DNA of 64,000 nucleotides from Candidatus Latescibacterota bacterium (GTDB lineage Bacteria > Latescibacterota > UBA2968 > GCA-2709665): positions 5,376,001 to 5,440,000 of the forward strand of contig OZ241917.1 of assembly GCA_965203805.1 (NCBI GenBank), in the 5' to 3' direction. Positions 1 to 64,000 of the stretch are shown here, in pieces. How positions within the stretch are numbered: position 1 is the stretch's first letter; each line of letters opens with the position of its first letter. The notes beneath the pieces were generated by a model. That model saw nothing but the letters and a program-made list of their open reading frames with translations. It was not told the DNA's origin and did no database searches. The translations under genes and the position numbers were made by a program.

Positions 1-110
1 AAGCGATCAGCAATCAGCGGTCAGCAGTCAGCTAAAGGCAAGAACGAAGATCAAAAACACAACCGGTGGATATCCGCGTCGTCAGGTAGCAAAAATGGGC
101 GGAACGCAGA

Positions 111-150
111 CCTCTCCCCCGAACCCCCTCTCCCGAGGGGAGAGGGGGAG
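111..150. repeat. REP-like palindrome, CCCTCTCCC-Nn-GGGAGAGGG family
   Basis: cctctcccccgaaccccctctcccgaggggagagggggag; related copies at 49471-49572 (interrupted) and 53546-53585. Confidence 0.7.
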
Positions 151-251
151 CAAAGCGAAACGTGTACAGGTGATGACAGTTCCCTCCTTCACCCGAATAC
201 GAGTATAGGGTGTAGGTCTCCCCGCCATTGGACTAGATAGGAGGTCTTGTG

Positions 252-1052
252 ATGAAAGTAGGCATATACGCATCGTATTTCGGCAAGGAAGTCCCCAAGG
301 CCTTCCCGGACGTGGAGTCGTTCATTGACCTCGCGTATGAGTTGAAGCTGGATGTCATCGAATTCCGGGTGGACGTGGGTTTCGGCTCCCTGGACCGCGG
401 CTATCTGCGGGACCTGAAGATAAAATGCCTGAAAGCCGGGCTCCCGATCGGCTATCTGGCGTCCGGCGGCCATTTCGTGGGGACGGATGAGGAATTGCGG
501 GGGAAGGTCGAGCAGGCCAAGGCCGACGTGGAAGTCGCCGCTTTCCTGGGCGCGCCGATGATCCGGCTCTTCTGCGGGGCGCCGGGTGACGGTGACCCTG
601 ATCGTGAGATCCGATGTTTCCAGGAAGTGTGCGATTTCGCGGCCGACGCCGGGATTGTCGTCGGCCTGCAGAATCACCCGAGCACGGGCGATAACGTCCT
701 GCGGATTCTGCGGGAGACCGACCGCGAGAATTTCACGTTTATCCTGGACACCGGCCAGTGGGTGGGGTCGCCCGCGCTGAACCGCGGCGTGGCCAATCCG
801 GACGTCGATATCTACCACTACATGGAACAGACCGCGTCTTTCGCGTCGTACGTCCGCGCCAAGATCTACAAGATCGACAGCGGGCGGGAGGAGTGGCTGG
901 ATTACCCGCGCATCATCGGGATTCTCAAGGCGGCGGGTTTCAACGGCGTCGTTTCCATCACGTTCGAGGGGCAGGACGTCAACGAATGCGACGACAGGGA
1001 GACCTTCCGTCTTGCGGCGCAACACCTGCGCGAAACCATCGCCGCAACGTAA
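252..1052 (+). CDS. sugar phosphate isomerase/epimerase (xylose isomerase-like TIM barrel)
   Basis: GGAGG RBS before ATG 252; motifs IRLFCG, VGLQNH, ILDTGQW, GFNGVVSITFEG. Confidence 0.8.
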   Translation: MKVGIYASYFGKEVPKAFPDVESFIDLAYELKLDVIEFRVDVGFGSLDRGYLRDLKIKCLKAGLPIGYLASGGHFVGTDEELRGKVEQAKADVEVAAFLGAPMIRLFCGAPGDGDPDREIRCFQEVCDFAADAGIVVGLQNHPSTGDNVLRILRETDRENFTFILDTGQWVGSPALNRGVANPDVDIYHYMEQTASFASYVRAKIYKIDSGREEWLDYPRIIGILKAAGFNGVVSITFEGQDVNECDDRETFRLAAQHLRETIAAT

Positions 1053-1065
1053 TCCCCGAGTACGT

Positions 1066-1794
1066 ATGCGACGACTGACCGATTTCCGTGTCCTCACCTT
1101 CGACTGCTACGGCACCCTGATCGACTGGGAGCGCGGCATCTGGGACGCGTTGCAGCCGCTGATCATGCACAATCCGGGGTGTGCGATCAGGCGTGACGAC
1201 GCGCTCCATGCGTTCGCCCAATGGGAGAACACGCAGGAGCAGACCACACCGGGCCTGCGCTATCCCGAACTGCTCGCACGGGTACACGGATCCATCGCGG
1301 AGCATCTGGGATTGCGGACGGACAACGAGCTCGACGCGGCGTTCGGCGGTTCCGTGCCGCACTGGCCCGCGTTCCCCGACACCGCCGACGCGCTGCGCAT
1401 CCTCAAGCAGCACTTCAGGCTCGTCATCCTGTCGAACGTACACCGCGAGGGCATCGCCGCCTCGATCCGCAAGCTGGACGTCGAATTCGACGCCGTCTAC
1501 ACCGCGGAGGACGTCGGCTCATACAAACCGGCAGACGCCAACTTCGAGTACATGCTTTCCCATCTGAAGTCGGATCTGGGGCTGGAGCGATCGGACGTAC
1601 TCCACACCGCACAGAGTCTGCACCACGACCATGTGCCGGCCAGGAAGTTCGGGCTGGCCAACGCGTGGATCGACCGGCAGCGGCTATCTGACGGCGGGAA
1701 CTGGGGCGCCACCGAGCGGGTGGAGACGATGCCCGAAACGGACTACGTCTTCTTCTCGTTGGCTGAGATGGCGGAAGCGGTGGAGGCAGGTTGA
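1066..1794 (+). CDS. HAD-superfamily hydrolase, haloacid dehalogenase type II-like
   Basis: LTFDCYGTLIDWE motif I, ILSNV motif II, GSYKP, LHTAQSLHHDHVPA. Confidence 0.85.
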   Translation: MRRLTDFRVLTFDCYGTLIDWERGIWDALQPLIMHNPGCAIRRDDALHAFAQWENTQEQTTPGLRYPELLARVHGSIAEHLGLRTDNELDAAFGGSVPHWPAFPDTADALRILKQHFRLVILSNVHREGIAASIRKLDVEFDAVYTAEDVGSYKPADANFEYMLSHLKSDLGLERSDVLHTAQSLHHDHVPARKFGLANAWIDRQRLSDGGNWGATERVETMPETDYVFFSLAEMAEAVEAG

Positions 1795-1851
1795 AGCAGA
1801 CGGGAAGGTACTCTCCCCCAGAATGCGGGGTTCCTCGCTACGAACGCGTGA

Positions 1852-2838
1852 TCACGCGCATACGGGATCGTCCACCTTCCAGCGATTGTACGTCGGATCC
1901 GCGCTGCGGGCGAGCCGGCTTCTGGCGTCGTGCCACAATCTCGCCCATTCTGCGGGATCGTGCAACTCGCTTTCGGGATTAGAGCGGCTGCGGGCGATGA
2001 AACCCGGAAATGAGCCTCGTCCGGTGGGTTGGCCGATGGGGTTGTACCGCAGGTCGAAGCTCCAGCGGATATTGTCGCTATTGTTGGGCAGTGAGGAATG
2101 GCAATTCAGGCGGTGGAAGAACAACACGTCGCCGCGTTTCATGGGAAGCACCACGCCGTCTCCCTGGCGCAGCAGCCGGTCCGGAATCTGCAGGCCGAAT
2201 CCACGCGACATCGTCGCGGTCGCGTGGCAATGATGCAGCAATCCCTCGCGATGGCTTCGGGGAATGACCTCCAGGCAGCCGTTCTCGATCGTGGCATCCC
2301 ACAAGCCGAACCACACGGTCAGCATGTTCGTGTCATCGGCTTCCGGCCGCACAACGCCCGTATCCTGGTGCCACGGCGTTGCGCCGAGCTGGACGCGTCC
2401 CGTCTCGTTGACGGGGCACAGGTGCTCCGGCGGCTTCAGGCGGACGTGCTGCACGGGATTGGAATAAATCTCGGGCCCGATCAGGGACTCCACGGCATCC
2501 AGCAGCTTCTCGTTCCGCAACAGCCGGAACACCGCCGGCCCCACCCACATCGGGGTATCCGCCCGGACGTTCTTCTGCGGCAGCGAAAAGTCGAAATACT
2601 GCGCGTGCACCTTTCCCGACTCCGCGTAAATCCGCGTCAGCCGGTCCCCGAACGGGAGGTCTTCGTACATCGAGGAGATCTCCCCGTTTTCGTATAGTTC
2701 TCCCGCAAGCCGATCCAGCACCCCCGCGTATTCCGCGATCACAGGCTCGAGATCCTCTTCCGTATCGAACAACCCCCTCACGACCAGGTACCCCTGCTCC
2801 TCGAATACCGCGACCTGCGCTTCGGTTAGGTGTGGCAT
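1852..2838 (-). CDS. phytanoyl-CoA dioxygenase family (Fe(II)/2OG) protein
   Basis: FEEQGYLVVRGL, TPWHQD, ENGCLEVIPRSH, GDVLFFH...HSSLPNNSDNIRWSFDLRY. Confidence 0.88.
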   Translation of the reverse strand: MPHLTEAQVAVFEEQGYLVVRGLFDTEEDLEPVIAEYAGVLDRLAGELYENGEISSMYEDLPFGDRLTRIYAESGKVHAQYFDFSLPQKNVRADTPMWVGPAVFRLLRNEKLLDAVESLIGPEIYSNPVQHVRLKPPEHLCPVNETGRVQLGATPWHQDTGVVRPEADDTNMLTVWFGLWDATIENGCLEVIPRSHREGLLHHCHATATMSRGFGLQIPDRLLRQGDGVVLPMKRGDVLFFHRLNCHSSLPNNSDNIRWSFDLRYNPIGQPTGRGSFPGFIARSRSNPESELHDPAEWARLWHDARSRLARSADPTYNRWKVDDPVCA

Positions 2839-3027
2839 CGGTACAATTCCCTCTGAATGCGCCGTTCAGTTAAGCGTTTCGCGTCGTCTTCCGCCGGATC
2901 CGATCCCGCATCAAATATAAACCCACCATCGCCGTATGGGAAGATGGAAAATCGACGCATTTATTCATTTTCGCTCAGGAAAACGGAGCGCTCGCCTCGC
3001 CATCACTCGTATACCAGGGTAGGACGT

Positions 3028-3172
3028 TTTGAAGGTGGGGCCTGCCTGCCAAAGCGTCACCGGCAGGCGCAGGCAGGCAGACATTCCTGTCTGCCGACAT
3101 CGATGTTTTGCTGTTGATGAAGAGACATAATGGAAGACCACTGCGCCATCACTCCCCCCTTGAGGGGAGTCG
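3028..3172 (+). repeat. composite ~140-bp direct repeat, copy 1 (GTGG-tagged GCAGACATTCCTGTCTGC REP carrying a CCTGCCTG hairpin insert)
   Basis: aligns with 3890-4033 and 4541-4664. Confidence 0.85.
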
Positions 3173-3388
3173 CCTGGCTGCGTCCGCAGGACAGGCAGGC
3201 AGAAGCCGAGCCGTTCCCTGAGCTTGTCGAAGGGCCGGCGACGGCTGATGCGGTGGGGGGTGCTGTTGAATTCCGCGGGAAGGCAAGTTTGGAATTGCAC
3301 CGATGGTGCAACGGACATAAAAATCACCACTTGGCATTTGTATCCAACAATGACCTAACTTCACAATAATAGGTATCTTATACGCCTT

Positions 3389-3697
3389 TTATCCCACATG
3401 GGTCAAGTTCGCTTCGCGTTCGAGAAATGACGTCAGTTCGATGTCTGCGTCCAAATCGACAAGGTCCGCAGATCGCGTGAGTTCCAGGAGCAATTTTCCC
3501 TGGAGCCTGTAGAACATTCCTGCCGGACATCCCCTGACGGCGAAGTCAATATCGGATCGCGAGTTACTCCTCCCCTCGACAACTGACCCGAAGAGATAGA
3601 CCGCTTCACATCCTCCTGCTTTCAAGATCCCTATTCCCCGATCGATGTCTTTACGCACCGAATCAGATATGTCTCCGATGTTTTCGTACACATCCAT
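3389..3697 (-). CDS. minimal nucleotidyltransferase (MNT, antitoxin-type)
   Basis: VYLFGSVVEG...SDIDFAV and ADLVDLD motifs, 102 aa; no HEPN partner seen adjacent. Confidence 0.85.
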   Translation of the reverse strand: MDVYENIGDISDSVRKDIDRGIGILKAGGCEAVYLFGSVVEGRSNSRSDIDFAVRGCPAGMFYRLQGKLLLELTRSADLVDLDADIELTSFLEREANLTHVG

Positions 3698-3889
3698 ATC
3701 CGGTTCCTTTTTCGGTCAGAATTATCACGGGAACTCAATCAATAACGGCCGCACGTCTGTAGAGTTTCATAGTGTGTATAAGGCTTGGATGTAAATGTAT
3801 CATCTTTGGACCAATGCCGCAATACAAATGGCCTGAAAGACGGGCATCGGCACTTTGTGCGTCTACATCGGTCAGTCTGACGAAGGTGG

Positions 3890-4033
3890 TTTGAGGGTGG
3901 GGCCTGCCTGCCAAAGCGTCACCGGCAGGCGCAGGCAGGCAGACATTCCTGTCTGCCCACATCGAGTTCTTGCTGTCGATAAAGAGACACCAGGAAAGAC
4001 CGCCGCGTCATCACTCCCCCCGTTAGGGGAGTC
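3890..4033 (+). repeat. composite direct repeat, copy 2
   Basis: close match to 3028-3172. Confidence 0.85.
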
Positions 4034-4037
4034 GTAC

Positions 4038-4415
4038 CTAACCGTTTTGATCGTCGTACGCGGGCGTCACCGGGTAGTCTTCAGCCTTCCCAGAGTCCCC
4101 AGATTGAATCACAAAATCCCTCCGGTCCCGGTAGAGCCGGGCGCGATTGATCACGTAGTCAATTCCGGGCTCAATTTCGTCCCAGTGGGTCATCAGCCAA
4201 TATTTGTAGTCGCCGACAAAGAGGTACGTATTTTTCGTACTGAAAAAGCGGCCAGACACACCCTCTCCGGTGCGGAACCGCTCCCGGATCGCTTCAAGAA
4301 GCTCAGTTTGTCCGTCCTCTTCGGACAACACGTACTCGTGAGGCCACGTCTTTCGATACGTAACCGCCTCCCGCCACGGTGCCCGCTCGATCAGTTCCGT
4401 TAGCCCAGCCGCCAT
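4038..4415 (-). CDS. hypothetical protein
   Basis: GAAGGG RBS, ATG, 125 aa with protein-like composition (WREAVTYRKTWPHEY...GDYKYWLM). Confidence 0.7.
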   Translation of the reverse strand: MAAGLTELIERAPWREAVTYRKTWPHEYVLSEEDGQTELLEAIRERFRTGEGVSGRFFSTKNTYLFVGDYKYWLMTHWDEIEPGIDYVINRARLYRDRRDFVIQSGDSGKAEDYPVTPAYDDQNG

Positions 4416-4540
4416 GGTTCCCTTCCGTGAGTCGATTGTCCAGATACGAATTCAAGGAACGGCTTTGCTTGGTCAGAAATATCGTTCTGCCGACGGTCCG
4501 CGCCCTCACCTCGTTATCACTGTCAAGCCAACGTAGGCGG

Positions 4541-4664
4541 TTTGAAGGTGGGGCCTGCCTGCCTGCCAAAGCGTCACTGGCAGGCGCAGGCAGGCAGACA
4601 TTCCTGTCTGCCGACAACGATGTTTTATTGTCGATGCAGAGACATTAGGATAGACCGCGGCGCC
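4541..4664 (+). repeat. composite direct repeat, copy 3
   Basis: match to copies 1 and 2; carries the complete 41-bp hairpin insert at 4554-4594. Confidence 0.85.
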
Positions 4665-4851
4665 AGTTTTTCCACGCAGTTGGTCCCCGTCGGGCTAGCA
4701 CGGTCACTTTCATGCTGAGGAAGCCCTGGTTTTCGGAACGGACTCGCCGTCTTCAAGCATTCCCCGATCATGAGATTCTATGGCCTCCCGAATTTCGTCG
4801 AGTGATGCGCTTTTGCAGAAGCGGGCTCTGTCGCAATAAACCGCGGCGCCC

Positions 4852-5352
4852 TCACCCTTGCCCTCTCCCAGTGGGAGAGGGATTGATTGCGTCTGCGATT
4901 TCGTTCAGGGCTTCCAGGGTTTGCAGCAGCATGTGTTTGTTTCTGATACGGACGACGGTCAGCCCGAGAGAATCCAGAAAAGCGTCGCGGTTTCTGTCCG
5001 TCGTGCGGCGCTCATCGGACTCGTGGACCGGTCCATCTAGTTCCACGACGAGCCGTTTCTCGTGGCAGTAGAAGTCGACGATATAATGGCCGATCTGATG
5101 TTGCCGTCGGAATTTGAGACTAAGGAACCGGCGGTCCCTGAACAGTTCCCACGCAAAGTCTTCCGCGGGAGTCGGCCTCTGCCGCATCTCCCGTGCCCGT
5201 TCCAGCAGAGCGGTAAATTCCCACCCGCCTCGGTAATGGCCCTGCTCCTGTCCTTCTAGTTGAGCGTGTTGCGACGCTCGTTGATGGGCTTCGCCGCCCG
5301 TCCCCTTGGATTCGGCTTTCGTCGAGGACTTTCCGAGCCTGCCCTTCGCCAT
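4852..5352 (-). CDS. DUF559 (Vsr-like) endonuclease domain protein, copy 1, fused to a duplicated hsdM start
   Basis: AREMRQRPTPAE..W..FR.R.F..LKFRRQHQIG.YIVDFYC.EKRLVVELDGPVH; N-terminus MAKGR matches hsdM. Confidence 0.85.
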   Translation of the reverse strand: MAKGRLGKSSTKAESKGTGGEAHQRASQHAQLEGQEQGHYRGGWEFTALLERAREMRQRPTPAEDFAWELFRDRRFLSLKFRRQHQIGHYIVDFYCHEKRLVVELDGPVHESDERRTTDRNRDAFLDSLGLTVVRIRNKHMLLQTLEALNEIADAINPSPTGRGQG

Positions 5353-5509
5353 CGTGTAAAGCTCCCGGGTTTACCATTCCTTAGCAAAACTAATGTACAC
5401 ATTTAAAGTACACCACGCGGGAAATTCAGTCAACGCAAAACAGGTTAATTGAAACCGGGACCGTATACGAAAAACTGTCGCGATTCGCGACACTAAGCAG
5501 CGAGTACGC
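5342..5509 (-). repeat. duplicate of the hsdM promoter, leader and first codons
   Basis: near-identical to 23558-23726. Confidence 0.9.
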
Positions 5510-5535
5510 ACTGGTCCCCCTGTCCCACAATCATA

Positions 5536-5579
5536 CCCTCTCCCCTTGGGAGAGGGTGACGCGCAGCGTCGGGTGAGGG
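5536..5579. repeat. REP ccctctccc-N3-gggagagggtgacgcgcagcgtcgggtgaggg
   Basis: further copies at 5842-5885, 7616-7659, 7966-8009, 17696-17739, 18994-19037, 19645-19688, 23774-23817. Confidence 0.9.
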
Positions 5580-5605
5580 CGCTCTTGTCCGCTCTTGTCC
5601 GCTCG

Positions 5606-5801
5606 ATGGGATACTGACGTGTGAAGGCCAGATGGCCAGGCGCAAGGTTGTCAGGTATGCCGATTCGTCGGCTCTGGTAAAGTCACAGCCGTACCTGACC
5701 GCCTGTATTTGATAGAAACCGAGGATTATCCCTCGGTATTTGTACGTGAGCAGACAGGAATGTCTGCTCCACCCTCTAAAACTCTGGCTCGTCGCATCGC
5801 G
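5606..5801. repeat. ~196-bp hairpin-rich duplicated segment
   Basis: near-identical to 7718-7913; contains an uninterrupted GCAGACAGGAATGTCTGC REP. Confidence 0.85.
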
Positions 5802-6019
5802 TTGGCGCGCAGCACGTTGGTTCTCCTGTCCCGCAATCAGACCCTCTCCCTTTGGGAGAGGGTGGCGCGCAGCGCCGGGTGAGGGTGCCTTGCCTCCCCG
5901 CCTACCCATTAGGGCAAGAGTGATGCACGATATCGTGGCGCGGTACCACGGTTCACGGGCAGGCGGGAGTCTCAATGACGGTTTTGGTCCTCACGGTCGG
6001 AGGAGTCGCAAAATGCGCC

Positions 6020-6048
6020 TTGACAATCGTGACTACCGCATCTATTTT
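6020..6048 (+). promoter_or_regulatory. sigma70-type promoter
   Basis: TTGACA-17 bp-TATTTT; predicted transcription start about at ATG 6055. Confidence 0.55.
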
Positions 6049-6054
6049 TCCCAC

Positions 6055-6636
6055 ATGAACCGGCTCGCCACCATAGCGATATTCGTCCTCGCAATCACCG
6101 TGTCAGGATCCGGACGTGAAACTGAGAAGACAGCGACTGATTCCGCACGCGGAGCTAAACATGCCGACATCGCCGCCACTGCCGCAGAAGCCAATGCAGT
6201 AAAGGCAGCCGTATTCGCCAAAGTCGCACGCAAGGCCGCGCTCAACGCCAGGGAACTCTTACGGAAAAAGTCCAAGGCGGCCCGAAGGGCTGCACGGCAG
6301 AGAAAGCAGGGAAACGCTTGGGACGATTGGGACAGTTCTGTCACAGGGGTCGAACGGCCGAAAGAGACGATATACGAGACCATCGCCAAAGCTGTTACAA
6401 CCGCTAAAGCCACAGCTGAAGCCAGTGCAACGAGAGCTGCCGCCGCAGCCGAAGTCGCCCGAATCGCCGCCGTCGAAGCAGCCCTCGAAGCCGAAGGTGT
6501 TGTCCGCTTGGCCACAAGAGCCACCGACGAAGCAGTAAATGCGGCCAAGCAAGCCGAACAAGCCACTAAAGCTGCCAAAAAAGCCGCCATAACGGCCCTT
6601 GAAGCCGAGAACTCGGCCCGCCAGTTGATTCCCTGA
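6055..6636 (+). CDS. Ala-rich, probably secreted coiled-coil protein
   Basis: signal-peptide-like MNRLATIAIFVLAITVSG followed by Ala/Lys/Glu-rich helices; alternative start at 6013 with GGAGGAG RBS. Confidence 0.6.
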   Translation: MNRLATIAIFVLAITVSGSGRETEKTATDSARGAKHADIAATAAEANAVKAAVFAKVARKAALNARELLRKKSKAARRAARQRKQGNAWDDWDSSVTGVERPKETIYETIAKAVTTAKATAEASATRAAAAAEVARIAAVEAALEAEGVVRLATRATDEAVNAAKQAEQATKAAKKAAITALEAENSARQLIP

Positions 6637-6826
6637 TACCGCCCGTCAGTTGGCAGACGCCCCTTAACAAAAAATCGGTACCCACCGACCACGTCATCCG
6701 GCATAGGTGTAGCCCTTGTTGTCGCCCATTTCGCTCGGATATTCCTCTAACACCCCGACGGCCATGAGCGATTGAGAGAAACGCCAAATCAGGTGCTCGA
6801 TCTGCCGGTTCCCGGTTTTAACGTAC

Positions 6827-6908
6827 AAAACCAAAACAGGCCTGCGCAACGTCGCGCAAGCCTGTTTTTGATTTCATGGTGGATCTGGTCAGGATCGATC
6901 CGTCTACC
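6827..6908 (-). repeat. degenerate copy of the tRNA-Ala 3' end plus downstream hairpin (att-like)
   Basis: tggtggatctggtcaggatcgatccg vs tggtggagctgatcgggatcgaaccg at 23901; shared aaaaccaaaacaggcctgcgc...gcgcaagcctgttt flank. Confidence 0.75.
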
Positions 6909-7076
6909 GCCGCGCTTCCACCTCGTTATCACTGTCCTGCCACGGAAGCTCTGGTTTTCGCAACGGACTCGCCGCCTTCAAGCATTCCCCGATCATGAGA
7001 GTCTATGGCCTCCCGAATTTCGTCGAGTGATGCTTTTTTGCGGCAGCCGGCTATGTCGCGATAAATCGCGGCGCCC

Positions 7077-7610
7077 TCACCCTTGCCCTCTCCCAGTGGG
7101 AGAGGGATTGATTGCGTCTGCGATTTCGCTCAGGGCTTCCAGGGTGTGCAGCAGCATGTGTTTGTTTCTAATTCGGACGACGGTCAACCCGAGAGATTTC
7201 AGAAATGCGTCGCGATTTCTGTCCGTCGTGCGGCGCTCATCGGACTCGTGGACCGGTCCATCCAGTTCCACGACGAGCCGTTTCTCGTGGCAGTGGAAGT
7301 CAACGATATAGTTACCGATCTGATGCTGGCGACGGAACTTGAGGCCAAGGAACCGTCGGTCCCTGAACAGTTCCCACACAAAGTCTTCCGCGGGAGTCGG
7401 CCTCTGCCGCATCTCCCGTGCCCGTTCCAGCAACCCGTAAAGTTTCTCCCCGCCTCCGAATTGACCCGCTTCCTCCGTTGCGGATTGGTGCGAAGCTTGT
7501 TGGTGGCTGCTAATGCCGGTCCCCTCCGCCACCGAACGACCCTCTCCCTCTGCGAGAGTATGGCGCGAAACTTCCTTCTGAGCATCGCTTCGGTTCACCT
7601 GTCCCCACAT
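7077..7610 (-). CDS. DUF559 endonuclease domain protein, copy 2
   Basis: core nearly identical to copy 1; flanked by inverted REPs at 7074-7106 and 7616-7659. Confidence 0.85.
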   Translation of the reverse strand: MWGQVNRSDAQKEVSRHTLAEGEGRSVAEGTGISSHQQASHQSATEEAGQFGGGEKLYGLLERAREMRQRPTPAEDFVWELFRDRRFLGLKFRRQHQIGNYIVDFHCHEKRLVVELDGPVHESDERRTTDRNRDAFLKSLGLTVVRIRNKHMLLHTLEALSEIADAINPSPTGRGQG

Positions 7611-7717
7611 TCATACCCTCTCCCTTTGGGAGAGGGTGGCGCGCAGCGCCGGGTGAGGGTGCTTCTGCCCCACGAGGGTGACGCGCAGCGTCGGGTGAGG
7701 GCGCTTTTGTCCGATCA

Positions 7718-7913
7718 ATGGGATACTGACGTATGAAGGCCAGATGGCCAGGCGCAAAGTTGTCAGGTATGCCGATTCGTCGGCTATGGTAAAGTCACAG
7801 CCGTACCTGACCGCCTGGATTTGATAGAAACCGAGGTTTATCCCTCGGTATTTGTACGTGAGCAGACAGGAATGTCTGCTCCACCCTCTAAAACTCTGGC
7901 TCGTCGCATCGCG
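7718..7913. repeat. second copy of the ~196-bp hairpin-rich segment
   Basis: matches 5606-5801. Confidence 0.85.
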
Positions 7914-8021
7914 CACGCAATTTCATGCTGCACATCGCGTCGGTCCCCCTGTCCCCACATTCATACCCTCTCCCCTTGGGAGAGGGTGACGCGCAGCGTC
8001 GGGTGAGGGCGCTTTTTACCC

Positions 8022-11000
8022 TCACGCCACCGCCCATCCCTCCGACAGCGCCTCCGCCTGTTCGATCACCGTCTGCGTGGCCTTTTCCTGCTTGTCTGGA
8101 GGATAGCCGTGCCTGCGCAGGATGCGCTTGACAAGGCGCCGCAGGTTTGCGCGGACGTTCTCGCGCAACGTCCAGTCGATGGTGACATTGTTGCGGACCG
8201 TTTCGACGAGTTGGCGGGCGATGTCGCGGAGCGTGTCGTCACCGAGCACCTGCACCGCGCTGTCGTTCGTTTCCAGTGCATCGTAGAAGGCCAGTTCCTC
8301 CTCCGAAAGCCCCAGCCGTTCGCCCCGTTCGTTCGCCTCCCGCATCTCTTTCGCCAGTTCGATCAGTTCCTCGATGACCTGCGCCGCCTCGATCGCGCGG
8401 TTCTGATACCGCCTCAGGGTCTGCTCCAGCATTTCGGCAAACGAACGGGCCTGCACGACGTTCTTGCGCCGCCTTGTGGAAACCTCGCCCTTCAGCAGCT
8501 TCTGCAGGAGTTCGATGGCCAGGTTGCGGCGCTCCATGCCGCGGACCTCGGCCAGGAACTCGTCCGACAACACCGAAATGTCGGGCTTTTCGAGGCCGGC
8601 CGCGGCGAAGATATCCATCACGCCCTCCGAGGCGACGGCGCTGGAGACGATCTGACGCACGGCAAGGTCCAACTCCTCCTGGGTATGTTTCTCGTCAGTC
8701 GTTCGCTTGGACAGGGCCGAACGGACGGCCTGGAAAAACGCCACGTCGTCCCGGATGCGCCGCGACTCCGGATGAGGCACGGCCAGCGCGTAGGCCTGGG
8801 ACAGCGCCCGCACCGCGTTCAGCCACCGGTCCTTGCCGTCTACCTGGGCCAGGACGTGTTCCTGGGCGGCAGGAAGCAGATTCAATCGCTCCGCCGGCGT
8901 GCCGTCGGTCCACGCGGCCCAATCGAACCCGTGCAACAGGCCGCAGCAGACCTCGTATTTCTCCTGCATCACCGCAACCGCTTCTCTCTGGTCCACGGCC
9001 GTATCGCCTGTGCCGCCGCTCTCGGTATACGTAGCCAATGCATGTTTCAGGTCCTGGGCGAGTCCCAGATAGTCCACGACGAGCCCGCCGGGCTTGTCCT
9101 TGAACACGCGATTCACCCTGGCGATGGCCTGCATCAGTCCATGGCCGCGCATCGGTTTGTCCACGTACATCGTGTGCAGGCTGGGCGCGTCGAACCCCGT
9201 CAGCCACATGTCCCGGACCAGCACAACCCGAAGGGGATCGCCGGCGTCTCTGAACCGGTTCGCAAGAGCCTCCCTGCGTGGCTTATTTCGGATGTGCTGC
9301 TGCCATTCGGGCGGATCGGATGCGGAACCGGTCATTACGACCTTGATCGATCCCCCTTCGTCAGCGTCACTATGCCAACCGGGACGCAGTCGGACCAGTT
9401 CGCGGTAGAGGTCGATGCAGATGCGGCGGCTCATGCAGACGACCATCGCCTTTCCGTCCAGCGCTTCGAGGCGCTGCTGGAAGTGGTTGACGATGTCCGA
9501 GGCGATCTGCTTGATCCGATTTTCTGCGCCGACGACCGCCTCTAACTGCGCCCACTTCGTCTTGAGCTTCTCCCGCCGCTCCACCTCTTCGCCCTCGGTG
9601 GCTTCCTCGAAATCGGGGTCGATCTTCGGCTTTTCGCGCTCGTCGAGGGACAGTTTCGCGAGGCGGCTTTCGTAGTAGATGGGCACCGTGGCCCCGTCCT
9701 GAACGGCGCGCCGGATGTCGTAGATGCTGATATAGTCGCCGAAGACAGCCCGCGTATTGGCGTCCTGAAGTTCTATCGGTGTCCCGGTGAAGCCGACGAA
9801 GGAGGCGTTGGGCAGGGCGTCTCGCATATGTCGCGCAAACCCGTCGATGAAGTCGTACTGGCTTCGGTGGGCCTCGTCGGCGATCACTACGATGTTGCGC
9901 CTGTCCGACAATTCAGGATGGCTGTCGCCCTTCTCTTCGGGGAAGAATTTCTGGATGGTGGTAAAGACCACACCCCCGGCGTTCACCGACAGCTTGTTCC
10001 TCAAGTCAGCCCGGCTCTCCGCCTGCGTTGGCGGCTGGCGCAACAGGTCCTGGCACCGCGAGAACGTGCCGTAGAGCTGGTCGTCCAGGTCGTTCCGGTC
10101 GGTAAGCACCACAACGGTTGGATTTTCCATTGCCGGTTCGCTGATGATGGCGCCGGTATAGAAAGCCATCGTCAGGCTCTTCCCCGACCCCTGCGTATGC
10201 CATACGACGCCGACGCGCCGGTCGCCGGGCTCTCCGCCGGGTTTCTGCCCCGTCTCGTACCTTCCACCGGTGTCCACGGATCGGTCAACTTTGCGGTGTA
10301 ACTCCGCTGCGCGAAGCGTTTCGTCAACCGCGTACCTCACCGCGTGGAACTGGTGATAACCCGCCATTTTCTTTTCCAGCGCGCCGCTGCCGTCGTCGTC
10401 GAAGACGATGAAGTCGCGTACGAGCGCAAGGAAACGGTTCTGTTCGAAGACGCCTTCCAGCATCACCTGAAGCTCGGCCAGGTGCTGGTCGGCCAGCGTC
10501 TCCCCGGCAACCGTGCGCCATGGCTTGAACCACTCCTTGCCCGAGGTCAGCGTGCCGATTCGGGCTTCCGTCCCGTCCGAGACCACGAGCATTTCATTCA
10601 TGGAGAACAGTGCGGGCAGTTCGGTCTTGTACGTCTGTAGCTGGTTCCAGGCCGTCCAGATTGTGGCGTCCTCGTCGGCCGGATTCTTCAGTTCGATGAT
10701 TCCGAGTGGCAGACCGTTGACAAACAGCACGATATCCGGCCTGCGGTTGTTGCTGTTTTCCGTGACAGTGAACTGATTGACCGCCAGCCAGTCGTTCCTG
10801 TCGGGTCTTGCGAAGTCAATGACGCGAACTTGGTCGCCGCGCACGTTTCCGCTGGAATCTCGATATTCGACGTTGACGCCGTTTACGAGCATCCGGTGAA
10901 ACGAACGGTTTCTTGCTTCCAGGGTCGATCCTTCGGGACGGGTCAGCATGCGGCACGCGTCGTCCAGGGCGGACAGGGGCAGGGAGGGGTTCAATTCAGC

Positions 11001-11165
11001 GAGGACGTCGCGAAGCCTGTGCTCCAGAACCACCTGTCGGTAGTCATCGCGCTCTGCGTCAGGCGTCTCCGGCGCGATATCCGGTCCGTGCAAAACCTGC
11101 CATCCGAGACCGGAGAGCCAGTCAAGAGCCGCCTGCTCGACGTCCGCTTCGGTGAGGGTGGTCAT
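8022..11165 (-). CDS. hsdR: Type I restriction enzyme R subunit
   Basis: [21 protein letters not shown] nuclease motif, [35 protein letters not shown]3387-like tail; start MTTLTEAD at 11165. Confidence 0.95.
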
Positions 11166-11581
11166 GGGGGTTCCCAGGGGTTGACAATACGGACGTTCAA
11201 GTTGTCGAAGTCCCTCACGTTGCGAGTGACGACCGCCATATCGTTGGCCATCGCGGTTCCAGCTATGAGCGCGTCGCCAAGTCCCAACTCGCCGCCGCTC
11301 CGATGTACGCGCGCCTGCAGTACAGCAGCCCACTCGGCTTCCCGCCTCCCAATCGGCGATATGCGCCCTTCAAAGTCCGCCAGGAGCAGAGACAGCCATC
11401 TTCTTAAACTGTCACGGCGTCGGCCGTCCGGGAGGAGTTGCAAACCCAGTTCAAGTTCTTTGACGACGATAGCCGGAAGCCACAGATCATCCCCGGCGTT
11501 AAGATAGTCAATGACGGCTTGGTTCGGATTCTCCTTCGTCAGCTCCGAGACCACGTTCGTATCCAGGAGAAAACCGCTCAT
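11162..11581 (-). CDS. vapC: PIN-domain (VapC) toxin
   Basis: [11 protein letters not shown]...ELELG...DALIAGTA...VVTRNVRDF. Confidence 0.9.
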
Positions 11582-11856
11582 TCGTCTGATTCCTCGATGA
11601 AGGGAATCTTGCGGCCACTCTCGCGACGCCCAGGGATTTCAAGGTTCGTGCCGCGCGGCGTGTTTTCAACCAGCCACTGACCCAAGGGGATGGACGCCTG
11701 GTCTCGAGACTTCCATACGCGCTCGGGTACGACGACGAATGGCTTCTGCGCGCCGATGCGTTGCGGCCCCTCCTCCTCGGCAAGGCGGAGGATTTCGGAT
11801 AGCCGGGCCTTCGCCTCGGCCACGGTCCAGACACGTTGGGAATTGGTTTTTTGCAT
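11578..11856 (-). CDS. Phd/YefM family antitoxin
   Basis: WTVAEAKARLSEILRLAEEEGPQRI; 4-bp overlap with vapC. Confidence 0.85.
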   Translation of the reverse strand: MQKTNSQRVWTVAEAKARLSEILRLAEEEGPQRIGAQKPFVVVPERVWKSRDQASIPLGQWLVENTPRGTNLEIPGRRESGRKIPFIEESDE

Positions 11857-11984
11857 CGTGCATCTCCCCGTGAACGTCGATGTGGTCTAATACAGAAGAT
11901 CTTACTGGATCAAACTCGATTTGCTTTCCGTGCGATGACGTTGCGGCGCACAGACCTCCCTCTTCGCAGCGCGACGACTGGACG

Positions 11985-12230
<246 letters not shown>

Positions 12231-12231
12231 T

Positions 12232-12312
12232 CAGATCGTCTATGACGGCCCGGATCGGATTTTCCTTCGTCAACTCCGAGACCAGTTTCGTATCCAGGAG
12301 ATAACCGCTTAT
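12232..12312 (-). pseudogene. truncated vapC 5' fragment
   Basis: degenerate copy of the first ~80 nt of 11162-11581 with ATG changed to ATA; a shorter third copy lies at about 12960-13010. Confidence 0.7.
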
Positions 12313-12587
12313 TCGTCTGATTCCTCGATGAAAGAAATCTTGCGGCCACTCTCGCGACGCCCTGGGATTTCAAGGTTCGTGCCGCGCGGCGTATTTTCAA
12401 CCAGCCACTGACCCAAGGGGATGGACGCCTGGTCTCGAGACTTCCAAACGCGCTCGGGCACGACGACGAATGGCTTCTGCGCGCCGATGCGTTGCGGCCC
12501 CTCCTCCTCGGCAAGGCGGAGGATTTCGGATAGCCGGGCCTTCGCCTCGGCCACGGTCCAGACGCGTTGGGAATTGGTTTTTTGCAT
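12309..12587 (-). CDS. Phd/YefM family antitoxin, copy 2
   Basis: 91 of 92 aa identical to 11578-11856; offset 731 bp. Confidence 0.85.
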   Translation of the reverse strand: MQKTNSQRVWTVAEAKARLSEILRLAEEEGPQRIGAQKPFVVVPERVWKSRDQASIPLGQWLVENTPRGTNLEIPGRRESGRKISFIEESDE

Positions 12588-12715
12588 TGTGCATCTCCCC
12601 GTGAACGTCGATGTGGTCTAATACAGACGATCTTACTGGATCAAACTCGATTTGCTTTCCGTGCGATGACGTTGCGGCGCACAGACCTCCTTCTTCGCAG
12701 CGCCACGACTGGACG

Positions 12716-12943
12716 CTATTCGCTCAAGGGCGCTATCCGTTCCTTTTCCAACTCGGCAGCGTAGAGCAGGGTCGCGTGCACCGCCTCGCGCGATACGGAC
12801 GGATAGTTCTCGACGATCTCCTCAGCACTCAACCCTTCTGCCAGGCTGTCCGGAATGACCGTCGCCATGACCCGCGTGCCGGTAATGCAAGCCTTTCCGT
12901 GGCATATCGTGGGGTCTGATGAAATGTATTCTTGCCACCTCAT
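12716..12943 (-). CDS. DUF433 family protein, copy 2
   Basis: close paralogue of 11985-12212; offset 731 bp. Confidence 0.85.
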   Translation of the reverse strand: MRWQEYISSDPTICHGKACITGTRVMATVIPDSLAEGLSAEEIVENYPSVSREAVHATLLYAAELEKERIAPLSE

Positions 12944-13061
12944 ACTAACCCTCCTGGGCGTTCGGATCGTCTATGAAGGCCCGGTCCGGATTTTCCTTCG
13001 TCAACTCCGAACGAAGCATTCGCGCCAACGTACGTCGCACGAGGGTCGCCACGGCGTCCGC

Positions 13062-13304
13062 CTAGATTGCCGCCGCAATCGTTCGGGCATGCGTGAGATC
13101 AGCGCCATTAACGGGACGTGCGTGTGAGGGCGCCACGGTTGCTATATCCACCGTGGCGCCATCCAGAGACATGAACTCCACCACGAAGGCTGCTTTATCG
13201 CGATGGACGTGGATGATGGTGCCCACGTCGCCCGGTTTCAGTTCCTCCCCCTCGTCACCACGAACATCAGCGGTAAGTACGATTTGCTCATGTTCCTTGA
13301 ACAC
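13062..13304 (-). CDS. DUF4926 family protein
   Basis: MFKEHEQIVLTADV...LKPGDVGTIIHVH....FVVEFMSLDG.TV. Confidence 0.8.
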   Translation of the reverse strand: MFKEHEQIVLTADVRGDEGEELKPGDVGTIIHVHRDKAAFVVEFMSLDGATVDIATVAPSHARPVNGADLTHARTIAAAI

Positions 13305-13307
13305 TTC

Positions 13308-13646
13308 TCACCTCCTGCGTGGGTACGCGGTAATGAACCTGGGATGTACACTCCCGGTGTCAACTTGCCAGACGGTCCTTATTACGGGATTGCGCCCGTC
13401 CGGTGTCTCTATCCTGCCGTCAACATGATAGCGCGAACCGTATGCGGTCTCCGCAACTCGGGCGACCTCATGGGATGCGGCATGTTTTTTCAATGCCACC
13501 GAGAATTCCTCCCAGCGGTCTACGCTGAACCCGAACCTAAGGAAATAATCTGCCTTGGCTCTGCCACGCGGATTGACGGCCGTCAGCAGATAGTTCGTGA
13601 TCTTTCCCCGTTCGATCTGCGCCTGACGCACATTGGGTAGTTTCAA
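13308..13646 (-). CDS. DUF6883-like putative nuclease toxin
   Basis: TTG start; KLPN..A.I..KITNYLL...PRGRAKA.YF..FGF...TPDGRNPVIRTVWQ..PRFITAYP; directly upstream of DUF4926. Confidence 0.75.
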   Translation of the reverse strand: MKLPNVRQAQIERGKITNYLLTAVNPRGRAKADYFLRFGFSVDRWEEFSVALKKHAASHEVARVAETAYGSRYHVDGRIETPDGRNPVIRTVWQVDTGSVHPRFITAYPRRR

Positions 13647-13769
13647 TCGTCGCCTCTTGTCAGGCTGCTTCGCAGCAAGTCCGGATGTTCGTCGTGAACT
13701 CCAGCACTTCGGATACACCGGTTCCGGCCACGGTTGAGATCTTATCAAGCATCAGGGACACACTAACCG

Positions 13770-13833
13770 GTTCGTAGGCCACGTGCCAGACGAGGACCGA
13801 CTACTCGACGGCCGCTTCCGTGAGGGTGGTCAC
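13770..13833 (-). pseudogene. degenerate duplicate of the hsdR N-terminus
   Basis: GTG ACC ACC CTC ACG GAA GCG GCC GTC GAG TAG (VTTLTEAAVE*) vs hsd[12 protein letters not shown]. Confidence 0.65.
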
Positions 13834-15710
13834 TAGGTGCCTTTGAACTCTGCGGCTGTGAGATCTGAAGGGGTGGAGTTTATCACTTCCTCCATCAAAT
13901 CAAAGATCACCTGGAAACTCTTGAAGTCTTCATCCGTGCCATTATTGCAAAGCCACTCGCAGAGGTTCATTTTCTCGCTGCAATTGATAGTCCATGTCTC
14001 GGGAATAACGACTTCTATACCTCGCTTAGTGCTTTGATGTTCATGCTCAATGTCAATGAACGCCGGCTTATGCTGGCAAGCTTTATCCAATGTCGCCTTA
14101 CTGAACAAGTTCTCAATGCCTGCTTTTACTGGGTTACAGGGTTGTAATGGTACAGTGCGTTGAAAGAGGTTCCCTCTATCGCTGTTTCCCCTTTTCTCAT
14201 CGTAGTCGAATAGAAGTATCACTTTCTGAGGCATAAGATCGGCCATGGGGAGCTTAAAGCCTTTCCAAATGTTTGCCAAGTTCCCACTTCCACCACCGTC
14301 CCGGACTTCAAACCCGTTAATCAATGTCTCTCTTCCAAGTAGTTCTGCTGCCCTTTCTATGTACTTTGCGTCGGTTTCGCCCTCCGTCAACAAGATAGGC
14401 CCTTGAGCTTCTTGGACTGCTGTTCGCATGGCATCCGAAAACTTGACCGTTTCCGCAAACAACTGATATGCGTCTCCGAACTCACTGAACTCTTCGGCGC
14501 TAATTTGGTGTCCTTGAGGAAGGCGATATAGAGCAACGCCATCTTCTCCAAAGACCCTCTGCATGCCCAGAACAAATAGAGGCGAGTGTGTGGTTACAAC
14601 GAACTGAACCTTGGGGAACATCATGATGAGTTCAGGAAGAACTTCATACTGGTGAATCGCATGCAGGTGCAGGTCTATCTCATCCACCACGGTGATACCG
14701 CGAATGTCGGACGTGCTAGAAAATGGTGTGCCGCACAAGTCGAAGTCGCGTAGGATAGATAGGAACAGATTCAAGAGAGAGGTTTCCCCACTGGACAACT
14801 GAAAGATGTTTGGTACTATCTGCCTCGTTTGTGAACCATCGTCTGACATGATCGAAACAACTCTATTAGGTCGCCTACCGATCCCAAATCTGATCTCTTG
14901 CTTCCTTGCTATCGTTCTTACAATTCGCAGTGCCGTCTCGTATGAGTTAGCTGCATTTCCCGAGTATCCCAAGAACAAAGGGAATGGGACCGTCGTATTG
15001 CCATCCTTTATTGGCAGATTTACATGCTGCGTCTGAAGCTCAAAGGCAGCCCGATCATAGACCACATCAAATAACCAGTCTTGGTTTTCATGGAGCGGCG
15101 AAGATGCGATAACTCTACGACCGGTGTGGCCGGCGAGATTCCTTGTATCTCCATATCGAGCTTGGGCCTTCAAATTCTCCTCGTTCAACCACGCCGGTTC
15201 CTCAAAACGATTGAATGGGAAGTATAGGACAGAGTTTTTCGCGAATATCTCTTCGATTCTTCTCGTGGTGGTAGGATCAGATGTAAGGTTCGACTCGTAA
15301 TGGTCGTTCTCAGCGGGACTGATCTTCTCCCAAATGGCCTCGGCGGCGGTCCCTGAAATTCCCATGGGAACGTCAGAATACTCTTTTTTGTTACGCCACG
15401 TCCTTATTTCACTGACAAAGAAATCGCCATCAAAGTCAACTCTGCCGAAGTAGTATTCACTTCCCGGCTTGATGTAAGAACTACTACGGAGCTTGTATAC
15501 TTTGCCGGTCTCTACTTCTGGCGTTTCTGGGTAAGCGATACCTTTAGCCGCAAGCAGTCCGTTTACAATATGTGATAGCAGTATGCTCTTCCCAGAGCCG
15601 TTTTCACCCACCAAGACGACCGGCTTTGGAGTCTCGCCGTCGAAGGGAAATTCAATGTCGAGATTCTCGATGGGCCCGTAATTCGTCAGTTGTATTCGCT
15701 TTGTATACAT
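13833..15710 (-). CDS. ABC/AAA_21 ATPase with C-terminal TOPRIM-like domain (OLD-family nuclease-like)
   Basis: VGENGSGKS Walker A, QLSSGE signature, VVDEIDLHLH Walker B, TTHSP, then LLTEGETD...LFDYD; lower GC. Confidence 0.8.
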   Translation of the reverse strand: MYTKRIQLTNYGPIENLDIEFPFDGETPKPVVLVGENGSGKSILLSHIVNGLLAAKGIAYPETPEVETGKVYKLRSSSYIKPGSEYYFGRVDFDGDFFVSEIRTWRNKKEYSDVPMGISGTAAEAIWEKISPAENDHYESNLTSDPTTTRRIEEIFAKNSVLYFPFNRFEEPAWLNEENLKAQARYGDTRNLAGHTGRRVIASSPLHENQDWLFDVVYDRAAFELQTQHVNLPIKDGNTTVPFPLFLGYSGNAANSYETALRIVRTIARKQEIRFGIGRRPNRVVSIMSDDGSQTRQIVPNIFQLSSGETSLLNLFLSILRDFDLCGTPFSSTSDIRGITVVDEIDLHLHAIHQYEVLPELIMMFPKVQFVVTTHSPLFVLGMQRVFGEDGVALYRLPQGHQISAEEFSEFGDAYQLFAETVKFSDAMRTAVQEAQGPILLTEGETDAKYIERAAELLGRETLINGFEVRDGGGSGNLANIWKGFKLPMADLMPQKVILLFDYDEKRGNSDRGNLFQRTVPLQPCNPVKAGIENLFSKATLDKACQHKPAFIDIEHEHQSTKRGIEVVIPETWTINCSEKMNLCEWLCNNGTDEDFKSFQVIFDLMEEVINSTPSDLTAAEFKGT

Positions 15711-15720
15711 CGGTTTTTTC

Positions 15721-17139
15721 TCAGTTCGATTGAACTTCGATATCTCCCGACACCAGCTTCGGCAGTAGCGCATCACGCTGGGCGGTGAGGGCGAGTGATT
15801 CCTTGCGGTTGAACTCCATCTGAGCAAACAAAGGGCTAACCAATATGCTGAACTCATTCCAGGTTTCTGCGGGTGGGTTGGGAAGAGTGTAGGGAGCTAA
15901 TGCGTCACCCTGGACGCGTTGCCGTCCCGATGTACCTGTCATGCTCTGAATCGCGTGTTCCCGGAACGCCATTTCACGGGCCAAGAGGTATGTGTACTCA
16001 GGTGGAACAGGTGGAATGGCCCGTAACACAATGAATTCTGTCGATCCCCAACCCACAGTGTCATCTGACAACAATTGGACGAAAGCGGTCTTGCCGTTTT
16101 CCAAACAGGGCGTTATGCGTGCAAACAAAGTATCTCCGTCGCGAAAGCGCGTACCGGACTTAAACTCTCGCAACACCGGAGTGCTTGGACTAGACCCAAA
16201 CGTCGGAAGGGATGCCATATCAAGGTATGGTGCCACGGTCCCCCGCTTCATTGGCTCTGTGGGATTCAACTCCACCACCTCCCCCAATGCCTTAACCTCC
16301 CACCCCTCCGGTATCTCGCCCAATTCCGAGTCGACAAAGTGATTGGGAAACAGCGCCGCGATGGACGGATCCATTTTGTCGAGATACGCGTGCGCCCGCT
16401 TCACAGTCCATCCCGGTGACCCTTTGCCGTCAGTTACCCCTTGGGCGGGAATCGTGCCGTGATGAGCGTCCGATCCCGAGCCAGCGTGTTTTCGGAGCGT
16501 GGCTTTGGCGTGGACAGGATCGAAGTCGACGAACCAGGACTTGAAGAGCGTCCGCGCCAACTCCTCCAGCGTTTCGTTCATCCGCCGGTTCAACTCAATT
16601 TTGTTGTCCAACGTGCCCAGTACATGGGCGATTTCCCTTTGCTCCCGTAGGGGAGGGATGGAGATTTCCAGAGACTCAATCATCCCTTTCGTGAGGGCAT
16701 TTCGAGTGCCCCCTGAACCTGCCCAAGACAGTAGTAGGGTCTGCATTTCCGGAGACACGAGGCAGTAGCGCAGATACCCCGCATCGAGATTGACTGAGTC
16801 CGGCCGGATGATCGCCACATGTTGATTGACGCGCGCAGGCAGCACGTCTGGCACAACCTGACACACCCTGGCGACCGAATCGCCCGTGATGTTGAGCAGT
16901 ACGTCGTTCTCGAAGACCTCCACGTTTCGTAACTCATCGGCATGATGTTCACCGATAAACGCCAAACCATCGCGATGGAAGCCATCGTTGTACACGTTCT
17001 GGCTGCGTATCAAGCTATAGGGACCGTCTTGCAGGTAGACATCCTTCCCGCCACGTGGCGTCGCACCGCTGCCAATCTTGGCACATACATCACCGAGCAG
17101 GACCTCCCGCCACTTGCTCTGAGGGTCCGTGTTATCCAT
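15721..17139 (-). CDS. hsdS: Type I restriction enzyme S subunit
   Basis: KIGSGATP, PPLREQREIAHVLGTLDNKIELNRRMNETLE, SELGEIPEGW, RDALLPKLVSG; alternative start 17190. Confidence 0.93.
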   Translation of the reverse strand: MDNTDPQSKWREVLLGDVCAKIGSGATPRGGKDVYLQDGPYSLIRSQNVYNDGFHRDGLAFIGEHHADELRNVEVFENDVLLNITGDSVARVCQVVPDVLPARVNQHVAIIRPDSVNLDAGYLRYCLVSPEMQTLLLSWAGSGGTRNALTKGMIESLEISIPPLREQREIAHVLGTLDNKIELNRRMNETLEELARTLFKSWFVDFDPVHAKATLRKHAGSGSDAHHGTIPAQGVTDGKGSPGWTVKRAHAYLDKMDPSIAALFPNHFVDSELGEIPEGWEVKALGEVVELNPTEPMKRGTVAPYLDMASLPTFGSSPSTPVLREFKSGTRFRDGDTLFARITPCLENGKTAFVQLLSDDTVGWGSTEFIVLRAIPPVPPEYTYLLAREMAFREHAIQSMTGTSGRQRVQGDALAPYTLPNPPAETWNEFSILVSPLFAQMEFNRKESLALTAQRDALLPKLVSGDIEVQSN

Positions 17140-17195
17140 GCTCACTCCACCTTGCAGAACCCTGTAGTCTTGCGTAGCCACAATCGCCATTCCCC

Positions 17196-17438
17196 TCAGT
17201 TCGATATCCGTCGCAAGACCAGAGCATCGACCACATCGGCGCCGTCACGCGCGCTGCCATTCGGGCCGGGGTCTCCGTGCCTACCTTCCCAATCGCGCCT
17301 CCCGGTGTTCAAGGCTATCTTGACCAGTGACATCTGCTCCGGCGCCAGGTCGTCATACCCTTCTTCGTAACCGTTCACCACTACGCGCAGGTCAGGTGGG
17401 TAGTTTGCCAACAGTTGTACCAGTTCAGCAACGGTCAT
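17196..17438 (-). CDS. hypothetical protein
   Basis: 80 aa, GGAGG RBS, MTVAELVQLLANYPPDLRVVVNGYEEGYDDL. Confidence 0.65.
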   Translation of the reverse strand: MTVAELVQLLANYPPDLRVVVNGYEEGYDDLAPEQMSLVKIALNTGRRDWEGRHGDPGPNGSARDGADVVDALVLRRISN

Positions 17439-17660
17439 GCTTCCTCCATGAGGGCGTCAACCTCAAGACTGAGGGTTGTAAGATCGGTTTCAATGACAAA
17501 CCGCACTGCCCGGTCGTTCACGTCAGCGTAGCCGTGGATCAGTATATTGCGAAAACCGATGATCTGCTCGTACTCGCTTATCCGGGAGACAATTTGCGGG
17601 GCAAGTTTTGCCAGACGATTCACTGCTTCACCGATGAATACATATTCCCACTCCAATGCA
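17435..17660 (-). pseudogene. HepT/DUF86 (HEPN) RNase, C-terminal half only
   Basis: IGEAVNRL...IIGFRNILIHGYADV (R-X4-H motif); N-terminal half replaced by a REP module. Confidence 0.75.
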
Positions 17661-17758
17661 ACGCGTCACATTGGTTCTCCCGTCCAACAATCAGACCCTC
17701 TCCCACTGGGAGAGGGTGACGCGCAGCGTCGGGTGAGGGCGTGCCTCGTAGCACTGGA

Positions 17759-17932
17759 CTAAGGCACCAGCTCGCCGTCTTCCCTCATTCCCTCGATGTG
17801 AAATTCAATGGCCTCCCGAATCTCTTTGAGCAATTCTGCCCTGGTGTTCGCGGTGGCGACGCAGCCGGGCAGGTCGGTTACGTAGGCCGCGTCGTTGTTC
17901 GGGATCCTCTCGATCACAACGGTATATTTCAT
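17759..17932 (-). CDS. hicB: HicB family antitoxin (57 aa)
   Basis: MKYTVVIE...AYVTDLPGCVATANT..E..EIREAIEFHIEGMREDG; no hicA seen. Confidence 0.8.
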   Translation of the reverse strand: MKYTVVIERIPNNDAAYVTDLPGCVATANTRAELLKEIREAIEFHIEGMREDGELVP

Positions 17933-18042
17933 AGTCTGAATTCCTTGCTCAAACCCAATGGTCACAAGATGCTGTTCAACTCTCACGGAGGCAATCAACG
18001 TTTACTAACGCACCCGCCGGATTGTCGTCGAAGATTGCGATG

Positions 18043-18666
18043 CTAGGACTCCTCTACCCAAAAGGGCTGGCATAGCTCTGCGGAGATATCCCTTGTTAAT
18101 TCGGGGTAATCGGCGCACAGAACATCGGGTGTTATTTCGCCTATACGTTTCTTGCGGTATACGCGGATGCGTTTAACAGCTTCAGTCAGTTTAGGAATGA
18201 GTGGTTTGACGAGTTTTTCCGCTGTAGCATACGGTTCTTCATGACACGCCGCCTCAGACACTCGATCATTCTGGAACCACGTCGCGAGACCCTCTTCGAG
18301 CACGTTAGCAGTACGCCCCTCGATTTTCGGACACCATGGGTCGAGTAGGTGGACGCATTCATGCGCAAGCTGCCACCTCGCACGGATTGGGTCCGTAAGC
18401 GCGTTTTTGTTTAGACGGATAACAATGTGTTTCGACCTTCTTTCCACGCCACCTGTTGCAATGCCGCTGTTTGGAAACCAGATCATTGGCGGATTGTCTG
18501 GAGTTTTGTCTATGTCGATACCGACCAAAGTAAACGAGTGGTCACGCTGCCCGAACAAGCGTTCAATGTCCGCCAAGAATTGACTGGTCCACTCGGTCAG
18601 CGGTATTGGGCTATAGCTGCCGTCCTTCGTGTACTTGGTAACAAATAGTGAATCGATGACACTCAT
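18043..18666 (-). CDS. putative Zn metallopeptidase (HExxH; ImmA/IrrE-like)
   Basis: WQLAHECVHLLD...LEEGLA. Confidence 0.6.
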   Translation of the reverse strand: MSVIDSLFVTKYTKDGSYSPIPLTEWTSQFLADIERLFGQRDHSFTLVGIDIDKTPDNPPMIWFPNSGIATGGVERRSKHIVIRLNKNALTDPIRARWQLAHECVHLLDPWCPKIEGRTANVLEEGLATWFQNDRVSEAACHEEPYATAEKLVKPLIPKLTEAVKRIRVYRKKRIGEITPDVLCADYPELTRDISAELCQPFWVEES

Positions 18667-18671
18667 AGGTG

Positions 18672-18897
18672 TTATCCAAATCCAAGCTGCTTCAGGTTCG
18701 CCTCAATCGCAGCATCCAGCTTCGCGGCTTCGGCCTGCTGTTCGCGCCACTGCTTCGCGAGACGGGCCATCTTCTCCTCAAAGGGTTCGCCATCGTCTTC
18801 CTGCGGTTCCGCGCCGACGTAGCGGCCGGGCGCGAGGACATGGCCGTGTTTGCGTATCTCTTCGAGCGATGCGCTTTTGCAGAAGCCGGGTATGTCG
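18672..18897 (-). pseudogene. duplicated hsdM C-terminal fragment without the GIY-YIG insert
   Basis: [50 protein letters not shown]... matches the hsdM tail. Confidence 0.9.
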
Positions 18898-19118
18898 CGG
18901 CAAACCGCGACGCCCTGGCCCTCACCCGGCGCGATAGGCTGGCGCGTAGCACGTTGCTGCCCCTCACTTCTGTTCCCCTGTCCCACAATCATACCCTCTC
19001 CCCTTGGGAGAGGGTGACGCGCAGCGCCGGGTGAGGGTGCTTCGCCCCCCCTCGGGTGACGCGCGGCGCCGGGTGAGGGCGTCTTTGATTCTACAGCTTT
19101 GCGCCCTCATTCTGGATC

Positions 19119-19643
19119 TCACCCGGAGGGAGAGGGGTTTACTGCGTCTGCGATTTCGTTCAGGGCTTCCAGGGTGTGCAGCAGCATGTGTTTGTTTCTA
19201 ATTCGGACAACGGTCAATCCCAGAGATTTCAGAAATGCGTCGCGGTTTCTGTCCGTCGTGCGGCGCTCATCGGAGTCGTGGACCGGTCCATCCAATTCCA
19301 CGACCAGCCGTTTCTCGCGGCAGTAAAAGTCAACGATGTAGTTGCCGATCTGATGTTGGCGCCGGAACTTGAGGCCGAGGAACCGTCGGTCCCTGAACAG
19401 TTCCCACGCGAAATCTTCCGCGGGAGTCGGCTTCTGCCGCATTTCCCGTGCCCGATCCAGCAGCCGGAAAAACTCCGGACCACCCCTGTAATGACCCTGC
19501 TCTTCAGGTAGTGCGTGTTGCGCAGCTTGTTGATGGCTGCCACCACCGGTCGCCTTGTCCACCGAACTACCCCCTCCCCTTACGACAGAATCGCGCGCAT
19601 CTTCTTGCAGCACATCGCATTGGTTCCCCTGTCCGACAATCAT
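19119..19643 (-). CDS. DUF559 endonuclease domain protein, copy 3
   Basis: same core as copies 1 and 2; REP-flanked. Confidence 0.85.
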   Translation of the reverse strand: MIVGQGNQCDVLQEDARDSVVRGGGSSVDKATGGGSHQQAAQHALPEEQGHYRGGPEFFRLLDRAREMRQKPTPAEDFAWELFRDRRFLGLKFRRQHQIGNYIVDFYCREKRLVVELDGPVHDSDERRTTDRNRDAFLKSLGLTVVRIRNKHMLLHTLEALNEIADAVNPSPSG

Positions 19644-19707
19644 ACCCTCTCCCCTTGGGAGAGGGTGGCGCGCAGCGCCGGGTGAGGGTGTGCCTCGTAG
19701 CTCTGGA

Positions 19708-19881
19708 CTAAGGCACCATCTCGCCGTCTTCCCTCAATCCCTCGATGTGGAACTCGATGGCCTCCCGAATCTCTTCGATCAATTCTGCCCTGGTATTCGC
19801 AGTGGCGACGCAGCCGGGCAGGTCAGGCACGTAGGCCGCGTAGTTGTTCGGGGTCGCCTCGATCACGACGGCATATTTCAT
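19708..19881 (-). CDS. hicB: HicB family antitoxin, copy 2 (57 aa; below the ORF-track cutoff)
   Basis: manual translation MKYAVVIEATPNNYAAYVPDLPGCVATANTRAELIEEIREAIEFHIEGLREDGEMVP*. Confidence 0.8.
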   Translation of the reverse strand: MKYAVVIEATPNNYAAYVPDLPGCVATANTRAELIEEIREAIEFHIEGLREDGEMVP

Positions 19882-19960
19882 GGGTTGATTTTCCTGTTCG
19901 GGCCGAACTGCGACAGGTTGCGGCCACGGGAGTCTTCGTTCGAGGCGATAGCGCCGCGTT

Positions 19961-21700
19961 TCACGCCTCGAATGGCCGATATTCCACCAATGCCGACCGT
20001 CCTACAATCTCCACGATCCGCACGGTTATCTCGACGCCATTGACATCGGTGAGCCGCAAGTCTTCGCCAAGCACGAAATGCACCGGCTGCTGTTGGCCCT
20101 GGTTGATGGCGATGTTCGAGGCGTAGAGATATGTCCGGTCAAGGTTGTCTCGAATCGGATTCAGCGATCCTTTCAGCCCAGGAATTCGGCCGCGGTCTTC
20201 GGAAAGAATGACGCCGCCGCCACCGGGAAGCGGATCGAGTTCGATGGTGAGCGTTCCTTCCGACGGTATCCAGTCGCGTTCGCAGTGTGCGGCAAAACCG
20301 TGAACAGCGGCGAATACGGTCATTGGCAGATCAACCGTATGCAGGCCAATCATGGCCTGGCCCAACGCGTCTGTTGTGGCCTGTTTCCACGTCTTGTTCG
20401 GGAACAGCACCAGTACCTCTGCCTTAGCAAGCGGCTGGTCGCCAACACACACATTAATCAGCACGCGGGCCGGACTCGGCTCGGTGGAGGCCGCCGGTAG
20501 GGTGACGCGAAGGTCAGCGCCCCCAACCAGATCAAACTGCGGCAGACGCCCGGCGAGTTCCCGGGTTTCTCTGCGAATGACGGGGACGCCGTCACCACGC
20601 CGTTCCATGATGAAAAGTCGCCCGCCCGCCCCCTGGATCCCACTGGTTGGCATCCGGCCGAAGACCGAGGCAAGGACCTCGTTACGGGTTGCCTGGCGAA
20701 ATTCCAACTCTTCAACGGTGAGACTATTGGCGAGTGCGCCGGGTGACTGGATTTCCACGCGGTCGGCAAACATGGACAGGCGAATCCGGCTGCCGTGCAT
20801 CGAATAATCGCGGTGCGCCACGGCATTGGCGATAGCCTCGAAAAGGGCTTCTGCGCTGTATTGTGGCAAATCCATGCGTGCCGGGTCCTTGTAGGCTCCA
20901 ACGCGCATATTGCGCACGGCAAAGGCGACCGCTTCGGCAATTTGCCGGTTGAGGGGGCCGGTAATTGTCTGAGTGTCGAGTTGGCCGGAGGCTCGATCCG
21001 TGCCTCGATAATGGGTGGCCGTAATGCAGGCGTTGGGCAGCCATTCTTCCGGTGTGTGGCAGCAAAAGAGGAGGCCGGCGACAGTCGCTCGCACGGTTTC
21101 GTGTTCATCGAGTCCGACGAGACCCATTTTTTCCAATGCGGTCTCGGGATCGGCCCTGCCTTCCGCGCTCAACAACGGTCTCCACAGGGCTTCGTCCAGC
21201 GTTCCCAAACCGGTGTTGGGCACCGGCTGCTTATCGAACCAAAGAAACCGCGCTTGTCCCCTGCGTTGCGCCAAGCGCAGCCGCTCATCGCTTGTCATGC
21301 GGCGTTTAGATCCGCCTACCCGAACATAGCTGCCGCCTGGACTATCATGCTGCGATTCGCTTTGAGGAACTTCGACCAGAAGAAAACTCTTTCCCACCAG
21401 TTCTCTGTGATAGGTGGTGATGCGAACGGCAGGTCCGATCGCGTCAGTGCTGACCTCGACCAGAAAAGAGTCCAACTCGACGATCTGTTTGCGTGACATG
21501 CCCTGAATTTCGCCTGTGTCGGTCACGCCACACAGGAGTGCGCCGCCGGCAGTGTTGGCAAATGCGGCGATCTCGTCGGCCCAATCATCGCGGCTGGGAC
21601 TCCTCGGTCGATCGCCCGAAAACTCGATCTGCTTAAATTCCCACTGGCTGTCCTCGCCCAGACGAAGTTGACGTTTGATATCATCGTCAGTGTAGGTCAT
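19961..21700 (-). CDS. AlbA_2 (Schlafen-like) DNA-binding domain plus HATPase_c_4 protein
   Basis: [50 protein letters not shown]; unusual beta-rich C-terminus. Confidence 0.8.
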
Positions 21701-23568
21701 CGATCGTCTCCAAAGCCAAGCTTTCTCAGATTCTTCTCAATAGCCGCATCCAGCTTAGCGGCTTCGGCCTGCTGTTCGCGCCACTGCTTCGCGAGACGGG
21801 CCATCTTTTCCTCAAAGGGTTCGCCGCCTGCCTGCCGAGCCCGTCCTTCAGCAATAATCCTCTTCAGCCAACGCCGTCCTGCCGAGGTTTTTAGCTCCCG
21901 CTCACGCGCCACGGCTTCCGCACGGCTCTTGAATTCTTCATAGTGAGGGATGTATCGGGGTCGGTTTTTCTTGGTCCAGTCTGCGGCCCTTCCGGCTACA
22001 TGCTCTTTCCATCGCCGGGGTATGTTGTCTGTATGACCAACGTAAAGGCTTCCACCCTCGCAGGAAATAACGTATACGAAAAACAATCCGGGACTCGGCG
22101 CAGGCAGGTCGTCCGGCTGCGGTTCCGCGCCGACGTACCGGCCGGGCGTGAGGACGTGACCGTGTTTACGTATCTCTTCGAGCGATGCGCTTTTGCAAAA
22201 GCCCGGAACATCGTCGTATCCCTCTCCGTTGCGCCATGCGTGGTAGGTGTCCGCGACCTTGGCGATGTCTTCCGGCGAGAGGTCCCTGTGCGTCCGGTCG
22301 ACCAGATGGCCCAGCTTTCGGGCGTCGATGAAGAGGGTTTCGCCATTGCGAACCCTCGCCCCTCTCCCGGGTGAGGGTGCCCGCGACAGAAACCACAGAC
22401 ACGCGGGGATCTGCGTCGACCGGAAGAGCTGGCCGGGCAGGGCGACGATGCAGTCCACGAGGTTGGCCTCGATGATATTCTTTCGGATCTCCCCCTCGTT
22501 CGACTGGTTGGACGACATGGAGCCGTTGGCCAACACGAAGCCTGCGGTGCCGCGCGGCGCGAGGTGATAGAGGAAATGCTGCACCCAGGCGAAGTTGGCA
22601 TTGCCGACAGGCGGGACGCCAAATTCCCACCGCCTGTCCTCGCGCAGCCTGTCGCCGCCCCAGTCCGACACGTTGAAGGGCGGATTGGCGAGGATGTAGT
22701 CGGCCTTTATGTCCGGATGCCGGTCGTTGTGGAAGCTGTCCCCGTGCTCGATTCGGCCGTCGATGCCCCGAATCGCCAGGTTCATCCTTGCCATTCGCCA
22801 CGTGGTGTAGTTGGACTCCTGTCCGTAGATAGAGATATCGCCCCTTCCTCCGCCTGCTGCGTTGCCGTTTCCGGAGGTATGGGCGTCAATGAACGCCATT
22901 GACTGCACGAACATCCCGGAGGAGCCGCAACACGGGTCGTAGACCCGCCCCTTGTAGGGCTCCAGCATCTCAACAAGCAGACGCACCACGGAACGCGGGG
23001 TATAGAATTCACCGCCTTTCCGGCCCTCAGCCAGTGCGAATTGCTCCAGGAAGTACTCGTACACACTGCCGAGCACGTCCGTCGCCCGGGCTTCTGCCCC
23101 GCCCACGTCAATGTTGGTAACCAGGTCCACCACCTGCCCCAGGCGAGTCTTGTCAAGGTTGGGGCGAGCGTAGTCCTTTGGCAAAACGTCCTTGAGCGCG
23201 GGATTGTCCCGCTCAATGGCGGCCATTGCATCGTCAACCGCACGTCCAATGGTGGGCTGGCGCGCCTGAGACTGCAGATTCTTCCAACGCGCTTCCGGCG
23301 GCACCCAGAAGATGCTCTGGGCGCGGTACTCGTCAGGATCTTCCGGATCCGCGCCTTCAGCGATTTCTTCCACGAGCCTGGCATGGGCTTCCTCGAACGC
23401 GTCCGAGATGTACTTGAGGAAGATGAGGCCCAGAACGACGTGTTTGTACTCCGCAGCGTCCATGCTGCCACGCAACGCGTCGGCCATTGCCCAGAGCCTG
23501 GATCTGAAATCCGTACTGGCACCGGTATCGGCATCCGTCCTGGTCTTTTTTCGTCGACCCTTCGCCAT
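21697..23568 (-). CDS. hsdM: Type I RM methyltransferase with an in-frame GIY-YIG domain insertion
   Basis: [37 protein letters not shown]; insert [25 protein letters not shown]. Confidence 0.95.
21827..22108 (-). mobile_element. 282-bp inverted-repeat-bounded GIY-YIG mini-element inserted in frame in hsdM
   Basis: ends cctgcctgccgag (21827-21839) and ctcggcgcaggcagg (22094-22108); precise removal restores EPQPDDGEPF, as in the empty copy near 18781-18810. Confidence 0.8.
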
Positions 23569-23609
23569 CGTGTAAAGCTCCCGGGTTTACGACTACTTAG
23601 CAAAACTAA

Positions 23610-23649
23610 TGTACACATTTAAAGTACACCACGCGGGAAATTCAGTCAA
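23610..23649 (-). promoter_or_regulatory. hsdM promoter with overlapping palindromic operator candidate
   Basis: minus-strand TTGACT-17-TACTTT (23649-23621); TGTAC-N9-GTACA at 23610-23628; duplicated at 5394-5433. Confidence 0.6.
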
Positions 23650-23854
23650 CGTAAAACAGGTTAATTGAAACCGGGACCGTATACGAACAACTGTCGCGAT
23701 TCGCAACACTATGCAGCGAGTACGCGTTAACCTGCCGAGTTCCCCCACCGGTTCACCTGTCCCCACATTCATACCCTCTCCCCTTGGGAGAGGGTGACGC
23801 GCAGCGTCGGGTGAGGGCGCCTTTGGTGACGCGCAGCGCCGGGTGAGGGCAAAA

Positions 23855-23892
23855 CCAAAACAGGCCTGCGCGATGGGGCGCAAGCCTGTTTG
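23855..23892 (-). terminator. hairpin/terminator downstream of tRNA-Ala
   Basis: aaacaggc(c)tgcgc...gcgcaagcctgttt inverted repeat followed by a T-rich tract on the minus strand. Confidence 0.6.
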
Positions 23893-23900
23893 TGATTTTC

Positions 23901-23976
23901 TGGTGGAGCTGATCGGGATCGAACCGACGACCTCATGACTGCCAGTCATGCGCTCTCCCAGCTGAGCTACAGCCCC
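23901..23976 (-). tRNA. tRNA-Ala(GGC)
   Basis: GGGGCTGTAGCTCAGCTGGGAGAGCG CATGA-CTGGCAG-TCATG AGGTCGTCGGTTCGATCCCGATCAGCTCCACCA; G3:U70 pair, encoded CCA. Confidence 0.97.
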
Positions 23977-23997
23977 ACCGCTGGGCAATGTGGTGCA

Positions 23998-24026
23998 AGT
24001 GTAACAAAGCGACCGTTTCCTGTCAA
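23998..24026 (-). promoter_or_regulatory. sigma70 promoter of tRNA-Ala
   Basis: TTGACA-17 bp-TACACT. Confidence 0.7.
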
Positions 24027-24104
24027 GCGAAAAGGCCGATTCCGGGCGCTCCGGCCAGGGGATTACAATCTGTCGAGCGGTCTGCGACGGGCTTTCACAG
24101 GTTG

Positions 24105-26111
<2,007 letters not shown>

Positions 26112-26139
26112 TCAAGCTGGTTTGTTTAACCTCAATTCG

Positions 26140-26164
26140 AAAAAAAAACAGCAACGGGTCGCTG
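26140..26164 (-). terminator. intrinsic terminator about 40 nt upstream of ligA
   Basis: CAGCGAC-CC-GTTGCTG followed by T9 on the minus strand. Confidence 0.6.
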
Positions 26165-26435
26165 CGACGAAACCTTCCGAAACGGGCCGAAGTGGTCGTC
26201 CGGAAGGACATTTTTTCCCTTCACGTCCAGTGACCCGACGGTTCATAGAAATCAGAAGTTAAATCGCCTTTATCTACTTGCACGTATTCGAATTAACGTC
26301 CCGGAATAATGAAGAATCAAGGTTAAACCTGGTTTTGTCGTGGGACCAAGATAATCAATGACTTGAGGAAGACGCAAGTCTCTCGCCCGCGTCTAACCCC
26401 CGCCGGCCCGCCTGCGGAAGGCGGATTGCTGCACG

Positions 26436-27311
26436 TCACAACGCGCCGGCGAGGATGGCCAGCAGACCGAGCACCATCCCCGCCTTGAGAAACCGGTTGA
26501 TCAACCGGAGGCGGGAGGTGTCCGGGACGCGCAGGATGGAGACCATGACACCAATCAGCAGGACGTCGAGCAGGGCGACGAGGCCCAGATAAGGTGGCCC
26601 GTAAAGGCCGAGGAAGTACGGGACAGGGGTGAGCAGAACCACGAGCGCGAATGCGCCGGCGGCAAGGCGGCAGGACCTGGCGGATCCCCAGTGCATGGGC
26701 AGCGTGCCGCCCGGCGCCCTGCGGTCTCCCGGGATGTCCTGAGCGTCTTTGAGGATTTCCCGGCCCAGGTGGTAGATCGCGGCAAACAGGGCGGGAACAG
26801 CGGCGGGCAGGGGTGCGCGGACGGCGAACCCGCCGTAGAAGAAGGCCAGACCGCACAGGAGGCTTACCGCGACGTTACCCGCCAGCGGGACGTGCTTCAG
26901 CCGGCGATTATAGACGACGAGGCATCCGCACGCGCAGGCCGCGGTGGCGATGGCTTCAGGCGGCAGGAAAATGCTCAGGCCGAGGCCGAAAGAGAAGAGG
27001 CCAATGCACTCAATGCCGGCGGCGCGGGGGGGCAGACGGCCGGAAGGAAGGGGCCTGTGAGGGTGGTTGACGCGATCGGTTTCGAGGTCCCACAGGTCGT
27101 TGAGCGCGTTGCCGCCGGCCATGACGGCCGCCGCGGAAAGTGCGGCAATCCAGAGCGGCGCCGGCAGCGCGTGTACGCCCAGCCATCCGCCCATCAGCAC
27201 CGAGGCAAAGGTGATCACACAATTCTGGGGGCGCGTGATCTGCAGGCCCGCGCGGAAGGCGGCGGCTTCGGAACGGTCAGACCGGAGCGGCGCCGGATTC
27301 CTTGAAGACAT
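26436..27311 (-). CDS. UbiA-family prenyltransferase, DGGGP synthase-like
   Basis: ITRPQNC, NDLWDLETDRVNHPHRPLPSG, REILKDAQDIPGD; multiple TM helices. Confidence 0.8.
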   Translation of the reverse strand: MSSRNPAPLRSDRSEAAAFRAGLQITRPQNCVITFASVLMGGWLGVHALPAPLWIAALSAAAVMAGGNALNDLWDLETDRVNHPHRPLPSGRLPPRAAGIECIGLFSFGLGLSIFLPPEAIATAACACGCLVVYNRRLKHVPLAGNVAVSLLCGLAFFYGGFAVRAPLPAAVPALFAAIYHLGREILKDAQDIPGDRRAPGGTLPMHWGSARSCRLAAGAFALVVLLTPVPYFLGLYGPPYLGLVALLDVLLIGVMVSILRVPDTSRLRLINRFLKAGMVLGLLAILAGAL

Positions 27312-28980
27312 CGGCGGCGTCCCGAATGGAATACCGGTAACCCTGTTCGGTAAGAAACATCTGGCGCTTGCGCGCGAACTCCAGTTCCCGGGTATCCCGG
27401 GTAACCAGGGTGTAGAAATGAGCGAGGCTGCCATTGGCCTTCGGCCGCAGGATGCGCCCCAGCCGCTGGGCCTCTTCCTGCCGGGAACCGAATGTCCCCG
27501 AAATCTGGATCGCCACGTTGGCGTCCGGCAGGTCGACGGCGAAATTGGCCACCTTGGAAACGACCATCAGCCGCAATTCGCCTTTCCGGAAGCGTTCGTA
27601 GAGCAGGTCGCGATCCTCGCTGGGCGTCTTGCCCGTGATGACGGGGGCTTCCAATTCTCTTGCGAAGGCCTCGACCTGGTCGACGTACTTGCCGATCACG
27701 AGGATCTGGTCGTTGTCGTGTTTCCGGATGAGCTCTTTGGCCAGCGGGATTTTGGACGGATTCTCGGATGCGATCCGGAATTTCCCGCGGCCCCCGGCAA
27801 CGGCGTAGTCCAGGCGCAGGTTCTGGGGCAGGGGAAGCCGGATTTCGCGGCACTCCGCGGTGGCGATCCAGCCCCTGGACTCCAGGTCGCGCCAGGGCAC
27901 GTCGAAGCGTTTCGGGCCGATCAGACTGAAGACGTCCGCTTCCATGCCGTCTTCCCGGACAAGCGTGGCGGTGAGGCCCAGCCTGCGTCTCGCCTGCAAT
28001 TCGGCGGTAAAGCGGAAGACCGGTGCGGGGAGCAGATGGACTTCGTCGTAGATGATGATGCCCCAGTTTCCCTGGTTGAAGATGGCGAAATGGGGAAACG
28101 CATCGCCCCTCTTCTTTCTGTAGGTGAGGATATTGTACGTCGCGATGGTGATGGGCCGGATCTCTTTGACCTCCCCGGAGTATTCGCCAATCTGGTCCGG
28201 CTTCAGGTCCGTCTTGTCCAGGAGTTCCGCTTTCCATTGGCGCGAGGCGGTAATATTGGTGGTGAGGATGAGCGCCTGCGTCTGCAGGCGTTCGAGCGCG
28301 GCGATGCCGACGATGGTCTTGCCGGCGCCGCAGGGAAGAACCACCACGCCGCTGCCGCCCTCCGGCCCGCCGCCGGCGTGGAAGATTTCCAGGGCCTCCC
28401 GCTGGTAGTCGCGCAGGTGAAACGGCGCGCCGGCCAGGGTGGTCGCGCGCCGCTGCAGCGTCAGGCGCCGGCCGGGCACGTACCCGGCGAGGTCCTTGAC
28501 CGGAAAGCCGATGCGGGTGAGCGCCTGTTTCAGGTGGCCCCGGTACAGCAGGTCGATTTTGAGGCGCCGCTCGTCGATCCTTCGGTTCAGATACGGCCGT
28601 ACCGACTTGTGCTGGCAGATTTCGGTGATGAGCAGGGGATCGTCGGCGGAGAGGACGAGGTCCTTCCCGGACCGTTCCAGCCGGATCCGGCCGTACCGCC
28701 CCAGGGTCTCCCGGATTTCAACGGAGACGTTCTGAGGGATTTCGTATTTGCTGAAGGATTCCAGCGCGCCTGTAATCTCGTCGGCCGTGAGCCCCGCGGC
28801 GGCGGCGTTCCAGAGCGAGAGCGGGCTGATGCGGTAGCTGTGGATATACTCGGGGCTCTTTTCCAGTTCGGCGAAACGGGCCAGAACGTCCCGTGCGGCT
28901 TCGTACCGCGGTCCGCCGACCTCCGCGAGAACGGTCATGTCGCTCTGCACGATGAGTGGATTTTGGGCGTTGTATGACAT
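27277..28980 (-). CDS. XPB/Ssl2-like DNA repair helicase
   Basis: NPLIVQSD..LEKSPEYIHSYRISPLSLWNA N-domain, LPCGAGKT, YDEVH, GLTAT, FGSRQEEAQRLGRILRPK. Confidence 0.92.
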   Translation of the reverse strand: MSYNAQNPLIVQSDMTVLAEVGGPRYEAARDVLARFAELEKSPEYIHSYRISPLSLWNAAAAGLTADEITGALESFSKYEIPQNVSVEIRETLGRYGRIRLERSGKDLVLSADDPLLITEICQHKSVRPYLNRRIDERRLKIDLLYRGHLKQALTRIGFPVKDLAGYVPGRRLTLQRRATTLAGAPFHLRDYQREALEIFHAGGGPEGGSGVVVLPCGAGKTIVGIAALERLQTQALILTTNITASRQWKAELLDKTDLKPDQIGEYSGEVKEIRPITIATYNILTYRKKRGDAFPHFAIFNQGNWGIIIYDEVHLLPAPVFRFTAELQARRRLGLTATLVREDGMEADVFSLIGPKRFDVPWRDLESRGWIATAECREIRLPLPQNLRLDYAVAGGRGKFRIASENPSKIPLAKELIRKHDNDQILVIGKYVDQVEAFARELEAPVITGKTPSEDRDLLYERFRKGELRLMVVSKVANFAVDLPDANVAIQISGTFGSRQEEAQRLGRILRPKANGSLAHFYTLVTRDTRELEFARKRQMFLTEQGYRYSIRDAADVFKESGAAPV

Positions 28981-29100
28981 AAAAGGGTGGAGACAGGCGG
29001 GCGGTCGCCGGGAAATAGCAGGGAAGGCGGAGACCCCTTGCGGCGCGCCGTTGCCTGCCGCAAGGAATTCCGGGAATAGTGCCGTTGCAAAGGCGGTATA

Positions 29101-29129
29101 AGAATACACATGGCGGAACCGATTGTCAA
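29101..29129 (-). promoter_or_regulatory. sigma70 promoter for the XPB helicase gene
   Basis: TTGACA-17-TATTCT on the minus strand. Confidence 0.65.
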
Positions 29130-29175
29130 TCGGTTTCGTCCAACCCGGCCCCCAAGCGATTTCGAAGAGAATTAT

Positions 29176-29204
29176 TTGACTTTAACGCCTCGTTTACGTA
29201 ATTT
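29176..29204 (+). promoter_or_regulatory. divergent sigma70 promoter
   Basis: TTGACT-17-TAATTT. Confidence 0.55.
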
Positions 29205-29355
29205 TACATGTCTGTTAATTTATAGTGGGCCAGTCGTTTCCGGCGTCAACGTTCCACTTTGCCTCAGGGTATTTTCACGTCGTGCGGCGCGGATACGCGG
29301 TACCTGGCGGCCCATGTCGGGAGGAGCTGCAAGTCACGTGGAGGGGAGGGTCAGG

Positions 29356-29547
29356 ATGGAAAATCAACTGCCGCGGTGTCTGAAGTGCGAAAAGGGCCTA
29401 TTGCTGCCGCTGTCCGATTACGGGCGCGACGGCGCGCCCATTCACTATAAGGCCTGGGTTTGCAGCAGCCCGGACTGCGGGTTCAACCTGCGTATCGATA
29501 ACGGAGAGATCAGCATGGGAAGAAACATCGCCGAGTCGTACAAATAG
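29356..29547 (+). CDS. small zinc-ribbon protein
   Basis: GGAGG RBS; CxxC...CxxxxC (CLKC, CSSPDC), 63 aa. Confidence 0.75.
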   Translation: MENQLPRCLKCEKGLLLPLSDYGRDGAPIHYKAWVCSSPDCGFNLRIDNGEISMGRNIAESYK

Positions 29548-29799
29548 CCCGGAAGACGGGGCGCCTCCCACTTGAGGGTCTCGCGTCACGCGTCCGGCGC
29601 CGATAGATCCGATACCCACGACGGCGGACGGATTCTTCGCGGCCCCGGGGTCTCATTGCCGCCGGACGCCGTCTCGACTTTTGAAAGTTTCTTTCAATCG
29701 CCTTTCTTTTTTTCCCACCTCGCGCGGGACCATCCCCTGATCAGCGGGGGTGGCGTTTTATTTCCGCCTTCCGCCTCCCTCAGATTCCATAACGTCCAG

Positions 29800-30855
29800 A
29801 TGTCCTATCAATCCAGGGAATCCAATCAGCCCGTATGGGATCGTCCTGTACTCGGCATCGAAACGTCGTGTGACGAAACGGCTGCCGCGGTCGTTGCCGG
29901 CGGCCGTATTCTGTCGAATATCATCTTTTCCCAGACGGAACACAGCCTGTACGGCGGCGTGGTTCCCGAACTGGCGTCGCGGAACCACGTGCGCAAGATC
30001 GTGCCGGTTGTACGCGAGGCCCTGGATCGGGCCGGAATCGGGCTGGATGACCTCGGCGGCATCGCGGTCACCCAGGGGCCCGGTCTCGTCGGATGCCTTC
30101 TCGTGGGTATCTCGGCCGCCAGGGGGATGGCGCTCGGAAGCGGCCTTCCGCTGATCGGCGTGCATCATATTGAGGGACATATCTTTGCGGGACTGCTGGC
30201 GGAACCCGGCCTGCGTCCGCCCTTTCTCGCCCTGGTGATTTCCGGCGGCCATACTCAGTTGATCCACGTGCGCCGGTGGGGCCTGTACGAAATCCGCGGC
30301 GAAACCAGGGACGACGCGGCAGGGGAAGCCTTTGACAAGGTCGCGAAGATGCTGGGCCTGCTGAAGGCCGGTGAAACGACCATGGGCGGGCCTGTCATTG
30401 CCGAACTGGCGGAACAGGGTGACGCCGACGCATTTGCGTTTCCGCGAGGGCTCCGGCATCGGGAGGGATTCGAGTTCAGCTTCAGCGGGATCAAGACATC
30501 GGTTCTGTACCACCTGAAGCGCCGGTCCGAAGCCGATGTGGCGGCGGAACGCGCGGACATTGCGGCCAGTTTTCAGGCCGCGGTTGTGGACGTTCTCGTG
30601 GAAAAGACCATCAAGGCCGCGAGCGCCCTGGGGTTGAGGCGGATTCTGCTTACCGGCGGCGTGGCGGCGAATCGGCGGTTGCGGGAAGAGATGCAGCGCG
30701 CCGCCCGCGGCTGCGGTGCAAAGGTCTGTTTTCCGCCGCCCGTCCTGTGTACCGACAACGCGGCGATGATCGCCTGCGCCGGAGGGTTCCGGTTGGGCAG
30801 AGGCGAGCGGTCGGAGCGGGGCCTCGATGCCGATCCGAGAATGAAGCTGGCCTGA
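29800..30855 (+). CDS. tsaD: tRNA N6-adenosine threonylcarbamoyltransferase
   Basis: LGIETSCDETAAA, GGVVPELASRNH, HHIEGH, SGGHT, DDAAGEAFDK, CTDNAAMIA. Confidence 0.96.
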   Translation: MSYQSRESNQPVWDRPVLGIETSCDETAAAVVAGGRILSNIIFSQTEHSLYGGVVPELASRNHVRKIVPVVREALDRAGIGLDDLGGIAVTQGPGLVGCLLVGISAARGMALGSGLPLIGVHHIEGHIFAGLLAEPGLRPPFLALVISGGHTQLIHVRRWGLYEIRGETRDDAAGEAFDKVAKMLGLLKAGETTMGGPVIAELAEQGDADAFAFPRGLRHREGFEFSFSGIKTSVLYHLKRRSEADVAAERADIAASFQAAVVDVLVEKTIKAASALGLRRILLTGGVAANRRLREEMQRAARGCGAKVCFPPPVLCTDNAAMIACAGGFRLGRGERSERGLDADPRMKLA

Positions 30856-30885
30856 CCCTGCCTCACGCCATACGATGATATCCCT

Positions 30886-33054
30886 ATGTTCCCGTTGTCA
30901 GATCTGGATCTGAGTTTGCGCGACGGATTGTGGCTGGGTCTGCTGGGACCGGTCTGTGTATACCTGGCCTGGCAGGCGTACCGCACCCGGAAACAGGAAT
31001 TCCCGTTGGTACGCTGGTTGCTGGTATTGCGGTGCACGGCGTTTCTTCTTCTGCTGGTGCTGATGATGGAACCCGTCCTCGCGCTCACGATGCGGCGCGA
31101 ACGCAAGCCGCTCCTGGCCGTACTGGTGGACGACAGCGAGAGCATGCGGATCGAGGACGGCGGGCGGACGCGCGGCGACCGTGCGATGGACCTCCTCAAG
31201 AGCGGTGTGTTCGAAGCGCTGGCGTCGCGCGCCCGGGTGGCCAGGTATCGCTTCTCCGAGTGGATGGCGCCCGTGCCGCCATCGAGCCTGGATTCCCTGC
31301 GCTTCAACGGGCGGGCAACGGACCTGGCCGCCGCGCTGAATATGCTGCGAGACGAGACGGCCGGCGAGGGACTGGCCGCTGCGGTTTTGATCTCCGACGG
31401 GGCGCACAACCTGGGGGCGAGGCCGGAAGTGGCCGCGCTCGCGCTGGGTGCGCCGGTCATTGCGGTGGGCGTGGGGAACGCGGACCCGCCGAAGGATGCG
31501 GCAATCGTGTCCGCCGTGTGCGATCCGATGGGTTACGTCGGGCGGCCGCTGTCGATTTCGGTGGGACTGAAGTCGAGCGGATTTGAAGGCGCAACGTCCC
31601 TGCTGGTTGTCCGGGAGAACGGGCGCCGGCTGGCGGAAGCGCCGGTCACGCTGGCGGACGGCGAGCAGGAGGTCCGCTTTACCGTATCGCCGGACAGGGC
31701 CGGTCGGGCCGTGTACGAAGTGCATCTCGCGGCGCAGCCGGCGGAACGCTCCAGGGCGAACAATACCGCCGTGGTGTCCGCGGAGGTTCTGGAGAACCGT
31801 CTGCGGGTTCTGATGGTTGCGGGTTCTCCAGGTGCGGACTTTGCCTATCTGCGCCGTTTGCTGGAGGCCGATGAGAATCTGCAGGTGGAGGTGCACATCG
31901 CCCGAAAGCCGGAGGAATGGCCCTACCGGATGCGGGCGGCGTTGGGCGATGCCGGTCAGTCGGAACTCGTCATCCTCTTCGATCTGCCCGGAGAGATGCT
32001 CCTTGGCGAGCCGGGCATTCGGCTGGCCGAATACGTGGAATCGGGAGGCGCGATGCTCGTGGTGGGCGGACGGGCGGGATTCAACGGGGCGTACGCGCGG
32101 TCGCCCGTAGCGCGGGTGCTGCCGGTCCGGTGTTCTCCGGACGCGAGTACGTATCGTGAGGCGTCACTCCGGCTGGAAGTGTCGCGGTCCGGCGCCTTGC
32201 ATCCGATTCTCAGGGTCTCGGACGACCCCCTTTCGGACCGGCGGGCCTGGAACGATCTTCCTCCGCTTCTGGCATGCAACCTGAATGAAGGACTTCGACC
32301 GAATGCCGAAGCCCTGATATTTCATCCGGTCGAACGCGCCGGCCTGGAAAAGATGCCGCTGGTTGCCGTGGGTCGCGCGGGCGCGGGCAAGGTGATGGCC
32401 GTGACGTTCAGGACGTTCTGGCGTCTCGGTCTCATGATGTGGGGCGTCGGCAGGAACGACAAGGTCTCGAAGGCGTTCTGGGCGAACTCGGTGCAGTGGC
32501 TGCTGAAGCGGGAGGACGTCGACCGCATACAGGTGGAAGTGGACAAACCGGTCTATCGCAGCGGTGCTCCGGTCACGTTCCACGCCCGTGTTTTCAATGA
32601 GTTGCTCCGGCCGCAGGAAGGCGCGCGCGTGTCGGTCTCTGTCGAGGACGGCGACCGCGTGCGGCACACGGTGTTGGACGATGAAGGCCAGGGTCGCTAC
32701 CGCGGGCAACTGAAAGCGGGCGCCCAGGGCGACTATGGATTTGAAGCGCGGGCCCGCATGGGCGACGTCGACCTCGGAAGCGGCGCCGGGCGGTTCACCG
32801 TGGGCCGGTACAGCCTGGAGTTTGAAGACATGCGAATGAACCGGGATCTTCTGGAGGGTCTGGCCGTGCAAAGCGGTGGCGTCTTCGCGCCGCCCGATCG
32901 CCTGAACGAGGTCCTGAACGAACTTGAACTGGCCCCCCAGCCGGTAGCCGAGGCGTACCGGACCCGGCTCTGGGGGAAACCCTGGCCGCTGTTCGTTCTC
33001 ATCCTGCTCCTTGGCGCGGAATGGACGGCCAGACGCATGCGGGGCATGATATGA
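30886..33054 (+). CDS. membrane-anchored vWA plus GATase1-like domain protein
   Basis: N-terminal TMs, LVDDSESM MIDAS, LISDG, YVESGGAMLVVGG, C-terminal TM with EW..RR. Confidence 0.75.
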   Translation: MFPLSDLDLSLRDGLWLGLLGPVCVYLAWQAYRTRKQEFPLVRWLLVLRCTAFLLLLVLMMEPVLALTMRRERKPLLAVLVDDSESMRIEDGGRTRGDRAMDLLKSGVFEALASRARVARYRFSEWMAPVPPSSLDSLRFNGRATDLAAALNMLRDETAGEGLAAAVLISDGAHNLGARPEVAALALGAPVIAVGVGNADPPKDAAIVSAVCDPMGYVGRPLSISVGLKSSGFEGATSLLVVRENGRRLAEAPVTLADGEQEVRFTVSPDRAGRAVYEVHLAAQPAERSRANNTAVVSAEVLENRLRVLMVAGSPGADFAYLRRLLEADENLQVEVHIARKPEEWPYRMRAALGDAGQSELVILFDLPGEMLLGEPGIRLAEYVESGGAMLVVGGRAGFNGAYARSPVARVLPVRCSPDASTYREASLRLEVSRSGALHPILRVSDDPLSDRRAWNDLPPLLACNLNEGLRPNAEALIFHPVERAGLEKMPLVAVGRAGAGKVMAVTFRTFWRLGLMMWGVGRNDKVSKAFWANSVQWLLKREDVDRIQVEVDKPVYRSGAPVTFHARVFNELLRPQEGARVSVSVEDGDRVRHTVLDDEGQGRYRGQLKAGAQGDYGFEARARMGDVDLGSGAGRFTVGRYSLEFEDMRMNRDLLEGLAVQSGGVFAPPDRLNEVLNELELAPQPVAEAYRTRLWGKPWPLFVLILLLGAEWTARRMRGMI

Positions 33055-34742
33055 ACGGGTTTGCGACACCTCGGACACCGTGGATTCGCAGCGGCGGATC
33101 CATTGCCGGCGGCTTCGTTGTGCTTCTTGCGGTGCTGATTTCATGGGGACCGGCCGAGGGTCGCGTGGTGATCAGCGAGGTGATGTTCGATCCGTCCGGC
33201 AGCGAGTTTTACGACGAATATATCGAGATTCAGAATACCGGCGACGGACCGGTGGATCTGGCGGGATGGAAAGCCGGAGACGGCGACGAGGCGGACGAAC
33301 TGGTCTTCGGGGGCGGCGGGTCCCTGCTGCAGCCCGGGGCATTCGGGCTGATTCTGGATGCCGGGTATTTCGCGAACTCGACCCGTTACGATCCGCTGCC
33401 CGCGGCGGCGCTGATCCTTACGGTCTCAGACGCCACACTCGGGAATTCCGGCCTGAGCAACTCGGCGCCGGAGCGGGTTGTGCTGGTTTCTTCGTCCGGC
33501 GATACCGTGGGCGCGATGGTCTACACCACGGGTAACAGACCGGGGTTTTCGGAAGAGAAAATCGACCCCGCGGGAGGCGACGGGCCGGATAACTGGACGG
33601 ATTCACGGTGGGAAGGAGGGACGCCGGGGCGCGCCAACAGCGTCAGCCCCAGGGACTACGACCTGGCGCTGGCGATGGTATCGGAATCGCCGTTTCCGGT
33701 ACCGGCCGGCGGGTCCCGCGATTTTGTTCTGGCGGTGGAAAACCGCGGTCGCCGGGCGGCATCGGTGTTTTCCGTGGCGGTTGAGGGAATCTCCGGTTGG
33801 CGCCGGGATTTCCCGGGCCTGGGACCGGCGGAAATCCTCCGGATCGAAGCGCCGATCGGAAACGTGCCGCCTGGACGGCACGAATACGCGGCCCGGGTCG
33901 CGTTCGATGCCGATGAGGACCCATCGAACAACCAGCTGACCTGGACGGTGCTTGGCGGAACCGGGCCCGGCGCCGCGGTCGTCAATGAAGTCATGGCTTC
34001 TCCGTTGGAAGGGGATCCGGAATGGGTGGAACTTCACAACCGTTCCGGGCAGGCGCTGGACCTGATCGCGTGGCGAATAGACGACGCGGCGTCCTCTGGC
34101 GGGACGTTCGGACGCGAACCCCTCCTGCTGGCGCCGGATGCGTACCTGGTGGTAACCGAAGACGTCGACCGGTTCTACAGCCGGTTCCCCGATCGGACCG
34201 TCCACGTTGTTGCGCCCGGGCGGTGGGCCCGCCTGAACAACAGCGGGGACGCCGTGGTCGTTCGGGATGCGACCGGCGGGGTTGTGGACAGGATGTCGTA
34301 CGACGAGGCGCCGGTCGAAGGGCGGTCGCTCGAACGGATATCGGGGTCGGGATCCGGGGATGACCCTCAGAACTGGTTGACGAGCACCCACCGGGACGGC
34401 GCGACGCCCGGCCGTGAAAACAGCGTGGCGCAGCGGAGCGGCATCGACGCCGTCCAGCTCCTTGCCGAGCCCAATCCCTTTTACGATCGGGTGGAAGTAC
34501 GCTACCTTCTTCCAGCCCCCCGCGCGCATGTGAATCTCTGGGTTTACGACCGGTCCGGCCACCCGGTCAAATCGCTCCTGAATGCCGCCGAGGGCGGAAG
34601 CCGGCGACGTGTGACGTGGGACGGGACGGGTGAGGACGGGGCGCCGTTGAAGCCGGGCATCTACATCTTATTTTTGGAGACTTCGGTGGAAGGCCGTATC
34701 TTTAGGACCAGAGCCCCTGTTGTGTTTGCGAGAGGACTTTAG
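33051..34742 (+). CDS. secreted lamin-tail-domain protein with C-terminal FlgD-Ig-like domain
   Basis: VVISEVMFDP..EYIEIQN and VVNEVM..EWVELHN (two LTDs), TPGRANS; PNPF...WDG..PGIY. Confidence 0.8.
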   Translation: MNGFATPRTPWIRSGGSIAGGFVVLLAVLISWGPAEGRVVISEVMFDPSGSEFYDEYIEIQNTGDGPVDLAGWKAGDGDEADELVFGGGGSLLQPGAFGLILDAGYFANSTRYDPLPAAALILTVSDATLGNSGLSNSAPERVVLVSSSGDTVGAMVYTTGNRPGFSEEKIDPAGGDGPDNWTDSRWEGGTPGRANSVSPRDYDLALAMVSESPFPVPAGGSRDFVLAVENRGRRAASVFSVAVEGISGWRRDFPGLGPAEILRIEAPIGNVPPGRHEYAARVAFDADEDPSNNQLTWTVLGGTGPGAAVVNEVMASPLEGDPEWVELHNRSGQALDLIAWRIDDAASSGGTFGREPLLLAPDAYLVVTEDVDRFYSRFPDRTVHVVAPGRWARLNNSGDAVVVRDATGGVVDRMSYDEAPVEGRSLERISGSGSGDDPQNWLTSTHRDGATPGRENSVAQRSGIDAVQLLAEPNPFYDRVEVRYLLPAPRAHVNLWVYDRSGHPVKSLLNAAEGGSRRRVTWDGTGEDGAPLKPGIYILFLETSVEGRIFRTRAPVVFARGL

Positions 34743-34901
34743 CGTCGCAGCCTGCAGGACCGGCCAGTCCCCTGCGCCGGCGTCTCGGTAGCCGATTCGG
34801 GATTTCCCGTGCGCTCCTGATCCCGCGAACGGGTGTCGTTCAGGAGCGGCCCGCGCATTCTCTCTCCCCCTGGACGCGACAAGACAAGGGTGGACCTTAA
34901 T

Positions 34902-37256
34902 ATGAGAAAGGAACCGTACGAAGTCATCGGCGAACAGGAAGATAAGCCGGATCTGGTCAATCAGATCTGCGGGGTGCTGTTATTTGCGGTCGCGCTGTTG
35001 ATGGCGGTAAGCCTGGCTACGCATTCCCCGCAGGATCCACCGAATTCGGGCCGTGCGCCGGAGCTGACGGAGAACATGGCGGGGTGGATCGGCAGCCAGG
35101 TTTCCTACTATCTTTTGTTTGCGGTCGGCCATTGCGCCTACGTGCTGGTCGCCATCGTCCTGATGTGGGGTTGGAATCGCTTCAGAGACCAGCCCGCACT
35201 GCCTCTTGTCTCCCGCAGCCTGGTGTTGCTGGCCCTGGTGGTGGTTTATTGCGGCGCGACGGGCGTGCCTTCGCGAGGGGAGAGCCACCTTTCGTTCCTG
35301 ATGGGCGGGTGGCTGGGCGTTACCCTGGCGTCCGGGACACTGGTCCCCTATCTGGGTTTCGTCGGGTCGTACATTCTGCTGAGCGCCCTGTTTATCGTGT
35401 TCTTCATGCTCCTGACAGGCCTTCGTTTTTCCCGGATTCCGGACTTGTGGGCGGCGCGCGCAAAGAGAAACCGGACCGGAGCGAACGGCGAGGCCGCATC
35501 CCTGCACCGGGAACCGGCGCGCAGCGAGGAAACCCGGGAAACGGAGTGGACGCAACCCGTCCTGCCGCCGCAGGAGGACGACCCCTGGAACGAGGCCGGG
35601 CCGGAACCCGTGGTCGCACCCGAAGAAACGACCCCCGAACCGTTTCCCGCTTACGACGACGATGCGGATGAACCGGAAGAGGAACCGGCGCCGTCTCTCG
35701 ATCCCGACATCGTTGCAGACCCCGTGGAAATTACCCCCGCGTCCCCTGCGAAGCGGACTGTGGAGACGACGGGAGCCGAAGACGTCGAGTACCGGCTGCC
35801 TGACCCGGAACTGCTGAACGAGCCCGCGCAAACGGAAGAGGGACCCGACCGGTCGGATCTGCTGGAAGGGGCGCAGACCCTCGAACACAGCCTCACCAGT
35901 TTCGGGATCGAAGGCAAGGTGGTTCAGGTGAATCCGGGTCCTGTCATCACCGGATACGAAGTGCAGCCGCCGCGCGGGGTGAAGGTGAACCGCATTGTCA
36001 ATCTTTCGGACGACCTCGCGCTGGTGATGAAGGCGCGAAGTATCCGCATACAGGCGCCGATTCCCGGCAAAGCGGCGGTGGGAATCGAGGTGCCGAATGC
36101 GAATCCTTCAACCGTCTTCCTGCGGGAGATTCTGGAATCCGACGCCTTTCATGGCGCCGAAGACAGGCTGATGCTGGCGCTGGGCAAGTCCGCCACCGGA
36201 GAGTCCGTCTGCACCAGCCTGGCTTCCATGCCCCACCTGTTGATCGCCGGCGCGACGGGCAGCGGGAAGTCGGTATGCATCAACGTGCTGATCACCAGCA
36301 TACTCATGCGGTGCCGACCCGATGAGGTCCGTTTCATCATGGTGGACCCGAAGATGCTGGAACTGTCGATCTACAACAGCATTCCGCATCTGCTGGCGCC
36401 GGTGGTCACGGAACCTCAAAAGGCTTCCGAAGCGTTGCGGTGGACGGTGGCGGAGATGGAAGACCGCTATCGAAACCTGGCTCAGTACAACGTCCGGAAC
36501 ATCATGGACTTCAACGACAAACTGGAGAAGATGCGGGCGGAGGCGGACACCGAAGAAGACCGTCGTGAGGTTGCCTCGAAGTTGCCTTATATCGTGGTTG
36601 TGGTCGACGAACTCGCGGACCTGATGATGACGGCGCCGGCGGATATCGAAGATTCGCTGGCCCGGCTGGCGCAGATGGCCCGCGCGGTGGGTATCCATCT
36701 CATCCTGGCGACGCAGCGGCCGTCTGTCAATGTCATCACCGGAACGATCAAGGCGAACTTCCCGTCGCGCATCGCGTTTCGCGTGGCATCGAAAGTGGAT
36801 TCACGCACCATTCTGGACTGCAACGGCGCCGAGAAGCTCCTGGGCCGCGGCGATATGCTGTTCATGCCCGCGGGCAAACCGGAACCCGTGCGCGTTCACG
36901 GCGCCAACATGACAACCGAGGAGACCGAACGCCTGGTGGAGTGGGTAAGCGGACAGGGCGTGGATCTGGAACAGCTGGATCTGGGCGTGGACGAAAACGA
37001 ACTGATGCTTGCCGAAGGGACCCGCGACAAACGGTTCGACGAGGCGCTGCGCCTGGTCGTTACGCACCAGCAGGGTTCGGCCTCGCTGCTGCAGCGCCGC
37101 ATGAAGGTGGGGTACGCCCGCGCCGCGCGTCTGGTCGATGAACTGGAGCAGGCCGGCATCGTCGCGCCGTCGGACGGCAGCAGCAAGGGGCGGGAGGTGC
37201 TGGTGGGCATCGAGTATCTGGACCGGCACGACGAGGACGATCCCGGTGCGGTATGA
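34902..37256 (+). CDS. ftsK: DNA translocase FtsK
   Basis: 4-TM N-domain, MPHLLIAGATGSGKS, VVDELADLM, ATQRPS, gamma domain LQRRMKVGYARAAR. Confidence 0.95.
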   Translation: MRKEPYEVIGEQEDKPDLVNQICGVLLFAVALLMAVSLATHSPQDPPNSGRAPELTENMAGWIGSQVSYYLLFAVGHCAYVLVAIVLMWGWNRFRDQPALPLVSRSLVLLALVVVYCGATGVPSRGESHLSFLMGGWLGVTLASGTLVPYLGFVGSYILLSALFIVFFMLLTGLRFSRIPDLWAARAKRNRTGANGEAASLHREPARSEETRETEWTQPVLPPQEDDPWNEAGPEPVVAPEETTPEPFPAYDDDADEPEEEPAPSLDPDIVADPVEITPASPAKRTVETTGAEDVEYRLPDPELLNEPAQTEEGPDRSDLLEGAQTLEHSLTSFGIEGKVVQVNPGPVITGYEVQPPRGVKVNRIVNLSDDLALVMKARSIRIQAPIPGKAAVGIEVPNANPSTVFLREILESDAFHGAEDRLMLALGKSATGESVCTSLASMPHLLIAGATGSGKSVCINVLITSILMRCRPDEVRFIMVDPKMLELSIYNSIPHLLAPVVTEPQKASEALRWTVAEMEDRYRNLAQYNVRNIMDFNDKLEKMRAEADTEEDRREVASKLPYIVVVVDELADLMMTAPADIEDSLARLAQMARAVGIHLILATQRPSVNVITGTIKANFPSRIAFRVASKVDSRTILDCNGAEKLLGRGDMLFMPAGKPEPVRVHGANMTTEETERLVEWVSGQGVDLEQLDLGVDENELMLAEGTRDKRFDEALRLVVTHQQGSASLLQRRMKVGYARAARLVDELEQAGIVAPSDGSSKGREVLVGIEYLDRHDEDDPGAV

Positions 37257-37345
37257 ATGCCGAGTGGCGAACGGCGAAGGGCGGAGCCCGGAGGGCGAGG
37301 GCGCGTACGGTGATCCCGCCAGGCAGTTTACTCGAGGGAAGGCGC

Positions 37346-38005
37346 ATGACCGTCGGCTGGCTTAAATTTCTGTTTTTCGCGTGCGCGGTTCTGTCGCCCG
37401 GGGACGCGCGGGGCATCGACGGCCGCGAGGTGATTCGCAGGCAACAGCAGCGGTACGAGAAGCTTACGAGCATCAGCGCCCGGTTCAGGAAAAGCCACTA
37501 CTGGAAGCTCGTCGATCAGAAAACGGAACTGGGCGGCAGCCTCTACGTCCGGAAACCGAATCAGTTCCGCTTCGAGACACGGGTCCAGACGGTGGTGTCC
37601 GATGGAGAAAGCGCCTGGAACTACACGCCGGAGAACGAACAGGTACTGCTGAGCAGCTACGATCGGGCAACGGGCGACAGGAGCTATGAGAAGCTGCTCT
37701 TCGATCTCATTCTGCTGGGAGGGTACGAGTCGCGCTACGACCCGCGGCTTGCCGGAGAGGAGCGCGTTGACGGGAGGCGCTGTTACCGCGTGGAATTGAC
37801 GGCCCGGGAGGAAGAGAGTTATATTTCACGTATTCGTCTGTGGATAGACAGAAAGCTCTGGCTGGTCCGCCGGGCGGAGTACCTGAATCTGAACGACGAT
37901 GTAACCACGTACGAAATCTCACGATTGAAGGTGGACGGGAAGTTGAAACCGGCTCTGTTCACATTCGTGCCGCCAGACGGTGTCGAAGTGATTGATCTCA
38001 GGTAA
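37346..38005 (+). CDS. lolA: outer-membrane lipoprotein carrier LolA-like
   Basis: signal peptide, KPNQFR..VVSDGESAWNY, FTFVPPDGVEVID; directly after ftsK; alternative start 37253. Confidence 0.8.
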   Translation: MTVGWLKFLFFACAVLSPGDARGIDGREVIRRQQQRYEKLTSISARFRKSHYWKLVDQKTELGGSLYVRKPNQFRFETRVQTVVSDGESAWNYTPENEQVLLSSYDRATGDRSYEKLLFDLILLGGYESRYDPRLAGEERVDGRRCYRVELTAREEESYISRIRLWIDRKLWLVRRAEYLNLNDDVTTYEISRLKVDGKLKPALFTFVPPDGVEVIDLR

Positions 38006-38050
38006 ATAAGAGGTCTGGCTCTGTTCTGTCACTGAAAGGAGTTGTCGGTT

Positions 38051-39167
38051 ATGGCTGTCGATCTGCAGTTTACCGATTTGAAAACCGGGTTGGCCGAGAG
38101 CCGCGACCGGATGGAAAACCTCCGGAGGTTTCTTTGACCTGGAAACCCGGGAAGCCCGGATCGCCGAACTCGAAAGGTCCATGGAGCGACCGGGATTCTG
38201 GGACGATCGGGAACGCGCCAGGCAGACCATCGATGAAGTGAATGGCCACAAAGATTGGGCAACCGGGTGGCGCGGGCTGGATGAGCGGCTCATGGAACTG
38301 GAGGAGTTGTACGATCTTGCCCGTGAAGAGAAGGACGACGAGACGCTGCGGGACCTTCGCCGGGAACACGGGGCTCTGGGTGCGGCGCTTGAAGAGCTTG
38401 AATTCCGGCATATGATGGGCGAAAAGGAGGATCGCCTGGATGCCATCCTGGCGATCCATCCCGGCGCCGGCGGCACGGAATCGGCCGACTGGGCGCAGAT
38501 GCTGATGAGGATGTACAGCCGTTGGGCAGAACGCCGCGGTTTCCGGGCGGACGTGCTGGACCTTCTTCCGGGGGAGACGGCGGGCATCAAGAGCGTGGTC
38601 ATCGAGATGAAGGGAGAATACGCGTACGGATACCTCAAATCTGAAATGGGGGTACACCGGCTGGTTCGCCTTTCGCCGTTCGATTCCGGCCGCCGGCGCC
38701 ATACATCCTTCGCGTCGGTATCCGTTTATCCCGAGGCGGAGGGCGATATCGAGGTGGAAATCCAGCCGGAGGATATCCGCGTGGATACCTACCGGTCCAG
38801 CGGGGCGGGCGGGCAGCACGTGAACAAGACCGACTCGGCCGTACGGATCACGCACTTTCCTACGGGCATCGTGGTTCAGTGTCAGAACGAACGTTCGCAG
38901 CACAAGAACCGGAACTCCGCCATGAAGATTCTCAAAGCCAGGCTGTACCAGCACTACAGGGAGGAGGAAGAGAAGGCCCGCGCGGAGATTGAGAAGGACA
39001 AGAAGAAGATCGAGTTCGGAAGCCAGGTCCGCAACTACGTGCTCCATCCCTATCAGCTCGTCAAAGACCTCCGGACCGGGTTCGAGACATCGGGTGTTCA
39101 GGGCGTCATGGACGGGGACCTGGACGGCTTCATGCGGGCGTTTCTGGAACAGAAGGGAGAGGCGTAA
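38051..39167 (+). CDS. prfB: peptide chain release factor 2 (programmed +1 frameshift)
   Basis: ATG 38051; GGAGG at 38124 then CTT-TGA-C at 38132-38138; SPF and GGQ motifs. Confidence 0.96.
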
Positions 39168-39184
39168 CCTGCGGGGCAAAGGGC

Positions 39185-39213
39185 TTGACTTGCCCACATG
39201 TATTGATTATGTT
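39185..39213 (+). promoter_or_regulatory. sigma70 promoter upstream of lysS
   Basis: TTGACT-17-TATGTT. Confidence 0.5.
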
Positions 39214-39569
39214 ATTTTCGATTGCTTAATCCGGCGCTGGTGGGGATTTTTTGATATCGGGACACTGCTGTCCAAGAACCGTCGGATTCTCAGAGATAAG
39301 GTTCGAAATATAGCTTCAATTGGCGATTTTGGACGGGTTTGACCCGGAAAATGAAAACCAGGTTGCCATCGTCTGCGCAATGCTGTCCAAGAACAAAGTG
39401 ACTCATCCAGTGGCCATAATCGTGCTGTTCCCGTCTCATTAAGCCCGTGAAATAGGCACTTTTTGAAACTCACGCTACCTTGGTCGAAGCGCTGCTTCGC
39501 GGAAGTGAACCAGATGCTGTCCAAGACAGAAATCGATTTTGGACAGGTGTGATATCGGGAGGAATCCGT

Positions 39570-41114
39570 TTGGCTCAGGAAGGGGCGTCTTCCGCCCCGG
39601 AGACGCAACTGGTTGCCCAGCGTTTGCAGAAGCTGGCGTCGATACGGGAAATGGGCGTGGAGCCCTATCCGTACCGGTTCGAAGTGACCCATCGCTCCGG
39701 GGAAATAAGGGAGGCGTTTCAAACGCTCGAAGCGGACGGGCGGAACGTGTCGGTGGCGGGGCGGCTCATGGCCAGACGGGACCATGGCCGGTCGGCCTTT
39801 GCCGATCTCCTGGACGAAACGGGTCGGATTCAGATCTACGTAAGACGGGATGCGGTGGGCGAAGCGGCGTTCGATCTTTGGAAATTGCTCGATATTGGAG
39901 ATTTCGTCGGCGTCGAGGGGCCGGTATTCCGGACCCGTTCTGGCGAGATGACGGTGAAGGCGCAGGCTTTCGAAATGCTTTCCAAGGCCGTGCGGCCGTT
40001 GCCCGTGCCAAAGGAAGAGGTGATAGACGGCGAGAAGGTTGTCCACGATGCCTTCAGCGATCCTGAACTGCGATACCGCCGCCGTTACCTGGACCTGACG
40101 TTGAATCCGGAAGTAAAGGACGTGTTCCGGAAGCGGACGGAGACCTTTTCGGCCATTCGCGATTTTTTCGACGCGAGGGGTTTCCTGGAAGCCGACACGC
40201 CCGTTCTGCAGCCGCTGTACGGCGGCGCCTCCGCGCGGCCGTTTACAACGCATCACAATGCGCTGGATATGAAGCTCTATCTGCGGATCTCGAACGAGCT
40301 CTATCTGAAGCGCCTGATTGTCGGCGGATTTGAAAAGGTCTACGAATTCAGCCGGGATTTCCGCAACGAGGGCATCGATCGTACGCACAATCCCGAATTC
40401 ACCATGCTGGAGGCCTACCAGGCATACGCCGACTACAACGACATGATGTCGCTGACCGAGTCGCTGTTTGCTTCGGTCGCCAGGTCGGTTACGGGCGCGA
40501 GCACGGTTGTCTATCAGGGAACGGAGATCGACCTCAGCCCTCCGTGGCGGCGGTTGACCCTTCTGGATGCCATTGCGGAGTACGGCAACGTTCACGTGGC
40601 CGACGCGTCGGTTGAAGCGTTGAGGGAGGTCTGCCGAAGCCTCGGACTCGAGGTCGATAACGTTGCGCAGCGCGGACATCTGATGGATGAGATTTTCGAG
40701 GCGGTCGCACAGCCGCACCTGATTCAACCCACGTTTATTACGGATTATCCCGTGGAAATGTCGCCGCTGGCCAAGCGGCACCGGGAAAACCCCGAGCTGA
40801 CGGAACGGTTCGAGCCGTTCATCTGCGGTTGGGAGGCGGCCAACGCGTTTTCCGAACTCAACGATCCGATCGACCAGCGCAAGCGTTTCGAACACCAGGC
40901 CTCGCTGCTGGAGAGCGGGGATGAAGAGGCACAGGTTCTCGACGCCGATTTCCTGAGGGCAATGGAATATGGCATGCCGCCTACGGGCGGGCTGGGTTTT
41001 GGCGTGGACCGGCTCGTGATGCTCCTCACCAACGCGCGTTCCATCCGGGACGTCATCCTGTTCCCTCACATGCGTCCCGAGGAGGGCCGTCCGGAGACAG
41101 ACGGCGATGCGTAG
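39570..41114 (+). CDS. lysS: lysine--tRNA ligase (class II)
   Basis: GGAGG then TTG start; YRRRYLDL, YGGASARPF, FRNEGIDRTHNPEF, GMPPTGGLGFGVDRL. Confidence 0.97.
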   Translation: MAQEGASSAPETQLVAQRLQKLASIREMGVEPYPYRFEVTHRSGEIREAFQTLEADGRNVSVAGRLMARRDHGRSAFADLLDETGRIQIYVRRDAVGEAAFDLWKLLDIGDFVGVEGPVFRTRSGEMTVKAQAFEMLSKAVRPLPVPKEEVIDGEKVVHDAFSDPELRYRRRYLDLTLNPEVKDVFRKRTETFSAIRDFFDARGFLEADTPVLQPLYGGASARPFTTHHNALDMKLYLRISNELYLKRLIVGGFEKVYEFSRDFRNEGIDRTHNPEFTMLEAYQAYADYNDMMSLTESLFASVARSVTGASTVVYQGTEIDLSPPWRRLTLLDAIAEYGNVHVADASVEALREVCRSLGLEVDNVAQRGHLMDEIFEAVAQPHLIQPTFITDYPVEMSPLAKRHRENPELTERFEPFICGWEAANAFSELNDPIDQRKRFEHQASLLESGDEEAQVLDADFLRAMEYGMPPTGGLGFGVDRLVMLLTNARSIRDVILFPHMRPEEGRPETDGDA

Positions 41115-41796
41115 CCTGCTGGAGGCTGCGGATCTGGTTAAACGATACCGGGTCGGCCGTTCGGAAATACAGGTGCTCAGGGGTGTCGCCCTTTCCGTCG
41201 CGCAGGGCGAAGTGGTTGCGGTGATTGGCCCTTCCGGCGTCGGGAAGAGTACGTTGCTCCACATATTGGGCGGGCTGGATCGCCCCACCGGCGGAACGGT
41301 TCACGTCGATGGCAACGACGTCTTTGCGCTGTCGGATACGGAACGGGCGCGGTTCCGAAACGAGTCGGTCGGATTTGTTTTTCAGTTTCACCATCTGCTG
41401 AACGATTTTACTGCGGAGGAAAACGTGATGCTGCCCCTGATGATCCAGGGGCGGCCCGCTTCCGAAGCGCGGACCGCGGCCGGGGAACTGCTGAATGCCG
41501 TGGGGCTCTTCGAGCGCCGCGATCATCTGCCCTCGGAACTGTCCGGCGGAGAATCCCAGCGCGTGGCCGTGGCCAGGGCGCTGGTCGGGCGGCCGAAGCT
41601 GGTGCTGGCGGACGAGCCTTCAGGCAACCTCGACGCGGAACACAGCCGGCAATTGCACGATCTGATCTGGCGGCTCGCGGGCAGCCTGAAACAGACGTTT
41701 GTCATCGCCACGCACGATCAGACGCTGGCCGGCAGGGCCGATCGGATCATTCGGATGGAAGACGGCAGCATCGTGGATGAGGGGCGCGGGGGCTGA
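41107..41796 (+). CDS. lolD: LolD-like ABC ATP-binding protein
   Basis: GPSGVGKS, GFVFQFHHLL, LSGGESQR, ADEPSGNLD. Confidence 0.85.
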   Translation: MRSLLEAADLVKRYRVGRSEIQVLRGVALSVAQGEVVAVIGPSGVGKSTLLHILGGLDRPTGGTVHVDGNDVFALSDTERARFRNESVGFVFQFHHLLNDFTAEENVMLPLMIQGRPASEARTAAGELLNAVGLFERRDHLPSELSGGESQRVAVARALVGRPKLVLADEPSGNLDAEHSRQLHDLIWRLAGSLKQTFVIATHDQTLAGRADRIIRMEDGSIVDEGRGG

Positions 41797-41877
41797 AGCC
41801 GGGTCTCGCGGACGCAAGCAGGCGGTCGAGAGGTGGCCCTGCGGTCACATTATGAGGATCCAGAGGAGACTTGTCCC

Positions 41878-44346
41878 ATGAACAGCAGGTTTTCGGATCG
41901 GGTGAAGCGAGTGATGCGACTGGTCCGTGAAGAGGCGGCCCGGCTGGGCAATAATCACATCAGCAGCGAGCACCTGTTGCTTGGCATCATCCGGGAGGGA
42001 AAGGGATCGGCCGTCAACGTGATGTTGAATCTGGGATTGAACCTGGACAAGATCAAACAGTCGATCGACGACTACGTCGCCTATTCCGGCGGGTCGATGA
42101 CCATGGGCGACGTGCCCTTCACGCCGAGGGCAAAGCAGATACTCGAAATCGCGGCCTCCGAAGCCAAAGAGATGAAAAGCCAGAACGTGAGAACCTGTCA
42201 CCTGCTGGTGGCGCTCGTGAAGGACAAAGAGACGATTGCCGCGCAGATACTTGTGGGATTTGGCGTCGACTACAAGACCGTGAAGGAGGAGGTGATTGCC
42301 GTTTTGCAGGGCAAACCGACGGGTAAACGCGAAAAGAAGAAGAGCAAGACCCCGTATCTGGATCACTTCGGTCGCGATCTGACCGAACTGGCGCGCGAGG
42401 GCAAGCTGGATCCGGTCATTGGCAGGGAGCGGGAGATTGAACGGGTGTCTCAGGTGCTCAGCCGGCGCAAGAAGAACAACCCTGTGCTTATCGGAGAACC
42501 GGGGGTGGGAAAAACGGCGATCGTCGAAGGCCTCGCACAGCGCATCGTGGAACGCCGCGTGCCCCAGTTGCTGGCGGACAAACGCATGGTTACGCTGGAC
42601 ATGGGCGGGATGGTCGCGGGAACCAAGTACCGCGGTCAGTTCGAAGAGCGCATCAAGGCGGTCATGAACGAGCTCCAGCAGAGCCAGGAAGTCATCATCT
42701 TCATCGACGAGCTGCATACCATCGTGGGGGCCGGGAGCGCGGAGGGAACGCTGGACGCCTCCAACATGTTCAAGCCGGCGTTTTCGAGGGGCGAACTTCA
42801 GTGCATCGGCGCCACCACGCTGGACGAATACCGAAAATACATTGAAAAGGACGGCGCGCTGGAACGCCGTTTTCAGACCATTCTGGTCGATTCGCCGTCG
42901 GTGGACGACGCCATTGATATCCTCGAGGGCCTGAAGGAGAAATTCGAAGCCCACCATCTGGTAACCTATACAGAAGACGCGGTTGAGAGCGCCGTGCGCA
43001 TGGCCGACCGTTATATCAGCGACCGGCATCTGCCCGACAAGGCCATCGACGTCATCGACGAAACCGGGTCCCGCGTACGACTCGGCCGGTTGAATCCGCC
43101 TGAAGAAATCAAGACGCTCGAACTCGAAATCGAGGAGATTACGCGGCAGAAGAACGCGGCTGCGAACAGCCAGCAGTTCGAAGAGGCGGCCAAGCTCAGG
43201 GACCAGGAGCGGAAGTTGAAGGAACAGGTCGACGAGATGCGCCAGGAGTGGGAGCAGAAGGTCCGCGACGAAGTGGTCGAGGTGACCGAGCAGGATATCG
43301 CTGAAGTGATTTCCAGCATGACGGGAATTCCCGCGTTCCGGCTGGCGCAGGAGGAATCGGAGAAGCTGCTCCGCATGGGAGAGAAGGTGAAGAGCCGGGT
43401 GGTCGGCCAGGACGAGGCGGTCGATACGGTCTGCCGCTCCATCCGCCGGACGCGGGCGGGGCTGAAAGACCCGAATCGACCCATCGGCACGTTTCTTTTC
43501 CTGGGGCCCACGGGCGTGGGGAAGACCTATCTGGCGCAGGCGCTCGCCCGGTACCTGTTCGACGACGAGGAAGCGCTTATCACGGTGGATATGTCGGAGT
43601 ATATGGAGAAGTTCGCGGTTTCGCGGCTGATCGGAGCGCCGCCGGGATACGTTGGATACGACGAGGGCGGTCAGCTGACCGAAAAAGTGCGCAGAAAACC
43701 CTACTCGGTGGTGCTGCTCGACGAGATTGAAAAAGCCCATCCTGACGTGTTCAACCTGCTCCTGCAGGTCCTGGACGAGGGGCGTCTGACGGACAGCTTC
43801 GGCCGGAAAGTCAACTTCAGGAATACAATATTGATCATGACGTCCAATCTCGGCACCCGCGACCTGGCCAATGCCGGAGGGCTCGGATTCAAACGGTCCG
43901 ACAAGAAGAGCATCCGCGAAAAGATGGTGGAGCGCGTCGAGGAGGAACTCAAGAAGACGTTCAATCCCGAATTTTTGAACCGGCTGGACGAAATGGTGGT
44001 CTTCAATCCCCTCGAACGGAAAGAGATCATCCAGATTGTAGACCTCGAAATTGCGGAGATATTCGATCGCCTCAAGGAACGGGAAATCGGCATCAGCCTC
44101 ACGCCCGGGGCCAAGGCACTGCTGGCGGAAAAGGGGTACGACCCCACGTACGGGGCGCGTCAGCTGAAGCGCACCATTCAGAAACTGGTGGAAGATCCCA
44201 TGGCGGAAGAGATACTGCAGGGCACGTTTACCGCCGGGAGCGAGGTGCGCATCAGCAAGAAGGGTGACGGGCTCCAGTTCGTGGATGCCAATGCGGTTGC
44301 CGCAGACGCCGCCAGGGAAGTGATGGACCGTGTTTCGGAGGAATGA
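41878..44346 (+). CDS. clpC: ATP-dependent Clp protease ATP-binding subunit
   Basis: Clp-N repeats, [11 protein letters not shown] motif, [16 protein letters not shown]. Confidence 0.93.
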
Positions 44347-44553
44347 AAGGGCGCCTGTCGCGTGGGCGTTTACCGTGATTTACGCTCGTTTCACTGCGAT
44401 CATGACCAATTGGGTCCGGACGTACGGCCGGGCCCAATTTTGCAGTACGGAACACTGGCAGGAACTTTTGGGTTGACGGAGCGTTTGTTCGATGTGGACC
44501 GGGGTTTGAATTCCTCTGAATTTTTCAGTCTGGCGTAACGGAGGCGAACGGCT

Positions 44554-46848
44554 TTGTTGGGAATCCTTTTCGGAGTTTTCGCGGTGCTGCTGAACATCGC
44601 GTCTCCCGGTACGGCGACGGCGCAGCAGGCGCCCGTGATTACTGAGATCAGGGTCGAGGGCAATCGGATCACCGAAGCATCGCTGATCAGGTTTTCCTCC
44701 GGGCTGGCGGAAGGACAGCGCCTCATGTTGCCGGACGACCCGCCGCGTGTGATTCGCAATCTCCACCGATTGAACATCTTTTCGGATATTCAGGTCTACG
44801 CCGACCCGAACGTGGACGAGGGCGTGGCCGTTGTGATCGTCGTGGAAGAATATCCCAAGCTGGACGACGTCCGCTTCGAGGGCAACAAGGGGATCAAATC
44901 CAAGAAACTGAAGAAGAAACTGGCCTTCATTGAGAAACAGTGGCTGTCGCCGCATGAGGTCAGGCGCGCGGAAAACAAGATCGTCGACCTCTACAAGGAA
45001 GAGGGATACCTCCTTGCCGGGGTCGAGGGGAAGCAGGGCGACCTGAATGAGGAAGGCCAGGTCCTGCTCACGTTCACCGTGAACGAAGGGCGCAAGGTGA
45101 AGCTGCGCCGCATTCAGTTCTTCGGCAACGAGGCGTTCGAAGGCAAGAAACTCCGCAAGGCAATGAAGGAGACCAAACAGGTCGGTGGAATTCTGCGCCG
45201 GAACCAGTTCGCGGAAGACACCTATCAGGAAGACAAGCAGGCGTTGCTGGCGTTTTACCAGTCGAACGGATATCGTAACGCGGAGATTCTGCGCGACAGC
45301 CTGTACTACGACGACGCGAAGGCGAATCTCTTTATCGACCTTTATCTGGATGAGGGACCTCTGCACCGGTTCGGGGAGATTTCCTGGGACGGAAACGAAC
45401 GCGTCAGGGACGCGGGCATCGAAAGGATGATCGTTGCCAAGGCAGGGGACGTCTACAGTTCCGAGCTCAAGGACAAATCCCAGGAGGAAATACAGAATCT
45501 GTACAGCGATATCGGTTACATCACGGCTTCGGTTGCGGTCCAGGAAAGGCCGGCGGAGGCGCCGCACACGATCAACGTCCACTTCGACATTGTGGAAAAC
45601 AAGCCGTGGAAGATTCGGCAGATTACCATTTCGGGTAATACGAAGACAAAAGACAGGGTGATCCGCAGGGAGCTCTGGTTGCGCCCGGGCCAGACTTTTC
45701 GAAGGTCGGGCATCGAGCGGAGCATGAGGAACATTCAACAGTTGAACTATTTCAGCAACGTGGCGCCGGAACTGAAACCTGTCGAGGAGTCATCCGAGCT
45801 GGACGTCATTTTTGCGGTGGAGGAGAAATCCACGGGCACGGCGTCCGTAGGCGCGGGTTACAGCCAGTACGACGGCCTGCTGGGAACCGTCGCGCTGCAG
45901 GTCCCGAACTTTATGGGCAACGGGCAGCAGCTCGAATTTCAGCTGGAGTTCGGAGACAGGCGGCAGTCGTTCAGGGCCGGCTTTACGGAGCCCTGGTTGC
46001 TGAATACGCCCACAAGTCTGTCGGGTCTGCTCTTCCGCACCACCCGGCGGTACTACAGCGGCTTCGACGAACGGAGACAGGGCGCCCTGGCCACGGTGGG
46101 ACGCCGTCTGGCCTGGCCCGATTTCTTACGGGTTTCCATCGGGTACCGGATCCAGCAGGTTGAATTCCGGAATTTCGCGGATGATTTCGACCAGGGCGCC
46201 GACACTGCCTTTCGCGACAACGTCACCAGCAGTGTGAATCTGAACTTCACGCGCAACAGCCGGGACCTGCCGGTTTTCGCCACCAGCGGTTCGGTGTTTT
46301 CCTACTCCCCGACAATTGCCGGCGGCCCCCTTGGCGGCAATACGGATTTCTTCAAGCACGATCTCATTACCAGCTTCTATTTCCCCGTGGCATGGCGTGT
46401 TGCGCTGAGTCTGAAGACGACCCTCGGTCTCGTGAAGCCGTACAACAGTTCCGACGTGCCGTTCAACGAGCGTTATGTGCCCGGAGGTGTGAATATTTTC
46501 GAAGGTACGATGGTTCGCGGCTATCCCGAGCAATCGCTGGGTCCGCGTGTCAGCGGCGTTCCGGACGGGGGGAATTCGCAACTGCTCTTCAACCTTGAGC
46601 TCACCCTGCCCATCGTGAAACAGCAGTTCTACGCCCTCGCGTTCGCGGACGCGGGTAATGCGTGGGACGGCGTCTCGGAAGCGAGTATCTTCGATCTGAG
46701 GCGTTCGATGGGTGTCGGATTTCGAATGATTGCGCCTGTTGTCGGTATTATGGGATTCGACTTCGCCTGGGGTTTCGACAGGCAGCGCGTAGACGGCCAG
46801 AAGCCACAGATGGTAACCCATTTCCAGTTCGGTCCGCAGTTCTTCTAA
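44554..46848 (+). CDS. bamA: outer-membrane protein assembly factor
   Basis: POTRA repeats, GNTKTKDRVIRREL, VRGY motif, terminal F; start uncertain. Confidence 0.93.
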   Translation: MLGILFGVFAVLLNIASPGTATAQQAPVITEIRVEGNRITEASLIRFSSGLAEGQRLMLPDDPPRVIRNLHRLNIFSDIQVYADPNVDEGVAVVIVVEEYPKLDDVRFEGNKGIKSKKLKKKLAFIEKQWLSPHEVRRAENKIVDLYKEEGYLLAGVEGKQGDLNEEGQVLLTFTVNEGRKVKLRRIQFFGNEAFEGKKLRKAMKETKQVGGILRRNQFAEDTYQEDKQALLAFYQSNGYRNAEILRDSLYYDDAKANLFIDLYLDEGPLHRFGEISWDGNERVRDAGIERMIVAKAGDVYSSELKDKSQEEIQNLYSDIGYITASVAVQERPAEAPHTINVHFDIVENKPWKIRQITISGNTKTKDRVIRRELWLRPGQTFRRSGIERSMRNIQQLNYFSNVAPELKPVEESSELDVIFAVEEKSTGTASVGAGYSQYDGLLGTVALQVPNFMGNGQQLEFQLEFGDRRQSFRAGFTEPWLLNTPTSLSGLLFRTTRRYYSGFDERRQGALATVGRRLAWPDFLRVSIGYRIQQVEFRNFADDFDQGADTAFRDNVTSSVNLNFTRNSRDLPVFATSGSVFSYSPTIAGGPLGGNTDFFKHDLITSFYFPVAWRVALSLKTTLGLVKPYNSSDVPFNERYVPGGVNIFEGTMVRGYPEQSLGPRVSGVPDGGNSQLLFNLELTLPIVKQQFYALAFADAGNAWDGVSEASIFDLRRSMGVGFRMIAPVVGIMGFDFAWGFDRQRVDGQKPQMVTHFQFGPQFF

Positions 46849-46879
46849 GACAGCTTCCAACGTGGGAGGGAGATTCGAT

Positions 46880-47452
46880 ATGGACTTCAGACATCGCTTC
46901 CTGGTTTCCTTGTGCGGCCTGACGGCGTGTCTGGTCGTGGCGTCCGCGGCCTGGGCACAGGCGAAGATCGGCTATTTCGATCCGAACGAGATTCGGACGA
47001 AATACAAGCCTTTCCAGGAGGCCGAGCGAGAATACAACCAGTATGAAGGGGAACTGCAGAAGGAACTCAAGAAGCTTGAGAGCGCATTGAGAAAGAAGCA
47101 GACCACCTTTGAACGCCAGAAGGTGATGTACATGGAGAACAGGCGGCGGGAGGAGGAGCAGGCGCTAAAGCGGCAGGAGGAGGAATTGCAGCGGTTTCTT
47201 GCCCAGATTACCGATCCGGAGCGGGGCAAGCTGGCGCTGAAGCAGCAGGAATTGCTTTCGCCGCTGCTGAAACGCGTCAACGAGGTGATTTCCCGGGTGT
47301 CCAAGGAAAACGGTTATGACTTTGTGCTGAATGCGGCCTCCGTCGTTTATTTCAACGAAGACTACGATCTTACGGAGAAGGTGCTGGACGAGTTGAATAA
47401 AGACCTGGAGGAAGGCGACGAGCAGAGACAGCGTCCGGGTCCGATCCGGTAG
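46880..47452 (+). CDS. skp: OmpH/Skp periplasmic chaperone
   Basis: signal peptide, KIGYFD, coiled coil, GYDFVL...DLTEKVL; follows bamA. Confidence 0.88.
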
Positions 47453-47480
47453 GGGCCGGAAGAAGAGAGGAGAACCGGCA

Positions 47481-47912
47481 ATGTTGGACCTCGAAGCGAT
47501 ACAGAGAATCCTGCCGCATCGGTACCCGTTTCTACTGGTGGACCGGATCCTGGAACTGGAACCGGACCGCAGGGTGGTGGGGCTGAAAAACGTGACCGCC
47601 AACGAGCCGTTCTTCGCCGGCCATTTCCCGGGCCGGCCCGTGATGCCGGGCGTGCTGATTGTGGAAGCGCTCGCTCAGACCGCAGGTGTATTGATGGGAG
47701 AAGCGTCCGGCCTGATACCGATGTTCATGGGCATCGACAAGGCCCGGTTCAGACGTCCCGTAAAGCCGGGCGATCAGTTGCGGCTCGAGGTGGAGGTGTT
47801 GCGGAAACGGCGCAGCGTGTGCCGCGTTGCCGGCAGGGCGTTCGTGGGTGAGGACCTGGTCGCGGAGGCGGAGATGATGGCTGCGCTCGTCGCACCGGAG
47901 GACATGGATTGA
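47481..47912 (+). CDS. fabZ: 3-hydroxyacyl-ACP dehydratase
   Basis: [36 protein letters not shown]. Confidence 0.96.
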
Positions 47913-48123
47913 CGTTGGGCGGAACGGGGAAACAGGCTGAATTCGTTTTCATCGGCGGTCCGGCACGGGCCGCCGATTTCTTGTACCCCCGGCCCCACAC
48001 ACCCCCGGGTAAGACGGGAGACGTAAGACGGGAGAGGACATCAGTGCCCTTTGGTCTTTCTAGTCGTTACGATAACGGTAAATCAGCAGGCACGGTTTGT
48101 GTGGAAACACTGCTGTAAATGTC

Positions 48124-48572
48124 TTCATCTCCCGTCTTCCCTCTTACGTCTCACCGCTTCTAATGCACCGTGCAGTTTCATTTCTTGCCGGAGGCATAGA
48201 GGCAGAACCAATCGGGCAAGGATATCATCTCCCGTCTCCCGTCTCCCGTCTTACGTCTCACCGCTTCTAATGCACCGTGCAGTTTCATTTCGTGCCGTAG
48301 GCATAAAGGAGAAACCAATCAGGCAAGGATGTCATCTCCCGTCTCCCGTCTTACGTCTCACCGCTTCTAATGCACCGTGCAGTTTCATTTCTTGCCGTAG
48401 GCATAAAGGAGAAACCAATCGGGCAAGGATATCATCTCCCGTCTCCCGTCTTACGTCTCACCGGTTTTATCGTACCCGGTGCAGTTTCATTTCGTGCCGT
48501 AGGCATAAAGGAGAAACCAATCAGGCAAGGATGTCATCTCCCGTCTCCCGTCTTGCGTCTCACCGGTTTTCT
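48124..48572 (+). repeat. tandem repeat of a ~100-108 bp unit, about 4.4 copies
   Basis: unit tcatctcccgtctcccgtcttacgtctcaccg...gcagtttcatttc.tgccgtaggcataaaggagaaaccaatc.ggcaaggat begins near 48125, 48224, 48332, 48432 and 48534. Confidence 0.9.
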
Positions 48573-48573
48573 G

Positions 48574-49353
48574 CTATTGCGCCAGAATCTGACTGAGAAA
48601 CAGCTTTGTCCGGTCGTTTTTTGGATTGTCGAAGAACGCGTCCGGACTGTTCTCCTCGATGATTCGCCCTTCGTCCATGAAAATGACGCGATTGGCGACG
48701 GTTTTTGCAAATCCCATTTCGTGCGTGACCACCAGCATCGTCATGCCGCTCTGTGCGAGCTCAATCATCACGTCAAGCACTTCTTTGATCATCTCCGGAT
48801 CCAGTGCCGAAGTCGGTTCGTCGAATAACATGATCTTCGGGTTCATGCACAAACTGCGTGCGATGGCGACGCGTTGCTGTTGACCGCCCGACAGCTGACC
48901 GGGGTACTTCGACGCCTGTTCCGGAATTCGTACCCGTTCCAAATACCGCATCGCCGTTTCTTCAGCCTCCTGTTTAGGCAACTTTCTCGCCCAGATTGGC
49001 GCCAGTGTGCAGTTCTCCAGGACGGTAAGATGGGGAAACAGATTGAACTGCTGAAACACCATGCCGACTTCCCGCCGGATTTCCGCGATGTTCTTCAGAT
49101 TGTCGGTCAGCGATATTCCATCAACGGTGATGTGCCCGCGTTGATGTTCCTCCAGGTGGTTGATACAGCGGATCAGCGTTGATTTGCCTGAGCCTGAGGG
49201 ACCGCAGATGACGATTCTTTCTCCGCGCTCGACGGTCAGATTGATGTCGTTCAGGACGTGGAACTTGCCAAACCACTTGTGCATGGCTGTAATTTCGATC
49301 GCTATTCGGTCGTCGCGTTCGCTGACGGCTGCGTTTGTTGCATTATCAGTCAT
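48574..49353 (-). CDS. aapP: amino-acid ABC transporter ATP-binding protein (AapP/BztD)
   Basis: [31 protein letters not shown]. Confidence 0.9.
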
Positions 49354-49496
49354 TTGAATGTCCTCAGTATCCTGTCCCATAAAATACCTCGCCATTCATC
49401 CCGCCTCGCCGCGTCGCCGCAAGGGCGGTACGCGAACCGATCCTGCGAAAAGACGGGCTCCCCGTTCTTCTCCCCCTCTCCCCTCGGGAGAGGGGG

Positions 49497-49559
49497 CCTG
49501 CCTGCCGAGCAGGTCTCGGCCTGTCTGCCGTTCCAACGGGACAGGCAGGCGCAGGCAGG
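49497..49559 (+). mobile_element. non-autonomous CCTGCCTG hairpin (33 bp) with a nested 30-bp relative, inserted in a REP
   Basis: cctgcctgccgag-caggt-ctcgg[cctgtctgccgttccaacgggacaggcagg]cgcaggcagg; outer ends identical to the GIY-YIG element ends. Confidence 0.75.
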
Positions 49560-49977
49560 TCGGGGGGAGAGGTCTGCGCAAATTCGGGTAGACGTGAGAC
49601 GCAAGACGGTAGATGATAACGTTACCACAGTGTTTTCACGCTAACCGTGCCTGTTTCTTTACCGATATGGTAACGGCAAGAAAAACCTTGGGGCACTCAT
49701 GTCATCTCCCGTCTCACGTCTCCCCTCTCACCGCCTTTAGGGAATTTGGGGAAAAGGGGGTTTTGACTTTGATTTTCGATTTTGATTCAAGCTGACGGCT
49801 GAGTGCTGACGGCTGAGTGCTGCTTCTCTGCCTTTCTCTTTGTGCCTTTGTGTCTCCGTGTGAGCTGATTTTCGTTCTGAGCTGACTGCTGAAAGCTGAC
49901 TTCAGCCACGGATTTTTCGTTTTGTTCGCGTGTTTCGTAGTTTCTGATGTTCGTCCCGTTTTCATGAATTCATGGGG

Positions 49978-51096
49978 CTAATCTTCCTTGTAGCCCGTAT
50001 CCAGCTTCCGTTCAAGGTAGAGCGAATATCGCGACATGGCAAAACATGAAATGAAGAAACCCATCGCAACGAATATGTACAGTTCGGTCGATAATCCCTG
50101 CCATCTTGAGTCGGCGAGCGCCGCGCGGCCGATCCCGAGAGGATCGAGGAGGCCGACGACGATGACCAGGGTCGTATCTTTATACAGGCCGATAAAGGTA
50201 TTCATGATGCCGGGTATGGAAATCTTCAGCGCCTGCGGCAATATGATCAACCGGATGCTTTTTGCATAGTTGAGGCCCAGGGCATCGGCTGCTTCGAACT
50301 GCCCCCGCGGAATTGCCGCCAGACCGCCTCGAACGACTTCGGCGAGATATGCGGCCGAAAACACGATTACGATAATGATGACGCGAAGCAACAGATCGAA
50401 GTACGTGCCGGGCGGCATGAAATAATTCAACAGCGTTGAAGCGACGAACAGCAGAGTGATCAGCGGAACGCCGCGTATAAATTCGATGTACCAGATGCTG
50501 AGCGTCCTGACGACCGGCATTGACGAGTGACGTCCCAGCGACAGTGCAACGCCAAGTGGAAGTGAAACGACAATCCCGGTCACGCCGATCAGCACTGTCA
50601 GCAGGAAACCGCCGAATTTGGATGACTCGACGGGTTCCAGTCCAAACAACCCGCCCCACAGCATAAAGAACGCGAAGAACGGATAGATTAACGTAAACCG
50701 GAGCAGCAATCTCCGCCCTTTGACGCGGTCATACAACAGCGGGATCAGGGCGACGAAAAGCAACACGAACGTCAGATTGACTCGCCAGCGCAAATGCTCC
50801 GGATAGAATCCGTACATAAACTGATCGAATCGTTTCCACACAACCGCCCAGCAGGCGCCCGATCCAATTTCCCGACATTCTCGTCGGTGTTCCACATCCG
50901 CAAAAACCGCGTCGAAGAACATCCAATTGGCAATGGGCGGGATAATCTCGTACAGCAGGTATACCGACAACGCCGTCAGTACGATATCGGTCGGGCTCGA
51001 GAGTAAGTTGCCTCGAATCCAGCCTACGACGCCAACCTGGGTCCTCGGCGGCGGCAATTCTCGATGCATATCCTGATCGGGTGAAGGCTGTGTCAT
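49978..51096 (-). CDS. aapM: amino-acid ABC transporter permease (AapM/BztC)
   Basis: GACWA, IEFIRGVPLI, AEVVRGGLAAIPRGQFEAADALG. Confidence 0.9.
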   Translation of the reverse strand: MTQPSPDQDMHRELPPPRTQVGVVGWIRGNLLSSPTDIVLTALSVYLLYEIIPPIANWMFFDAVFADVEHRRECREIGSGACWAVVWKRFDQFMYGFYPEHLRWRVNLTFVLLFVALIPLLYDRVKGRRLLLRFTLIYPFFAFFMLWGGLFGLEPVESSKFGGFLLTVLIGVTGIVVSLPLGVALSLGRHSSMPVVRTLSIWYIEFIRGVPLITLLFVASTLLNYFMPPGTYFDLLLRVIIIVIVFSAAYLAEVVRGGLAAIPRGQFEAADALGLNYAKSIRLIILPQALKISIPGIMNTFIGLYKDTTLVIVVGLLDPLGIGRAALADSRWQGLSTELYIFVAMGFFISCFAMSRYSLYLERKLDTGYKED

Positions 51097-51100
51097 CGGT

Positions 51101-52258
51101 TCATCGCTCCACCAGTGAAATCCTCTTGTTGTACCAGTTCATGAACGCGGATATCGAAAGTGAGATGGCGAGATAAATGGCCAGAACAATGGACATGCAT
51201 TCCAGTGCACGGCCAGTCTGATTAAGCGAAATACCACCAATCGTCGCCACGATATCCATATACCCGACCGCGATGGCAAGAGATGAATTCTTGGTTAAAT
51301 TGAGATACTGGCTGATCAGGGGCGGGACGATAATCCGAAGCGCTTGCGGCAATATGATCAGCCGCATGGTGAAATTCGGTCTGATACCCAATGCGTAAGC
51401 GGCTTCGGTCTGGCCGTGACTGACGGCCAGGATTCCCGATCTGACAATTTCAGCGATGAAGGCCCCCGTATAGACCCCCAGCGCAAGTGTCAATGCGAGA
51501 AACTCCGGACTCAGGACCAACCCGCCTGCAAAGTTGAACCTTTTGAAGGCAGGGAATTCGAACTCAACCGGAAACCCGAGAAGCCAGAACGCCAGCAGCG
51601 GAAGCGCAATGATCGCTGAGACGTTCGTCCAGTACACGGGAACCTGTTGTCCGGTCAGTTCCTGTTTCTGTTTTGCGAACCGGTAAAAGTAACAGGCGCC
51701 GCCAATAGCCACGGCCAGGGCCGCAATGACACCCCAGAATGCAGGTTCGAATACCGGTTTCGGCGAATAGACACCGCGATTGGTCAGGAAGAACATATCG
51801 TACGCCGACACAGCCTGCCTGGGGTGGGGCAGGTTGTGAACGATCACCCCATGACACAAGAGTATCCACAGCAGAACCGGAACATTTCGGCTGAATTCAA
51901 CGAATACGTAAGAAATCCTGTTGACAAGGAAGTTCGAGGACAGGCGTGCGACACCCGCGGTAAATCCGATAAAGGTTGCGAGTATGATTCCAAAAAAAGC
52001 GACCAATGCCGTGTTGATGACGCCGACAATGGTCGCTCGAAGATGGGTGCTGCGCGAGTCGTATTCGATCAGATGTTGATTGATGTCGTAATTGGAAGGC
52101 GTGAACAGAAATGCGTAATTGACGTCTCGGCCGATCAGTTCGAGGTTGTTGAGCGCATTCCGAGCGAAGAAGCCGAGCAGCGATAGTGCGGCGACGATCG
52201 CAACGACCTGAATGATCAGTTGCCGTGGCTTTTTTTCACGCCAGAGGTTTCCCAGCAT
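51101..52258 (-). CDS. aapQ: amino-acid ABC transporter permease (AapQ/BztB)
   Basis: EFSRNVP, AFIAEIVRSGILAVSHGQTEAAYALG, NLTKNSSLAIAVGY. Confidence 0.9.
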   Translation of the reverse strand: MLGNLWREKKPRQLIIQVVAIVAALSLLGFFARNALNNLELIGRDVNYAFLFTPSNYDINQHLIEYDSRSTHLRATIVGVINTALVAFFGIILATFIGFTAGVARLSSNFLVNRISYVFVEFSRNVPVLLWILLCHGVIVHNLPHPRQAVSAYDMFFLTNRGVYSPKPVFEPAFWGVIAALAVAIGGACYFYRFAKQKQELTGQQVPVYWTNVSAIIALPLLAFWLLGFPVEFEFPAFKRFNFAGGLVLSPEFLALTLALGVYTGAFIAEIVRSGILAVSHGQTEAAYALGIRPNFTMRLIILPQALRIIVPPLISQYLNLTKNSSLAIAVGYMDIVATIGGISLNQTGRALECMSIVLAIYLAISLSISAFMNWYNKRISLVER

Positions 52259-52310
52259 AACTCACACGGAAATACAGTCGATGAATTGTTTTTGTCGGGG
52301 CTCGAACAAT

Positions 52311-52339
52311 GATGGCGCGTACAAATTGCGTGCGCCATC
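52311..52339 (-). terminator. intergenic hairpin after the binding-protein gene
   Basis: gatggcgc...gcgccatc inverted repeat. Confidence 0.5.
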
Positions 52340-52352
52340 TTCATAAGCTAAA

Positions 52353-53378
52353 TTACCTGTATGGAGGGGCGTAAAGCAAGCCGCCATCGGTCCACAGAGC
52401 ATTCACGCCTCTTTCAAGTCCGATGTCCGTTTTCACACCCAGGTATCGTTCGAATATCTGTCCGTAGTTGCCAACTGAAGAAATGACGTTAACCGTCCAG
52501 TCAGGGCTCAGTCCGAGCATGGCGCCGTACTCGCCCTCAGAGCCGAGCATTCTGTTGATTTCAGCGTCTTTGCTCATCTGACCGGCCATTTCAGCGACAT
52601 TGTCTGAAGTGATCCCCTTTTCTTCTGCGATGATCAGAACGTTCAGTACCCAGCGAACCACGTCACCCCATTCATCATCGCCGTGTCGAACGAGTGGCCC
52701 CAGGGGTTCTTTGGATACGACTTCCGGCAGAACGACGTGGTCATCCGGATTGTCCAGGGCTGCGCGGGTTGCGGCAAGTCCCGAACGGTCCGTCGTATAG
52801 ACGTCGCATCGTCCACTGAGGTAATTCTGACGCGCTTCTTCATTCGATTCGATTGGAACGGGCTCGTATTTCATATCGTTGCGACGGAAATAATCGGCCA
52901 GGTTCAATTCCGTCGTCGTCCCGGTCTGAATACACACCGAAGCGCCATCGAGGTCGGTTGCGCTGGATACGCCTAACGATGCGGGAACCATGAACCCCTG
53001 TCCGTCGTAGAAACTCACGCCCAGAAAGGTCAGTTTGAGATCGACGTCCCGACTGTAGGTCCACGTCGTGTTCCTGGAGAGTATGTCGATTTCGCCGGCT
53101 TTAAGCGCCTCGAAGCGGGTTTTTCCAGTCAGGTTGGTGTATTTGACCTTTGATGCGTCGCCAAATACCGCTGCCGCAACACCTTTACAAAGTGCGACGT
53201 CAAATCCTCTCCAGTTTCCTTGATCGTCCGTAAAGGCAAAGCCCGCCAACCCTGTATTGATACCGCATTGAAGGTGTCCTCTTGCCCTTACGTCATCGAG
53301 TGTGCCTGCCTGGCCAATCCCGGTTATCGCAAACCCGGCCACCGCAAGGATGAGCGAACGAATGGTCAACCGTTTCAT
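52353..53378 (-). CDS. aapJ: amino-acid ABC transporter substrate-binding protein (AapJ/BztA)
   Basis: signal peptide, TLDDVRARGHLQCG, LSRNTTWT, SKEPLGPLVRHGD, GLLYAPPYR. Confidence 0.92.
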   Translation of the reverse strand: MKRLTIRSLILAVAGFAITGIGQAGTLDDVRARGHLQCGINTGLAGFAFTDDQGNWRGFDVALCKGVAAAVFGDASKVKYTNLTGKTRFEALKAGEIDILSRNTTWTYSRDVDLKLTFLGVSFYDGQGFMVPASLGVSSATDLDGASVCIQTGTTTELNLADYFRRNDMKYEPVPIESNEEARQNYLSGRCDVYTTDRSGLAATRAALDNPDDHVVLPEVVSKEPLGPLVRHGDDEWGDVVRWVLNVLIIAEEKGITSDNVAEMAGQMSKDAEINRMLGSEGEYGAMLGLSPDWTVNVISSVGNYGQIFERYLGVKTDIGLERGVNALWTDGGLLYAPPYR

Positions 53379-53849
53379 CGATGATCTCCTTGTTGAAGGT
53401 CAACTTACACATAACCGCGGAAGAATGCGCCCTTGACGGGCGGCTAAGATACGAAGGCCGGTCGTTATTCCCAAGTCGAAAAACAGCGATCAGCAAAGCA
53501 GCCTTCAGCTATCAGCGGCCAGCCGTCAGCTTGAGTCAAATGCGCCCTCACCCCCCAACCCCCTCTCCCGCAGGGAGAGGGGGAGCAGAACGGGGAGACC
53601 GTCTCTTTAGTAGGGGCGGTTCGCGAACCGCCCGCTTTATGTGGCGGACCGAGGTAAGGATCCATCGGTTTGGCCCGGAATCGTGAGCATTTGTCCCGCT
53701 CCTGCCTCTTTCCTGCATCAGGTCTTGCTCCGGCTCCTGGCTTCTAATCCTGCTTAATCTTGCTAAATCTTGTTAATCCTGATCGGTCTTTGTCCTGTCC
53801 ATCCATGTATGTCCATGTTCAGGTGAATTATTTAGGTTAAGGAGATCCT

Positions 53850-55214
53850 GTGAAACGCGAACACATTTTCGCCCACTACGAACAGGACGCAACGCGGTAC
53901 TGGAAGCTGAGAGAGGGCGGTTACGCCACTCCGATGAGTGTGTTTCAGGGAGAGGAAGTGACCTTTCACATCTCGAATTCCAGATCGTACTACGACGTGT
54001 TCGTGTACCACGAAGGCGCGCGGCGTCGACTCGTGAAGGAGATCAACAACCTGCGCGGTGCGCTTCCTCCGATCCCCGGATTCGGATATCGCGACGGTTT
54101 CGACTGGCCCGCCACGGTGACGTTCCGCGTCCCGCGCGACTGGAAGAGCGGCGTCTACATCGCCGGTTTTCCCACCGCCCAGGGGGTCCGCGAAATCCTG
54201 TTCGTGGTTCGTCCTCGTGTTCCCTCAGCCCCCATGCTTCTGACCATCGAGACCAATACCTATGCCGCGTACAACCCGGTGGGCGGCAAAAGCCTCTTCC
54301 ACTATCTGTCCACCGACCGCACCCACAGCGACCTGGTGACGTTCGAGCGACCCCTGCAGCCGGATATCATGGGCGGGTTCTACGCCTGGGACCAGTTCAT
54401 TACGTCCTGGCTGGACGCCGAGGGATATACCGTGGACTATTGTATCAACGCGGACCACGACCAGGACGGGGAGCTTCTCGACAACTATGCCTCGCATCTG
54501 AGGATCGGACACGGTGAGTATACCAGCCGGGAGGAATGCGAGCAGCTCCAGCGGTTCGTTGCCCGGGGTGGGAACCTGATCGTGCTGGCGGGTAACTCGT
54601 TCTCGCACCTTGTGGAGACAAGGGGCAACGGTCGCCAGCTCTATTGCGCCAAGACCCGGTACAAAAAACACCCGCTGGGCACTCCGGAAGACCCGCACAC
54701 ATCCCTGCTCCGCGGGATCGACAACCTTCGGCAGCGTACCATCGGGGTTTCCTATTCGGCCGCCGTCCACGCGAAGACCCGGACGCCCGGCGTGTTTATC
54801 GCGCCCACAACCGGGGAGTACGGATTCTTCCGCGTGAGCCGGCCCGACCACTGGGCGTTCGAGGGGACCGGGCTGCGGGAAGGGGACGAGTTCGGGCGTG
54901 AGGACTCGATCGTCGGCGTGGAATGCGACGGCGGCGACGTCGAGTTCAGGGAAGGAAAGCCGTACTTCACCGGCAGCGACGGGATCAGCCCGCATTACCG
55001 GATCATCGCGATAGGTGACGCCGAAGACCACGGATTCAACGCGGACCTCGGCATTCATTACGACCGGTTCTACGCGACCATCGCCGTCAACGAAACCGAG
55101 TTCAAGGGGACCGTCTTCACGGCGGCCACCATGGAGTGGTCGCACGGCCTCTACCGGGACGACGGTCCCGTGGCGCAAATCACCCGCAACGTCCTGGGCA
55201 GGCTGGGAGGGTAG
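53850..55214 (+). CDS. N,N-dimethylformamidase beta-subunit family domain protein
   Basis: AGGAG RBS with GTG start; WKSGVY, TYAAYN..GGKSL, VTFERP, WLDAEGY, GHGEY, VGVECD, ITRNVL. Confidence 0.75.
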   Translation: MKREHIFAHYEQDATRYWKLREGGYATPMSVFQGEEVTFHISNSRSYYDVFVYHEGARRRLVKEINNLRGALPPIPGFGYRDGFDWPATVTFRVPRDWKSGVYIAGFPTAQGVREILFVVRPRVPSAPMLLTIETNTYAAYNPVGGKSLFHYLSTDRTHSDLVTFERPLQPDIMGGFYAWDQFITSWLDAEGYTVDYCINADHDQDGELLDNYASHLRIGHGEYTSREECEQLQRFVARGGNLIVLAGNSFSHLVETRGNGRQLYCAKTRYKKHPLGTPEDPHTSLLRGIDNLRQRTIGVSYSAAVHAKTRTPGVFIAPTTGEYGFFRVSRPDHWAFEGTGLREGDEFGREDSIVGVECDGGDVEFREGKPYFTGSDGISPHYRIIAIGDAEDHGFNADLGIHYDRFYATIAVNETEFKGTVFTAATMEWSHGLYRDDGPVAQITRNVLGRLGG

Positions 55215-55466
55215 GTAGGAGGAGCCCTGCGTGCCAATATAGTGAAACGACAGAAAATGAAGTTACGCCGGGTCAGCCGAGGAACTTGTGGCTTGAAATA
55301 TATGATTATGTAGATTCTACTGTGGCGAGGGTAACTGTCCGGTGGAACGCACCGCTTAACGGAACGAAGCCACTCTCATACGTTGTTGAAATTGGGAATT
55401 CAGATCTGTCTGATGTGGCCGCCAGTTTCACTGTGCGCAATGGCTTCGGGTTAGCGGCCCGTGTGA

Positions 55467-55631
55467 AACTGGGTTGATATCGTTGATTGGACAGATTTTA
55501 TTGCAGGAGTTTGGTGGTTCGCCGAGATTGTCACGATGCTCACGAATGAAAAGCGACGGGCCTTACACGACTTTATTGCGGGAACGGTTGTGGTGAGGAT
55601 GAATGTGGAGGAAGATGAATGTCAGACATAA
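55467..55631 (+). pseudogene. RDD-family protein C-terminal fragment
   Basis: manual translation ...WWFAEIVTMLTNEKRRALHDFIAGTVVVRM...; no start codon in frame. Confidence 0.65.
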
Positions 55632-56311
55632 CGAAAAGAATGATAGGTGTTTTCATTACACCAGGTAGAACCTTTACAGCGCTCCGTGCGGAGACCCAAA
55701 ACGAGGATTGGTGGGTACCGATACTTGCGGTGACTTTTGTCGCTTTGGCTCAAGGATATTTGTTGTTTCCTGATGCTTTAGAAAAATCAGTATATGATCA
55801 ACTTCAACATATTGAAAACATCGACAAGAAAAACTGGCCCTTGCATCTTCACAATGCTCGTTTAACGGGTTTGAATTCTGCCTATACCACTTCGCTTGGT
55901 CGAGCTATTGGTATTTTTCTTACGGCTGTTATTTGGTGGGGAATACTTCGTGTAATATTTCGAAGCAACGTTACTTATAAAATAGTCTTAGCAGTGACAA
56001 GCTATAGCTTTCTTATTCAAGTCCTTGAGGCGGTGATTACAGTACCATTTGCCATGGATGCCAGGTTGACTCAAGTACAAATCCGCCTGGGGTCATTAGT
56101 ACCTGAATCTTTAGATGGAGTTCTTTTCTTTGACTATCTGTCCTTAATCTCGGTATTTGATCTCTGGAAATACGCTGTAATGGGGTTTGGTTTAATAATC
56201 GTTGGTGGCATTGAATCGAAAATAGCGAAGTACTGTTTATTCGTTCTCTGTCTGTTGAGTGCCTTGGGAGCGGCTGGCCAGGAGTGGGGGCCGTCGATTA
56301 GGTTCAAGTAA
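55619..56311 (+). CDS. Yip1-family membrane protein
   Basis: GVFITPGRTFTAL..WWVP, about 5 TM helices; low GC; C-terminus probably clipped by the IS remnant. Confidence 0.75.
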   Translation: MSDITKRMIGVFITPGRTFTALRAETQNEDWWVPILAVTFVALAQGYLLFPDALEKSVYDQLQHIENIDKKNWPLHLHNARLTGLNSAYTTSLGRAIGIFLTAVIWWGILRVIFRSNVTYKIVLAVTSYSFLIQVLEAVITVPFAMDARLTQVQIRLGSLVPESLDGVLFFDYLSLISVFDLWKYAVMGFGLIIVGGIESKIAKYCLFVLCLLSALGAAGQEWGPSIRFK

Positions 56312-56314
56312 TAC

Positions 56315-56815
56315 ACACGAGAGTCAGGAAGACCTCCTGGGCTTTCGTGTCGATCTCGGAGCATGGAGGGAGGTCCTGCTCGGGCCAAACCGACGACTTC
56401 GACTGCGTCCGCGAGGTTGGAGACCAAACAACCTGCGCCAGCGTCGCATCATCGGGCAACACACTGGAAGGCTCCAGCCATCCCTCACGGCCTGCCACGT
56501 CACGAAGCGCCTGCCTGTGCGTGTACGCACGCAGACAGGCGCCGGGCTTCTGCCGACCCATCAACCCTGAACGGGCGATCGCAAGGTCCGAATCGCCCAA
56601 CCGCATGCGCGTCAATACCTGGCGATACTGATACATCTCGAACCTCCGGTTTGCCATGTCCTTCCCTCCTGACTATCGGGGAGACAGAAAGAAGGTAGAA
56701 CCGTTGCCGGATAGTCCGAAACCTTTATCGCATACCAGGTGGCCTCATTAGGGCGATCTTCAGCTGGCCTCATTATGCCGATCCCGCATTGGCCGCATTT
56801 GGGCGATCTTTAACA
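56315..56815 (-). mobile_element. truncated IS21-family element (left end plus istA 5' fragment)
   Basis: end TGTTAAAGATCG.. at 56815 with reiterated GATCG.C.TAATGAGGCCA motifs; MANRRFEMYQYRQVLTRMRLGDSD..IARSG from 56657. Confidence 0.75.
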
Positions 56816-56852
56816 GACAATATCAGATTTTCTCATCTTCGGCCTTTTCGTC

Positions 56853-59261
56853 TTACTCATCTCTGAGCGTATTCGCCGGATTCGCCGTTGCGGCCCTGTA
56901 AGTCTTATAACTGACCGTGAACATCACAAAAGCAAACGTCAGCACGGCGCCAGTGATGATGGGTTCGATCAAGTCTACTCGATAGACGAAACTCTGAAGC
57001 CACTGCCTTAAGGAGAAGTACGCGATTACCCCGGCAAATATAGTGGCCAGTATTAGTATTCTTATGTAGTCAATGGACAGGTGCGCCATCAGACGCGGTA
57101 TAGGCGCGCCGAATACCTTTCGTATTCCAATTTCCTTCGTCCTTCGTGCTACGGAGAAACCAGTCACACCAAAGGTGCCGAAGCACGCTAAGCCCAAAGC
57201 AAGAAATGCCAAGAGTTGAATGACATCCAACCATTTTCCATCCTTCTTGTACTGGTTCTTCAGGTCATCTTCGAGAAATTTAGCCCGAAAGGGCTGTAAT
57301 GGCGCGATGTCGTTCCATTCCTTCCGAAGTATATCGAGAACTTGTCGATCCTCGTCGGAAGTCGATAGGACAAATGCAATGTCACAAAAATCAGGGTCTA
57401 GGAAAATTACGGCTGGCCTCACCTGCTCGTGCAAGGATCGAAAGTGGAAATCCCTGACCACGCCGACGATTGGCACGTCTCTATTACCGTTCCATTCTAG
57501 AATTTTGTCTGAAGCGCTTTGCCATCCAAACTGTCTCATGAGGGCCTGATTTATAATGACGGCTTCTCGGTCGGCGGGAATCGACTTTGAAAAGTCCCGT
57601 CCCTCCAAAATTGCGATTCTTAGCGTCTCTAAGAATCCATAATCCACACCGATCGTCTCAACTCCACGGACTGTCCTGCCCTCGGCTTTAACAAACCCTC
57701 CGGACCCTTGCCTATTGCTAAGTGGATGTCGACCTCTTGTCACCCCAGTCACGATTGGATACGTTGCTAATCTATCCACAAAAGCTCCCACCAAGCCGGG
57801 CGAAGTTTCCGAAAGTTGCCCGGTTTCAACTATAATTACGCCATCTGTCCGGAATCCCGGACTTTTGTGCGCGATAAAATCGAGTTGGGCTTTCATCGCA
57901 AGTGTACTAATCATCAAGACCATAGACATCGCAAGCTGGACTACAAGCATCAACTGCATCAGAGAGCCGGGATTCCGGATCATAAGTTGAGCACCAATGA
58001 TATCAGTCGGCTGAAGTCGAGATAATGCCAGGGCGGGATAGAGTCCTGCTATCAGCCCAATGACCAGGGAAAGAAGAATCACGGACAGTGACGTTGTAAC
58101 TCCTAACTGTCCATAAAGGCTAATGCTGGTCCCCATAAGGGAATTGAAACTTGGCAAGATCGCGCCCACGAAACCTAGCCCAACCAAAAAGGCCAATAGT
58201 GCCAGCAAGACAGACTCCACGAGGTATTGAGAGACGAACTGAAACCTCCGGGCGCCGAAAACCCGGCGAACACCCGTCTCCGTCGTACGCAAAAACGAAC
58301 GACCAATAGCCAGAGCAGAAAAGTTGACACATGAAATTGTAATTACAATTAACGCGATTCCGGAAAAAACATATATATAAACTGGATTTGTCGAGCGTTC
58401 GACTCCCAGGGTCTGTTGGTCAAAATGAACTTCATTGAAGGGCTGCAGCGACAGGCTTATTGCTACGGTAGCTTGCCTCCCCCACATTCTCTCGACGACT
58501 CTGGGCAGCCTGTCCTCGATATTTCTAGGCTTTAGGTATTCGGGTAAGAGTACAAATGTCGTGGCAACGGGAAACATCCTTAAGATGCCTTTGAGAGATT
58601 CACCTGGATCGGCGGGAGCCCCTGCCGACGCCACGGTACGTACGCCTACAGTAGCCCATGAATTTAAGTATGCATCTGCCGCATCGGCTGGCACCAGACA
58701 ATCAAACTCAATACTGGAATTTTCCGGAAGTCTTGACAGTACACCGGTAACCGTATAGAGTTCTTTCTCGTCTAAAGTTACGATCTTGCCAACCGGGTTA
58801 ACGCCTGGAAACAGTTTCCGCGCCACCTTCTCGGTGATCACAATTGAACGCACGTCAATAAGCGGCATTGACACATCTCCCATTGCCATCGGAAATGAAA
58901 AGACATCGAGAAATGAGGGATCCACGTAACTCACCCAAAATCTTAATGACTTCTCCCCGTACGCTACTGAGCCCCTGGCTTTGAAGATCCTAACAACCTT
59001 GGCATTCGGAACCTCGCGGGCAATGGCGGGGCCGAGAGGCCAAGCCGTGCGGCTCATGAATTGATCACCGGACCTTTGGCGAATTCTGTAAATTCGCTCT
59101 GCATTGACATGAAAGAGATCGTAAGTCAATTCGTTATATACAAATACAACCGCAAGCATACCGAATGCCACGGCGACCGATACACCTACGAGATTGATCA
59201 ACGAAACCAATTTGTCTTTAAGAAAGCTTCTGATAGCCAGAACAACGTAATTGCGAAACAT
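56853..59261 (-). CDS. ABC transporter permease (duplicated MacB/FtsX type)
   Basis: MFRNY..LAIRSFLK, RTTETGVRRVFGA, RRTKEIGIRKVFGA, AATANPANTLRDE. Confidence 0.88.
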   Translation of the reverse strand: MFRNYVVLAIRSFLKDKLVSLINLVGVSVAVAFGMLAVVFVYNELTYDLFHVNAERIYRIRQRSGDQFMSRTAWPLGPAIAREVPNAKVVRIFKARGSVAYGEKSLRFWVSYVDPSFLDVFSFPMAMGDVSMPLIDVRSIVITEKVARKLFPGVNPVGKIVTLDEKELYTVTGVLSRLPENSSIEFDCLVPADAADAYLNSWATVGVRTVASAGAPADPGESLKGILRMFPVATTFVLLPEYLKPRNIEDRLPRVVERMWGRQATVAISLSLQPFNEVHFDQQTLGVERSTNPVYIYVFSGIALIVITISCVNFSALAIGRSFLRTTETGVRRVFGARRFQFVSQYLVESVLLALLAFLVGLGFVGAILPSFNSLMGTSISLYGQLGVTTSLSVILLSLVIGLIAGLYPALALSRLQPTDIIGAQLMIRNPGSLMQLMLVVQLAMSMVLMISTLAMKAQLDFIAHKSPGFRTDGVIIVETGQLSETSPGLVGAFVDRLATYPIVTGVTRGRHPLSNRQGSGGFVKAEGRTVRGVETIGVDYGFLETLRIAILEGRDFSKSIPADREAVIINQALMRQFGWQSASDKILEWNGNRDVPIVGVVRDFHFRSLHEQVRPAVIFLDPDFCDIAFVLSTSDEDRQVLDILRKEWNDIAPLQPFRAKFLEDDLKNQYKKDGKWLDVIQLLAFLALGLACFGTFGVTGFSVARRTKEIGIRKVFGAPIPRLMAHLSIDYIRILILATIFAGVIAYFSLRQWLQSFVYRVDLIEPIITGAVLTFAFVMFTVSYKTYRAATANPANTLRDE

Positions 59262-59355
59262 CGTTTTAGGTCCGGTACCCTACGTGCCAATATAGAGTGA
59301 GACAACTCCCACTCCGAGATTAATGTCGTATAATGGGCGGAGAGGAGAGCATGAG

Positions 59356-59823
59356 ATGAGGTCAAGAATCGATGTTGGAGACAACGGCAGCAAGGGTTCT
59401 CTGGTTGTGGAGGTCCCGCGCGGGACCTCCACAACCACGAGGCCGGATCCGGAGGTGCCGGCGCGGGCGAAGCGTCGCCGGTTCACCGCCCGGTACAAGC
59501 TTCGCATCCTGGAAGAGGCGGATGCTTGCCGGGCTCCTGGTGAAGTTGGCGCGTTGCTGCGTCGCGAAGGGTTGTATTCCTCGCAGTTGACGCAGTGGCG
59601 TCGTGCGCGTCGAGAGGGATCGCTCAAGGCGCTAACCAGGCCGCGGGGACCCAAGGGGCGTCGTCGTGACGAGGTCGCCGTCGAGAACGAGCAACTGCGC
59701 AAGGAAAACGCGCGGCTGCGGCGACGGCTGGAACAGGCGAACACCATCCTCGAGATCCAAAAAAAAGCCTCCGAGATCTTGGGCATCCCCCTGCCCCGTC
59801 CGCCGGCCGACGACGACGTATGA
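59356..59823 (+). CDS. IS3 transposase OrfA
   Basis: RRRFTARYKLRIL, LLRREGLYSSQLTQWR HTH, leucine-zipper-like tail. Confidence 0.85.
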   Translation: MRSRIDVGDNGSKGSLVVEVPRGTSTTTRPDPEVPARAKRRRFTARYKLRILEEADACRAPGEVGALLRREGLYSSQLTQWRRARREGSLKALTRPRGPKGRRRDEVAVENEQLRKENARLRRRLEQANTILEIQKKASEILGIPLPRPPADDDV

Positions 59824-60833
59824 TACGTGCGGCCGAACACCTCGCCCCAAAAGTGGGGTTGGCTTCAGCATGCCGGGCATTGGGTGTGGCGCGAGCCTCG
59901 GTATACCGTCATCGAAAGCCACGTCCAACGTGTCCGGGTCGGTCGCGCCGCTCTTCGCCCCGTGCGCTTTCCCCGGAAGAGCGTGTCCAGGTCCTGGACA
60001 TCCTGCACGAGGATCGCTTTTCAGACCGGGCGCCGGCAGCCGTGTATGCCACGCTGCTGGAGGAAGGACGGTATGTCTGCTCGATCCGGACCATGTACCG
60101 GCTGCTTCACGATGCCCACGAGGTGCGTGAGCGGCGCGACCAGCTCCGTCATCCACGTCTCGAACCCCCTCGGTTGATGGCCCGTGCGCCCAACCAGGTG
60201 TGGACATGGGACATCACGCGGTTGCCGGGACCCCGAAAATGTGTGACGTATCCCCTCTACGTGGTGTTGGATCTGTTCTCGCGCTACGTCGTGGCCTGGA
60301 TGGTCGCCACCAGGGAGAGCGCCACCCTGGCCAAGCGGCTGATTACCAACGCCTGTGCCAAGCAGGGCATTCAACCCGGACAACTGACGCTGCACCAGGA
60401 TCGCGGCGCGCCCATGAAGGCGAAGTCGTTTTCGCAAATGCTGATCGATCTCGACATCCTGGCCAGCTACAGCCGACCTCGCGTATCGGATGACAACCCG
60501 TATTCTGAAAGCCAATTCAAGACGCTCAAATACGCGCCATCATACCCCGAGCGCTTCACCTATCCGCAAGAAGCGCGCACCTATTTACAGGCCTTCTTTA
60601 CCTGGTACAACACACAACACCGACACAGCGGCCTGGGCTTACTCACGCCCGACAACGTCCACTATGGGCTGACACAACAGATTCAAGACGCCAGCCAAAC
60701 CGTGCTCGACCACGCTTATCACAACCACCCTGAACGATTTGTTAAGGGGCATCCTCGTCCACCACGCGTCCCGGACGAAGTCTGGATTAACCAACCCCAG
60801 AACGCCATCGAATGCCATCAGTTGCTTCACTAA
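59820..60833 (+). CDS. IS3 transposase OrfB (DDE)
   Basis: PNQVWTWDIT, DLFSRYVVAW, LHQDRG, DNPYSESQFKTLK. Confidence 0.9.
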   Translation: MIRAAEHLAPKVGLASACRALGVARASVYRHRKPRPTCPGRSRRSSPRALSPEERVQVLDILHEDRFSDRAPAAVYATLLEEGRYVCSIRTMYRLLHDAHEVRERRDQLRHPRLEPPRLMARAPNQVWTWDITRLPGPRKCVTYPLYVVLDLFSRYVVAWMVATRESATLAKRLITNACAKQGIQPGQLTLHQDRGAPMKAKSFSQMLIDLDILASYSRPRVSDDNPYSESQFKTLKYAPSYPERFTYPQEARTYLQAFFTWYNTQHRHSGLGLLTPDNVHYGLTQQIQDASQTVLDHAYHNHPERFVKGHPRPPRVPDEVWINQPQNAIECHQLLH

Positions 60834-60884
60834 ATTCCAACGAGAGTTGTCTCATTTCTATTGACATGTTCCGGACAACATCAA

Positions 60885-60913
60885 AGCCCAGGGGCGGGAA
60901 TCCCTCCCTGGGC
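60885..60913 (-). terminator. GC-rich hairpin downstream of the TPR gene
   Basis: agcccagggg...ccctgggct inverted repeat. Confidence 0.45.
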
Positions 60914-60946
60914 TAGTCTTGTTTGGTCAACAGAAGGAGATACTTA

Positions 60947-61867
60947 TTAAAGTAGATTTGAGATATTCAATGATTGTAAGATCTCATCTTGCGAGATATT
61001 CGCTTTAAGAGAAGGATCTAACTCGAGAGCCGTTTTTAAATGAGTAATGGCTGAATCTTTTTTACCTTTTGACATATAGGTTCGTGCCAAATTATACCAC
61101 ACGATACCGTATTTTGGATTGAACTGAAAGGCTTGATTGAATGCGTCAAGGGCGTCATTATACTTGTGTAGATGGAATAGAGCACTACCTTTTCTGTTCC
61201 AGGCAATAGCTGCATTTGAAGAGTCTGGATTCATTTGTAAGACGATCTCAGAATTTTCGATTACCTTCTCATATTGTTCTAAAGCGAATAGCGGTACGGT
61301 GCGAGCATTCCATAGATTAATGTCGTCGGGTGTTTTTCTGATCGCATAGTCATAAGTGCTTAAGGCTTCTTGAAACGCATTCAAGCGCATTAATTGATAT
61401 GCTCTACCTTCGAGTAATAGTATCTCAAATGTCGGGGCATTGTGACCTTTACTTGCCTTTACTGGATTGTCAGCTCCTATATTGAGTAGTCGATCATACT
61501 CCATTATTGCTTTTGTTGGCTTACCGGCAAATCCTAATGCCTGAGCCTTTAGTAGTGCGGCATTGTGATTATTTGGATCGATCGCCAGTAGCCGGTCATA
61601 GGCGGCGACAGCTTCTTCATATCGCTTTAGTCGATAAAGTACATCAGCCTTAGAGTCCCAAGCGGTTACGTCTGTTGAGTCTAAGTTTGTTAGATGGATG
61701 TAAATTTCTAATGCCTCTCTATAGGCTTTTTCGTGTTTTAATGTTGAACCTTTTTGATGCCAATATTTGCTATTACTGTAGTTCAGGTAAGGCCATAAAA
61801 CAATACTGCCGAATACAACACCAGCGATGATACTTATCCATATACAGAGTTTCTTGAAGTGGTTCAT
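60947..61867 (-). CDS. membrane-anchored TPR protein
   Basis: N-terminal TM and repeated TPR motifs (AWDSKADVL, AWNRKGSALF, WYNLARTY); low GC. Confidence 0.85.
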   Translation of the reverse strand: MNHFKKLCIWISIIAGVVFGSIVLWPYLNYSNSKYWHQKGSTLKHEKAYREALEIYIHLTNLDSTDVTAWDSKADVLYRLKRYEEAVAAYDRLLAIDPNNHNAALLKAQALGFAGKPTKAIMEYDRLLNIGADNPVKASKGHNAPTFEILLLEGRAYQLMRLNAFQEALSTYDYAIRKTPDDINLWNARTVPLFALEQYEKVIENSEIVLQMNPDSSNAAIAWNRKGSALFHLHKYNDALDAFNQAFQFNPKYGIVWYNLARTYMSKGKKDSAITHLKTALELDPSLKANISQDEILQSLNISNLL

Positions 61868-62613
61868 ACTCCCTCCACACAGTAGTTTAAAAAAGCACTG
61901 ACTACCGTTGTAAGATTACATGCACTGTGAAAGATAATACATAAACTCAGCTTCTTTGTTGTCTCATAAATATATGCCGTAAAGATGGCCATTAAAACCA
62001 AAAGGATAAAGTGCGATAATTCAATTCCCAAAAGTCCATGAGAAAATAGATTCGAGTAAGAGGGGACGTGGCCAAATACGAACCAAATTATCGAGATAGA
62101 ATATGCTGGCAGACGTCCTTTATTTAGTAGGGCTGAAAATAGGACGCCTCTGTGGGTGATTTCTTCTTGAAGTGGAACTATGAGATTTAACACAGTGGCG
62201 AATATGGTGCTAATAAGGGCAATATGGAATGAATCTTGGAAATTATCTTGCCAGACCATAATAGAGGAAAAAAGTGCAAGACAAACTCCGATAAAGGCCC
62301 AATATAGACTTTGTGTAAGGGAAGGTAGAGAATTGAATAGTAAGGCTTTTATAGAGATCCCAGCGTATTTTTGGATAATTAGATAGACAGCAGCAAGGCG
62401 AAATATGTATAGAACAAAGACTTGAATATCCAGATAGAGTTGTCTATCGAACATATGGGTTGGGTGTCCATATTGTTCAGTAAGTAAGGAGATGATTAAT
62501 TTTAACGGAGGTTCGGTAATAACGTATAATAGTTGAAATAGACTGAATAGAATGGTTGTTAAGATAATACCTTGCTGAAAACCTATATGAAATTTGGCTT
62601 TATCCATATCCAT
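61864..62613 (-). CDS. CPBP (Abi/CAAX) intramembrane protease
   Basis: PLQEEITHRG, FVFGH, IIFHSACN motifs. Confidence 0.85.
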   Translation of the reverse strand: MDMDKAKFHIGFQQGIILTTILFSLFQLLYVITEPPLKLIISLLTEQYGHPTHMFDRQLYLDIQVFVLYIFRLAAVYLIIQKYAGISIKALLFNSLPSLTQSLYWAFIGVCLALFSSIMVWQDNFQDSFHIALISTIFATVLNLIVPLQEEITHRGVLFSALLNKGRLPAYSISIIWFVFGHVPSYSNLFSHGLLGIELSHFILLVLMAIFTAYIYETTKKLSLCIIFHSACNLTTVVSAFLNYCVEGV

Positions 62614-62745
62614 TGTAATGAGCCTTCGTGGGCTTATTGATATGGCTGACAGTTCACTTAATCTAATCCACCATTACCATTACGCCGTACAGGTTCCGCG
62701 ATTCGAAGATGCAGCCTGAATGTGGTACCTGTGTACGGTTCTGTT

Positions 62746-63184
62746 TCAGGCGTTCCAGAACTGCGCATTTTCTGGCTGTGACTCAATCGCTTTGTCTATA
62801 TATGCCAACGACTCTGTGTGCCTACCCAAAGCGCTAAGGGGACCGTCCGCGCGCGACGATTGCCTCAGTGTAATTGGGTTTAATCGCGATCGCCTCATCA
62901 AAGCTCTTGATAGCCGATTCGTATTGTCTCAATTCTTCTTGAACTAAGCCAGGATCTTCCCACGCCTGGTGCACGTCCACGGGCTTGAGCCGGATTACTT
63001 CCCCTAAATGCGCAGATGCTTCGCGATAACGCTGGCTTTTTGCAAGTTTGGTCGCTTGATCCCAAATCCGATAAGGGTCATCACCCCATTGGGGCGAATT
63101 ACCATCCATCGCACCATTGGCAAGCTGCTGGAACGAGAAAATCGATATGCACGAAACCAGGCTCATTACTACATTCCGACGCAT
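62746..63184 (-). pseudogene. frameshifted TPR protein
   Basis: TPR frame ends at ARGRSP*; continues in another frame as LSALGRHTESLAYIDKAIESQPENAQFWNA*. Confidence 0.65.
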
Positions 63185-63493
63185 AGAGCACATAAAAACA
63201 GGCCTTTCGCAAGTTCAACCAGGTAAAGACTCACAAAACTTAGCCCTGTTTCCAACATAAACAAGCGGTCATTTGCTTCCTGGTCCAATAGCCCGGCTGC
63301 CAACCACCGATATCGCTGATTGGAATTGTCGATACGATCTGATTGCCCGTAGTCCGGCGGCGGGGACACAAGACCGACGCGATCAACTTGCCAGTTCGTC
63401 CCAAATTATAGTTAGCGGATGGTGGCAAAAGCCATTGATATCCGCATCGGGGTTTCCTATTCGGCCGCCGTCCACGCGAAGACCCGGACGCCC

Positions 63494-64000
63494 TGTCACG
63501 GATCGCCCTAATGAGGCCACCCATGATCGGCATAATGGAGCCACCTGGAAGTGTCGATTTCAGGGTTTCGGAAGGGGCATATAATTAGTGTTCTTGGGCC
63601 TCCTTTCCAAGGTGTTTTTTTGGTGATTGTGGTAAGGGTTTAGGTGCACGGAAGCTTTCGCCGTCGAGGATGACGCGATAGGCGCCGTGTCTGAGACGGT
63701 CGAGGGTGGCGGCACCGAGGAGTCGATTGGTGAAGGCGTCGCCCCATTCGGAGAAGTCGAGGTTAGAGGTGACGATGGTGGCGGCGCGTTCATAGCGTTC
63801 AGAGATGAGGTCGTGGAAGTCCTCGTCGTATGGCGGCGTTAAGGGTTTGAGGCCGAAGTCATCGATGATGAGCAGCGGGGTATTGACAACATTGTGGAAG
63901 CGCCGCTGGAAGGTATCTGTGGCGCGGGCTGCGTGGAGTTGTCCCAACAGCTTGGTTTGTGTGGTGAACAGGGTGTCGTAGCCGGCTCTGACGGCGAGGT
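63494..64000 (-). mobile_element. IS21-family element right end with istB (runs off the window)
   Basis: TGTCACGGATCGCCCTAATGAGGCCA end related to 56737-56815. Confidence 0.85.
63585..64000 (-). CDS. istB: IS21 helper ATPase IstB (5'-truncated by window edge)
   Basis: LLIIDDFG, ERYE..TIVTSN..W, ATLDRLRH...GESFR. Confidence 0.88.
   Translation of the reverse strand, partial: LAVRAGYDTLFTTQTKLLGQLHAARATDTFQRRFHNVVNTPLLIIDDFGLKPLTPPYDEDFHDLISERYERAATIVTSNLDFSEWGDAFTNRLLGAATLDRLRHGAYRVILDGESFRAPKPLPQSPKKHLGKEAQEH

Follow-up and report, generated by a model that had tools for sequence, protein, structure and literature searches.

A 282-nucleotide GIY-YIG cassette in frame within a bacterial hsdM gene: a candidate for a very small mobile element

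The hsdM gene and its in-frame insert

Within the window analysed here, a stretch of 64,000 nucleotides from a Candidatus Latescibacterota bacterium (contig OZ241917.1), the minus strand carries an hsdM gene for a Type I methylase of 623 aa (21697..23568) that is intact across an insert. The insert is a GIY-YIG cassette of 282 nt, or 94 codons (21827..22108, minus strand), which splits a host GAC codon after its second base, is read in the hsdM frame, and contains neither a stop codon nor a start codon of its own. In the 623-aa protein Pfam finds both domains that mark an HsdM host, HsdM_N and N6_Mtase (residues 162-485), together with GIY-YIG (residues 497-562). The first-pass annotation had described just such an insert at these positions, and the description holds: the hsdM frame is intact and the insert matches PF01541 with an E value of 8e-13 (48.9 bits against a cut-off of 22.6). 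In a model of the whole HsdM protein (mean pLDDT 55.9) the GIY-YIG part reaches about 80 between low-confidence linkers, and a C-terminal helix (585-616) is seen at low confidence.

The insert was also said to be bounded by inverted repeats, and perfect 9/9 repeats, CCTGCCTGC and GCAGGCAGG, lie exactly at its two edges (21827-21835 and 22100-22108), next to an inner arm GCCGAG/CTCGGC. Folding of the strand yields a 17-bp interrupted terminal stem; the whole cassette as a single strand folds no better than shuffled sequences (z 0.23), and only the terminal stem is meaningful. The 5' end of the element (element positions 1-20; 22089..22108, minus strand; CCTGCCTGCGCCGAGTCCCG) encodes LPAPSP and, down to its synonymous positions, is kept in 44-45 of 45 loci. 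Its inverted partner, the 3' end (element positions 266-282; 21827..21843, minus strand; CGGGCTCGGCAGGCAGG), encodes (G)RARQAG. The boundary is ambiguous by 1 nt because a C is present on both sides, and the comparison of 45 loci settles it at 21827-22108: 44 of 45 keep the first C and the base past the last GG varies, so the C belongs to the element and the variable base to the split host codon.

Junction alignment and reading of the open frame agree with the earlier statement that the insert lacks a target duplication, start and stop codons of its own and intein ends. No target duplication was seen at the junctions, either in the alignment with insert-free sequence or across the 45 loci. The insert starts with LPAP and finishes with RQAG followed by Gly, which are not intein ends; the same applies in 98 and 87 of 149 cluster representatives. 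Of the features of classical IS and MITE elements, terminal inverted repeats are present, while there is no target duplication and no transposase from a known family, and GIY-YIG is the sole domain that Pfam detects in the cassette.

An AF2 model of the cassette (pLDDT 90.5) has the GIY-YIG fold of the superfamily, with strands E9-16, E21-26 and E50-59 together with helices. Conserved Tyr, Tyr, Arg and Glu residues have recognized roles in this superfamily, and Y12, Y22, G24, R32, H36 and E69 are invariant among 39 cassette sequences. The nearest solved relatives by sequence are the UPF0213 proteins BH0048 (1zg2; E 2.5e-17) and EF2693 (1ywl; E 3.3e-16), and the fold matches 1zg2, Slx1 and UvrC-N, with a Foldseek probability of 1.00 for the UPF0213/Slx1 nuclease domain. 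The domain is probably of the Slx1/UPF0213-like branch of GIY-YIG nucleases. It consists of the 94-aa catalytic domain alone, with no DNA-binding module and no intron features; the layout of homing endonucleases, a nuclease with DNA-binding modules in an intron or intein or free-standing, is not found here. Codon comparisons indicate that the protein is under purifying selection, with a dN/dS of 0.09 at a dS of 1.14 between the window cassette and that of genome G001, a median of 0.17 over 145 cassette pairs, and values of about 0.1-0.17 in the interior.

Insert-free sequence allows the insertion to be compared with its empty form. A remnant of a second hsdM lies in the window at 18672..19643 (minus strand), where a single frame that has a stop at 19119-19121 holds a DUF559 cassette and an hsdM 3' end; the two span 19526..18675, and the insert-free hsdM 3' part occupies 18675-18890. 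Its unoccupied GIY-YIG site reads GAT|GGC, at about 18792/18793. The remnant aligns with hsdM over 83/90 nt on one flank (22206-22117 vs 18890-18801) and 107/119 nt on the other (21825-21707 vs 18791-18673), and just 9 nt, GAAGACGAT (EDD) vs CCGGACGAC (PDD), lie between the aligned flanks. The proposal of an empty site nearby is therefore right in that an insert-free hsdM 3' end aligns on both sides, but the copy is a DUF559 and hsdM 3' remnant rather than a bare tail.

An empty site in an hsdM orthologue, which had been suggested as something to look for, was found in a comparison with contigs of four metagenome runs. One contig (X5, record 26) runs from 21068 to 21825, then through 9 nt, and then from 22117 to 22542, so that exactly 282 nt net are absent at the orthologous locus. 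An empty joint in X4 (21816 to 22108) is weak, with 48 nt on one side. Joints from 21825 to 22117 in X1 and X3 were left uncounted; they have 48 nt on one side and probably derive from the window's own 18.7-kb remnant. Contigs with the filled form come from three runs and two studies; one of them is X4 record 20, at 21809-22189. The window also contains an hsdR gene (8022..11333, minus strand) with an unoccupied cassette site at 8931/8932, and the same HsdR site is filled in loci L057-L059 and L062.

Distribution of the cassette and constraint on its ends

Among 154 loci searched for both terminal 9-mers, 101 contained intact in-frame cassettes (102 in all), spread over many phyla, and 85 of 111 end pairs enclosed exactly 282 nt. 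The search was protein-based, so out-of-frame or intergenic copies are under-sampled in these counts, and 80 of 302 metagenome relatives were taken in; at E <= 1e-10 there are 4936 representatives. The insertion sites form 37 clusters in unrelated genes. Hosts recognized by Pfam include HsdM, HsdS, HsdR (at least four positions), SNF2/NOV_C, DUF1156, Cob_adeno_trans, AMP-binding, RibD_C, radical SAM and PAPS_reduct; Methylase_S was found in 71, among 103 of the 149 cluster representatives, and other hosts among the representatives include trigger factor, TatD, QueC, SelR (MsrB), TrmD and ArgRS, with more besides. In 136 of the 149 the cassette is embedded, flanked on each side by 15 or more aa of host. 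The sites resemble GA^CGGC, although this apparent target could partly mirror selection for tolerated Asp-Gly loops. The first-pass annotation had read the insert as a minimal mobile element, and in-frame cassettes with the same terminal nucleotides at 37 sites in unrelated genes support that reading; the pattern named beforehand as counting against it, confinement to one hsdM position without kept termini, is not what these loci display, since the termini are kept even at synonymous positions.

The distribution is patchy, with a cassette in 2 of 151 genomes in a sample of the phylum. A near-length search gave no close stand-alone form (its four matches were all truncated hsdM ends), one scan of viral contigs gave no relatives, and the hsdM copy is the only gene-bearing one in this genome.

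The ends of the element are constrained as DNA. Hardly any change is seen in the terminal 13-15 nt, even at synonymous positions, whereas synonymous sites of the interior are saturated. Among 39 cassettes with less than 90% nucleotide identity (mean 63%), the 5' codons CTG CCT GCG CCG are fixed at 97-100% and the 3' codons CGG GCG CGG CAG GCA at 76-97%, whereas the share of the top codon is just 0.3-0.5 at those invariant residues of the interior that have 4- or 6-fold codons. The GC content of the cassette loci ranges from 0.36 to 0.67. The consensus ends, CCTGCCTGCGCCG(C/A)G ... C(G/T)CGGCAGGCAGG, are imperfect inverted repeats that pair in 90% of cells, as opposed to 32-42% with the structure displaced. 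Both partners have changed in six pairs, and the covariation score is reached by 0 of 500 shuffles; pair 14-272 is CG in 31 rows and AU in 7.

The same termini occur in this genome without a gene between them. The terminal 9-mer is observed 279 times against 48 expected, and about 137 gene-less hairpins of 20-63 nt carry the cassette termini, some of them consisting of the two cassette ends fused. A survey of hairpins placed four in the window, two of 37 nt (3041..3077, with the terminal 9-mers, and 3903..3939), one of 41 nt (4554..4594) and a composite of 63 nt (49497..49559). Such hairpins are found in 4 of 5 distant cassette-bearing genomes, with 0 for a control pattern. In this genome they are depleted from long open frames (69/137, compared with 1726/2000 random sites) and have no phase preference there (tally 30/19/20).

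A mobile cassette and the alternatives

We consider the hsdM insert to be one copy of a widespread family of selfish cassettes of ~282 bp, bounded by inverted repeats and translated as host-internal domains, and assign this reading a probability of about 0.7. That the family is mobile and has ends that function at the DNA level appears highly likely from the comparisons above; that the cassette's own nuclease acts on those ends has an even chance. We infer both the mobility and the nuclease activity of the cassette, and likewise that the nuclease drives its movement, the manner of that movement, and that the fusion protein is made.

A possible sequence of steps can be proposed. With a length of 3n, no start or stop, and a position between the second and third bases of a host codon, the cassette leaves the host frame intact and would be translated as an additional domain inside the host protein. 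Its two ends could pair as a cruciform or a single-strand panhandle, and its structure-specific nuclease would cut where the stem begins, at its base. Host repair or ligation would finish excision or insertion at GA^CGGC-like sites with no duplication. A point against the scheme is that hydrolysis of DNA by GIY-YIG enzymes involves no covalent intermediate, so that the joining of strands would fall to host functions. Inside a gene family the cassette would spread mostly along with the gene, or by recombination into homologous empty sites, and the 20-63 nt gene-less hairpins may be internally deleted, REP-like relatives.

More tentatively, and with odds somewhat short of even, the cassette could belong to a novel class of prokaryotic transposable elements and, at 282 bp, be smaller than any other autonomous one known. 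Its transposase would be a bare GIY-YIG hydrolase that recognises the stem of its own ends and is made only as a host-internal domain, with gene-less REP-like hairpins as progeny. If the nuclease does move the element, GIY-YIG would join the short list of bacterial transposase chemistries, autonomous mobile elements would have a new lower size limit, and there would be a natural route for a complete enzyme domain to enter unrelated, even essential, proteins in frame.

Homing alone, in which the nuclease cuts unoccupied homologous sites and recombinational repair copies the cassette, with no transposition via its own ends, is an unlikely account. Cassette lineages do follow insertion sites: a quick tree with weak support shows 28 label changes against a minimum of 25, a strong clustering by site, and jumps to new sites are therefore rare; much of the spread of the cassette may follow host genes. 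In the same tree L125 and L137 branch apart from the other 32 cassettes at the same HsdM site, which was seemingly filled by two lineages. The empty X5 allele differs at 31/426 nt on the hsdM-body flank and at 10/758 on the other, and also in the 9 nt beside the site, a pattern that resembles a co-conversion tract. However, homing would leave the near-invariant, co-varying termini at synonymous sites unexplained. Homing enzymes recognise the empty target rather than their own ends (PMC1564403, available text); the 37 unrelated sites have just a GA^CGGC-like core in common, the 94-aa domain is without a DNA-binding module, and gene-less hairpins with the same ends exist.

It is quite improbable that the cassette is a passenger, a REP-like hairpin mobilised by a different enzyme (a RAYT-like Y1 transposase, for instance) with the GIY-YIG open frame riding in its loop. 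The number of hairpins does not track the cassette, which is present in just 2 of 6 hairpin-rich genomes; the cassette profile matches nothing in G021 (103 hairpins) or G018 (63), and G011 and G006 are also hairpin-rich and without it. RAYT-like open frames are found in several hairpin-rich relatives, and the one in this genome has a hairpin right past its stop codon (genome position 4534124). Against this, a hairpin flanks only 1 of the 9 RAYT-like loci, and the REP/RAYT arrangement of a Y1 (HUH) transposase flanked by its own hairpins is not the pattern here. G012 has a RAYT-like open frame and G003 has 31 Y1_Tnp matches, but both have 0 hairpins, and strong Y1_Tnp matches do not follow hairpin counts. 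Moreover, the termini are constant across more than 10 phyla, always around this nuclease, which is itself under purifying selection.

A domesticated module that serves the restriction complex, for instance as an extra nuclease, and has lost its mobility here is very unlikely. It would fit the enrichment among hosts of Type I subunits and of further defence proteins that handle DNA, the intact hsdM, and the copy at the same hsdM site in G001, where the cassette (84% aa identity) has diverged similarly to its flanks (78-81%). But the cassette is found in housekeeping enzymes too, among them trigger factor, ArgRS, TrmD, MsrB and QueC, insert-free alleles of the hsdM locus exist, and the DNA-level ends are kept even in this hsdM copy. 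When restriction subunits are annotated, their 'GIY-YIG fusion' architectures are not to be taken as functional designs. A chance inverted repeat or an assembly artefact, for which nothing was found, has a negligible probability given the filled form in three runs from two studies and termini kept in 44-45 of 45 loci.

Comparison with known systems

As a mobile cassette, the insert appears to be a very small mobile element of an undescribed kind. The first-pass annotation knew of no bacterial IS family with this architecture, in line with a literature search that found no description of the element itself in the available text of its sources and two partial precedents, one HsdR case (PMC1564403) and the Ssn nucleases (PMC11893778).

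Ssn nucleases act site-specifically on ssDNA and are accompanied by NTS/SRM hairpin repeats (Chenal et al. 2025, PMC11893778); in the available parts of that paper, the survey covered single-domain proteins of similar size, the hairpins are genome-wide, and the authors liken NTS-ssnA-NTS to an insertion sequence. The comparison of the cassette with Ssn covered gene layout and the hairpin repeat. Both tie a small GIY-YIG nuclease to a multi-copy hairpin repeat related to the gene flanks, represented here by the 137 hairpins. However, Ssn genes are described as stand-alone with a whole hairpin on each flank, whereas the cassette, which is no stand-alone single-domain gene, lies inside one split hairpin and would be translated within its host; the repeats also differ (cassette CCTGCCTGC... 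vs Ssn ATTCCC..GGGAAT), and the terms 'in-frame', 'fusion' and 'inserted' do not occur in the text of the Ssn paper that was available (PMC11893778). The fixed 13-15-nt ends would mark a nuclease with a predictable DNA substrate, the property that underlies interest in Ssn as ssDNA tools.

In the other precedent, the insertion of a GIY-YIG domain lies at about residue 800 of HsdR MCA0838, and the authors suggested that the domain may invade loci (Dunin-Horkawicz, Feder and Bujnicki 2006, PMC1564403). The HsdR class found here, with the L062 insert following residue 804, probably represents this very case. As far as the available text goes, that report concerns a single instance, with no termini, nucleotide-level element, other hosts or hairpin relatives (PMC1564403).

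Rickettsia palindromic elements are palindromic selfish DNA that lies in frame in unrelated protein-coding genes and is translated (Ogata 2000, 2002, as cited in the available part of PMC10969869). The cassette resembles them in these respects, but they encode no enzyme, whereas the cassette peptide is a complete conserved nuclease domain.

GIY-YIG homing endonucleases of the I-TevI type and inteins share with the cassette a selfish nuclease gene within a host gene and presence/absence polymorphism at one site. Unlike them, the cassette has no DNA-binding domain, intron or splicing residues, and its termini are conserved inverted repeats.

REP/RAYT and IS200/IS605 systems combine hairpin repeats with a gene-bearing copy, lack a target duplication and use an asymmetric short target, and the cassette is like them in all of these features. 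It differs in that its enzyme is a GIY-YIG hydrolase and not an HUH tyrosine transposase, with the gene in the hairpin loop and in frame in its hosts. REP/BIME repeats, RAYT (Y1) transposases and IS200/IS605 are also named in the Discussion of the Ssn paper, in the part available (PMC11893778). The closest relatives by sequence and fold, UPF0213 (1zg2, 1ywl) and Slx1, are stand-alone cellular proteins, or RING-bearing in the case of Slx1, whereas the cassette is embedded.

The hsdM insert and its empty sites

In the window, hsdM (23568..21697, minus strand) is an ORF for a 623-aa Type I methylase subunit, with hsdS at 15721-17190 and hsdR at 8022-11333. Pfam places HsdM_N, N6_Mtase (residues 162-485) and a GIY-YIG domain (497-562, E 8e-13) in the protein, the last with the catalytic domain on one side and the C-terminal helix on the other. 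The cassette encoding this domain (21827-22108, minus strand) is 94 codons long, ends in the residues GRARQAG, and has neither a start or stop codon of its own nor intein-type end residues; the next host residue is Gly. It is bounded by perfect 9-nt terminal inverted repeats, CCTGCCTGC and GCAGGCAGG, at exactly 21827-21835 and 22100-22108, with a second arm, GCCGAG/CTCGGC, inside them. As a single strand, the ends pair in an interrupted stem of 17 bp, seen in the minimum-energy structure and the centroid alike, and the whole cassette strand folds no better than shuffles. The first-pass annotation had described such an insert, and the ORF, Pfam and repeat positions agree in confirming it. Its coordinates were also recovered by comparison: a C precedes CTG in 44/45 loci and the base past the final GG is variable, so the element runs CCTGCC...GGCAGG and falls between the second and third bases of a host codon.

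The module is modelled confidently in a GIY-YIG fold, with a pLDDT of 90.5 falling to about 50 in the final ten residues, and the full-length HsdM model is poor (55.9). Among solved structures the module stands closest to BH0048 and EF2693, both UPF0213 proteins, and to the Slx1 nuclease domain, a likeness in agreement with the 'Slx1 cluster' placement of an HsdR case in a passage of PMC1564403.

A second hsdM 3' end (18890..18673) matches the complete hsdM to either side of the insert (83/90 and 107/119 nt), with just EDD between the aligned flanks where the other copy has PDD. The proposal of an empty site preserved nearby thus holds in that the flanks align without the insert; the copy is not the bare hsdM tail that was described. 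A tblastn search with HsdM of the related genome G001 reveals a remnant in which a DUF559 cassette is joined to the hsdM 3' end (19526..18675), in a single frame with a stop at 19119. Between hsdM and this remnant, inside the Type I operon, lies a 579-aa protein with SLFN_AlbA_2 and HATPase_c_4 domains (19961-21700, minus strand).

Evidence independent of the window's own genome comes from metagenome run X5, in which one 1195-nt contig (record 26) matches 21068-21825 (the neighbouring gene and hsdM end, 10 differences), continues with 9 nt and then matches 22117-22542 (31 differences). The contig thus represents the orthologous locus minus a net 282 nt, and the unequal differences in the two flanks are compatible with arrival via recombination with a diverged donor. 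Run X4, from a different study, holds the filled form on a contig (21809-22189) and also a short empty joint that is taken as weak. Empty joints in runs X1 and X3 were left out of the count, their probable source being the window's own remnant. In the window's hsdR, a version of the HsdR site stands empty, with CAC abutting GGG at 8931/8932.

Distribution and host proteins

The cassette is present as a single DNA copy in its own genome, in which no further close GIY-YIG was found. Within the GTDB family one more genome, G001, carries it (locus L036, titled Candidatus Latescibacterota), at the same hsdM site and with 84% amino acid identity, and at E <= 1e-20 it occurs in just these two of 151 genomes sampled from the phylum. 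A word-based search for longer proteins gave 39 matches, the majority HsdM; a DUF1156 methylase, an HsdS, and an HsdM with the module elsewhere and the usual site empty were also among them. Wider scans identified 74 loci across many phyla, including CPR lineages, at one genome per species, and 302 relatives in metagenomes (80 of the 302 were kept); viral contigs gave 0. Searched exhaustively with a profile, 1.84 billion representatives yielded 149 clusters at E <= 1e-30; relaxing the cut-off to E <= 1e-10 raised this to 4936. Among the 149 representatives, 136 have at least 15 host residues flanking the module on each side, 98 begin it with LPAP and 87 end it with RQAG.

The same termini were sought at unrelated sites by requiring both terminal 9-mers, 240-330 nt apart, in 154 loci. 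This gave 111 end pairs from 102 loci, exactly 282 nt long in 85 cases, and 102 intact in-frame elements in 101 loci, whose flanking sequences form 37 clusters. Exact presence and absence of the cassette, and its occurrence at many unrelated in-frame sites, are shown. Together with the conservation of the ends, this comparative evidence supports the earlier suggestion that the insert would be a mobile element.

By Pfam, hosts include HsdM (three positions), HsdS, HsdR (four or more positions), SNF2/NOV_C helicases and DUF1156 methylases, and in CPR lineages cobalamin adenosyltransferase, an AMP-binding enzyme, RibD_C (locus L065), a radical SAM enzyme and PAPS reductase. A tally restricted to representatives of at least 230 aa that fit the size limit (103 of the 149) is led by Methylase_S (71), followed by DUF1156 (3) and by N6_Mtase, HSDR_N and Trigger factor (2 each); single cases include TatD, QueC, SelR, TrmD, arginyl-tRNA synthetase, SET and pseudouridine synthase. 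Pfam detects two GIY-YIG modules, as two stretches, within one HsdS in L063 (a Zetaproteobacteria MAG) and in P0047.

Full-text literature searches found no description of an in-frame GIY-YIG element bounded by inverted repeats. Part of PMC1564403 remarks on the 'ability to invade new loci' of the GIY-YIG domain; Ssn nucleases, in a section of PMC11893778, are stand-alone and flanked by NTS/SRM hairpins in a layout noted as IS-like; and in-frame Rickettsia palindromic elements are covered by a summary in PMC10969869.

Constraint, target and spread

The cassette ends are conserved as DNA and co-vary. Terminal nucleotides are near-invariant (44-45 of 45 per position) in 45 loci with GC from 0.36 to 0.67. 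In 39 cassettes below 90% nucleotide identity (mean 63%), codons 1-4 are CTG CCT GCG CCG in 97-100% and codons 89-93 CGG GCG CGG CAG GCA in 76-97%; at invariant interior Gly, Thr, Arg, Pro and Ala the top codon has a share of just 0.3-0.5. Pairing in the terminal stem holds in 90% of cells versus 32-42% in slid controls, with both-sided changes at six pairs; at pair 14-272, 31 rows have C-G and 7 have A-T, the change on the right being silent. The co-variation score was matched by 0/500 shuffles, a figure subject to the tool's caveat on related sequences. The nuclease protein is also under purifying selection, dN/dS being 0.09 between the window and G001 and 0.17 at the median of 145 pairs; interior synonymous sites are near saturation (dS 1.14, window versus G001), and many pairs were not computable.

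With one representative per site cluster (n=37), the target reads G at -2 (27/37), A at -1 (27/37), C at +1 (25/37), G at +2 (27/37), G at +3 (20/37) and C at +4 (21/37). The consensus is GA^CGGC, and the lack of target duplication first reported for the hsdM insert extends to this comparison. The CGGC of the right flank might, speculatively, pair with GCCG at element positions 10-13, to which it is complementary; selection for tolerated Asp-Gly loops could contribute to the pattern. We infer action of the nuclease on the paired cassette ends, the manner of cassette insertion and the production of an HsdM fusion protein.

In a quick, weakly supported tree (85 rows, 93 columns), cassettes group by insertion site, with 28 label changes against a minimum of 25 and a shuffled mean of 49.9. 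L116, at an alternative hsdM site, is nested within the main HsdM clade, and the HsdM-site cassettes of L125 and L137 are placed elsewhere. This arrangement points to jumps to new sites that would be rare and travel with, or into, homologous genes that would be frequent.

Gene-less hairpins and DUF559 cassettes

Gene-less hairpin relatives of the cassette also exist. One strand of the window's own genome has 279 occurrences of the terminal 9-mer and the other 270, versus 48 expected, and 137 hairpins have two 9-mers at most 60 nt apart, four of them in the window. A length of exactly 33 nt is found in 65/151 pairs, counted before nested pairs were merged, and some hairpins are two cassette ends fused, such as CCTGCCTGCGCCGAGTCC joined directly to TGCTCGGCAGGCAGG. 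They avoid long open frames (69/137 inside one versus 1726/2000 random sites). Across family genomes the counts are 103 (G021), 101 (G011), 95 (G000), 83 (G001), 63 (G018), 30 (G006) and 0-17 in all others, with 0 throughout for a reversed-pattern control. In the phylum sample, 23/151 genomes have hairpins, abundant in the window's family only. Of five distant genomes that bear the cassette, four contain between 1 and 7 hairpins, and the control pattern gives 0.

The cassette itself is found, among family genomes, in the window's own (G000) and G001 only, and a cassette-profile search gave zero matches in G021 and G018. Hairpins therefore persist in its absence, which counts against a strict link of driver and progeny. 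Nor is a RAYT-like enzyme supported as the driver. In the own genome, a 203-codon RAYT-like frame (HUH, 'PNHVHVL'; C1:4533812-4534156) is followed, immediately past its stop, by a 33-nt hairpin that belongs to the CCTGCCTGC family. No hairpin of this family was found near its orthologues in 7 relatives, just 1/9 RAYT-like loci has a flanking hairpin, and strong Y1_Tnp matches do not track hairpin counts. In G001 hsdM (L036, about 1740-1781) there is an in-frame mini hairpin of 42 nt, whose left 9-mer is that of the cassette and whose right end is degenerate (LPAGKAGAGGRQAG), at a place where window hsdM has nothing.

A second type of nuclease cassette, DUF559 (Vsr-like), lies in frame within G001 hsdM (L036 ORF residues 428-573), flanked by the hairpin repeats CCCTCTCCC..GGGAGAGGG, translated PSPG..RHPLP.GEG. 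Three DUF559 ORFs of the window, all on the minus strand, share that flanking repeat (19643..19119, 5352..4852 and 7610..7077). At G001's DUF559 position, window hsdM (about 22353-22385, minus strand) has a shortened flanking repeat, CACCCTCACCCGG followed by GAGAGGG and translated APSPGRG, which may be the scar of a lost DUF559 cassette.
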